A DNA stretch of 55,335 nt from Basidioascus undulatus (lineage: Eukaryota). The notes below the pieces were generated by a model that saw only the letters and a list, made by a program, of their open reading frames with translations, did no database searches and was not told where the DNA came from. This document shows, in pieces, positions 1-55,335 of the stretch. A program made the translations under genes and the position numbers. Location of the stretch: contig JTLS01000009.1 of NCBI GenBank assembly GCA_000826855.1, positions 1 to 55,335 on the forward strand. Reading direction: 5' to 3'. How positions within the stretch are numbered: position 1 is the first letter of the stretch; every line of letters begins with the position of its first letter.

Positions 1-584
1 TTCTCATTCTCTTCCCCCCCCCCCCCCCTTTCTCCCACGTGAGAATTCGCGCATGCTGACGAGGAGTGAGGTGGGACGCGGGCGATGCAGACTGAGAGCC
101 TCATCCGCTGGTTTCAGGATAAGAGCCAGTGAGCTGGAGCGGGCGCGGCTTTGAGAGGGGGAGAGGGTTGAAGGAGGGACTTTTCTTGAAGAATAGACAA
201 TGGTGCAGCGTGCTTTTTGAATGATGCAGTGCATGGTGTGGGGTTAGCGGTGAGCGTCTGCAGCGGCGGTCGCACAGCCGGCGGCGCCGTTGGGATTTAG
301 CCATCGTTGTCTGGGTGTGGTTGTTTGTGCATGCTCCCTCTGCTGCCACCTCCACACTTCGATGATTCGCCTTCACTTCCATGTCCGGAACATCGACCGG
401 AACTATCGTCTTGGTGGAGGTCCGGAAAATGCAAGCCAACGGCAGCCGCACGTGATCGAAGACCGGCAACTCGAAGGCAACTGCGAGCCGTGCCCACTTT
501 CACCTGCTTTCCCTCAACTTCAACGCTTCTTCTCCTCCTTCTCCTCCCCTGGATACCCCACACTCACTCGTTTGGACACTAACA

Positions 585-2428
585 ATGGCATACCCATCAT
601 ACTCTCGTCCTCGCGGCCCTTCGCGCCTCTCGACAAACCATACCTCGCCCGATCTCCTCGGACTGCTCACCCCGTCCGGGCCCGCTCGAGCCTCACCCCC
701 CTCACACACACGCACTCGATCACCCCTCCCAGGGTATACTCAAACCCTGCACACATACTCCGCTGCGAGCCCGCGCTCCCTCCGCGGCAGTACGTCGCCC
801 CCCGCGCCTGCGCGGGGAACACCCCTCCCCCCGACGCTTGAGAAGGCCGAGCGCCGCGCGCAGGTCGAGCGCGTTGTGGACGACTTGATACAGAGGCAGA
901 TGAGGGCTGTGCGGGTGAAGAAGGGGGAGGAGGCGCTTGTTGCGCGGGAGGAGCCGCAGTCGGGCATTGTTGTGGAGCGCCTTGTGAGGGAGGGCGCGGA
1001 CGGGAGGGGGGCGACACTCGTTTTGTGCCATGCTAATGGGATGCATAAGGAGGTAGGCTCGGAATCTGAGCAGAAAAAGATGTTGGAAGAGATGTGTTGA
1101 CCTACCGTATGGTCGCAGATGTGGGAACCGACGTTGCGGAGCGTGCTCGGACGGACGTCGGCAAGGATAGACGAGATGTGGTTGATCGACGCTGTGAACC
1201 ACGGGGACAGTGCGGTGCTGAACGAGGGAAAGCTCGGGGACGTCTGTGCGTATAATCGCTTCCATCCACAATCGTGCTAAACAAAATCTGGTCTGAACGA
1301 TCTTCACGGATAGTCTCATGGCACGATCATGCGCGCGATATCCTCCAGTTCCTGCTCCTCTTCCTCCCTCAGATGTTCGACGCCGCGCCTCTGCCGGGCC
1401 GCCTGGAGCCGAACGGGCATGCGACCGAGCCTGGGGGTCTCCTGGATTTCTCGACTATTGGGCCCGGCTCGCGAAGACAGGTCGTGGGAGTCGGACACAG
1501 TTTCGGGGGATGCTGCCAGTGCTTACACTCGTCTGCTTCTACTATTGCACGGGAGTTGCGCTGACGTTCAGGGGAATTAATCAGTCTCCTCGCAGCTGCA
1601 GCCGTGCCCGCACTGTACTCGTCGCTCATCCTCGTCGATCCAGTCGTGCGGCCAGCGTGCCTTGACGCACCGATAGACCTGGACAACCTCGGTCCAGCGA
1701 AGAAAGTCTGGCCCGCCGCGCTCGCCCGCGGCGCTGTATCGCGGCAGGATACTTGGCCCTCCCGGTATGCGCATCCCAATTCTTCTTGCCCAGCTTTGGC
1801 TAATGCCAAACCCCGGATGCGCCCCGAACAGACAAGCCGCGCACGCCTCCTTCCTCAGCAAGCCTTTCTTCGCCGCGTGGGATCCGCGTGTGCTGCAACT
1901 ATACGTCTCGGACGGTCTCCGCGACATCCCGACTCCCTCGGGTGGCGTAGCGCTCAAGACTGCCGGGCTCGACGAGGCGCTCACGTTTGCGGAGAAGAGC
2001 GCGCATGACGCTTGGGAAGCGGTTGCGACCCTGCCGCCATCGCTGCCCGTGCACTTTTGCATGGCGGGGACCACGGCTAACACGTGCGCCTTCTATCTTC
2101 AAACCAATTGATGTCTTTGTTCAGAAGCTGATCGCCACGCTGGGCAGGACATCGGGAGAGGAGGCCACAGCTGCAATGGTCTGGCGCGCCCCGGGCAGCA
2201 GCAACGTCCGGATCCCGTCTGCCGGTCATCTTGTGCGTTATTGAAGCTTCCGCTCTTTCGCCTTATACTAAGTTCTGGACTTTATAGATTGTTCAAGAGA
2301 AGCCAGACGAGCTTGGTACGCGTTTCTCGCCTTGCAGGGGGTGATCCTTCGTTGACTGTGGGCGCGCAGGGGTTGCCATTGCGGACTTTCTGAGTATGCG
2401 CTATGGTGAAAGGAAGGCTGCGTTGTAG
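585..2428 (+). CDS. Alpha/beta-hydrolase fold protein (Abhydrolase_6 / Lpx1-like), ~7 exons
   Basis: The spliced translation contains LVLCHANGMHKE|MWEP, IDAVNHGDSA, SWHDHARD, the nucleophile elbow GVGHSFGG, LILVDP, FFAAWDPRVL and the His motif AGHL|IVQEKP. It ends RYGERKAAL* (TAG 2426-2428). GT-AG introns include 1053-1118 and 2233-2287. Confidence 0.88.
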
Positions 2429-2726
2429 AGGAATATTGTAGATGACGTATTATAAATAGACTTTTATGGATTCGCTGAATGTATCGAATAAGAGTTGTGC
2501 TTCACTCAGAGGGGCGACAATAAGCCACTGGCAATGTTGTTTCTACGGCAGCATTGTGGCGCCACTTGTTTTATTTAGTTAAATATAGTTCAACAATGTG
2601 TTTTGGTGGTCTGTAATAAACGGAGGAGGTTGACTCTTATTGGACACGTACTCAGCGAAGCAGCGACGTGGTGGACTGCCCTTATCCCGCGGCGGTCCTC
2701 CACCCTCTTCCCCTCTCCCCACCATT

Positions 2727-4894
2727 ATGTCGTCTTCCACAAATCTTCAAACTGACCTGCGCGCCTCGTTATCAGACGTACGGTCTCGGTTTCGTTCTTT
2801 TCGATCAATTTTTTGACCGCCGCGACCCCCTCAGCCAACGGGTGACGCACTCATTTCTGTGCTGCAACCTGCTCTCGCTCGTCCATCATCGAGGCTCGAT
2901 GCGCTCGAGCAGTTGCTGTCGATCTTCGGTGGAGACGAGCACAGGGTCCGCTTGTTTCCTACAAACTTCATCTTACCTTCCTGACGCCTATGCCCGTGAC
3001 AGGACCTCTTCACGGACGCGGCTCTCCATCTTCTTCCTCTGGTCTCGCCGTTGGTCGGGCTCCCGTCCACGCGCGCCGCCGCTCAGGCCTTAATGCGGTT
3101 ACTCGGAGAGAGCGGAAACGCCAAAGAGCTTGTTGTTGCGGTTCAAGAGCGCTTGGAGACGCTCGAGGAGGGCGACGAGGAGGAGAGCGACGAAGAGGAG
3201 GCAGAGCCGGACCGTGCTTTTGAGATTGCTGCTCTCGCGGAGCTCATACGTCGGAGTGAGCGTTTTCGAGCGCAGACAGAACCACACACCGCACTCATTT
3301 TCTGTTGTTTACCTTCAGTTTTACCCCGTATCAGGACCCAGCAACCGCTTAACTTTGCTGGACCCCCGATCTCTCGCCTCGCCCCCGCCATGCGAACGAT
3401 CGTAACTTCGACAAGCCGTGCCGGTGCGCGCGCCGTCATCGAGTCGGCCCTCGAGCTCGCCCATGACCTGAGCGAAAGGAATCCTACGCTGTACAAGGTA
3501 GCCTATCCGAAATATTGCGCCCCTTTCCTGTGTATGCTGACTTGCCTGCACCCGTTCAGGAGCTGGTCGAGAGCCTCGTTCTGCTCACTATAGGCATTTG
3601 GGCACCATCCCTCCGGACCAACATGTCCCAGAGAGTCTGGAAAGCCCTGCGGCCTGACCGCGTTCTTAAGCCACCATCCCAAGCTGGGGCACCGGAGGAG
3701 GACAGCGACGACGAGATGCTCGAGGCAGCTCATGTGAGCCTGACCCTGCTAAACGTAAAATGCTAGAGCTGATGTCAATCCCTCTTTACTGTAAGGACAC
3801 CCTTTCGGCCGTCCAATTGGGCCTTGCCCAGCTATTCTCCATCTCGTCCGCACCGCTAGCCGAAGACGATGCGGACGAACATTCTCGCTCGCTCGCCGCC
3901 CTGTTGCTTCTCGTCCAACGCCTCTCATATTCACTCAAAGCCTCGTCATTCTCTATTCCGCTCGGTCTCCCCTTCCTGGTCCTCGCGTTCTCGTCCCCCG
4001 GGACATCGGATACCGCTCTGGCGTACCTCCTCCTCGCGTTCTCCGAGGTCGATGAAGTCGACGAGGACACCCTCCTCGCACTTATCCATGTACGCTCATA
4101 GGAAATGTTGAGTCCTTTAACCTACTCTTTCTGATCATCCTCACTCTCAAACAGCCGCTTTCTACAATCGCAAGTCTGTTCCCTGATCCGAACCTACGCT
4201 CTATCTCGCTCCGTACGCTCGGCCAAGCGCTCTCTCTCGCCCCAGCACGCGCCCAACTTGCAGGGCTCCGCACGCTGCTCGCCTCTGAGCAGGCGGGTGG
4301 GTGTCCATACCCGCAGATGCGCGCGGCCGCCGTAGGGCTTGCTCGCGAGGCGGTCGTCCGTGGGTTGCAAGACGAGACGGTGCGCGAGGTTTCTTGTTGT
4401 GAACATATCGAATAACATTCTAACCATCACCTTTACTTGAGGGTGAATCGCCCACCGGAAACACGCTCATGCTCTACGCACTTTCCCCGCTCATTTTTAC
4501 CGAACCGGCGGGGCTCTCGGGCTCGTTGGACGCCTTCCTCTCCTCCGGCGAGCAAGCCCACGTGGCCGAGGCTCTTTCGTTCCTATACTTTCTCGTTGTG
4601 CGCGACAAAGACGATAGGGTACGTCGAATGTTTTCGATGTTCCCTCGTGGCGACGAGATGACTGTAACTTTCCCTCGAGTGCAGACGGGTGTGCGCGATC
4701 CTGACTACCTCACTGGCATCGAGGAGACCTTCCTGGGACCCGTGCGAAATGCGACACTGCGATGGCGGGAGGAGCTAGGTAGCCCGGACTCTGCTGCGGA
4801 TCCAGGTTTGGGTGAGGGGGAGATGCAGCTCGGTGTGCTGGGGCTTAGCTTGGAGCGGGTGGACGAGGCGTTGGTAGGTGCTGGGCTGCGCTGA
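2727..4894 (+). CDS. Glomulin/ALF4/YBP1-family protein, multi-exon
   Basis: ATG 2727 (MSSSTNLQ). LLGESGNAKELVVAVQERLE resembles the glomulin GNPKELL motif. C-terminal EALSFLYFLVVRDKDDR|TGVRDPDYLTGIEETFLGPVR resembles glomulin LNLLRYLVIKD..QTG..IENNFLKPL. Stop TGA at 4894. Confidence 0.75.
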
Positions 4895-5908
4895 AGGGCG
4901 ATGATGCAGACCTGTGTTTCGGTCCACCTGGAACGTTTATGGAAACGACTGCGTCGGGAAGCTTGTATTGATGTCCAATGCGCGCAAATGGCATCTACGA
5001 AAGTATGGCCGGCAAGAAACCTCTTTGAGGCCCACGCCGCTCTTCAATGAGTATACCGTAATTCTATCAATTTTTTTCTATGTTTCTCTATCTCCAAACA
5101 TCCCCGACAATATCTGAGAGGAGTGGATTGAAACAGAGTACATAGCGTGCGGACGCGCGCTGTAACGACGCCAGGCAGTATGTCTTTGTGTGCCTTTTAT
5201 ACGAGTCTTGAAAGGGGGATTATGTTTCATAAGGGAAGTCATGATCCGTAGTACATTTTATGAACAAGAGGCAGTATGTAGCAGCCTGCGATTTGTCATT
5301 GGTCTGGCTCAATGGCACTTCTCACGAGGTGCACAGTGGGGGACCTAAACCACTCTACAGGAGTGAAGTAAGGCTTTAAACAAACGACAGAAACTTACTG
5401 AATGTGAATTACTCGGAGTTTGAATAAGGCAACGGTCTGGCCCCACGAGTGTGCGTGTGTGTTCTTGAGAACTGCAGTTCCCTGTTACACGCCTCGATGT
5501 TTTTCATACGGGTCCGCTAGACTCAGTTCTTGTATTACTCAAGTTCAGGTCAAGGGAGAAGGGGGACACCCAACGGACAATCATCACTTTCCCTGGGCCC
5601 CCGCCAGTGCACTTTGAGGGAGACCTTTTGGCCCGAGTTTGTCTCAGCAGACTTTTCCGCTAGCTAGAATGGGGCTCTAACTCGCTTGGAAAACTATGAC
5701 CTATACACATTTTGTAGGAGTCAGGCATCCTGCAGCTTTCGGTGGCGGAAGGAGAGGATCTTGTTGTCTCCCCGCCGCATCTTCTGGGGCGGATGCGAGG
5801 CTTCCTTCTGCTTCCGCCCCCGTTGGGAGGCTTTCGTCTCTCTCACGACCTTTCCATGAAATATCTCCATTCCGCCTACCGTACCAGGTTTCTCAGCCAA
5901 AGTTCAAC

Positions 5909-6801
5909 ATGTCGTCAGAACACAGCAGCTTCATTCGCCTCATCTGCGGACCGCGTACGTTCGTTGTGCCCGCGAGACGCTTTCGGAGGACTTCCAGGTG
6001 GGCCTATGAGGACTTAGACTTGAGAGTACATCTGTTCTGTTGCTGACGCAGGGGTTGTGATATTCGAAGAATGCTGTCGAGCAGCTGCGCGTCTACACCA
6101 AATTTCCCGCCAACACGCACTTTTCCCTGGAGGTTCCCTTCGATCAGACTGGGGGAGACTACGGCCGAATTATCCCAGAGCTTTGAAGCCAGACGATCTA
6201 GCAGGTGAAGACCTTCAAGATGACTGCTCTCGATTCTCAGCCTCTTCCCCTGGTCGGGGCCACACGTCGATCTGTCGCAGCCGGAGGTGCGCCTCTTCTC
6301 AAGATGACTTTACGAACCGGTAATTATGAACTCAGTAGCTCTGTTCGGGATCAGGAAGCTACATAATCTATGTGAAGACCCTTAGGGGCATACCATCGGA
6401 CTCAAAGTCAGCTCGTATGACACAGTCAAGGACGTCAAGGACGCCTTCGAGAAGAAGGTCGGCCTCCCTCCTTGCGAGAACCGCCTCATCTTCGCCGGAA
6501 GCAGGTCGTGGACCACAACACTTTACTATAACATCCAGGAGGAAGCCATCCTTACTTCTATTAAACGCCTCCGCGGTGTCAAGCCGGTGATCTACATTTT
6601 CCCGCCCGAGCCGGTGGATGCCACGGTCAAGCTATCGATCGTCCCTGGATGTAACTTCTCCGTCATCTAACCCGCTGTATCAGTCAAGGACGACCCTGGT
6701 ACGGAGGGAGAGAATGTCAAGTGGGTGGTCAGGGCGGAGAAGGGAGGGATGCTGAAGGAACGCACTGGACTGGTGGCGAGCTACCTGTTCTGGGAAGCCG
6801 A
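5909..6801 (+). pseudogene. N-terminal half of a ubiquitin-fusion gene (Ub-like domain + KPVIY domain), degenerate
   Basis: IYVKTLRG/HTIGLKVSSYDTVKDVKDAFEKKVGLPPCENRLIFAG/QVVDHNT/YNIQEEAILTSIKRLRGV is ubiquitin-like but needs frameshifts. It continues KPVIYIFPPEPVDATVKLSIVPGCNFSVI*P (TAA 6668-6670)...WVVRAEKGGMLKERTGLVASYLFWEA, then a donor GTAGGT at 6802. The start at 5909 is tentative. Confidence 0.8.
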
Positions 6802-8585
6802 GTAGGTTGATTCACGTTTCCAAGGCTTGGAGGCCTGCGAGGACTTGCCAGCCGTAACCGAGCGAGACCCCTGTGAGAAACATGACCAAGGTTCGCATGT
6901 AGAGGCTGCAGAACTGATCCTCGCCCCGCACCAAGTCAGTCGGCACGCCTGCGTGCAGAAGTAGACAAACTTGGTGTAATGACCACGTTCGGCTCTCCAT
7001 GTTGAGGCTCCATGTCGTATATACGCTATGTACGTGCGAGCGTTAGACGTGGAAGCGGTGGAGAGCAAAGGGTAGGTGGGACTTGTGCGACTTCAGCGCA
7101 CCTTGCCCGCATATACGAGGTGGACCCTCCAGAGAGTCATCTGGTTGAGTAAGAACACCAATGATGCGGATACTACTTTCCATAGGCAAGTTTTACAGGC
7201 TGCTGTCCGGAATCCCCGTCGAGGGCGGACCAATTTGTGGGTTTAAAGAGAACAAAAGGACGTGTGGAGTTTTGGGGCAAATGAACCGAGTCGGACTGCA
7301 ACGGACAACTCTTCAAGGGAGCCTCATATCGACGCTTGCCCGGCGCTGCCAAGCGTTGTCATCCTCCTCGTTGTGTGAAATCTTGATAGCTATAATAGTG
7401 AGTGGTATCGGCCCCAATGAAAGTAGTCCTAAGCTGAAGGTATGAGCCATCATTTTCTGTCACGCTTGTTTGCAACTCACATTGACGCAGCTCTCGACGA
7501 GGTCGGAATCGGTGTCTCGTGGACCCACGAGCAAGAACGCCAGCGCTAATTCTATGGGGAACAAACGGCCTTCCAAAAGTACAACGGAGGCAACAACACG
7601 GACGGACACCTCGGGAGGAGTTGTTAAGCTCGCTCTGTCAGTCCCTTGCTTAAGCCGGCGTGCATTGGGCATCGTTGGCTGACCATCACTTTAAGAACCT
7701 CAAAATAATTTGGAAGTCTTTAATGAACTCCAGAGGCACGTCATGAATTCCGCAAGCAGGGTCATACTTTGAGCTGGCCATGCAAGTACTGATTTGAATT
7801 GCACTGCGCGCTCCGCGTCGCGGGGCCCAGGCTGGACTAGCATCCGTCTGCACGCCGAGGCAACGCCTTTGCCATCTTCGTATATCTTTAAAATACAAGA
7901 AGCGATGATTAGGCGAGGGGAAGGGCGTGAGTATGGCAAGGAAGTCGATTTTGCGAAGATCTGTGCAAATCTGCGAGCTGGTCTTTTCATTCACTTCACT
8001 CCTCTCTCGCGAGTACCGTCATCCCCACGTGTTCAGGCCAATAAAGGCTGAGGTCCCTATTTGTAACTGTACACCTCCCATACCTCCCATCGTGAAAAAC
8101 CGGGTCGGCGCCGCTGAGACCTTAGACAAGTTCACGAGATACCGTTACCTCTCGCCACGATAAGAGAACTGCCCGCACTGGCTGGCGTCCTGTCGGAACC
8201 TGCACTCCGCCTTGTCGGTCCAACAGACTGACCAACCCGCTCGATTGAAGGCACCAGTCTCGCGCTCGGTATCAGCCCGCTTTGGCGTCTGATCCGGAGT
8301 AAGTCGCGATTGAAGATCCAATGTTCCTCCGCCCATTAGGACACATCGAGCAACTGGGACAAGCTCGTAGCCGTACGTGCTCCAGAAGCAGTGGGGGCTG
8401 GGGTAATTTCGTCCCCAGGCGAGGCCATGACGCCGTACCACCCCAGAGCCTTGCGCGTGACTCGCAATCCGCACTCATCCGAAGCCATCAAAGAGCCGTG
8501 CATTCCAGAAGAAAGCCCTCGACCATCCGTTCGCTCCAACCCCCCACCCAACCCACACTCCAAGGCATGCGACCCGGCATGCCGC

Positions 8586-9361
8586 TTAAGCCTCGACAGG
8601 GACGTTGACCTGAGAAGACCAAGGCCGGTGAGCAGACGTGCGACAGCGGAGCGCGCAAATAACCGACACCCACCTCCGGGTTGAAGAAGAAGGACTGGTT
8701 GCCAGCCCAGGGCATGGGCTGTCAGGACGGTAAGAGGTTAGCAATGCGCGCGCCAGGAAGGCCGTGTTTTGGAGAAGTGTTTTGAGAAATGGACATGCCT
8801 TCTCACGCTCTATGTATCCGTTCACCATCATCGGTGAGCAAGAGATCCACAGCCGTCCCAAAGGAACGCAAAGCAGACGCACTGTTCAGGTAAGGGTAGT
8901 CGGCGCGGCGGGGGATCTCGCCGCCGTTCTCCGCCTTGAGGTGCTCAAGGTGAGCGTGGTGCTCGGCCTCGGCTTTGCGGACCCAGACATAGCCGACAAG
9001 GCCTAGCCGTATCGACCCCACCCGCAGGAACATCTTCAGCCCGGCTTTCTCTCGCGTCCGCCTTCCCGCCAGACCACTCACAGGAGGGGATCGCGACGTA
9101 GAGCGAGATCTTGCGCCAGAGGTCAGCCGCCTCTGTCCGAGTGACCCAAGCTACCCGCATCAGTGTCCTGCGCATTCGAAGAGCGCCACTGAGATGACGG
9201 AGGGACGGACCCTTGGCGTGCTCCTTGACGTGCTGACGCTGCTGCATGAACTCGGAGTTGCCCTCGATGGGGAGGACGACGCCCTCAGAGGCGGGCTTCG
9301 CGGAGGCGTAGGTGCGGCGGCCGACAAGGCGCGCGGCGGGGCGGGCAGCGAGGCGGAACAT
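8586..9361 (-). CDS. COX13: Cytochrome c oxidase subunit VIa, 6 exons
   Basis: MFRLAARPAARLVGRRTYAS presequence; F..QRQHVKEHAK|AADLWRKISLYVAIPS|CLVGYVWVRKAEAEHHAH..YPYLN|KREK|PMPWAGNQSFFFNPE|VNVPVEA*. These are the hallmark COX6A motifs. Confidence 0.95.
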
Positions 9362-9819
9362 GGCGGTGAGGATGGGCGAGAGAACGATGATGGAGGGGAG
9401 GAGGAGAGCAGTGTGAGCGCCCCTGCGCCGAGTCGAGCCACATTCGCGAATCAGAAAGCGGCGGAATTGCGGAATTGCCCGCGGTCGTGCGCGTTCTCGT
9501 TTGTTTTCTTTGCTTTTTCTTTTCTGCAACTCTGTTGCCACATGAAAAACTTCCACCCAGTTACTGTAAACAAATGTTCAAGGAAAGGTATAGCAGGGAA
9601 GACCCAACACTAACCATCCACTGGCCTGCGAACCTCTTGCACGTCACCGTAGATCCCCGGCCGTACCCGCCGGCCGTGTTACAGAGCAGCGGTCTTCAAC
9701 ATGCGGAAACATGCGCTGAAAAGTTCGGTGAAGACGGAAGCAAGCTCTCCTGTAGAGCAAGGCTTGTGGTATGAGGCTGGCGCTCTGGAAAAAACGCTGG
9801 GATTGACTTATGGGAGAAA

Positions 9820-9883
9820 GTTCGCTGAGAGTCTTGTTCGCTGCGAGTCTTGTTCGCTGCGAGTCTTGTTCGCTGCGAGTCTT
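9820..9883. repeat. Tandem minisatellite, 4 x 16 bp (GTTCGCTGCGAGTCTT)
   Basis: Units at 9820, 9836, 9852 and 9868; the first carries one substitution. There are no spacers. Confidence 0.95.
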
Positions 9884-10226
9884 CCGAGGCAAGGACGCAT
9901 CCAAGAGACAACCGGAGCCCTCCTAATGACCTCCCATGACATTCGTACGCTTCAAAACAGCCCATATCTACCCATCTACCGCTCACCACTTACTGTGGAG
10001 CGTCGCCTTCTGGCTCAGCCCCAGCCGTTTCCCCCTCGCCCTCGCCTGTACCCGCAAGATCTAACCCGTTCATCCCCTCCCAGCCCGGACGCCAATCGGC
10101 ATCTGCTTCCTCCTCCTCGTCGCCCCATTCGGTCATAACAGGCTTGCCGGCGTACCAAAGCTCGAAGAGCTGATCGTCGTCCGAGAAGAAGCCCTGCTCG
10201 ACGGCCTACACACCAAAACATTTATG

Positions 10227-13200
10227 TCAGCTTCGTTCGATGTAATTGGCTAGCGAGAGTCTGCGCACCATGTATGCGTCCATCTCAGGACCGAGCGTCT
10301 CGACCCAGCGCACGAATGCGTTCTGCTCCGAGACGGCCGAGCGTGTGGGCCGCGCAGCGCGGCGGGTCGCTTGAACGCGGAAGAGGTGCGTGCGCGTTTC
10401 AGGCTCGAAGTCGAGACAGGCGTTCGCGCGCATGAAGGCCCAGAGCATCTCGAAGACTCTGGTTGAAGTGGAACGAGCACGAAGTGGGAAGCATTGTCAG
10501 CAGGAACGTCAGCGCCGGACAAGAGAATGGCTTCAAACGTACTCATCAATGCGCCGGTCGATCTTCTGCCACATGAGCGTCTTGGAGATGGTCCAGTACA
10601 CGAGCGTGATATCCTCGCCCTCGAAGACGTCGTTTGGAAACCGCTTGCCCTCCTTCAGCGCGTCCCGCAGCCAAGTCGGCTCCTCGGGCAGGCCGCGCTC
10701 CCGCAGCGCCTCGGTAACCTTGGTGCGAGCGTACTCAGCGAAGGGCACCGGTACGAACAGCGCGAGCACCATGGGCGTCGCAAACGCCTCCGCCAGCGTC
10801 GCGCCGTACGACATGCGTTGGAGCGTCGGGCGCGAAGGGCTCAGCAGCCGGTTCTCGTGGGTCGGCGGCGGCGCGTCCGTATGCGAGCGATGCCCCGTGA
10901 GCACGGGGTAACCGGTACCGGCAAGGCTCTGGGGCGCGTCGTCGTTGGGAGGGCGCTTCTGGTGGTACGCCTCCGAGGGGTGGATGCCGCTCGCCTTCAG
11001 GTTGTCGCGGAAACTGCACCATTCGCGCAAGTTGTACGCGTCTATCGCGGCTTTGTAGCCGTCGGGGGAGAAGTCTTTGTCCCACGTGTAGCTGTGCAGG
11101 AGAGGAACGTCAGTGAAAGGGTAAAGGTGTGTGGCGTCCAGTGTTGCGTATGCTGCCTATCGGCATCGGCTCACCTCGGCGCATCGTCGTACGAGTTGCC
11201 CTCGCACCTTGCGTACGCGTCCGTTGCCCAGTGCTTGTCGTCGATGCTGCAAAGCGAGCAATGGCGAATCGAGGAGGACCAGCCGCTGTGAGCGACTGAA
11301 CAGTGCTGTCCTTCGTTTCTACTCACATGAGCTTGCCGTCGCATTCGGTCTCCCACATCCCGACATGGCGCATGAGCAAATCGAAGCTTGTCAAGCAGCT
11401 CCGCCCGCCCGGCTCCGCAGCGTTCGCGCAGCGAGGGTCCACGAGTGCATGCGTCCATACAGGGACCTTGAGGGCGGGATCGAGCGCCGTTTCCGGAATG
11501 CCGTCGTTCTTGTTCGGCGGCATCTGCTCAGGGAGACATTAACTCGAAGCTAAAGCACGAGAAGGGAACTAGCCAGCACTTACGTTGTTCCAGCCATAGT
11601 AACGGGTGAGTCGACGGAAGATCCACTGGAAACGGGCCCGGGCCTTGTCGGCACGCGCGGCAAGGTCGAGCTCGTGCGACTCCAGGATGGAGATGTATGA
11701 CGGGAGAAAGCGGATGCCGAAGCCCTGGAAAGTGTCCCAAGCCAGCATGCATACGAGGTTAGAAGGCTTCATAGTGCGCTTTCAACGCAACTCTAATGGG
11801 CTGCTGACCTTGTCCGCATACTTGAAGACTCTGGAAACGCAGTAGACATGGTCAGAATTGAAATTGGACACTTCGTGCGCTGGACGTACCTCTGCTCCTG
11901 AGACGCCCTGCGGTCGCCCAGCCAGTGCCCTTCGGGAAGATCCATGGTGAAGACGTTGTACGACGCTAGATGGTGCAATCCGGCGATGATAAGCCGCAAG
12001 ACAAACGTCAAGGTAAGAGATTCGAATCCGAACGCACTTTGCAGCGCACGCACCGCGCGAGGGAGCATCCAGACCTCAGCGCCGTCCCAGGCAACGGCGC
12101 AACAGTCAAGGTCGAAGTTGAGGAGGACCTCCGTCGGACTCTGCGTGCGCTTGAGCACAACCTGCACGCGGCGGGTCGGGTACGCGCTGAAGAACGTGAC
12201 GGTGCGTGAGTTGCGGGTGACGAGCATCGGTGCGCCCTCGGGCAGGTTGCGACGGTAGACGGCCTCGATGTGCTCGAGCTTGGCGTTGAGCGCGGGCGGG
12301 TCGAGGCCGTAGAGGTAGAGGTCGATGTCCGAGTTCTGCTGCTTGAGGTCCTCGGCCGCTTGCTCGGTGGCATCGTCCCGCGGGACGTTGAGCAGCGTGC
12401 CGAGGACGATCCCGCCTGCGACGCAGACGTTGGACCAGTCGAGCCCGCGGAGAATCCCGCCCGTTACACGGTCCCAGGCGGTCGTGAAGCTGGCCGAGTC
12501 GCGGTGGACGGTGCGCGACGCAGGGCACTTGCGGTCGAGGATGCCGTAGCCGGGCAGATCACTCGGACGAGGAAGGACTCGGGCGTGCGGGGTGACCGAG
12601 CTGGTTTCGGGCGAGTCGAAGAGAGACGGGAATGCCGAGAGAGGGACGAGAAAGGACTGCCAGGTGCCGGGACGGGCGTGGAGGTACGCGCGAACGTGGT
12701 GCTCGTTCTGGAGGATCCTGCGTACCAACATGCGAAAAAATAAGGTCAGTATTGAATACTTGCCCCAAAAGATGCTCATGGAGAGCGCACCAGTCATCGA
12801 CGTCGGCAGCGCCTCGGCCTTTGGTGCTCATGAAGACCGGGTAGGGCACCTTGTACGACGACAGGATCTGTCAAAAGTATGGCTTCAAGTGAGCGAATGT
12901 AGCAAACAGGTAGCGGTTGATCGTGCGCACTGTGTCTTTAACATGTCCGTCCGGCAGCTCCTCGACGGCATTGAGCCCGTCCTCGAGATCCTGGGCGAGC
13001 AGGCGCTCTACCTTGTCGAGCGTTGCAGCAAACAGCGTCGACGCGCTGTCCTTCGTCGGCTCAGGTATACCAGGCACTGCGCCTGTGCTCAGAGCGGCGT
13101 TCTGTGCGCGATGGAGCGCGAGTTGGACTTCGACGACGCCGATAGCCATCGCACCCAGGCCGCCGTCGCGCTCCTGCTTGACCAGCGAGCGTACCGGCGC

Positions 13201-13365
13201 GGCCGCGGACATGGAGATGGTCGCCCCGGCGCCATACGCTTGGTCTCGGGGGTGCGACGATCCGTGGCGTATTTGCGGGGTTGGTCGGTCAGAGAGTTCG
13301 TAAAGATCGTCGGCGTCGGTGGACGCGTCAAGATGCTCCTGGGCGTTGAGCTCAGGATGCGCCAT
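10227..13365 (-). CDS. Uncharacterised protein with a Pol-beta-superfamily nucleotidyltransferase-like domain, multi-exon
   Basis: GILRGLDWSNVCVAGGIVLGTL..NSDIDLYLYGL..YPTRRVQVVLK..EVLLNFDLDCCAVAWDG..YNVFTMDL..RRASQEQ|RVFKYADK|GFGIRFLPSY..EPGGRSCLTSFDLLMRHVGMWE. The exon junctions checked join in frame through GT-AG introns. The start (MAHPELNA, 13365) is tentative. It ends RLSLANYIERS*. Confidence 0.75.
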
Positions 13366-13982
13366 CGAGCAGGAAGATTGAGAGTGATGGTGGTGGTGAA
13401 AGAGTAAGACGCGAAGGAGGCTACTCATTTGTGGGCTCACAGCGGTCGGTGCACAGCATGTGGCGGTGATACATCTGTAACGCCGTGACAGGGCACAGGA
13501 GACCTGGTGTCTCCCGTCGGAGGTGTGCGCCGGCAGATGACTGGTCTCTACGTTTGACGTTGTGCAGTCGCATTTCACCACAAACGACAGAACTTCTAGC
13601 ACATTCAGAATCATCCAAACCACAGTAGTTTAGTGATTGATGCCGGCGGAGCCTCCCCTGCAGCAGCAGATTAACGGTGCGAGAACAAACCGTGTAGTGT
13701 CGATCCGCGATGGCACGTCTGTCTGCCTTGTGGATCTGACCTTCGACCGTGATAGCGATTCTTCTTCTATCGCAAAGCCCCGAATACGTATTCTAGCTAC
13801 AATCAATCCTGGCTTCCCGCATGGGCGGTCCAGCCGAGTGCCATGTGTGCGCGTCAGTCTCAGTGCCAGACTGAGAACCACAAATTGGAGCAGCAAAGAG
13901 TCCGCGAGTGATAATCAAAGAATGTATAGTCCAGGCATCTACGGCCTCGCAGACAACAGAAGACTGCAGGCAGCGCCGGCCC

Positions 13983-16656
13983 TCACCGCTGCTGGGGCAG
14001 GAAGAACGAGTCGATCTTTGCTTCCAGCTCTTCGGGCGTATAGCGCATATCTGAAGAACACCAAACATAACTGTCAACACGCGCACTACCCGAGTCTTGC
14101 GGTGATATGGGCGGAGAAAGGGTACGCACACTTTTGCGGATCTGCACAGCCGTTGCACCAATAGGAGATCAGCCATGAACGAACGTTCGGGGAGGTGGGA
14201 TAAAGCAGCAATGACGCACTCTTCGAAAACTCGCCACCGCGGTTCTTTCCCCACAAGGTCGCATAAGCCGGCAGGAGCATAGCCTTCGCCTCCTTGGCGA
14301 GCCTATCCCTCAGCTGGTCATCCACGTCCCTCGAAACGACGCCCCCTCCGCCTCCAACGCGGTGCGTGCGCTCGAGCGCGTCGACCTCATCGTTCAAGCG
14401 CGCAAACTTCTCCTTGACGGGCGCCTGCGGCGCGGTGAGGGCCATGAGCGCCGGGCGCCAGACAGCGTCGAGGTAGGCCTGGCGGGCGGAGCGCAGCGCG
14501 CGGTTCAGGTCGTCCTCTGCTGGCGCGCCGAGCAGGTCCGAGATGTCTTGTGGCGGGGGATCGGTTGGATGGGGGGTGAGCGAGACGGAGGAGGGCGCGG
14601 TGGGGGACTCGATGAGCTGCCGGCGGAGGTAGGAGAGGGAGGAGAGGAGGGAGATGGTCGATTGTGGGGTGGGGCGGTTGAGGGCCGCGAGGAGAGTGGA
14701 CAAGAGCGCCGAGAGCACGTCGCCTGCGAGAGCGGGGGAGTTAGGTGAGCGGAGAAGTGGGGAAGAGCGGACAAAGCGGGGTCACGAACGGAGGTAACGC
14801 TCGAAGATGACTTGGCCGTCGAGTCCGGCCTCGCGCCCTCCAGTATGGGGCAAGACCTTTTGGCCCATGTGCCAGTTGCCGTCGCCGAGCGTCTCAAGCA
14901 ATGGCTCGACCGTCGACGCGTACTGAGGCAGCTCGCGGAGGTAGTTGACCGTCTGCGTCGAATCAAGCAAATGAGGATGCGCCACACAGCTGCGGGGACG
15001 GTGAAGGGGAGACCAAGCGCACATCGTACGTCAACTCCGACACGCCAGCCGTCTTCATGTCCGGTCGAGCTCCTCGGGCCTGCCAGCGAAAAAAAAAGCG
15101 GTATGAGGTAGAGCCTGGTTAGCCAAAGTCCCCACTTTCGCCACATCGAACAACGCACCTTGATCTCCTCAATAACCTCCGGGAAGCTCCTGAGCCCAAC
15201 GCCCCTTAGCTTCTCCCCCAGCGCAGCGACCTCGTTCTCCCTCGCGCCATCAACCGCGCCAGCCCTGCGCTTCCCAACGCTCTCGCCCCAGTCGCGCGCG
15301 CGCGCCCGCGCAGCGTCGTACACGTCCAGCGCGACAAACACATGCCGGAGCGTGTTCTGCCTGACGAGCGCGAGGAGCGCGTGCTGGAGGTTCTGGATCG
15401 CGCTCGCCAGCGGCGCGGAGACGATCGCGCTGAAGACGTCCTGCGGGATCGGGCCGGCGGAAGAGGAAGGGGAAGAAGGAAAGAGCGCTTCCGCGAGCTC
15501 CCACTCCACGGACGCCATCTCGCGTGCGGCGTCGATGAGCTCGCCTGCGCGGTGCGAGCCGCGCGTGTAGGGCATTGCGCCGAGGGGCCCAGCAGCGGAA
15601 GGCGAGCCGAGGGAGGATTCGGCTGCGCGGGCGAGCGAGGCGAGCGAGGCGGAGACGTAGGACGCGCGGTGGGACGTGTAGAGCTGGCTGGGGGGCGTGT
15701 ACGACTTGGAAGGGAGGGGCGCTATAAGCGGCTGGAGCGCGGTGAGGAGCGCGGAAAGCCGGTTCATCGGCGTGGGCGGGATCGGGGGGAAGGCCATGCC
15801 TGTACGACGGCCGACGTGAGTAGGTGGAAAGCGGGAAGCGAAGTGCACCATGCACTTACCCGTCGTGGAGTAGTCCTCCGCATCGACAGGGATGCTCTCG
15901 TCCCTGACCCACTCCTCGAAGATGACGAGCAAGTTCCGCACGCCGACCTCGAGCATGTGCGTCTGTCCCGTCCCCACACTCAGTAAGCGCCTTCACACCT
16001 CTCCCCTGAGCCAATCTGCGGGTTGCGCACCATATCGCGCACTGCGTCACGGGATGAGCGCAGGTCCGACTTCTGGAGGTACGCGAGCTGCTGCGCGAGG
16101 CGCTGGAGCGTCTTGATGTACGGTCGGAGGTCCGAGCGGTCTGGCCTATTCCGCCACGCTATTCTCAGCTGGAAATTGAATCTTGGGAGCGGGAGAGCGC
16201 GTACCCAGCCATGACAATCCGCTCGTCCTCGGTCGACACGTCCTGGTGCTGGCGCACCGTGTCCATGGCCTTCAGCGTCGCGTCGATGTCTTCCCACCCC
16301 ATCCCAGATCATCAGCATTCCCTGTCCGCTCGCTCGCATGCCTCACCGCAATCCTCATTCAACACGCACTAGACTGCAGCCTCGTCAAGCCCTGCGTGGA
16401 CTTGTGAATCGGAAGGATGGAGGACTCGAGCCTGACCAAACGCGAGTCAAACTGGTTCAGGATCCCTGTTCCCCCATGAGGGATCCTTCCCATTCAGATG
16501 CTCTCCGGGTATGAGGATGCGGGAGCGGAGGGGCACAGACACACCCGTCATGCGGTTCGTGAGGTTCTGGACCTTGGCCAGGTTCTGCTGGAGCAGCTCG
16601 ACCTCCGCCAGCGCGTCCGCGTCCGCCGCGGCGGCGCTCGTGGCGGTGGGGGACAT
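13983..16656 (-). CDS. EXO70: Exocyst complex component Exo70
   Basis: N-terminus DALAEVELLQQNLAKVQNLTNRMT; LESSILPIHKSTQGL; RSFPEVIEEIK; AYLDAVWRP; VKEKFARLNDEVDALERTH..DDQLRDRL..LLPAY; C-terminus FSK|NPQK|YMRYTPEELEAKIDSFF. Confidence 0.93.
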
Positions 16657-17212
16657 CTGGTGTGGTGTGAGAGAGGTGTGCGTCAACTGGGCGGGCTCGT
16701 GTCCTGCCAGAGGAGGGGCAGAGCACGAGAGATGGACGGACCATGGCGGTCGAAGCGTGAGTGGGGAACAGCCGGAGACGGCGGGAAGTTGCCGATTTTG
16801 CAGATCTGTGATAGTAACGTCTATGATGCTCGAGGTTTATGCGGGTGCTCGATGTAGCTCAGTAGGGTGAACATGGTCAGCACAAGAGCTGGATAACGAC
16901 GCTCAACGCGTTGAGCTCGTTGCCAGGGGCTTCCGGGGTCGGTCCGGGGATTCTACCGACATTCACGTGTCGCTCGCGCTTGGATGGAACATTGGAAAGG
17001 CATCTGAAGAATCGACCAGGAAGGGGACCAAATGGGTATTGAACGCAATGTGATCGTCCAGCGCTCGAAAATGTTCACAGCGGCAGCAGCAGAGCCAGCA
17101 GAAGCCCACGCAAAGCAGACAAGATGCAATGATGATCCTCTCCCGCTCATGCGTTCCCATACCTCGACCGCTCAACACTTCGCCCCTCCGTCCCATCCCA
17201 CGCCCCGCATCC

Positions 17213-18253
17213 TCATGCCCCCAGCCCAAAGTACCACCGCAGCGTTGCCCTCGCGACGTTGAGGCCGAGCAGGCTGAGGACGTAGCCGCCTATGGCGAGG
17301 AGGCCGGGGAGGAGGAGAACCTCTGAGCGGATGAGGAAGGGGAGGGCATTGAAGCCGAGGAAGGTGATGTAGATGTATTGGAGGATCTGGGGGTGGGGGG
17401 CGGTAGACGTGGACGGTGGAGCACGTTAGGGGCAGCAGGAAGCCGAGAGGGAGGGAGAGCGCACAGCAATGAGGTAAAGCGTGTTGCCGAGGAAGAGGCA
17501 CACCCATTCGGGCCGGGTGAGAAGGGGCGAGAGGAAAAGCTGAGCGAGGTCTGTTGCGCGCCGAGGGAGGAAGGGAGGGGGTCAACCGAGGTGTCCTTCC
17601 CGGGGGACTCAGCAGAGGTCCGAAGAAGAGGACTTACACAAGAGGAGCAAGAACGGGAAGAATCCATTCGCGTGCACGTCAAACGCGTACGCCCACTCGA
17701 CGCGACTGGACGCGCCGGCGGACGAGTGCGAGTGGGGCGAGTGGACGAGCAGCGCGTTCGCGAGCGCCCAGAGCGCGGTGGAGATGACGAGGCCGACGGC
17801 GAGGAAGTCGAGGAGGACCATGCGAAGCGCGAGGAGGAGCGTGCCGGACCAGCCGAGGCTGTAGCGGATCCCCCAGAGCGCCGCGCAGACGCACAGCGCG
17901 AGGCTCATCAGCACCGGCACGGCCAGGTCGTCTCGCGCCCAGCGGTTTTTGGTTTCTGCCGAGAAGCGGGGGTTTGAGGACGGGGCAGGGGGAAGGGAAG
18001 TAAGGAGAGCCACCAACGCACGTTTGTGATAGTACACGTTCCGGTACACCCTCCTCGGCGCAACACACAGGTACGTGAGCTGCCAAGCCGCGAGCTCGAA
18101 GTCCATGCGCCGGAACAGCGCGCGCCAGGACGGCGGACGGAGGGCCCTCCGGCCGCCAAATGGTCGTGATGACGCGCCCGATGATGATGATGATGAAGTG
18201 GGGAGCGTTCCGGACTGGGAGGAGGAGGCAAGGGAGACTGGGAGGATGGCCAT
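17213..18253 (-). CDS. GMH1: UNC-50 family Golgi membrane protein
   Basis: RRMDFELAAWQLTYLCVAPRRVYRNVYYHK|TKNRWARDD; VEWAYAFDVHANGFFP; LFLGNTLY; YIYITFLGFNALPF. It ends WYFGLGA*. Confidence 0.93.
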
Positions 18254-18571
18254 GTCGTTCAGCGAAGGCTGGCGGAGACGCAGACGCCGGGAGAGGCGCA
18301 GCGACGGCAGCGGCGGGATCGAGGACGGGTCGATGCTGGGCAGTTGAAAGCAACACCGCGCACTGGAGTAGCTCCAGAATTAGCGGAGATCGTGTTACAG
18401 GGTGTGCAGCAACAGGTGCCAGCTAGTTGTGCGAGCCGAGAGCGCACTGAGGTCAAGCATATCGGTCCTTGATGTCCATAAACGCCGATTGTGGCCTGAC
18501 TTGAGCCTCCGCAAGTGTTTCTTACCCACTACCGGAAATGTAGGAGCTTACACCCGTTCCTTCTTGTACAG

Positions 18572-19136
18572 GTCCAATCCTGCTCTCCTAGGCACGCCGG
18601 CAGCAAACGTGCAGCTCCTCGCGCTCGCACACCAGCACGGTCCAGGGTTTGACCCCTCACGTCCGCACCGCCATCTTACACCCGCCAACTGGGTCCTCCT
18701 CCGGTGGGAGGCCGCTGCGTCTTACCTGGACAGGGCGCTTCTTTCACTCGGCCTGCACACTGAAGCTCGCACATCACTTATCACGTCCGTTTTGACCCTT
18801 CGTTTCCTCTTTTCATTTTAGCGACAAGCTGACAATCTGTTGCATTTAGCTACTGGATTCCCGTCCGCTTGAAGTACAAGCATATCGCCATGACTTTTCT
18901 CCCTCAAGCTGCCTATTTTCATCTGCCAAGCTCGACATCTGGCCCGCACCGGACGTTCTTATCCGCGTTTTCATGCTCTTCGAGGCCTCGGCACCGACAT
19001 GCTGGGTAACTGGGGGGAAGCGAAGGGCGACGACGTCGACTGGGTGGAGAGGGTCGGGGTGAAAGAGGCTATAGAGGCGTTTAGCGACGAGGCCAAGTAA
19101 AGGGTCCTCGAGTGCGGTTGGATGGAGGTTAAGTAA
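18572..19136 (+). pseudogene. C-terminal half of the ubiquitin-fusion (KPVIY...EWGG family) gene, degenerate
   Basis: An acceptor CTTAC..TACAG ends at 18571. It reads SNPALL..GFDPSRP..YLDRALLSLGLHTEARTSLIT|YWIP..HIAMTFLPQAAY/SAKLDIWPAPDVLIRVFMLF/GL..WVERVGV..AK*RVLECGWMEVK*, with two frameshifts and TAA at 19098-19100. Confidence 0.8.
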
Positions 19137-19480
19137 GGGCTTTGTATCGATGATTTGAATTGTGTGTGTTACAGCCTCATACAGTGCATAAATGCACAAC
19201 GCTCCTTGCAGAGAGCTCCTGCAACATCAATATGTCGCCGTGAGGCTGAAGTTGTGTGTGCCATACGCCCACGGCTACGTACAACAATCCTGCCATACGA
19301 GATCAAGCGGAAACGGCCGGCCAGATCTTATTGCTCTTTCAGGAATGGAATATCTTTTATTTTCTTGAAAACTATACGCGGCTAAAAATTTGTATGCCTT
19401 GAGATTGACGAGCTGCGTGCTGGACGCTGCAGAGCGACGTTGAAAGGTGAGGGTATCGCCACCGCCCATCATCACGCCCG

Positions 19481-20600
19481 CTCGCCATCCAACAAGCTCT
19501 CGATATCCCGCTTATTCTCGACCTCATCCTTACTTCCATTCTCACAAAGACCGGTTTTCGTGCTCTCTCACCTGCCGCACTTGGCTGGAGCCCGCAATCG
19601 CTTGTGGGCTTCCGCCCGCTTCGATCGGCTCCTTGCTCTATTGCCGGACAGCATCGGCGACAGAGTGATTTCTATGGTGGGTACGCCCTGGCTTTGTGTG
19701 CGTCTTTCCTTCCCTGGCTTGGTCGATGTACTTGATGAGTCTTATCGATACGAGAGATGAGCAGCGGTTGACGCGAGCGCCCGCCTCGGACGAGTGGGGT
19801 GCCTTCCTCTCAAAAGCGATGCTCGTCCACTCACTGAGTGTCGACGAACGAGACGATCAGCCTCTCGCGCGAGACATCGACTACGATGTGGACGATGAGA
19901 GTTTCACGAGTGCCGGGCCCTCGTCTCGGCCTATCGCACGGAGGCCCCGTCTTCAATCTTCCCGCGCCTGCGCCTCAGCCTTACAGTCAGCAATTCAAGG
20001 TCGCGCGCTACGGTGTACAACTTTTTCTCCCTCCTCGCCCTTCCCGTGCTTTACCAATTGGAGCTTAACGTCGTTTGCGCGCGCGCGACCGATTGCGTGA
20101 CCCTCTTCCGTTCGACTCGCAGACATGAGATTGGTGCTGCCGATTATCCCGATCGACAAGATCGCTCAATGTGTGGGGGACCTTGTCGAGCGCCTCCGAG
20201 AGTCGCTCACCTCGATCGACATCGAAATCAACGGCGGCGACCGCTACTTGGTTCAGACTACCCTCGCTCTCTTCGGGTCTTGCGCCAGTCTACCAAACCT
20301 GAGCTCTCTACACACAAATTTTTACCTCCCCCAGGTCGCCGATGGCCCGACCGTCCTTGGTCTTCCGCCTCTGTTACCGCAGCTCGACGCACCCTATGTT
20401 CTTCGCACGACTTTCACAATCTCGCCGAACTTCAGCTCGTTTTTGACTCTGCGCCATCCATTCTCGCCGGATGCCTCCGCTCTCGTTGCTCACACTTCGT
20501 ACTCGCATTTACATAGTCGAAGGTGCACTCTGTCTTGACACGCAGCTTGTCGCTCCCATGCCCGTTCGATACAATCCCTTATACCCTGCCTAGGCACTGT
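19481..20600 (+). pseudogene. Degenerate F-box protein (basidiomycete F-box/LRR-like)
   Basis: LAIQQALDIPLILDLIL/FHSHKDRFSCSLTCRTWLEPAI/RLWASARFDRLLALLP is F-box-like but needs two frameshifts. It continues LTRAPASDEWGAFLSKAMLVHSL and Leu-rich segments in shifting frames. The 3' limit is approximate. Confidence 0.55.
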
Positions 20601-21138
20601 GAAACGGAATTGGTGCCTGAGCCCGAGACCGTTCACACAGTGTGTTCAATTTCATCAGAGACGAGGGTACCGTGAGTGGCCACTTCTGCCCTCTTTCGTC
20701 CGACAAACGTGTCTCGATGAGCTGCTCCCAAGAGGAGAAATCGGCATTGATTGTTAGTTTCTATCACAACCAATGCGCATCGCCTACAGTTTCGTGCAAT
20801 TGACATGCTGCAACGAGCGCGACACTGGGCGCAAGTGCGCAAGTTCGCTAGTCGCTGTGACCTCGCTGGTGCAATCTTCCAATCACTGTTGCCTTACCTT
20901 CGACTCGAGCATGCAACTTGATAGGGAGGAGAAAATCAGGCAAAGCGTCAGGACCAAGAAGTGGCGGTTTTGCACGCGTATGGTTTCAGGAAAGTGAACA
21001 ACAGGCTTCAATGAAGACACATCCCGAATCCAATGACCCGAAAGTGCCCAAAGAATAAAAGATGAATGAGGCATTGAACCGAAAGAAAAGTACGAGTCCC
21101 GAAAAGGATAAACAGGTCTGTGCTGAAACAACGAAAAT

Positions 21139-22850
21139 CTACAGTGCTTCAAGGGTTAGCCGTGAAGCAGTAGGGCTCGCCCACCGGCTGGGAGTAATGG
21201 GGCTGTGGCTGCGCATGCGTGTGGGGCGGCGCCTCAACGGACCGGGGCGCTGCTGCTGCGGCGGTCGTCGTTCCGAGTGCGGGCGGCGTGGTGGACCCGA
21301 AGATTTCGCCGTGCTGGAGCCAGTCATCGGAGTGCTGCGAGATTGGGTAGGAATTGGGGGTCTGGACACGGTGGGTCGTAAGTATGAGAGGACAGGAGAA
21401 GAGGTGGAGGAACGCACTTCGACGGAGGGGCTCGCGATGAAGACGTTGTCGAGTGAGAGGGGCGGGGAGGCAGAGAAGAGCGGCGGTTGGGTGAGTGCAT
21501 GCCTTATGACCTGCTCCATCTCGGCCGCGTGCAGCGCCGCGTCCTCGTATCCGTGCGTATAGTGCTTCAGGCTCTCGATATACAGCTGTGTCGGCGAAGG
21601 ACTCGTGCACTACCCCACGCCTCACGACCGTCAGTTTCGTTCTCTCTTTTACTTCCCGGGCTCTGCACGCTTGTGTAGTATCCCATCCTCCACCTTGTCC
21701 CCCGGCTTCAACAAGCGAAGCTGAAGAAGAACGCACTAGCCAGTAGCACCTCCAACAAAAGACACCTGCTCGCGCCCTCCCAGCTCGGCGCCTTCCCGGC
21801 ACCGGCGGTACGCGCGAGGTTGACATCCGCGCGCGAGGCGAGCGAGAGCGCCTCGCGCCGGAGTGCAGCGCCGCGAGCTGCGGCCGGTCGGCGAAGGTCT
21901 TGGTTGCTTTGCGGTATGAGGAGGGGGCTCTTGAGTGTGAAAGGTGGAGAAGGGGGGAAAGGGGACGTACCGGCTTTGACCAGCGAAGCTTCGGAGAACT
22001 TGATCCCTTATCTGGATTGGGTAAAGTGCGGATTCAGCAAGAGGGAGTGAAGGCGAAGAAACGGAAAAGGAGGAGGAGGAAGAAGAGAAGACGCACGCCA
22101 GCACGAGCGCAACGTCCATGTCGTCCGGCGGTCCGTCCTCCGGGCTCGTAGAAGCGGGAGGTGAATTTGGGGCGCTGTTTAGGTGGGCGGTGGGTGTCAG
22201 TTTGGGAATTTGGAAAGTGGGCGAGAGAGGGGCGAGCGGAGATCGGAAACGGACTCGATCAGAGGACAGCGGACTTGCACGAGCTGGAAATAGCATTCTC
22301 TGGGTGAAGGAGAAGACCAACACAGGAAACAGATGGGGGCGTACACAAAGTCGGTCGCCAAACTGTGTGCAGGCGAGTGAGCCAGCGTCCGATGATATGG
22401 AGACAGAAAAACCCACTCAGCCTCAGCGTCCTCGCTACATGCCGAACCACATCATTAACGACGCTCTTGGCACCATCCGGCCCAAACAGCCACACCAGGA
22501 GTGCCGTCAAGTGGTCGCTGCCCGCCGTCCCCCTTCCCCTTTCCGCTTCCGGTTCAGGGGAAGATGCGCGGCGTGGACGCTTGTTTGTTGTTGCTGGGGC
22601 AGCAGCGGCGGAGGGGGTGGTGCCGGAGGGGTTTTGGGGGAGCGGAGGCCATTGGCACGCTTGGGAGAGCGCGAGCGAGACGTAGGCGGTCGTGCAGGGG
22701 AGGGATTTGGAGAGGCAGGACTTGCACTGCGCGAAGGAGTGGGTTTGAGATGAGGTGGAAAGAGGACGGAGGAGGATAAGGCAGGTACTGTGTCGGAGCC
22801 TGGTTCGCGTACGCAGCGGATCTTGCGGGAGCGGCAGGGGTCGGCGTCGG
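21139..22850 (-). pseudogene. Degenerate Zn(II)2Cys6 transcription factor with fungal-specific TF domain
   Basis: DPCRSRKIRCVREPGSDT|QCKSCLSKSLPC supplies 5 of 6 cluster cysteines. Downstream: LATDFV|ECYFQLVQVRCPLID and GPPDDMDVALVLA|*GIKFSEASLVKA, with TAA (22008-22010) where the family has AWGxKFS. Frame inconsistencies follow. Boundaries are approximate. Confidence 0.65.
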
Positions 22851-24938
22851 TGCCAAGCGTTAGGCACGTCCGGCGCTCGATCATTGGTATTTTTGAACTC
22901 CAATTTCCCGCTTCGACGCAGTTATGGTTCGAAGATAGGATTCGCTGGGCGACTGCTTGTTGAAGGAAGGCGGGTTGCTTCGAAGATTGATATCGGATGC
23001 TGATGATGTGAGGATGCAGGATTAGAATGGGCATTTCGCACCGGCTTTCGCGATTAATTGTTCGCGCAAAGTTGCGTTGCTCGAGGATGCGAATTTCAAG
23101 TTTTGCAAGTGGTGTTGCCCAACAGCAGACAGCCCGGTGGTCCTGCTGCATGGCTGTATGTAGTCGCGACGTCTGTCGGCGAGCGTGGAGGTCATAGTGA
23201 CCGTCCTTTCCTCCACTCTCTAGGTTATCCTTCAGCCCTCCAAAACTCCTGTCAGCCTGCTGCAGACTGGAGGATAAGAAGAAGAAAATATATGGAGACG
23301 TGGGACTGCACTGCTTGCAGTACCTTGCAGTACCGGTAGTCGGAGAGTACAGGCCCACCTCCAGGGACCTGCGGCGACTCGCTGTACATGCCTTTCTTAT
23401 TGACAACAGTTTGCGGCATGTTAAACCCAACTCAAGCCCTCTGGGCATATACAATTTTTTTTAGTTCGCGGACAGAATTGATACGATGTGAGTGGGCTAC
23501 AAACGCCTTCCTTCGAGGGCAACAAGCTGTTGTGGGGGCTGCCGAGCGAACTGTCACAATCTGTGAAACTGCTGGAAGTTGAGACGGTCACTTTGAGGAA
23601 ATACATCCCTTAAATTACTCCAATAAACAGTCAAGAAGTTACCAGAGCCTATATAGTACAGAGGTACCATGTCTTCGTCCTCCCTTCCTCCTGGGCCTCT
23701 CCAATCTCGCGCACTCGTGCTCCTCGGCACTTCCACTGTCCATTACACTCAGCATATGTCCGTCATCCAGGCACACTACCCCCCTAGGGTGCCGGGAGAG
23801 ACGTGCACATGCATGCGTTTGACACCGAGGCTCGCGCTGGACCGCCGGTCGGGGTCGTGAAGTGTATGCCGTTGTGTTGGTTGTGTGCTTATCTTAACTT
23901 GCCTTTAGAATTGGAGGAACAGAAACAGTGCCAAGCAAATTCGGTAAGGGGAGTGCAGGTGGACTTCAGAGACTTGAGGCACAGCGTTTGCGGGGGCATT
24001 GCAGCGAAGGAGGGCGCCCCGGAAGACTTCGACCTCATCAGACTCGAGCACCTGAAGAAATTCACGTCGCTTTATAGCTGAAAGCAAACTGGGAACTGGA
24101 GATGACTGTGCTGCTGTAACGAGCGAAAGAGGCGTGCGCACAGAGGCAGTTTCAAAGGCCGTATGCACGATGCTCTAGACCTGAGCTAGTACAGCAACAA
24201 TTCAGAATTAGGAATGTTACAAAAGCGGCGAGCCAATACTTCCAAATAACTTAAGTGAAAAATAAATGGTTGTTGCGGGGGACTGTCAGCTGTCTCACGG
24301 ATCCACTTGCAGGCACGCAGCGTCTTGTTGGCACTTGCCTTTGTGGCACCATCTCCAACGTTTTCTCGCAAACGATCTCACAAAATATCCACACACCAGA
24401 CCTTCGCGGTGGAGGTGATTTCTCCCACAATGTTGCCCTTCGAGGATCGTTTTGGCGATTCAGCAACCTGCTTTGAACTCCCTTCGACAGGTACAGCCTC
24501 GACCGTAACCCCCTTCGTATCGCGTCGCCCAGCTCCCGGATGCATCGCAACGCTCACAGCGTCACCACACCGATATCACTCTAGCCGTCCAGTCATTGCG
24601 CTCTTATCGGCTGGACGCGATAGAGATCTAGAGACCGAGAAAAGAGTGAGTGGAAATGGTCTTGTTCGAGTAATCACGCTTTCCTTCTGGTTACCGGGGC
24701 TGTCCAGAGCGATCGGGCGAGCGAGTGAGCGAGCGCATCCCTGTGGGTGGGTGGTGTAGACGTTTTTGAGTACAGAACGCCTTTTTAAAATGCTGAAATT
24801 CTCGTGTACCGCCGTGTGGAGCGTTCCGTCCGAGCGAAGTGCCCGCGATCCCGCCTGAGCCGCTCCCACCCACTGACAGTCCTTTGCCCCAGCGCCCACC
24901 TGTCCCTTCCCTCCCCTCTGCTTTTCCCAGAGAACACC

Positions 24939-27414
24939 ATGTCCTCCTCCTCCACCGCGCAGCCGGCGGCCCCCAGCGTCCTCCCGCAGATCCCGACCCT
25001 CACCTCGCCCACGGACGCGCTCCAGCTCGCGCTCCAGTGCGAGTCGTCCCAGCCCGAGCAGTCCGTCCCGCGCGTGCTCGTCCCCGCACTCCGCACGCTC
25101 GTCCGCCAGGGACCACAGGGCGAGCAAGCGCTGGGCACAATCGGGGAGAGCGGGGATGTGTTGGCGGGGCTGGATATGGCGCGGAGCTCGGCGGCGTGGT
25201 TGTTCATTCTGTGGGTCCCCCACCATGCCCCTCTGATACTCCATAACTCTCTCTCTTTCATTCCTGCCTGTTGGGTTACTAAATATTTCATTGAACACAG
25301 AACTTCCCGCTTGCACGTCTTCCTCACCACCCCACCCCCGTCCTCCTCCGCCGCCGGCCCGTCCGCCTCGCCCTCGACCTCCGACGCCCAGGGCAGCGCC
25401 GCCGTCGACCCTTTTCGCTCCCAGGCGGCGTACTTCCTTGACCTTGCGCGCCGCTTCGTGGATGTGTCCGACATTACCCAGCTCCGCTATGCGCCCGAGC
25501 GCGGTGCGTGTCTTCTCTCCTCTTCTCCTCTCCGCTCTCCTCTCTTCTCCATTCAACGCTTTTGCGTCCACTTGCCATTTCCCGAATACTAAATCGGTGC
25601 GGTATCACACAGTGACACGCCTCGCGAAAGCTATCTGGCAGCTGTCGCTGATCGTGGAGAATGTGCGTCACGCTCTTGCCTTTCCGACATCCCAACCGAG
25701 CCCCAACCACGACCAAACCCTGACCCGCAGCCCCTCCGCAGCCCAAAGCGTCCCTCTACCCGCTCAGGCAGCTCCTCATCCGCTACACCGGCAACTCCAT
25801 CCACTGGCTGACGACCATCCACCCTATCTTCTTGCACGTGCGTGGGGCTCCTCTGCCTTCTTCACGCACCCGTTCTCTTTCAGTTCTGTCTCCATGCGCT
25901 GATCCGGCATGGGACCACTTCCAGGCGTGCATCACCACGCGCATGTACGCGTACGCGTTGCCCATCATCCGCCAAGGGATCTCGGAAGTGTCCACCTCCG
26001 TGCGACCCCTTTCCCCTTCTGGCTCTCCGGCGCAGAAGATTCAGGAGCTAACTCTAGCTGCACGGAACAGCTCTCGGACCTCACGTACCAGGACAACCTC
26101 CTGTACCACCACCACGCGGGGTACATTTACGCGGCGCTGAGGAAGTGGGACGAGGCTGCGGAGGCGTTTGAGGGGGTGCGTTGCGTGCTCCCCTTCCCGT
26201 TTTCCCGCTCTCCCCCTTCTCCCGTGCTGATTTTTGTTGATGGGGTTGGCGGTTGATAGGCCGTATCTGCGCCTGGAACGGGCGTCTCGGCCATCCAGAT
26301 GGACGCGTTCAAGCGGCTCGTGCTCGTGCAGATCATCGGCAAGGGGCGGGTGCGCGTGCTGTCCGGTGATCTCCTGTGCTCGAGAAGTCGGCGGACTGAC
26401 TCTGCCTCCCTTGGTAGGCCTCCCCTCCGCCCAAGTACACCTCCGCGCAGCTGCAGCGCACCTTCAAAGCGCTCGCACCAGCGTACCACGCGCTCCTGAC
26501 CTCGACGTCCCCCTGCTCCACCACCACCTCCAACGCCACCTCCGCCTTCCCGGACGACCCCGCCTCCTCCAGCCCCGGCTCCAAGAAGGCTGCCTCCGCG
26601 CCGCTCACGCGCGCGGACGTGGAGAAGCACCGCGCGGAGTTTGAGAACGACGGCAACTGGGGCTTGGCGCAGATTCTGCTGGACCAGATGCCCGGGCGGG
26701 AGGTTGCCAGGCTCGAGGAGACATTTGGGAGTGTCGGGCTGGCGGAGGTCGGGAGGGTCGCTGGGCTGGGCCAGGGGGCGCAGGCAGCGGAGAGGAGAGC
26801 GGCGGAGGTGGTGCTTGGGCTGGTACGTCGTTCTCCACCCTATCCCATCCACCATCCCATTCCTCGCTCATCTTCCCCGCCTCGACGCCGACGTCCTCAC
26901 CTGACTTTGCACTTGAACGCAATCACCCTCGCAGATACAGTCATCGACGATCCACGCCCGCCTCTCGCTCGACCCGCCCATGCTCACGTTCACTCCGCCG
27001 CCCGACTCGTACGCGGACGCGCCCGCCGCGCGCGAGATCGAGCGCCTCCTCGCGCGGACGAACGAGACAGGGCGCCAGCTGGCGAGCAAGGACGGCGAGG
27101 AGGGGAGGGGGAGGGCTTACTTGAAGAAGGTGCGGTTCCTTCCCTTCTACTTCCCCTTTCTCCCTTTTCATACCGTCTCCCACACCTTCCCTCATGACCC
27201 CTTGCCTGCACTCGGGGTTCGACGCTGACATGCGATGGCTCTGATGTCTCCACAGGCGAACCAGAACGCCGGCGCAGCAGGGATGTGGTCCGCCGGCTCG
27301 GGCGGCGGTGGGTTTGGAGCAGGCGGTGCGGAGGACGTGGAGATGCTTGGGTTTGGGAGCGTCGGTGCCGGGGGAGGGGGTGGTAGCGATTGGGCGGACG
27401 AGTTTGGGGCTTAG
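24939..27414 (+). CDS. CSN3: COP9 signalosome subunit 3 (PCI domain)
   Basis: QLRYAPER|VTRLAK; WLTTIHPIFLH|ACITTRMYAYALPII; LTYQDNLLYHHHAGYIYAALRKWDEAAEAFE; VSAIQMDAFKRLVLVQII; PPKYTS; FENDGNWGLA. Stop TAG at 27412-27414. Confidence 0.9.
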
Positions 27415-27990
27415 TATAGTGCTGCTTGAGGTGCGATTGCGGGGAGGTGAAAAGAAACGCGATCATAAACGTGGTTCGTAGTCATGATGTGATAAGTGTA
27501 CGATATCGGGAGGAGAGGTGGCCATCCGTGTGAGGCGAGCGACAACGCTAAGCGAGCTCATTGGGGTTGCGAGAAGGTAAGTTGTGAAGCCCATCGCAGT
27601 CCGCCCCTTTGCTTCTGCATCTCTGAAGGCGCGTTTTGAATACTCTCCTTGAATGGAACGGTTTGAGTTCTTTACGATGGAAAGTCTGGAAAGCAGCATT
27701 TGCGATGCCGGCGCAAGCAAGCCATACTTCGGAGTCATGTCGAAGGCTGTGCGCCCAGTCCCTTCTTCTGATGTTATCTCTCATGCTGGACAGAAATCAT
27801 ACACGGACAAACAACCAAAACAGGCATCGTCAGAGCATCCACGTCGCGTTACGGTCATTGCTCGCGTTCCTTACGGCCCACCTCGGAACCTCCGCATTTC
27901 CGCCGTTCTGCTGCATGACCGCCTTCTTGTCGCTGAACCATCACCACCCCTCTGACCATCTCTGAACCTCACCCTTATGCAAAAGCTCCA

Positions 27991-28750
27991 ATGACGCTCA
28001 CACTCCTCGCTCTTCCTGCCGAGATCCTGGCCTATATCGAGTCCTTCATCGCGCTCACCGACCTGGCCACACATCTCGCTCTCGCGCACACCTGCCACGA
28101 CTTGCTGGAGTCTTACTCTGAGGTCGACTGGCGTGCCTCCTGCGCCTCTCTCGGAATCGATCGTCCGCTTGCGAGCGGCGACTGCTGGAGACCACCGGAC
28201 AGGTCAGCTGGCGCGTGCTCGCTACGATTCTGAGCCGCGTGGTGGACGGGCAGCCGGACCTTAGCTCTGGATTCGGCGGGGTGGACTACAAGGAGCCTGA
28301 GACTCCCAAATGGTCCATCGGTGCTGAGTAATCTCCCATCCTTGCTGCTCTGCGGCGGTCAGGGAAAGGTCCGTTTGAGCCCGTTCGCTCCGATAACAGC
28401 AAGTTGATGGGTTCTTCGTGCGACAGGCCCGACGTTCGACAAGCCCGACACCGCTACATAGTTCACCAAGGACTTTGTGAAGCTTAAGCTAACCCCTCCT
28501 CGACCGTCTCGGCTCTGCGTTCGATCACCGGACGACTGAGAATGCCTTGTACGACGACTCTCGCGCTCGCTCAGCGATTCAGGGCTGCGCCGGAACGCTC
28601 CTCCGCTTCTCGAGCGCCCCATCTATTCCGAAATTGTCGTTTGTCATACTCGCCCGCTGCAGTCTGAGCGATCGCGAGGTGGTTATTGACGTAGATAATC
28701 CCGATGGCGTGACGATGGCGGACTACGTCGAACTCGTTCCTCCGCAGTGC
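27991..28750 (+). pseudogene. F-box-like protein, probably degenerate
   Basis: MTLTLLALPAEILAYIESFIALTDLATHLALAHTCHDL..WRASC is an F-box-like start. The continuation (VSWRVLATILSRV; IDVDNPDGVTMADY) needs frameshifts. The 3' end is uncertain. Confidence 0.5.
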
Positions 28751-30104
28751 GTGAAGAAACCTCTTCTCCTTATTTACTTGCTTACTAAAGAGACGCTTAC
28801 AGTGCCGGGGGTCGCCTTGCTATCGTTTCAACGACGCAGGAGAGCTAAGCTCTGGTCGGGTGACCTCCTTCCAGCTGTGAGGCCGACATCCTGCGCTTTG
28901 CCTTCTGCCCTCGTGGTCCCATGTGGAAATATGAATTGCTTCATGAGATTTGGAACTCCTTCAAAAGCGGTTGGCATGCTGAAAGGTTCGTATGCACTGA
29001 ATTTCCCGTTGTGCGCGGTTCAAACTCAAACCTGCTGCATAATGCATACCGGCACCATGCACCGACTAGCTGGTTGACAGCTCACATAATTGAGCAACCA
29101 AATAGTTAGAGCCACTGGATCGTGTTGAACACAAAAAAAACCCGACGTCCTGCTGGAACGGATGCCCTCGGTAGCACGTTGTCCCCATGCTCGGCAGTGT
29201 CGCAGACCGCATCACAGCGCATGAATTAGCATAAATCCCACCTGGTGTATTCCACAAGTCCAACACGGCATGAATGAGACTGGCGGAGGAGAGAGCATGC
29301 GTAAACCGCGCGGCCTTCTGGGTACAGTAAATGCAATTGCGATGAGGATGGAAGTGAAACTTCTGAGCTGCTGTTAGGCTAGAGTGGTCTTTGGGTTTTA
29401 GGATAGTTTTTTCTCCAATGAGAGAAGAGTGATACCTTACCACAAGCTCATGGCAAGCAATGTCAGGAATTGTTCCCCGTGCAGGCGGGATCAGGGTGGG
29501 TCTACGCATTCCATGGGCACCCTTTCATGGAAAGAGAATATTCATTTTCATAAATAAAGGTCTATACCTTTAGAGGGATAGCCGCTGCTTCCTCGAGCCG
29601 TGCACGGCTTGCGCTCCAGCCCATCCTCAGTTGCTTGCTGTCCGCGTTCCGCATTTAGCACACCCTACTTCCAGATTTTGAATGATGTTTGACGAGAATG
29701 CGCAACGGCCAGACGCCACAATCTCGAGAATCTGAGAGATCCGGAGGGCAGAACCTCATCAAATGGCGGATATGTACACCACAAGGACGGTGCTCCCTTT
29801 GAGGGGATGCATGGGCGTGGACTGTGGCGAAAGTGTGTTAGCTGAAAACGCTTCTTATAGAAAGAGCCGCATAGTTTACAGCGTAGATGTGCGGCGGAAT
29901 CTAGGAAAAAAGACAGCATTTAAGCAAGAAAGGAACTTGCTGTTGACGATAAAGTTCTTGGAAAGATTAAAAAGGGATGTGCCCTGAGGAACGCCCGAAC
30001 ACTGCTTGCAGCGTGACCTCACCCAAAGTGCCATTCCTGGGCTGACTCCTCCATCTTCACCGCCAGGAACTGCGAGTAACTCACAGAGAAATCCGTAAGC
30101 AACC

Positions 30105-31058
30105 ATGCTTCGCCTCGCCTCTACCCGCGCCGTGCAGTCCATCGCCTTTCGGACTACATCGGCTCTTCTGGCTTCGTGGCCGAGCTCGAAGCGGCATCTC
30201 AAGACCCCCGGTTCCAACACGAACCCATCGACAGACTTGGCCGTATTCAAGGACATCAAGAAGCTAGCAAAGTGAGCAGACCCTTCCCTTTTGGTTTGAC
30301 CGCCCCGTGGATGTGGAAACTACATTGATTGACGGTGACTGCTGTGTGCAGGGACCTGGCAGTCTACGAACACGTACTCTGGACGGGGAAGAACAGCCAG
30401 ATAGTGACCACGACACTTCCCATAGATGAGGCTACGAATGAAAGTGAGCTTTCAATTCTCACGTCAAAGGGTGGCCTTCATTGTTGACTACCCCTGTTCC
30501 ATGGTCATAGCAAAACTGCCCAGCGACCACGTTCGTTTCCAGGGTCCTTGGTGAAGAACGCATGCCTTATTCATTACTCTGGTGAACGCAGCACGTCACA
30601 GTCGTAGATGGGGAAGCGTCGTTTGGTGTGGATGGGAACACGACGAGAGCAGCGCCGATGGATCATGTTGTCGTACGCTGAGCATCTTTGTTAATTTCCC
30701 TCTTCGGGACCTTTGGAATTTCCTGTTGATTTTTTATTCCAATTATCAGATCCCGGCTGGCGCTACCCATACCATCAGCAATGTCGGCGACAAGCCTCTC
30801 GTGCTCTATCGCATTTTTGCGCCAGCTCAGGTTCGTTTTCATATGAGATGGCGGGAGCCCTCCCCCCACATGTTTTGTTTCGCATCTAATAGCTCTTTCC
30901 GAATTTGTCTTGTCCTTCAGCACTCGGCCAAGCACGTTGCAGCAACCCGGGACGAAGCGGACCACGCGCGGCGGTCGGGGCAGGATAAGCCGCCAGAGTG
31001 GAGTTGGGACTTGCACAAGCTCGACCCGAAGCTCAAGGATGAGGGGTACGACTTGTGA
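30105..31058 (+). CDS. Cupin_2-family protein with probable mitochondrial presequence, 6 exons
   Basis: MLRLASTRAVQSIAFR..; YEHVLWTGKNSQIVTTTLP; HVTVVDGEA..DHVV|IPAGATHTISNVGDKPLVLYRIFAPAQ|H..DKPPEWS. All introns are GT-AG and in phase. Confidence 0.85.
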
Positions 31059-31455
31059 AAATGGTAAAGGGTATGAGAGACAAATTATCTCTGGAATATC
31101 ATTTGGGCGAGTGTGCGAAATTCAACCGATGGTACCACTCCTGTTGACGTTGGTATCCAGTGGAGCACTGGAGGCAGACCTCTGAAAGCGGAAGTCCTTA
31201 TACATTCCAGTTCGGATATGAAAGATTCAGCACGTAAATTGGCGGACATCGTTGCTTTGCAGTAAGCGGGCTGTGCAGTGAGCGGGTGTCCAAACACCAT
31301 GACGCTCCTCCGCGAATTCCTGGAAACACCACGCGACTGATCGTTCCAGTGTGGAATGCAACATCTCTTCCTCTTCCCCTTATCCACACTCAAATCCTCC
31401 CCACCCCCCCACATACTCGAGCCCCATCCAACCCACCAATCCTTACATTTCCGCA

Positions 31456-32209
31456 ATGGAGTCCGTCAAGTCCGCTCTCGGTCTCAACAGCGACGAGTCC
31501 CGCCCGGAGCGCCCGGAGAAGCCCGAGTCTCCGTCCACCGAGAAGAAGGACGAAGGGGAGCGCAACTGGTTCGGAGACAAGTTCAGCTCGACGCTCGGTG
31601 GCGGCAAGGAGGGAGAGGCGAAGGGTGCGCATGTTCTGTTCGTTGCAGGAAGACAGTGCTGACGCTGCAGGATGGGTGGGCCATCCAGCCGACGCAAATG
31701 ACGAGGAGGGCGAAGGCAGCTGGCTCGGCAACAAGATCAACACCGCTCTTGGTGGTGGAAAGGAGAGCGAGTCGAAGGGTGGGTTCCCGACGTATCACTG
31801 CATATCGAGACGGCGCTGATGCTGCGGGATGGGTGGGCTATCCAGAGGACAAACTCGACAAGGGTGACAGGTCTATTGTTGTGCTCTGAAGGGAATCTAG
31901 GCTAACGGGTTAGTGGTATCCTTCAGCCATCGACTTTATCCAGGAGCATGGTCTCCGAGCGGGCGACCAGTCCAGCGAATCGGCGCTGGAGCAGGCGAAG
32001 GTATACGATTGGCTGCCATCCGAACCTGTGCGACAACATCGACTGACCTGTTCCTTCTCTCCCTCTAGGACGAGCAGATCTCCGACTCGATCAGGTAAGA
32101 TTCCCCAGTCTACCAACCGGTTTCGATAAGATCTGACGGCTCCTTTGCAAGGCGCGCGTACAAGAGCGCGACTGGGCACGAGTTTCCGGTGTCGGACAAG
32201 GAGCACTGA
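31456..32209 (+). CDS. Small hydrophilic fungal protein (often annotated DDR48-like)
   Basis: MESVKSALG..NWFGDKFSSTLGGGKEGEAK|..SWLGNKINTALGGGKESESK|EDKLDK|IDFIQEH..GDQSSESALEQAK|DEQISDSIR|RAYKSATGHEFPVSDKEH*. Confidence 0.8.
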
Positions 32210-32693
32210 GCGATCGACGACGCAAATCGTATGTCCGGCTAAAAAGAAATGAGCTACCTGACATGAATCAACGCGCCTTACTTGAGAAAGGCGGTATATC
32301 AAATTTCCCCAATTAATGAAAGCACGGGAGTGAAAAGTGCGCTGCTGCTCAGTCCAGCTCGTCTCGTCCAGCCAGCTCTCATGTTTCGTGGTCAACCTGT
32401 GCGGCCTGCCGGAAAATTCGCAAGACTCCAAACCTTCAGCCTGAGTTTACATACCTAAAAACTCTAATAGTGAAGCAGAAACAAGTGATCTTGTATGGCG
32501 AAAGCGGAGCTCTAGCGACCACGCCAGCTGTCAGGTTAGTGCAGTCAATCCTGCGTGTTCGTTGCGAGCATTTCGAGATGCTTTGATTTCAGCTGGTTGA
32601 ATGCTCAATGTTTAGATGCCATTGTTTCACACGGAAAAACAGCGAAGCTCCAATGAATCTGCAGTCGATCCCACATGCCCAAGCCTCGCTCGT

Positions 32694-34619
32694 TCAGTCG
32701 AACTCCATAATCTTATAGATGCCAGATGGCCCCTGCTCGAATGTAAAGTGAGACACGGTCAGACGTGCACGCAAGATAGCCGATCCCCCGCTCGTCGGCC
32801 CAACGTACCTCGAGAACGATCCTCCTCTGGTCGAGCATCATCATGCCTCCCATGCCCCTCCCGTCAAGCGGCAAGACGAGCGAGTCCATGCTCTGCCCGT
32901 CCTTTCCGTACCCGCTGCGCACGCGCTCGGCCCCCTTAGGAAGCGGCTGGCTGCGCCCGTAGAGGGGAAATAGCGCGCGCGGTTCGGCGCAGGACGCGGC
33001 GCGGACGACGTGTGGGGAAAAATCGAGGAGGAACGGGCGAGTTTCGATGGTGTCGGAAGAGTCGAGGCCGGAGACGGATGCGGCCGGGCCGGAGAGGAGG
33101 ACGCGCGTCGAGGAGAGTGGGCAGGTAGTCGTCATCGACCAGCCGACGAGGAGGAGCGCGTCGTCAGTCCAGTCCATCCAGTGCACGCCCATGGGCTCCT
33201 CCTCCTCCATCTTCTCCTCGGCAATCTGAAGCAGCTCGAGAACAGCCCGTCGGCGCACGATCCCCACGCATCCGTCCTCGTCCTCGTCGCCCATCGCGAC
33301 TACGCAGAACGCGAGCACGCCGTCGCCGGCGGGGCGCTGGAAGGGATCCGTCTGAGCGACCATGCTGTCCGAGTAGTCTCCGAATGGAAACATGTCGAAC
33401 GGTAGCCAGAGGCGGAGCCGCGTGCGCAGCTTGGGCGGACTGCCGTCGGTCGTAGCGGAAGAGTCGGCGGGGGAAGGGAAGGTATGGACGGAGAGGGCGA
33501 GCAAGGAGTATTCCGTGTCGTTGTCCGGCGAATGGTCACCGAGAGTGATGATAGAGTTGGGAGTGAGGAAGCTGAAGTTCGTGCAGAGGCGGTCGGTCCT
33601 GTCGGAAAGAGTCTGTAGGGCGAAATGCGCTTCAGCTTGGTTTAGTTTACAGCATCGGGAGCGTATCAAAGAAACGCACAGCGAGGGGGAGTACTTCGGA
33701 CTCGCCGATATGCCATACTGTGAGAGTGGAAGTCCGATGCTCCCAGTGGGCCCTCGAGCAAACGACGCTCGTCGCGAGAAGCGAACCCGAGAGGATCTGG
33801 TAAAACGAAGATGGGGCGGGAGCTGAGAGGAGGGTTGAATGCTCGAGCGGTTGGAGGGTCGGGTGGGGCTCCAGGGTGGAGAGGACGAGGAAATGAACTG
33901 TCCAACTCGTGCGGTCGTCGACGGTTGTTCTACGGAGCTCAGTGTCAACGCTGTTCAATCGTCGTTCGGAAGCCGGCGAGACCCACGAGTCTACGAGAAT
34001 GAGCAGATCCATCTCCTCGTCGATCTCCACATCCTCGAGTCTCTTCGACCAAGGCACCGTCCGCCTCGGAGAGACCCAGCGCGACGATGCGCTGTCCTCC
34101 TTGAGGTCCCAGACGCGCAGGGCGCTGACCGCGCCCACGATCGGGACCTCGTCGACTACGGATGGCCAGGGAGGTTCGATGGAGACGAAGGTGTCGCCGC
34201 GCATGAGGTAGTTGATCGGGTGGATCTCGATTGCATCGAGGTTCTCAGGCTCTGTACCAGAGGAAAGCAGGCGGGACCGCTGGCCGCGGACGAGGGACTT
34301 GGTGCGAGTCGGTCTCAGACCCGCAAGGTTCTCGAGCCTTTTGAGCAGGCTCGGGAGGGAAGCAGTCGAGTCCGTCGCGGGCGGAGGAAGCGAAATGAGA
34401 GTATGGTGCAAGCAGAGCTGAATCAGAGGAGATCGAACGAGGCGGAACAGGACGCGACAGGACTGCGAGGACCGAGACGAGCATGATGAGTGACGTCGGC
34501 TCATTCACAGATGAGCGAGCGGCACGAACCGCGCCGGCGTTCAAGAGGTCCCTTGGCTGATCCGTAAGATAGAAAATGATGTGGAGCAAGACTTCTTCGG
34601 GGAGATCCAGGATCTGCAT
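32694..34619 (-). CDS. F-box domain protein
   Basis: MQILDLPEEVLLHIIFYLTDQPRDLLNAGA|SCRVLFRLVRSPLIQ; later IDEEMDLLILV and VHFLVLSTLEPHP, typical of basidiomycete F-box proteins. It ends IMEFD*. Confidence 0.75.
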
Positions 34620-35360
34620 CGCCGGAAGCGTTGATGGTGCGAAAGAGAGCCTCCAGAAGTCGCTCAGCGCCGCTCCATCGCGGCTCACGTGACCGCAACA
34701 AGGAAGTGTTCCCCGAGCTGGAGTCCCTCCCGCCGCCACCCCCCGACCTTTCTCTTGGGACTAGGCCTGCGGAGGCTACGGCCCGCCGCGCGATTGATGG
34801 GGGCACCGTTGAAGAGGGCTCTTTCTTACGTTCCCGCCTCCCCTCGCACCCCTCTTCCTTTACTCTCCCCCCTCTGCGCATAACGCATGCTAGTCCTATC
34901 GTAGTTAACTGTTTCCGATCACCCCCTGCATCTCTATCGAGCCCTAAGGCGACGCTTCATGAACATAGACTGAAACCCCCGTCCGTCCACAGACCGGCGG
35001 CACCAACTTGCGCCATCCGGCAGCTCCGCGGCCGTAAAGCCATCGAATGCTTCTTCTTCCCGGAGCTGGAGTTTCTTTCGAATCGAAGCGCCTTTTCACT
35101 GCATACCAAACTTATTCAGTCAGACAGTACCCAGAATGCACGCGCAGAGTGCCTCAGAAGACCGCTGGTATGCAGGCGTGCGATGAAGAAGCGCAATGTA
35201 CAGTGGGGTGGCAGACAGACGGTCGTTTCAGATATCAAGCAAACGGGGCGCAGTGGGGTCGTAACAATGCTACCTAAAGAAGAGAGTTCCAAGACCAACA
35301 AGCAGAGCAGATGAAAGTGAAACTGAAAGGGGGGACGGTATTGGAGTGCTCAGCCCGCCC

Positions 35361-38300
35361 TCACTTCTTGTGCCCGTTCTGGTTCTGGCCCACGCCGGGG
35401 GAGAGCTCCCGGAGCGCGTCGTCCGCACGCTTGAGGTCGCCCTCCGTGAGCGTCTGCGGCTGGAGCGCGTTATCGCCGTCGAGCGCGTAGCCGGGCGTAC
35501 TCGACCCGGAGCCGAACGCGCTTTGCGGGTTCCGCCGCCGCTTGATGCTGTTCCCGCCCCGCCCCACACAGTCAGCCCAAGTCAGCCGGCTAGAAGATGA
35601 GACTCCTCGGGGGAGAAGAAAACTCACGTCATCGGGAACGGGTACTCGTCCACCTCCTCCTCTGTCCCGTCAGACGCCATCTGGCGCCAGATCTGCGCGC
35701 CGTTGTAGTCGGACGTCTGGAGCGACTGCATCTCCTCCTGATCTCGCACAACCCACCTTCGTCAGCCCACGTCTCTCTTCGGCGTTAAACTGAGCATGCT
35801 CCTCGCCAGACGCACCGTAAGTGTCCCAATGTCCCCAGGCGTCATCGCACCCGCTGCGAACCTCGGGCTGCCCGGCGCGGAGAATGGCGCGGGGACCTTG
35901 GTGTGGCCGGACTCAAAGTCGAAGTCGTCATCGGTGAAGGAGTCGGGGTACGCGCGGCGGAGGGCGAGCTGACGCGCCTTTGCGTACTCGATCCCGAGCG
36001 ACTTCCAGTCGAGGAGGTCCGACAGCCGCTCGGTCCGGTTCCGCTGGTTGATGCGCTGCCGGCGCGTCTTCTGGCAGAAGTGCACCATCTGCGAGCGACG
36101 AAAGTAAGAGCAAATGTCAGTGCGCGAGTCTCGATGGCCAGGGGATGCTTGACAACGCACGTGGTCGGTCAGCTCGTTCACAGAGTCCTCGACGGACTTT
36201 GCCCTCCGGTCGACAATGTCTGTTGAAAACCCCGACTGCGTCAGCTATCTTTGCCCAAGCGGTCTACCCCAATCTTTTCGCTGAAATATACAGATGCCGT
36301 AATCTTGAGAGTTCTCGATCAGCTCGTCCATGAAGCAGCCGAAGCCAGACAAGTTGGTCTGTGCACCGTACGCCACCCATCAGCATGCCATCCCCTCCGC
36401 GTCCAAAGCGGGCCACGGGAACGAAACGTACCGTGATAGACGGGATACCCATGACGGTGCACTCGGCGGGGGTGTACCTGCGGGTCCGCCCCGCCCGATC
36501 AGTTCTGGCGCCCGAGTTCAAGTTCGATCAGACCAACGCACCCCCAAGGCTCGTAGTAGGACGGGAAGACGCCGAGGTGGCAGCCGCGGACAAACTCCTC
36601 GTAGTCGAGACCGAGGATGGGGTTGTTGGAGTTCAAAAACCTGATCGATAAGCCCACACACTATCAGTCGCGCTGCCAGCATTTCGGCTGCATAACCCAA
36701 AACTGAACTGACTCGGGGTGGAAGATGACCTTGACACGGTCTTGCGGGCGGTTGAAGAGCTGTACGCGGCGGAGTTCTGTGTGTCCCGGTCGTCGCGTCA
36801 GGAATACAGCTGTGCATTGAGGCCTGGAGAGGGAGGAGAGTGCAAATGAACGACGCACGGTTCAAGATCGGGTCCGCGGCGTCGTCGGCCATGTTGTGGG
36901 TGACGATGGGCGGGAGCGAGTTGCGCCTGAGCGCAAACACCCTGCGCTTGAGCGCGATCTTGTCAGCAGAGGAGAGGAGCTCGGCGGGGTCGAGGATGTC
37001 GCCAGTCGCCTCGCTGGTTTCACCACAAGCGCAAGAGTAACAGTCAGTCACGCTGCACCTCCTCGTGCACGAAAGAAAGGAAGGGAGGCAGATGGAAGAG
37101 AGCGACAGACCTGTACCGCGCGGCCTTCTCAAATAGCCTCTGCCCGACACGCTCCTGGATTTGCGTGACGGTGTCGCGGAGCTGCTTGACGACGGCCTGG
37201 CCCTTGAGCGCCTCGATCGTGTAGCTGTGCGTCGCAGCGGGCATGATGATGAACGCGACGACCGTCACTTTGGACCCCATCTTTTGGAGCCGGTAGTTGA
37301 GGCCTGTTCCGTCGCCCCGTCTTTCAGCGAGCTGAACGGGGGAAAGGGAATGCGGGGAAGGGGAAGGTGGAAGGGGAATGACGCACGTGCGAGCGACTCG
37401 ACGAACATGTCCACGCCCTTGTTCCGGTACTCGTATCGACCAGCCGTAAACAGGTAGAGGGTGTTGTCCTGCACCCCATCCACCGCCCAGCATGAGCTCG
37501 CGCCCTTCCTGGAGCTTCCGCATCTTTCGAAGACGCACAAGGTCAAAGTCGTAGTGCCCGTAGAAGTGTCCGCGGATGAAGTCGTCGATCTTGGCCTTTG
37601 ATTGGGCGTGCTGTTCGTGAGGAGGAAACAAGTACGTTAGCGCACTGAGGCTAGGGGAAAGGGGTGGAATGATGGGCGCACAAGGTTTTGGAACTCGTGC
37701 ATGGCGGAGAACTTGACGACGTTCAGGCCGTTCGGCAGAACTCCGTCTGTTGATGTAGGACACATCTCGATCAGAGGACGTCTGGAAAGGTTAAGCCAGC
37801 CACGCTACGCACCGGGTTTCCGCTTCAGCAGGTGCTCCGACTCATATGCGGTCTGTCACCCCCCCACCCCAGCCCAAATCAGCACAACGCCCTGCCCATC
37901 TTGCCCCGCTGCAACTCACGATGTGCGAAACAGTCGTAAACACGTCCGCGGTGTGCGCCGCGCTGCGCTCGATGCAGTAGCGGTGGTAGATGCCGCGCTT
38001 GCCGGCCTCGTGGTCGACGTCAAAGTACTGGAGGTTGTTGTAGAAGTCGACGGAGCCCGCGCAGAGGTAGCGGCCGAGCAGCGTCGCGTGCGTCGTGAAG
38101 ACGGTCGTCACGTCGATGTGCCGCTTGCGGCAGAGCGGGATCGCCAGGCCCGCTTGCCACTCGTGGAAGTGCGCCACGACGGCGAGCTTGCGCTCGTGCG
38201 CGAGGTACTGAGGGAAAAATGAGGGAAGTGAAGGGAAGGCAGGGAGAGTGGGGGGAGAGGGGGCCGCAACGCACCTCGCCAAGGAACCATGCGACGAGAT

Positions 38301-39298
38301 ACCCAAACACGATAGTCTCGTTCGTCTCGTGGTCGTTGGGCGGTGTGGGGATGCCGGCGATGTTCCAGAGGTCGCCCTTCCATTCGTCGAGGCGGTCGTA
38401 CACGCTGCCGGTGTCGAAGAGGAGGACCTTTGGCGCGCCCTCGATGAGCCAACGGCCATAGAGGAGCTTGACGCCGCGCGACTGCATCGCCTTGAGCGTC
38501 GCGGCCATCGCGGGCGAGTCGGGTTTGATCGCCTCCACCTCCATCGGCGCCGTCTTATACGAGAGCGGGCCGATCAGGCAGTAGCGGTTGCCCTAGCGCG
38601 CGCACAGCGTAAGGGAGATTGTGTTGGGGGAGAGGTGAGCAGCGGGAAGAGACTCACATATTCAGCGCATGTTACAGGCGCTTTTGTCTTGATGACGGTG
38701 TAGATACCGCCGACTATTCACGTCCGTCCATCCCCCCCGTTCGCAGCGTGAGCAACTCAGCACGGAAATTCGAGTCCAGGGCGAAGTTGAGTGTGAATCA
38801 AGCGAGAGCCACCCCGTGCATGAATGAACCTTCCCGCTCCGCTCGCCGCGGCCAGGGGCGGCAGCGCGTATGCTCCAACATCGACCACCCGACCTCCCAG
38901 CATGAAAAAAGTGCTACATGCGAGCTCGATGGGGATGAGGATGAGCGCGCCAGGATGCGAAGCTGCCCGCGCTCGCGAGCGTCCGAATGCGAGAGCGCAA
39001 GGAACCGGGGGATGCGGGGCCATGTCTGCCTAAGAAACGAGCGTCATGCTTGCCGATCACCGCGCCCATCCCAGCGCTGCCTCTCCCTCCCCAGCAGCAT
39101 TCCCTTCCTCCCATACACGGAGAGAGCAACAGGAAGAGAAGAAGGGATGCCACTGACCCTTGTTCGCGACTTCCCATGCGCACCTGCCCCAACGGTTCGC
39201 CCCGTCAGCCCCAAGAAGACGCGCGAAGACGGGTGGGGAGGGACGCACTCGAAGAGGAGGCTGTTGTGCACGTCTCGCCGTATCGGCTGCTCGGACAT
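35361..39298 (-). CDS. GSY1: Glycogen synthase (GT3)
   Basis: [92 protein letters not shown] region; [31 protein letters not shown] tail. Confidence 0.98.
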
Positions 39299-40803
39299 TT
39301 TGGGATACTGGGGTGTAACACTGGGTATGGGGGATTGGGGTTGGGTTGAGGAGGGGAAGGTGCAGGCAGCCGAGTGCAGCACCTGCTGGTGGTCGAAGCG
39401 AGAGAGTGAGAAGAGCGGGGCTCGACGCCTCGTTGCGGAGAGTGCGGGGTGAAGGTCATGCAGGGACGATGATGTCAGTCACCTGATGACGCCTCTGACA
39501 ACCACAGCGCGGCTGTGAAGTATTTCAACATTTAAATAGGCAGGCTTGAGCTTTTGAGAGAGAAGAGAAGCAGTATTTCTTGAAGAAAGTCCCAGAGCGG
39601 GAGCGAAGAGGCAGTGGTCCTCATCTGAAGCTGTGGAAGCGGACGGGCATTCGCGAGCGAGTCAGCAGTTGCCAGAACGATCATCGTCCTCTCGCCAATA
39701 CACCGACCATTCTACACAAAGAAGATGATTGAGAAACCTTGATATAACCTTCAGAGAGGTATCACTGATACCAGAACAAGTAGCTCATTCAAGCAGTAGG
39801 AAGATCGAAGCACACTGGTATCCTCGGAGTTCACAGTGCAGCCGCAGCTTTCGCTCACGTTGCAGTTTGCTCTGCCTGTCCGGCGCATGAACGGCGTTCA
39901 TAGACTTAATAAACAGCTTGCAAATATTCTGATCAATCAAGTTCTCTGGTGGTGAGGAGGGTGTGTTCCTTCCAACAGCTCGCTGCCCCAGCCGCGCCAG
40001 TCACACAACCACCTGAACAACGCTGGAACCGCTGTCCCAATCAACATAACTATACGTTTTACCTGAATTTGCCGGACAATATGCCTAGATATTGCCACCT
40101 TCGTTTGGAGCGGCACTGAGGAAGAACGCAGTCCGCTGCATCACGACGCATCATCTGCCGCGTCTTGTCCCGGCTCGCCGAGTCCCATATATGTGCCAAG
40201 TGGAGCCGCATCAAAAATATAATGTTCAATATTTGAAAAGGTGCTACATTGACAGCCCTCTCCACTGGAGGTGAAAAACAACCACGCGGCCACTCCGCAG
40301 GAACAGACGTGTGGGTAGGAGGTGCACTCCCAGCCTGAAAGAGAAGCGGTGCCTAATGCTTTAACTGTCCACATTCCCTCCGACTTCCCAGATGGGGACC
40401 GGTTGCTCATCCATATGAGGAGCCCATTAAATCTTACCCTCTTAATTGTATCATAAACGGAAGCGAACGACTCGTGCGCTTCCGGGTGAGAGTGGGTAGC
40501 CCAACTTGAGTGCAGCCAACAGCAAGTTGCGTTCAGATAGACAGGCTGTGTACGAGACATGAAACCGAGGGCCGTTACCAGGGCCTGGAAAAAGTCCAGT
40601 CTACAGTTGCAGAAAGGCCTGGGTTGGGCATCAGCAGGGGCCATCAGCATGGGCCAGCCGAATTTGCAACGACACGGCATACAACGACGGCAGCGCGTTC
40701 TTGGTCCTGCCCCTGCCGCAGAGCTAAGATTGCGCCTTTCCTTTTCATGTAAATTATGGTTTATTCCTTATAGCCCCCTCTACGCTGTCACGCTCAGCAG
40801 CGA

Positions 40804-41647
40804 TCAGACCTCCCCCCCCTCCACTTGGACCATCCAGGACATGGGAGAGTGTACGCGCGAGAGCCCCGAGTAGACGCTCGAGCTCGAGGGCGTTGACCAT
40901 GCGTGCTGAGCGGCAGCCTCCGCGAGAAGCTTGTACCAGGGCTGATAGCGCCTGATCATCTTCTCGCGCTCGGTCGCGAGATTGAGGATGGCGTGGACGC
41001 CCAGCTTCTGCTCGTCTTCCGTCTCGAAGCCGTCGAGCGGGTGCACGAAAAGCATCCTGTAGGCGCCCACGAGCCAGTTGCGAAGGCCGACCTCGCGCGC
41101 GAGAAGGACAATCTTCATGGGTCCTTGGTCGTGGTGCGTTGCAGGTACAGGCTCTCGTACCGCTCCATGCTGTACTCCAGCTGGACCGGCATGTCGTACA
41201 GCGTCGAAAGACGAAGGATGCCGACGAGCTGAGATTCGGACGGATGAGAAAGCTCGGCGTAGCTATGGACTGGAGAGTGTAAATGAGATGGCCAAGGATG
41301 TGCTGGCTGCGAGAAAGTTTCCTACTCAGTGAACTCACGATCCGTACAGCGCAAACATCAGCGCTTCAAACTCGCCCGCCTTCACCCACTTCGGCAGGAT
41401 GACCGGGTCATCGTCCGTCGCACCCTGAGGGATATCCGCTCCGAGCGCGAACATGCCTTTGAAAACATGCTAGGCGTTGATCAGGCGGGACAAATGAACG
41501 CGGAAGAGGACATTCTGAACCTGGAAGGTGAGTTTGCTAGTCAGTGACCATGCCTTGCCGGACAATCCGACAGAACCACTGCTTGCTGACGAAGAAGACG
41601 ACGTTGCCGTCGAAAAAGTAGAAGCCGTCCGAGCGTAGAGGTGGCAT
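40804..41647 (-). pseudogene. BTB/POZ-domain protein, disrupted
   Basis: MPPLRSDGFYFFDGNVVF|VQNVLFRVHLSRLINA*HVFKGMF (TAG 41470-41472) ..GATDDDPVILP..FEALMFALY; LVGILRLSTLYDMP..KDP, then a frameshift at ~41118 into MKIVLLAREVGLRNWLVGAY. Confidence 0.8.
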
Positions 41648-42211
41648 CCTGGCCGCTGGTGGTGATGGGATCACCGTTAGATTCTTTATGGATGGGCAGA
41701 AGAGGGGACGTGGTAGTAAAAGACCAAATGAGCGGGGGAGGAATCTAAGCTCCTCAAGGTCCCCATGGTAAGATTGCATCCGCAAACTCGTTGTGAGAAC
41801 GGTTATGGGTCACTGCGAGTCGTGGTGTGCAGCTCGGCTTACACGTTGCATCTTACCACTCTCTATGGGCCATGCACGCAGTGCGACGAACGGCAGCAAA
41901 ACAACACGCTTTACTCAATCGCTCTGTACCCCACCATGTAGTATGTTTTTGGGCTTGCTGTGTCCGCACGCGACAGACTGCGAAAAGAACATATATCTTG
42001 CAGTCCGCAAATTGACTTTGAGAATGCAAACACCATCATCTTCGCTGCATATGAGTGCAGCAAAATGTGCGAAGGCGCCTTGCGCAGGCGAGTAAGAAAA
42101 ATGGCGGCCAGGGGCACACGCCGACTCGACATAGACCCGGTAATGGAGGAGGGGAACGTGTGGTTGTAACTAAGAGAGCGGAGGGTCCGCGAGAAAGATT
42201 GCAACTGCTGC

Positions 42212-43671
42212 TCACGTCGTGCTCGCCGTCGCCGTGCTCTCGACCGCCTCCTCCTCCACGACCGCCTCCTCCTCCACGACCGCCTCCGTCGCCGCAGCCG
42301 CCTCCTGCGCGCTCACGCTGCTCGTCCTCCTCCTCAGTACGCCAGTCTCCGCCACGCGCCCGCTCTGGCTGCCACGCCTGCTCTGTATCCCTCCGAGCGC
42401 ATCCTCGCTCGCAAAGCTGGTGCTCAGGCTGGGCGGGGGCACGGACGGGTAGGGCAGCGACGCGGGCCCCGTGAAAGTCGTGCCGGGCGAGGGGGACGTG
42501 AGGGCTGTGCTGGAGCTCGCAGGGAAAGGGGGCGGGGAGAAGAGGGTTGTGGGCGATTCGGAGGGGGTGACAAGCGAGGAGGACGGGGAAGACGAATGCG
42601 GAGTGGGGAGGTTCGAGGACGAGCTGGATTTGGGGGTCGCGCGCCGCGGGAGGTGCGAGGATGAGCGAGGAATCGCGATGCCTTGTTGCTGCGAGAAGGA
42701 CCCCGCGCGCGGGCCCGGTCCTGAGCGGGAGGAACGGCCGGGCGATTCGGGCTCAGAACGAAGACCTATTAGATCGTCGAGCGGGAGGTTGAGCTGCAGA
42801 CGAGGTTGGGGAAAAGGTGAGCCTTATTGGAATGGTTAGGAAGGATGCAGCCACCGTACCCTGCGTCGGAGCTCGATCAGCTCGGAGCGGTAGATGTCGT
42901 TCAGCCGGACCAAGCGCAAGTACGAGTTCTCGGACTCCGTCCTATCACCCTCCACAGTGCGATCAGTACGCTCACCTCCAACGTGCGCTCGAAGCAAAGC
43001 ATACAGACTCACACTCTCGCCCTCAGCTGTTCGTTCTCCGTCCTGAGCGCTTCCACTGCGCGCTCAAGCCCAACCCCACCCGACGAGACCGCACCGTTGA
43101 GCTCGCGTTCGCGCTCTCTGTCGCGCCGGAGCGCCTCGAGCTCGCGCTGCAAGCGCAGGACGGCCGCCTCCGACTCGGCCTCGAGCGCGTTTTCTAGCTG
43201 GATCTTCTCCTCGCGGAGCTGCGGCGCATGACAGAGTAGGACAGTCAGACGGCTGGATGAGCGGGACGGTGGGCGGACTTACCCGCTCAAGCTTACGGTT
43301 GAGGAGGTTGGTAATCTGCTCTTGCTCGGCTTCGTATACCTGCATGTGACGTGGAGAGCATCAGTCTCACATTCTTATCGACCAGCATGGGCCACGTCCA
43401 GCAGGAGCCGCAGCATCCGAGCCTTTCACCCAGTCACGATTGCAGGCCACCAGCGCCGGTGGACCTCCATGAGCCCGAGCAGGACGACTGTCAAGCACTC
43501 AAAGTTTCCACCACCCACACCGCCTCTTTGAGCAGCGCCCGAACTCACATTAATGAGGTGCTGCTCGTGCTCCTTCTCCGCACTGCTCATCCTCCGGACG
43601 GACGGACGCGGCGCCGGTGGGCTGCTGAAGTCGGTCGTGGAGCGCAGCGGGGAGCTGTTGCGGTAGGTCAT
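42212..43671 (-). CDS. Coiled-coil protein, CCDC6/DUF2046-like
   Basis: MTYRNSSP..SSAEKEHEQHLIN|VYEAEQEQITNLLNRKLER|LREEKIQLENALEAESEAAVLRLQREL, followed by a Ser/Pro-rich tail with GRVAETG. An 18-bp repeat at ~42241-42287 encodes EAVVEE. Confidence 0.7.
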
Positions 43672-43825
43672 AGCTGGGTGTTGTCAATAACTTGGAAAAT
43701 ACCGCGGAGAGCGGGCTGGTGGTGGTCGGTGGGCAAGTTGTGTCGACAAGGTGCGGATAGGCGATACGCGACGGCACGGGAACGCGGGAGGGTTCCGTCG
43801 ACCTCCGCGGTTGGGCTCGTGCTTG

Positions 43826-43852
43826 GCCTGCCCAAGCCTGCCCAAGCCTGCC
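43826..43852. repeat. Short tandem repeat (GCCTGCCCAA) x2.7
   Basis: gcctgcccaa gcctgcccaa gcctgcc, ~155 bp upstream of the 43671 ATG. Confidence 0.8.
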
Positions 43853-46800
43853 AGTGTCTTCAGCGAATAACGTCCTTTCACTCCAGACCTTCATAAACAT
43901 GCCAGATACTTCAATGCCGAGGGTGTATGTTTGCTGTTTCGACGCCTCTGATTGTCCTATGCAGCTGCTCCCTGTCACCGACAGGACCCTACCGCGGACC
44001 TCTGGGCGAGGTTCTCATCCGCAGCCTCAACCTCTAGACCTTTCTCCGGGTTCACAAGCACTTCTCTCTATGTGTGCCCAGCAGTATCCCTAGCTTTGTG
44101 GTGTATCATAGAGGCTCGAGCCTTCATTATTTTGGTCCGCTCGATATATGCGACGTGGATCAGCCAACCCAACTATCAGGCCTCCGTACGCTCTTCAATC
44201 GATTGCTAATCGATTGCTCTATCACCAAACGGACATACCGGACAATTTAGGGGAAAAAAAACGAGAATGTGTACAGGGATGCGAACGCCCGCCGTCAGTC
44301 TGGCCTGTACATTCCCTTCCAGGGTACTAGCCACCGAATTTGGTCCCAAAACAGCCTGTCGAGCATGCGCATGCCGTCTTCATCTAGCGGTTCCTCTAGC
44401 GGTTCCTTTCGATTATTTCGCAAATCTTTGGCCTTCAGAACCACTCCATAGCACATGTAATCAACCTTCCACCTCTGGCTGCCCTCGCGTCAGGGACTTT
44501 CACGCGTAAATGCAGAACCGGTACCTCACGCTTTCGTGCGCTCCGAGGGCAGCCGCGCCTCGCGTATCTGGCTTCCAGTCACTATCTGTCGTTAAAGGAG
44601 CTTGGGGTTACCAGAAGCATCCGACTATGACCTACGCTTCGAAAGGGTGGGCCTTTGTCGAAGCTGAAGGAACCGCGATCCACCCCCACTGCCATGAAAG
44701 ATTTGGCCGCAAGATTGCTTGAGATGCGCATGAGTAGCCATGAATAAAGCGCAGAGGCTCTTTATGATGTTTTCGATTTGCTATAGTTTCGGCGTGTAGC
44801 CGAGCCGCTTTCAACAATGGCGAGGCAGAATGACTGCCAGAAACGAGGCCTCAGCTAGTCGTTCAACATTATTGGTCTCACTTTTCATGAGAAACACGCG
44901 ACCCTCAGGAGGATATTCGGCTGCTTCAAAATATCTTTGACCACTGTAACATTGAAATGTTGAGACCGGCAGTCTCTATGCGCCCACGCCGACTTTGTAA
45001 CTAGTACTCCATTCGCGATAGTGAAAATCTTGACACCTGTCACCTCAGTCACCGGACCTGATATCCCTTACAGAGTCTCATAGAATATCCTCAATTTGTA
45101 TCATAGCAGCCATCCAGACCCTGTCCTTCGAGAAGCATTAGTAGTGAGACCGAGCGCAGTCTGCCGGACTCTCAGGACGTTACCCACTTGCTGTCTAATA
45201 CGAGAGCCATTAAATCTTCCCTGGACCATTATACAGTACGTGATTCCCTATTTGATGATACAGACACTGCATGACTCATGTCCTCAATACTCCATCGGAG
45301 CCCCCAGGCGTCGACGAACGCGGCGCAGCGACTTTCACTGCCCGTTTCTGAACGGCTTTTGATGACCTAGCTTTTCCTCACAAACCGTCCACCGGAGCAG
45401 TCTCCTCCGTCCTTTGTCGGGCGCCGGCGACTTCACCCGGCCCTGATCTACCAGTCTGAACTTGAACTTTCGTTTGAATCTCACTGACACCGAGGCAGAG
45501 GGCCGTCCCACCATTCCCTCGTGCTGTCGCTGAGGGCGACGATCAGGTCTCTCTTTTACCCGACCCCACTTGAGCGTTTAAACGTGTCCGGCACAGATCG
45601 GAGCGATGTTTACGGCGGCAGAACGGCTTGCTCGTCATGTATTTGGTCGTCGTCACCATGCACTGCGTGAAGGTGAAAGTGCTGGGAGGGTGCGTGGTGC
45701 GTGTTTGTGTGCGGTGTTAGAAAAGTAAGGATCGCGCTTGTAGTTGCCTGTCCCTGAGCATTTCCAACCTTTTATTGCAGGGCAATTCCTGCAAGCCCAG
45801 TTACATCAAGCCGGCGGCGGTCGGACACACAGGCAGCAGCGTTCTGAGTTCGATGTTAAAATTGCGGTCCACAGGCACAGCATGCTTTCTTCGGACGCGA
45901 GGCGCCTGGCGCGGCCAAAACGGCAACAAGGGTGTGTGCGCATGCGGGCGGGGCGACTTTCTCGAGCTTGTCGGGTGGCTTGATCGTGTCCAGGTCTTCG
46001 ACATGTTGCACGCTTGACGCGCTGAACGCGGCTTCCGTTTGAGGCTGCGGGCGCGGGGCGTCATGAAACTGGAGGGCTGTGCAGCGGTGACCGCATTCCA
46101 AACTCGCCGCCTGGCACGTACGAAATGGCTAGTGAGGAACACAACGGTGAAGACGAAGATGGGGGTGAAAAGACGGCGCGCTGCTGGCCGGATGCAGAGA
46201 CAGTCGCCTGCGCTAAGGCTAGTAGACTGCTACAGAACGGTCGTGAAGCGTTCAAGTGGAGCCGAGCGCCGACGGCAGTTTGGCAGGCGAAATGGTCTCA
46301 AATCAGCCACTCGATCTTACGGCGCGATCGGGCCGGTACGACCGACATGAATTCCCAAGGCCAATTCACTTGTTTTTGTATTGTAATTGTATTGCAGTGC
46401 CGTGTCAATCCTATTTTTCGGCCCGAGCAGTGAAATGCGGAAAAGGACGTTCACCCCACACCAGGCCCTTAGCGTCTGGAGGGCCCCCGCGCTTGCCCCG
46501 CGCTTTTCACAATCGCTTTCCCCGCCGAGGACATTGGTCCCCACATTCGAAGACGGTGCCCATCATCTCAGAGCCCAGCGCGCCCATTCCCAACGGTGAG
46601 CACGAAGCAAGCGATGGGCAGTCTGACGGTCCACTGATTTTATGTCTCTGTGGCCGCCGTGCGCGCCTGTCAGCCGTCGCCCGGTCCTGGCCGCACCCCC
46701 TCTCGCTTGTCTTTCAAACTCCCGCTACTGGTCTGCTCAGGGTCCTTTCCCCTCCCCCTTCGCTATCAGCCCTCGCTCCCCCCGCCGACCCTTTCCCAAA

Positions 46801-46864
46801 TCCTTGTCCACCACCGCCCACCAAGTGCACACCGAACCCCTCACCTTTACCGAAACCAACGAGG

Positions 46865-48978
46865 ATGCCGACGGCGAGCTTCTACATCTCGCACCATCCG
46901 CCACCGTCCAACACGCTCTCCACGTCCGCCCCCCGCGTCAAGCAGGAAGGCTTCGACGTCCCCTCCTCCGCCACCCCCACGCCCAGCAACACCTTCGTAG
47001 ACCCCACCATGCTCCACCTCCTCAACGGCGCCGCAGCAGCCGGCCAGCAGCACCACCACCACCAGCAACACCACCACCACCCGCATCAGCACCACCAGAA
47101 CGTCGGCTGGAGGCCCGGCGGCGAGAGCCAGGGCAGCCTCGACTTTGGCGAGACGCTTGAGAGCATGATGAACGGCGACACCGACTGGATGAACGTGAGT
47201 CTTTCTCTCCTCTCGACATCTTATTGGGCAGGTTCGGGTGTAGGTATGCCGGAGATCCGAGCGTCTGCGGACGGTACCATGGCTGCCTTTTGCCTGTCCT
47301 TTCTCCTGCCTGATGCCAGGCTGTCACACTTCGTTGGACGTATCCAGCACTGATGTATCTTGATCGAGTTGCGCCTCGTCGTTCCCGCTCATCGCACGCC
47401 TCACCACCCTTCGTCGACTTCGAACTGACCTTCCGACCCTCCCCTCTCTCAGCACCCCGACCCCTTCGCCAACTTCCAACAGCACCACGCACACCCGCAT
47501 TCGAACGCTCACCCGCCAAGCCAGCCGGGGCCGTCCCCGCACCCGATCCACTTCTCGCCGCTCTCCGGCCGCGCGCCCGGCCCTCCCTCCGCCTTCTCGC
47601 TCCCCAACCCTGGCACCGCCGCGGCCGCGCACAGCCCATACGCCTTCTCGCCACACGCGACGACCGCCGCGACGCCCAAAGACGGCGGCGATGCGGACTC
47701 GCCCGCGACGGGCACGGCGTCGGACGACTTTGTCTTTGACCCGCCGACGTCCGGCGACTTTGCGTCAGGCCTCGGCGACACGCCCGCGACGAGCGTGGCA
47801 GGTTTGCCGGGCGGGACGGGCAGCGGCGGCGAGAACGACGCGAAGAGTCCGACGGCGACGTCGGCGTCGGGTGGCGGCAAGCGTGACCGTTCCACGAGCC
47901 GAGTCGGCAAGGCGCCGTCCACGCGCTCGCGGGCCTCGCGCTCGTCCATCTCTGGCCCGAGCCCCGCGGCACCGACCATGCCCCTCCCCGCGCAGGCCAT
48001 CTTCATCCCCTCCTCCGCGCCACCGACCGTCGCGAGCCCGTGGGGCTTCCACGGCAACAGCTTCCCCGGCTCGAGCTTCGTGCAGAGCCCGACCGCCGGT
48101 CCCGGCAGCTTCCCGGGAGGGAGCAGCTTCCCCGGCGGCGGTGAAGACGACGTGAGCAAGCAGTGAGTCGCCAAGCGATTGATCGATCGAGCGATCGAGC
48201 GAGAGTCGGTCAGTGTAGGCTGACGAGCCAGAGCGATGGTCGGGTCCGACAGAGCGGCGGCCCTCTCCGAGAAGCGTCGGCGCCGGCGGGAGTCGCACAA
48301 CGCGGTCGAGCGGCGCAGGCGCGACAACATCAACGAGAAGATCGCCGAGCTCGCGACGCTCCTGCCAGAGGTCCTCCTCTCCGACACGGCGACGCCGCAG
48401 ACGCCCGCCAAGACGCTCGAGGGCGAGGACGACGACGAGGGGAACGGCAGCGGCCTGCGCACCGTCGACGAGGCTGGCGGCACGGGCAAGGGCGCGAACC
48501 AGCAGGGAAAGCCAAACAAGGGCGTCATTCTCCGCAAGAGCGTGGACTACATCCGGTTCGCCTCTGTTCCTCCTTCATTCTTCCTACCCCTCACTCGTTG
48601 TTCTCCATCAAATGAGCGACCAAGCGACTCACAATGCGCTCCACCCGCCCACCTAACAGATACCTACAGCAGCTCGTCCAAGTCCAAGCAGCGCGAACGC
48701 GCGAGCTCGAAGCCGAAGTCGAGTTCTTCCGCTCCTCCAACCCTTCCGCCGTGCCTCCTCCCGCGTCCTCCGCGGGCGCGAACGCCGCCGGTGGGAGCAG
48801 CAGCAGCGGGCTGATGCTGTCGTTCGACGGGCCCGCCGACGAGCGCGTGGGCCGGAGCGCAGACCGCCTCCCGCCGTCCGGCCAGCGCGAGATGAGCGCG
48901 AGCGCGCTGAGCGAGGGCGACGGCGAGGACAAGCTCCTCGCACCTCGCAGCGGGACGCTGGAACGCATGGAGGAGTGA
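46865..48978 (+). CDS. bHLH-ZIP transcription factor (TFEB/MITF/Rtg3-like)
   Basis: EKRRRRRESHNAVERRRRDNINEKIAELATLLPE..KPNKGVILRKSVDYIR|YLQQLVQVQAARTRELE, with a His/Gln tract near the N-terminus. Introns at ~47195-47452, ~48163-48251 and ~48556-48659. Confidence 0.92.
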
Positions 48979-50651
48979 CCGCCAGCTGCCGCTGTTGTTA
49001 TACGGAAGGGGAAGGAGGAGAAGGAAGGGAAAACGTACCCTGCCTGCCTACGACATCGCACGAGCTCGCTGGATCTTCCTTCTCCTTTCTCCTTTCTCGT
49101 CTCCCTTCTCCCCGCCTCGTTCGTACCGACCCACCTGCTTGACTACCCATTCCACGCCGTAGTTGTTGTATCAGCCCCCGATTGCTTCGTTACGATTTCG
49201 TTTTTCTTCTTTGCTTCCGACGTCATGATCTCTCCACATCTTTGTTTCTCTCTCTGTTCGTTCCCGATGCTCTGTTTACCCCGTTCGATTCCCACTCCCT
49301 CGGCTTTGCCCCAATCTCGTCTTTTTCTCTCCCCGCCCCCGTTCCGTTGAACTCACACTGTACTTCTAGTAGTAGCCTTGATCGAGCTTTGCGATGATGA
49401 CGAATTGAATGGCGATGTTGCCTGCCTGTTCTGCGGGGTCATGTGTCGTCGTGTGAGTGTGGGAGCGGGTGAGCGCAGCGAGAGATGGAGGCGGGAAGGC
49501 GAGGAGAGGGACTCGTACCCAAATTTGGCTGTCGTTCTGGATAAGGATGGGGAAGAGAATGATTTAGTGGCGGGAAAGAGATAGTGGACTCACCTGATGG
49601 TATTGTCACGCGCCTCGGGGCGTTGATAGCATGCCTGGGCGAGAGTGCCCATAAGGTCCTCGCCAGCGTGGAGGGCAAAGCCCGCGGACCAACGTGCGTT
49701 TTCCATGATGATAGGGCATATGTGGGTGAGGATGAAGGGGGAGGACGAACGAGGCTGAAGGGAACAGCAGACCTGTACGAAAGATGAAAAGCATGTGAAA
49801 GCTGGCAGCAGCGAGCACGAGGGCGTGTTTGCGCCCTGCGCCCTGTCATGTGAAGACTGCTCGCCTCTTTACCATGGTCGTGTGAGGTCCTGAGCTTTGC
49901 TGCCCGCCCACTTCAACTGGCGGGATACGGCCTATTCGAGTGACACCCTGGCGTGTGATTAAGAGAGGCGAGCGACATCTGACTGGAACTTTTCAAAAGG
50001 CGCGGGTGGACCGGTGCGCGTGATGCGGGGCCTGCGAGTCGATGGAGGATCATGAGGGGTCTCTTCAATCTCCACACTCGGTTCCTTAGGAAAAAAGTGG
50101 CTCGACCCCTATCAACGTCGGATCTTTCCAGAGTTCGAGAAGGACGGTCGCGATGCGCTGGGTCGATCGTTGCGCATCAAACTCGCCGCTGCCCCTCGAA
50201 TTTTCCCATTCCCTTGCAATGATGAACCCGCCGCTTGCGATATCAGACCAGGGTATCGACAAGCGCTTAATCTTCAAAATGCCCTTCTGTACTGTCGGCT
50301 TATTCATAGAAATATTGACGAGGTATAGGGATTCAGTTACGCACGCTGCCACGCCCCGCTTTCATCTTCACAGTTTGAGAAGCCTGGCCAATTCTCATTA
50401 ATCAACTGTGTTCCTTGGCAAGATTCGTGTGCTCGTTTATAAAATGCTGACCAAGCGTGGTCAGCGTCCTCCCCTGTCATTCACCCAGGCTACGTTCTTG
50501 GACGCACTTACGGGCCAATCTTCCCAACGGAACTGCTTCATCCTGACGTTCCTTGCTTCTTATTCTGTTTCAAAGGATTTATAGGGGGAATTAAATCTTT
50601 TCCATGTATCTCCGCAGATATTCTAGACGAAAGGAAGCGAAGAGGTCTGAA

Positions 50652-50683
50652 GCATGACAAGGTGTCTTCATACCTTGTCATGC
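50652..50683. other. Perfect inverted repeat (12-bp stem, 8-nt loop)
   Basis: GCATGACAAGGT-gtcttcat-ACCTTGTCATGC. Confidence 0.85.
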
Positions 50684-51299
50684 ATGTCTGCGTCCGTGAA
50701 CTATAATTTATCCTACTCGATAAATCGATTCGGTCCAGCTCTGTCTCTCTGTCTCTGCTGACACAACCTGCGCTTACTGCAGGAACAAAGCATATTCTAT
50801 CCTTCGCCCAAGTATTGGAAGATAACGCGTCTGACTTGCATTCATTTATGGCACTTCACCTAGGCGGTCATCTGTGCACCGCCCTTTGACTAACTTTCGG
50901 GAAGCTCAAGCTGCCCAGCTCGCTTCTCTTGGATTTGACCGTATCGCTTACATGAGGATCCGAGGAATAGATTTAGTCGAAAAGCTTGCCTGGTCTGAGC
51001 TAATCCTGGTTGCTTTTCGAGCCATAGACGACGTGCAGACTTTGCAGCACCTGAACTCACATTCCGTGGCCGACACTTAAGCTGCGTTTCGGGGACTGAC
51101 TCCGACTCGGACGGACACGCCCACGAGCGTCAGTCTCTTGCCTTTGGACCGCCACCTTCCTTGCCCGATCGCATCCTACACTTTCGACGGCAACCTCTTC
51201 GAGCTGCGCTCCAATGCCGATCAAATTTGATATCGAGACGGTGACCGCCGCTCAGAAAATGTTCGACGTGTTCAGTCCTACGCAGAAGCCTGAGTCGGG

Positions 51300-52030
51300 C
51301 GCACATTCACTGACCACGCGTACATTGGATGCTTCTCGTACAGAATCTGGGACCGTCGCTCCACATCCAGGGGTTCTGCCTGGATGATCTCTCTGGCCAG
51401 TCCTGCGGCGTCCTGTGGTGCGAACAGACCGCCCGAGCCGTCGGCTGTCGCCGCGATGTTGGTTACAGGATCCCTCCGTGGGACGAGATACGAGCGCTCT
51501 TTCCAGCCGGGCTCACTGGGAGACCACTGCGACTGTCGACGTCTTGTTGCTGATCAGTGCGTCGAAGAGCTCGGACGATGCCATGGTACAGCTGAACGCA
51601 GCCCAGCAGGTGCGCAACTGGCAAGGGCTGTTTGACTGGGCGGCTGAGCACCACCCTGGCCTTACTTTCGCACGCGAGTCTCGCTGTCACACTATCTCCG
51701 GAGCGCGCCTTCTATGTGGATATAGGGGAGCGCGGTGCCCGAGTGACCGTTATTCGCTGCTCGTCGCACCAGCCGCATTTTCTCCTCGTCTCGGAACTTC
51801 CGCAAGGTCGACCCGAACGCCTCCATTCGACCGTCACGTCGTTCGAGTGCGGCATGTGCGAGTAGTCCGTTGCAGCTTTGCTCGAGGGTGCGGGTCGCAT
51901 CGGGGAGGCTGCGCCATGCGAAGTCTGTGGGGTACCAACTGGTTCGATGTGCAGGACTGTAAGGGGGCGATATACTGCTCACCTGAGCACCAAGCGCTAC
52001 ACTGACCATCGCACGAAAAGGTGCGTGTGC
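51300..52030 (+). pseudogene. Degenerate MYND-type zinc-finger protein
   Basis: CEVCGVPTGSMC/QDCKGAIYCSPEHQALH*PSHEK follows the MYND pattern, with a frameshift (~51952) and TGA (52003-52005) at the conserved Trp. The 5' limit is approximate. Confidence 0.7.
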
Positions 52031-52608
52031 CTCCTGTTCCCGCAGTCTCTTGCTGGCGGGCGGCTCATTTGAAGGCCAATAGTGGTGCAAGGCGCATAGG
52101 GTGTAGAGGGCGGATGGGAGTAGGCTACTTAAAGAAACTTGTCGTTTGTAAACGTGGAAAAGCTCGCATCCAACAGTTCGAGAACAGCATCATGTATCGT
52201 GAAAGCGTCGTGAACGGTCTGCGCCTCGGTCTGTGGGCTAGCCTCGCTCTCGACTCGTGAAACCTGACTTCATCCAATGAAAAGGCCAGTCGGGTTATCA
52301 ATTAGGATGACTTCTCTTATGGGCTGATTTGTAATTGAAGCTCTCAGTTACTGGGAAAAGAAGCTCTTGAACCGTTGCGGTGCTTGGAGACAGCATGTTC
52401 TCGCAGATACAATGCAATTTTATCACCCAATCAAGCTCACTGTTACATCCCCTGAGACTTAATGGTTCCCGCATGGCCCAACAAGTCAGACAACTATGGA
52501 TAAAGCCGACTCGCTCGGACGCTGCCGCAAGCACAGTCGTTTCTTCCATGGACAAGCATGCGCACCAATCAAATCCGCTCGGCCCTTCAAGCCCCCCAAC
52601 CCTCTCAA

Positions 52609-53995
52609 TCACGCACTCCCCGTCCCCTCACGCAGCCACCATAGCCTTACAGCACCGTCGTCGCCCGAGGAGGCCAGGACGTTCTCCATGTGCGCGCGCT
52701 CGCGCATACTCGTGCCCGGCGCGGGCACGGTGAAATCGTCTTCTTGAATAGACTGCGAGAGGGGCTTTGAGGAGGCGTCTGAGGAGGCGGAAGGAACGGG
52801 ACACCATGCGACGGAGTTGATGTCGTGGATGCCGTGGGCGGAGGGGCGGGTGGCGATGGGCGGGATGGTCGGCGGGGAGGAGGGATTGGAGGGGTCAACC
52901 ATCTGCAGAGGAAAGGGAGGTGAGGCTGATGTATCGCGTATGCGAGGAGAGAGAAAAGGGGACGTACGACCTGGAAGATCCGAATCACGCCGTCTCCACC
53001 AGCACTCGCGATCCTGCCCCTTCCGCCCTGCTCCCGAGGGACCCCTCCCGTGCCCCACGCAACGCTGTAGATCGTGCGATCATGCGCGCCCTCCACGCTC
53101 GCGACGACCTCCCACGTGTCCTCGTCCTTCTTCCAGCTTGTCGGCATCGCGCCGTCGCCCCTCCGCTCCGCGGTGCGCGTACGGCCCCAGACGCGGAGCG
53201 AGAGGTCGTCCGAGCCGGAGAGGAGGAACTGGCCGCAGGGCGAGAACGCGAGCGCCCAGACGGTGGACGTGTGCGCCTTGAGCCGCCCGGTCACGTACCA
53301 GTCGTCCGTTGGGTCGTCGACGTACAGGTTGATCGTATCGTCGTAGGATGCGGACGCGAGCAGCTCGTCAGTCGGGTGGAAGGCTACGGATTTGACGTCC
53401 TGCGAGTGCTCCATTTGCACGGAGAGACACTCGGGGTCGCAGCCGGGTTGGACTGGGCGAGTAGGGGGCGTTAGCCTGGTAAGGGGTGAGAAGAGGGGTG
53501 GTAGGGGGAAGACGCACTCTCCCAGATCCACACCGACTTGTCGCGTGAGCAGCTGGCCAGGAGGGTTCCGGACGCGGAGAACGCAACGCTCTTGCACTCG
53601 CTCTCGTGCCCCTCCAGCACGCTCACGCACTCCCACGTGCTCCCCCCGCCCTCCTCCCGCTCCCAGAGGCCTACGCTCGAGTCAAAGCTCGCAGTAGCGA
53701 GCATGCGCCCGCCGGGCGCCCACGCGAGCGCGCGCACGGTGCGCCTGTGCTCTGTCGGGAGCGGGGCGAGCTCGGTCCATTGGAGGTCGGCGGGCGTGGG
53801 CGCGGAGGCGGAGAAGGGGAGGGAGAAGGTGTAGAGCCGGACGGACTTGTCGCCTGAGCAGGAGGCGAGGAGCGGCTGGGAGGGAGAAGGGTTGAACGAG
53901 ACGTGCCATGCGCGGTCGGTGTGCGACGTGAACGCGTGTAGGGGCACGAGAGAGTGCGTCTCTGTGCTGGGCAACGGGGTGTTCTCGGGGATCAT
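52609..53995 (-). CDS. CIA1: Cytosolic Fe-S assembly WD40 protein Cia1
   Basis: HTDRAWHVSF..LLASCSGDKSVRL; HRRTVRALAWAPGGRMLATASFDSSVGLWE; WECVSVLEGHESECKSVAFS..LLASCSRDKSVWIWE; ECLSVQMEHSQDVK..LASASYDD; AHGIHDINSVAWC; LASSGDDGAVRLW. Confidence 0.95.
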
Positions 53996-55029
53996 CCTGC
54001 CGTGACTGGCAGCCTCAGGCAGGTCAGACTCGAGCTGGTATCTTGAGAGGCGCTTCGAGATGCTCCGTTTGACGTACCTTTCAGGTATACGATTGAGGAA
54101 GACCGGCGGCGGTGGTAAAGGGCCGCCGGCTCGCTGACGAGAGCGCGGTGACGTTGTTAGGCAGGCACGGCGCAGTCGCACTATTCACTATTCACTATAC
54201 AGTTTGTAGATTGCGATTCTGCAGCAGGCAGTCGCAACGAAACAGACATGAAACCTACCTTACTGGGCGCTATGTGGGGCACTACAGCTATGCATTAGGG
54301 AAGATAACATGCACCGGCAGCGAACACTCAGTCGGCCGAAAGGTCAGATTGCAGGTACTGCCCACGTACAATTCTCGTGGAAAATAAAAAGCTGTATTCT
54401 GAGGTGGGAAGACCTCGGTGAGAGTACTTTATCTGCTTGTGGTGCCAACAACAAGCAGTACGTTGCGGACGATACACTGTTACGCAGCGCGGTTTCGCAG
54501 CGAGTCGGCGGGGCAGGCTTGAGCTCTGCTCTGTCCGAACAGCCTCGTAACGCACTCCCATTACCAAGGAGTTCTGCTATATACGCAACCGCTATTTGGG
54601 TATGCTATGATTTCCTGATGAAATTCTGTCATGCAGGCGTGCAGTGTGGGTGCCTCTGAACGGTCACACGAGACGGGACATCCCGATCTGTACTGCCAGG
54701 CAGTTCACATTTGGAGGTTTGGCGGCAGGTTTTCCGTAATTAAAACCCGATCAAAACACCAGAATAATATGAATGACTATGTCTGAACCTGCAGTGCAGT
54801 CAATGCTTCGGGCCACTCACAGCAGAAGAGAAAAGTAAAGGAGACAAGATTATTCAGCGTTTCCCATTCAAGATTCTGGACAAGGTCCCTTCGCCTGCGT
54901 CTTCTCGTCCTCTGCCGGACGACATTCTCCTCTCCTCGATTTCGCTTGTTCTTCCTCCTCCCTTCCCCCGGTCCTTCTTCCTTCTCCACCGACATTCTCT
55001 GAGTGGTCGGATTCAGTCGCGTTCTGCAC

Positions 55030-55335
55030 ATGTCGCTCCTCCGCTTGACGCGGCTCACAGCCGTTCGCTCGGCCCTCGCCACCACCCTCTCCGGTTCGCG
55101 CCCTATCTCGAGCGTGGCTGGTGGTAATGTCCGCTTTAGGAATGTTTTGAGCTCCCAGACTTGTACGTATTCTCTTTGATATAGACTACCGGTGGCGTTG
55201 GACGCTGACTGGGCGGCGAATCAACAGCCCGCTTTTCCCCCTCCCTCTCCCGCTACTCTTCCTCTCCTTTCTAGTCGCACGCCAGACCGGCCCTAAGCAA
55301 CGCTCCGCTGCCATCGCCTTGTTCCCTTCTTGTCC
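55030..55335 (+). CDS. 5' end of a probable mitochondrially targeted protein (runs off window)
   Basis: MSLLRLTRLTAVRSALATTLS is Arg/Ser/Leu-rich with no acidic residues. It is followed by a GTTCGC donor and a pyrimidine-rich TAG acceptor near 55274, and is divergent from CIA1. Confidence 0.45.

Follow-up and report, generated by a model that had tools for sequence, protein, structure and literature searches.

Within the analyzed window, a stretch of 55,335 nucleotides of Basidioascus undulatus DNA (assembly GCA_000826855.1, contig JTLS01000009.1, positions 1 to 55,335), one intact nuclear fungal gene lies on the minus strand between 13365 and 9990, in a single copy. The best model encodes 884 amino acids in 11 exons; its spliced coding sequence of 2655 nt contains no internal stop, and its introns, 59-84 nt in length, are of the GT-AG type in 10 of 10 cases. 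The first-pass annotation had described a single open reading frame ending at 10227. The locus is instead a multi-exon eukaryotic gene, in which the stop at 10229-10227 falls inside intron 10, while homology runs on past the intron 10 junction (..MDAYM/AVEQGF) and the frame closes further downstream. Splicing and translation start were modelled from sequence signals and homology alone. The gene is organized as follows:

9990..13365, minus strand: whole gene, splice model from sequence; phmmer match to P0169 at E 1e-143
12931..13365, minus strand: exon 1, N-terminal, specific to the fungal family; donor GTGCGC at 12930 fixed by alignment with nine homologues
12791..12867, minus strand: exon 2; junction ..DVDD-W/ILQNE fits the family consensus DxDEWILxNE
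12038..12717, minus strand: exon 3, residues 172-397, nucleotidyltransferase (NTase)-like core with GG 272-273, D301/D303, Q356 and N371-F-D373-L-D375
11965-11890, 11830-11809 and 11724-11584, minus strand: exons 4-6; junctions backed by the P0169 alignment
11523-11327, 11246-11175, 11091-10543 and 10458-10269, minus strand: exons 7-10, C-terminal extension, aligned to P0169
10206..10268, minus strand: intron 10, 63 nt, GTGCGC...TAG, containing the stop 10229-10227
9990..10205, minus strand: exon 11 from the splice model, acidic tail and stop TAA at 9992-9990

A first splice model, of 880 amino acids, had used a GTTAAA donor at 12942, which was replaced by GTGCGC at 12930 after alignment of the N-terminal region. 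The residue spans 155-599, 651-819 and 801-880 given here refer to that first model. Translation plausibly begins at the ATG at 13365, and an in-frame ATG at 13428 represents an alternative that would add 21 residues. The phmmer alignment of the spliced protein to P0169 covers residues 155-599 and 651-819, and residues 801-880 hold 23 acidic (D+E) versus 2 basic (K+R) residues. Moreover, of 97 columns conserved at 90% or above across 130 homologues, the protein retains 88, with none of the eight invariant columns lost; together with the uninterrupted frame and regular introns, this bears out the earlier description of the gene as intact.

The C-terminal extension (exons 7-10, 10269..11523) carries the conserved stretches GRSCLTSF, YDDAPSYTWD and WQKIDRRIDEVFE, and includes a low-complexity linker of 71 residues, compared to a range of 7-66 in the 130 homologues. 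A hidden intron within this linker was set aside for want of a good donor/acceptor pair, and may still be present. Regarding the flanking regions, the ESM Atlas offered no look-alike of the C-terminal region (TM <0.3), and a search for exon 9 homologues among longer proteins found none, which is weak evidence. In hhalign comparisons, the N- and C-terminal regions showed no similarity to poly(A) polymerase (PAP)/CCA-adding enzymes or to the C-terminus of phage Gad2 (E 0.28-0.45).

The neighbouring genes had been taken for decayed accessory genes, a reading that their Pfam matches do not support. Their open reading frames match housekeeping eukaryotic families, namely COX6A, Exo70, UNC-50, glycogen synthase and WD40; the glycogen synthase matches are spread over three pieces, as expected when an intron-containing gene is read with a bacterial ORF finder. 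In its genome, the gene under study is an ordinary, intact gene of accessory type.

We then focused on the family to which the protein belongs. Searching with exon 3 retrieved 1,854 cluster representatives at E<=1e-3 and 142 at E<=1e-30 (best E for the exon alone, 1e-64), so that the gene is not the orphan it had been called. Nor is the family undescribed, as it is catalogued in Pfam as PF26128 'Gad2', founded on a phage protein that counters Gabija. The precomputed PF26128.2 label was found on 120 of 120 long homologues among the matches listed (E down to 7e-64), which are agaricomycete 'hypothetical proteins', and on 119 of 120 homologues among the matches listed for Gad2 of Bacillus phage SPbetaL7 (annotated in OQ921347.1). 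In the ESM Atlas, where PF26128 bears the name Gad2, Gabija anti-defence 2, Gad2 clusters reached feature scores of 0.95-0.96 and TM values of 0.75-0.80. On these sequence comparisons, the gene product is very likely a member of the Gad2 family. The eukaryotic branch includes mushroom-forming fungi with many paralogues, a ustilaginomycete (Tilletia), ascomycetes and an amoeba (Balamuthia); agaricomycete copies are expanded and tandemly duplicated, and the window protein shares just 36-40% identity with its best full-length relatives.

Phage Gad2 (OQ921347.1, CDS 109563-110765) and the fungal protein have an N-terminal domain of about 170 residues of the phage protein in common, with the co-linear motifs AGG, D-x-D-x-Y, Q, F-D-(F/L)-(T/D)-x-C and R-V-x-K-Y-x-x-K-G-(Y/F). 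Both are predicted to be NTase-like, and relatives of both carry the PF26128 label. When the domain alone was compared by hhalign, the fungal profile (130 sequences) and the phage profile (42 sequences) aligned over 148 columns with a probability of 81% and E 1.2e-5. Whole-length profiles gave E 6.5e-4 and 27%, and the fungal profile against a single Gad2 sequence just E 0.11. Direct similarity is marginal (BLASTP E 0.026 over 52 residues), and when 50,697 phage records were searched with the exon by tblastn, no match at E<=1 was returned. The two proteins also differ in size (884 versus 400 residues), in their unrelated N- and C-terminal regions, in an insertion of about 14 residues between GG and DxD in the fungal protein, and in the fourth motif-B position (D in the fungal protein, T in phage Gad2). 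Furthermore, unlike the phage gene, the fungal one is spliced and resides on a eukaryotic chromosome, flanked by housekeeping genes. Gabija systems are bacterial, and none is known from fungi; therefore, the fungal role must differ from that of phage Gad2, and an anti-Gabija function is not expected.

Some properties of the phage proteins have been reported. The preprint describing Gad2 states that SPbetaL7 needs it for resistance to Gabija, that its NTase domain was predicted by AlphaFold, and that the gene is toxic in B. subtilis (bioRxiv 10.1101/2023.05.01.538930). Anti-Gabija activity was shown just for the SPbetaL7 protein and a Brevibacillus prophage homologue, the latter non-toxic. In P. 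putida, strong induction of a phage protein from the Gad2 family proved cytotoxic, according to a further preprint (bioRxiv 10.64898/2026.09.15.751885).

The closest structural relatives found by Foldseek are proteins of giant viruses (Nucleocytoviricota), which contain the same domain and account for nearly all of the 52 matches at E<=1e-3. Among them are the Fadolivirus protein A0A7D3QUG1, named 'Ankyrin repeat domain-containing protein' (E 1e-13, TMq 0.73, 27% identity), and A0A2H4UVY7 of Bodo saltans virus (E 3e-10), and Nucleocytoviricota clusters of the ESM Atlas reached TM values of 0.75-0.76. The giant-virus proteins differ from the fungal one in carrying other partner modules, by name ankyrin, BTB, F-box, VWFA and RING. 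Fungal and giant-virus relatives, some of them named ankyrin, are thus found, in agreement with the first-pass annotation. The Balamuthia relative is likewise named 'Ankyrin', yet local Pfam analysis detected no ankyrin repeat in it. Scanning viral contigs with the family alignment produced 39 pattern matches, of which tblastn confirmed 0.

The peptides on which the NTase-like reading had originally been built are all present on the minus strand, with the DID at the coordinates claimed:

12422-12411, minus strand: VAGG, as quoted
12332-12306, minus strand: SDIDLYLYG, with D-I-D at 12329-12321
12321..12329, minus strand: D301-I302-D303, predicted metal-binding Asp pair, on model strand E131-136
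12173-12150, minus strand: RRVQVVLK
12162..12164, minus strand: Q356 codon, Gln at the putative class II third-carboxylate position (conservation, strand order, hhalign)
12093..12125, minus strand: LLNFDLDCCAV with D373 and D375, counterpart of class II motif B (RRDFTINA) according to alignments
11891-11713, minus strand: RVFKYADKGFGI, spliced across introns 4 and 5
11713..11965, minus strand: SYNVFTMDL...RVFKYADKGFGIRFLPSYI, end of the domain common with phage Gad2 (RVQKYxDKGYxI), from hhalign of fungal and phage profiles

Family-invariant residues in the window protein are G272-G273, D301, D303, Q356, F372-D373 and R423/K426/Y427; these positions do not vary in any of the 119 phage rows and are close to invariant across 254 eukaryotic proteins. 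Homologues retain the Asp pair, as had been anticipated: counterparts of D301 and D303 each occur in 241 of 250 non-gap rows of the 254 eukaryotic homologues and in all 119 phage Gad2 homologues. At the Q356 position, Gln occurs in all 119 phage rows and in 249 of the 254 eukaryotic rows without a gap. D373 and D375 have counterparts in 253 and 254 of 255 rows. The R, K and Y of the RVFKY helix, which follows LLNFDLDCCAV as RVFKYADKGF and is spliced across introns 4 and 5, are each retained in all 119 phage rows; among the eukaryotic rows, R is kept in 220, K in 204 and Y in 209. The proposed likeness to the hG[GS]..DhD signature was supported as regards the motifs, but not in their spacing, since 27 residues separate GG from DxD, compared to 9-13 in the canonical arrangement and 13 in phage Gad2. 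In the AlphaFold2 model, this stretch contains an additional helix.

To place the domain structurally, exon 3 was folded alone by AlphaFold2, with pLDDT 92.0 and pTM 0.87. All Foldseek matches to the PDB among those listed are Pol-beta-type NTases or NTase-like proteins, in line with the class II NTase-like reading proposed earlier, and the model is predicted to have the head-domain fold of class II nucleotidyltransferases (PolyA_pol, PF01743). The best matches were CCA-adding enzymes and PAP I, the named comparison structures being the class II CCA-adding enzymes 1miv, 1ou5, 3h37 and 9kma and E. coli poly(A) polymerase I (3aql), all PF01743; we take 4wby, 3wfo and 3aql to be class II enzymes, as their database titles are generic. 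PolyA_pol clusters of the ESM Atlas reached TM values of 0.64-0.65. The non-canonical poly(A) polymerases TENT5/FAM46 (6jyj, 6w3i) scored below the class II heads (rmsd 4.1, 8% identity) and have no sequence link to the fungal protein.

Sequence comparison with class II enzymes yields weak links only (E 0.005-0.3). The phage Gad2 profile aligned to 24 PAP/CCA sequences over 141 columns with E 0.005, matching motif A, RRDFT with TFDFT and LRAxRF with LRVQKY; no EDxxR nucleotide-templating motif was seen in the aligned stretch. It is through this phage step, TFDFTVC aligning to RRDFTiNA and the fungal motif to the phage one, that LLNFDLDCCAV can be regarded as the RRDFTINA counterpart, as previously suggested; the motif-B Asp (D373) is kept, while the motif reads NFD and its Arg pair is absent. 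A match to PHROG 1614 'nucleotidyltransferase' was obtained at E 6e-4. In a Pfam set without PF26128, no family, PF01743 included, matched the four window pieces at E<=1, nothing at E<=0.01 appeared in 15 of 16 homologues (the 16th matched WD40 alone), and no NTase family was detected at E<=10 in 42 phage Gad2 proteins; PF01743 had no match in the SPbetaL7 genome. By sequence, the exon had no match in the PDB, and the sole PDB match of the profile, an antibody Fab at E 1.3, was taken as chance.

The third carboxylate of class II enzymes is one point at which the family appears to depart from them. DxD is present, and Gln appears to occupy the third position, as the first-pass annotation had noted, judging from strand order in the model and low-confidence alignment rather than 3D superposition. 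In the model, Q356 opens the third of the strands that follow the DxD one, and low-confidence hhalign against the 24 PAP/CCA sequences paired it with the E of IIEVAT, while one other hhalign run placed the strands differently. We infer from strand order and this alignment that Q356 may be the equivalent of the class II Glu (EVATFR strand). Overall, the central 200 or so residues (about 245-440) very likely form a Gad2-family domain, a divergent relative of the class II NTase head.

A classical two-metal NTase with Gln for the third carboxylate should be a weaker catalyst. The presence of this Gln in nearly all eukaryotic rows (249 of 254) and all 119 phage rows is consistent with a pseudoenzyme whose two-metal catalysis disappeared with the change from Glu to Gln and which binds a nucleotide or a nucleic-acid end, or acts as a scaffold, an outcome that we consider unlikely. 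The same low standing applies to the corollary that the work would be done by the flanking regions or, in giant viruses, by the ANK, BTB, F-box or VWFA partners. In favour of this reading, giant-virus relatives bear the names of protein-interaction modules (ankyrin, BTB, F-box, VWFA, RING), NTase-fold pseudoenzymes do exist, the DZF proteins ILF2/ILF3 and NF90/NF45 being among the fold matches, and Gad2 has no known activity (PMC12904381). Nevertheless, the phage, fungal and other eukaryotic branches retain DxD, the GG turn and the Asp of motif B almost throughout, as a working active site would. In dead NTases, these residues are usually the first to be lost.

Among active enzymes, a genuine housekeeping tRNA CCA-adding enzyme or poly(A) polymerase would agree with the best structural matches, CCA-adding enzymes and PAP I, and with one giant-virus relative named 'CCA-adding enzyme'. 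It is nonetheless very improbable, as the protein differs from class II enzymes in having no PF01743 match, Gln for the catalytic Glu of the EVATFR strand, NFD without the Arg pair of RRD in motif B, no EDxxR in the aligned stretch, and flanks without detectable similarity to their neck, body or tail; in addition, the family is multi-copy and fast-evolving, as its low identity values indicate. A synthase of nucleotide signals (cyclic or linear oligonucleotides), or an enzyme nucleotidylating proteins or small molecules, along the lines of the other options in the first-pass annotation, is somewhat less improbable, and still ranks below the pseudoenzyme.

The best overall explanation, and in our view a probable one, is that the Gad2-type class II NTase-like head serves as a catalytic domain. 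The GG turn and DxD (D301, D303) would bind Mg-NTP, and the domain would pass the nucleotidyl group on to an acceptor hydroxyl, for which an RNA or DNA 3' end is the most plausible candidate. The flanks specific to the fungal proteins, about 240 residues N-terminal and about 450 residues C-terminal, would stand in for the neck, body and tail by which CCA enzymes set substrate and nucleotide choice. That the fungal protein is an active transferase seems to us slightly better than an even proposition, whereas a nucleic-acid 3' end as its acceptor is a tentative suggestion, falling short of even chances.

Gad2 is a phage anti-defence protein whose mechanism is 'yet to be elucidated' in the words of a 2026 review (PMC12904381), and the same catalytic-looking module, with Gln for the carboxylate, occurs in a large eukaryotic branch and is carried by many giant viruses as well. 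In the partial texts that a literature search returned, no paper was found that connects Gad2 with eukaryotes, with fungi or with giant viruses, nor any on PF26128. A bolder and doubtful proposal is that Gad2-type heads with the invariant Gln form a distinct enzyme class of phages, giant viruses and eukaryotes that acts in genetic conflict, and that the agaricomycete copies, including this gene, have immune or counter-immune (anti-mycovirus or allorecognition) rather than housekeeping roles. If so, DNA or RNA ends or tRNA, for instance, might be modified so that nucleases or sensors cannot act. A soluble fungal or viral member could give easier access to the chemistry of the family than the phage protein does, given the toxicity of the latter in bacteria.

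The minus strand around the gene consists of open segments whose frame changes, with short GT...AG-bordered stretches between them, in a window with a G+C content of about 60%. From its sequence, the locus at 9990-13365 (minus strand) is a eukaryotic gene with predicted introns. All peptides quoted in the first-pass annotation were found on this strand at the motifs it named, and its placement of D-I-D was exact:

12422-12411, minus strand, VAGG
12332-12306, minus strand, SDIDLYLYG, with D-I-D at 12329-12321
12173-12150, minus strand, RRVQVVLK
12125-12093, minus strand, LLNFDLDCCAV
11891-11713, minus strand, RVFKYADKGFGI, spliced across two introns

The final splice model has 11 exons and ten GT-AG introns (59-84 nt), giving a coding sequence of 2655 nt and 884 residues:

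13365-12931, minus strand, exon 1
12867-12791, minus strand, exon 2
12717-12038, minus strand, exon 3
11965-11890, minus strand, exon 4
11830-11809, minus strand, exon 5
11724-11584, minus strand, exon 6
11523-11327, minus strand, exon 7
11246-11175, minus strand, exon 8
11091-10543, minus strand, exon 9
10458-10269, minus strand, exon 10
10205-9990, minus strand, exon 11

The best homologue of the first, 880-residue model was P0169, a 759-residue hypothetical protein from Botryobasidium botryosum (E = 1e-143), with residues 155-599 and 651-819 aligned, spanning junctions 2 to 10. The first donor was relocated to GTGCGC at 12930, which restored the family spacing in an N-terminal alignment with nine homologues. 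The 3' end first proposed, 10227, is a stop within intron 10, and the true frame ends at the TAA at 9992-9990. An in-frame ATG at 13426-13428 (minus strand) is a candidate alternative start, adding 21 residues (MSSLLRVLLFHHHHHSQSSCS) that include a His5 run. The low-complexity linker (71 residues) exceeds that of all 130 homologues (range 7-66). Intron 3 (11966-12037, minus strand, 72 nt) is in frame and stop-free, so that a bacterial ORF finder merges exon 3, intron 3 and exon 4 into a 334-residue ORF (11793-12797). Intactness of the gene, as initially claimed, is borne out by the spliced model and the conserved residues.

We then modelled the window's own exon 3 (226 residues, 172-397) with AlphaFold2, using 110 homologues (mean pLDDT 92.0, pTM 0.87). 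A Foldseek search of the PDB with this model gave nothing at E <= 1e-3; among the matches listed, each was a Pol-beta-type nucleotidyltransferase (NTase) or NTase-like protein, including TENT5/FAM46, Cid1, TUT1/4/7, GLD-2, Trf4, OAS1 and cGAS, and also pol lambda, pol X, PAP I, CCA enzymes and the DZF pair ILF2/ILF3. In a second structure search, carried out without Foldseek on 48,161 representatives, the seven highest ranks were occupied by class II enzymes (CCA-adding enzymes and poly(A) polymerase I, PAP I), among which we presume 4wby, 3wfo and 3aql to belong:

4wby_A, score 9.7 (rmsd 2.9, 121 aligned)
3aql_A, score 9.2
9kma_A, score 8.6, Arabidopsis CCA-adding enzyme
1miv_A, score 8.0, B. 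stearothermophilus CCA-adding enzyme
3wfo_A, score 7.9
1ou5_A, score 7.3, human CCA-adding enzyme
3h37_A, score 7.3

The NTase-like reading made from the sequence thus held up in the structure check, with a predicted NTase-type fold closest to the class II head. At the sequence level, PHROG 1614 ('nucleotidyltransferase') matched at E = 6e-4. Against a 24-sequence PAP/CCA alignment built from loci of PF01743 (PolyA_pol, the class II Pfam family), the profile of the phage protein Gad2 (Gabija anti-defence 2) reached E = 0.005 over 141 columns, its AGG...DxD corresponding to class II motif A, TFDFTVC to RRDFTiNA and LRVQKY to LRAxRF, while the fungal profile reached motif A alone (E = 0.043) and the merged profile E = 0.0035. 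These sequence links suggest class II kinship in a weak but consistent manner, and the PF01743 profile itself found no match in the window pieces, 16 homologues, 42 phage Gad2 proteins or the genome of phage SPbetaL7. As class II enzymes lead the structure search, sequence links are weak and PF01743 never matches, the protein is predicted to have a class II head-like fold, yet lies outside that family; it probably descends from a class II head.

Conservation was counted over 254 eukaryotic proteins (268 domain rows) and 120 phage-side proteins. Both aspartates of DxD occur in 241/250 non-gap eukaryotic rows each, and in 119/119 phage rows, so the pair is conserved among homologues; the motif-B Asp is present in 253/255 and the next Asp in 254/255 eukaryotic rows. 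On the phage side, D45, D47, Q88, D106, R151, K154 and Y155 are each found in 119/119 non-gap rows. The window protein carries D301, D303, Q356, D373, D375, R423, K426 and Y427, and agrees with the family at 88 of its 97 highly conserved columns. The exon-3 model runs strand (VCVA)-GG-helix, inserted helix, strand (DIDLYLY), helix and three strands, with V-Q356 opening the third strand after the DIDLYLY strand and helix; class II enzymes likewise have three strands there, the third being (I)EVATFR in the 24-sequence alignment. Relaxed hhalign paired the Gln with the E of that strand, and another hhalign run shifted the strands. Based on strand order and this pairing, the early placement of the Gln at the third-carboxylate position is accepted as likely.

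Regarding family membership, the local Pfam copy gave no family for window pieces or homologues, apart from WD40 in one long homologue, while the precomputed label PF26128.2, named 'Gad2' (Gabija anti-defence 2) in the ESM Atlas, was on 120/120 homologues listed. Residues 200-420 of P0169 matched Gad2-labelled Atlas clusters from Ascomycota, Rotifera, Haptophyta (BTB-fused) and Nucleocytoviricota (features 0.95-0.96, structure TM 0.75-0.80), compared with TM 0.64-0.65 for bacterial CCA/PolyA_pol clusters. The founding member carries the annotation 'Gad2' in the record of Bacillus phage SPbetaL7 (OQ921347.1, 109563-110765), and 119 of its 120 listed homologues carry PF26128.2. Single-sequence comparisons with it were marginal (BLASTP, E = 0.026; fungal profile, E = 0.11). 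Fungal and phage profiles aligned by hhalign at E = 6.5e-4 over the whole length and, for the domain only, at E = 1.2e-5 (Prob 81%, 148 columns), sharing the co-linear motifs (V/I)AGG, (S/N)D(I/V)DxY, Q(I/M)(V/I), FD(L/F)(D/T)xC and RV(F/Q)KYxxKG(Y/F)xI. Gad2 had tblastn matches in 199 phage records, only 10 of which cover at least 80% of it, and most matches listed lie within residues 1-196; judged from these alignments, the region aligned to the fungal protein is the Gad2 part common to phages. The profile evidence places the window protein in the Gad2 family, so that 'undescribed' no longer applies to a family already catalogued as PF26128.

Nor is the protein an orphan, as the exon-3 read-through translation matched 1,854 cluster representatives among 1.84 billion at E <= 1e-3 (854 at E <= 1e-10, 142 at E <= 1e-30). 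Proteins of 603-2000 residues scoring E <= 1e-10 numbered 219. Among the 120 matches listed, all named proteins were 'hypothetical proteins' of Agaricomycetes (Mycena, Botryobasidium, Sistotremastrum, Serendipita, Clavulina, Lentinula and others), with many copies in several species (at least 11 in Clavulina sp., 8 in Mycena filopes and 6 in Botryobasidium); neighbouring locus tags suggest that some are tandem duplicates. The same-contig paralogues P0169/P0009 of Botryobasidium botryosum and P0212/P0218 of Clavulina sp. have adjacent tags, pointing to tandem duplication of the family in some agaricomycetes. Remoter representatives belong to Tilletia, Dactylellina, Piccolia and the amoeba Balamuthia. 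In a FastTree phylogeny of 216 domain sequences, the window protein, the only copy in the window, nests within agaricomycete copies (local support of the nearest group 0.876), at only 36-40% identity to its best full-length relatives. P0100, a 1442-residue Gymnopilus dilepis homologue, has an N-terminal WD40 repeat and a Gad2-like domain near residues 1051-1207, and could be a true fusion or a merged gene model.

Giant-virus relatives, already mentioned in the first-pass annotation, were recovered: 52 predicted viral structures matched the exon-3 model at E <= 1e-3, nearly all from giant viruses and a few from tailed phages. They include a Fadolivirus 'ankyrin repeat domain-containing protein' (E = 1e-13, TMq 0.73, 27% identity), a Bodo saltans virus protein, a Clandestinovirus protein named 'CCA-adding enzyme', and many proteins of Pandoravirus, Pithovirus, Hokovirus, Hyperionvirus and Mimivirus whose names refer to BTB, F-box, VWFA, RING or ankyrin. 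An IMG/VR pattern scan gave no candidate confirmed by tblastn, indicating a large sequence distance to viral relatives.

The neighbouring genes are of ordinary eukaryotic kinds; they are listed here together with one short repeat:

8945-9556, minus strand, cytochrome c oxidase subunit VIa (COX6A)-like gene (PF02046, E = 2e-6, one ORF piece), directly downstream, introns apparent
9820-9883, 16-nt repeat, unit GTTCGCTGCGAGTCTT (plus strand), 4.0 copies, 97% matches
14086-15977, minus strand, Exo70 exocyst subunit C-terminal domain (PF03081, E = 2e-10), directly upstream
17609-18253, minus strand, UNC-50 family (E = 2e-47)
36518-38459, minus strand, glycogen synthase (three ORF pieces, E = 1e-14 to 2e-52)
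52647-54181, minus strand, WD40 protein (two pieces)

These genes had been taken for decayed neighbours, but their split look results from introns interrupting housekeeping genes. A 490-residue ORF (14505-15977) overlapping the Exo70 domain had no Pfam match. The repeat lies about 107 nt downstream of the stop codon, ahead of the COX6A-like gene, presumably in the 3' UTR or intergenic. No defence-island or mobile-element signal adjoins the gene in the part examined.

With the gene intact, a class II-like head fold and GG/DxD/Q/FD/R..KY conserved, we propose that a Gad2-type head would bind Mg-NTP and transfer a nucleotidyl group onto a hydroxyl acceptor. An RNA or DNA 3' end would be the leading acceptor candidate, given that the closest relatives extend RNA 3' ends without a template. 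The EDxxR templating neck of CCA enzymes was not detectable in the phage Gad2-PAP/CCA profile alignment, and hhalign found no match to their tRNA-binding body and tail in the N- and C-terminal regions; family-specific regions may take the place of neck, body and tail, in which case substrate and nucleotide choice must differ from those of CCA enzymes. A pseudoenzyme, or a head with altered chemistry, is kept alive as an alternative, mainly on the ground of the invariant Gln, kept in 249/254 non-gap eukaryotic rows. As for phage members, one preprint reports that SPbetaL7 Gad2 is toxic in B. subtilis, that a non-toxic homologue abolishes Gabija defence, and that the authors' AlphaFold model pointed to an NTase (bioRxiv 10.1101/2023.05.01.538930). 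In another, P. putida grew less well when a Gad2-family phage protein was highly induced (bioRxiv 10.64898/2026.09.15.751885). A 2026 review calls the Gad2 mechanism 'yet to be elucidated' (PMC12904381), and no mechanism is added in the available portions of the 2026 reviews (PMC12904381, PMC13670838, PMC13728456).

The literature searched contained no treatment of the eukaryotic or giant-virus Gad2 branch and no biochemical activity for any family member. Since the family is catalogued (PF26128) and databases already list its fungal members as hypothetical proteins, the gene adds a member to an existing family. It is an ordinary member with an inferred function; the finding itself is well founded, and the gene offers a possible handle on the mechanism of Gad2.
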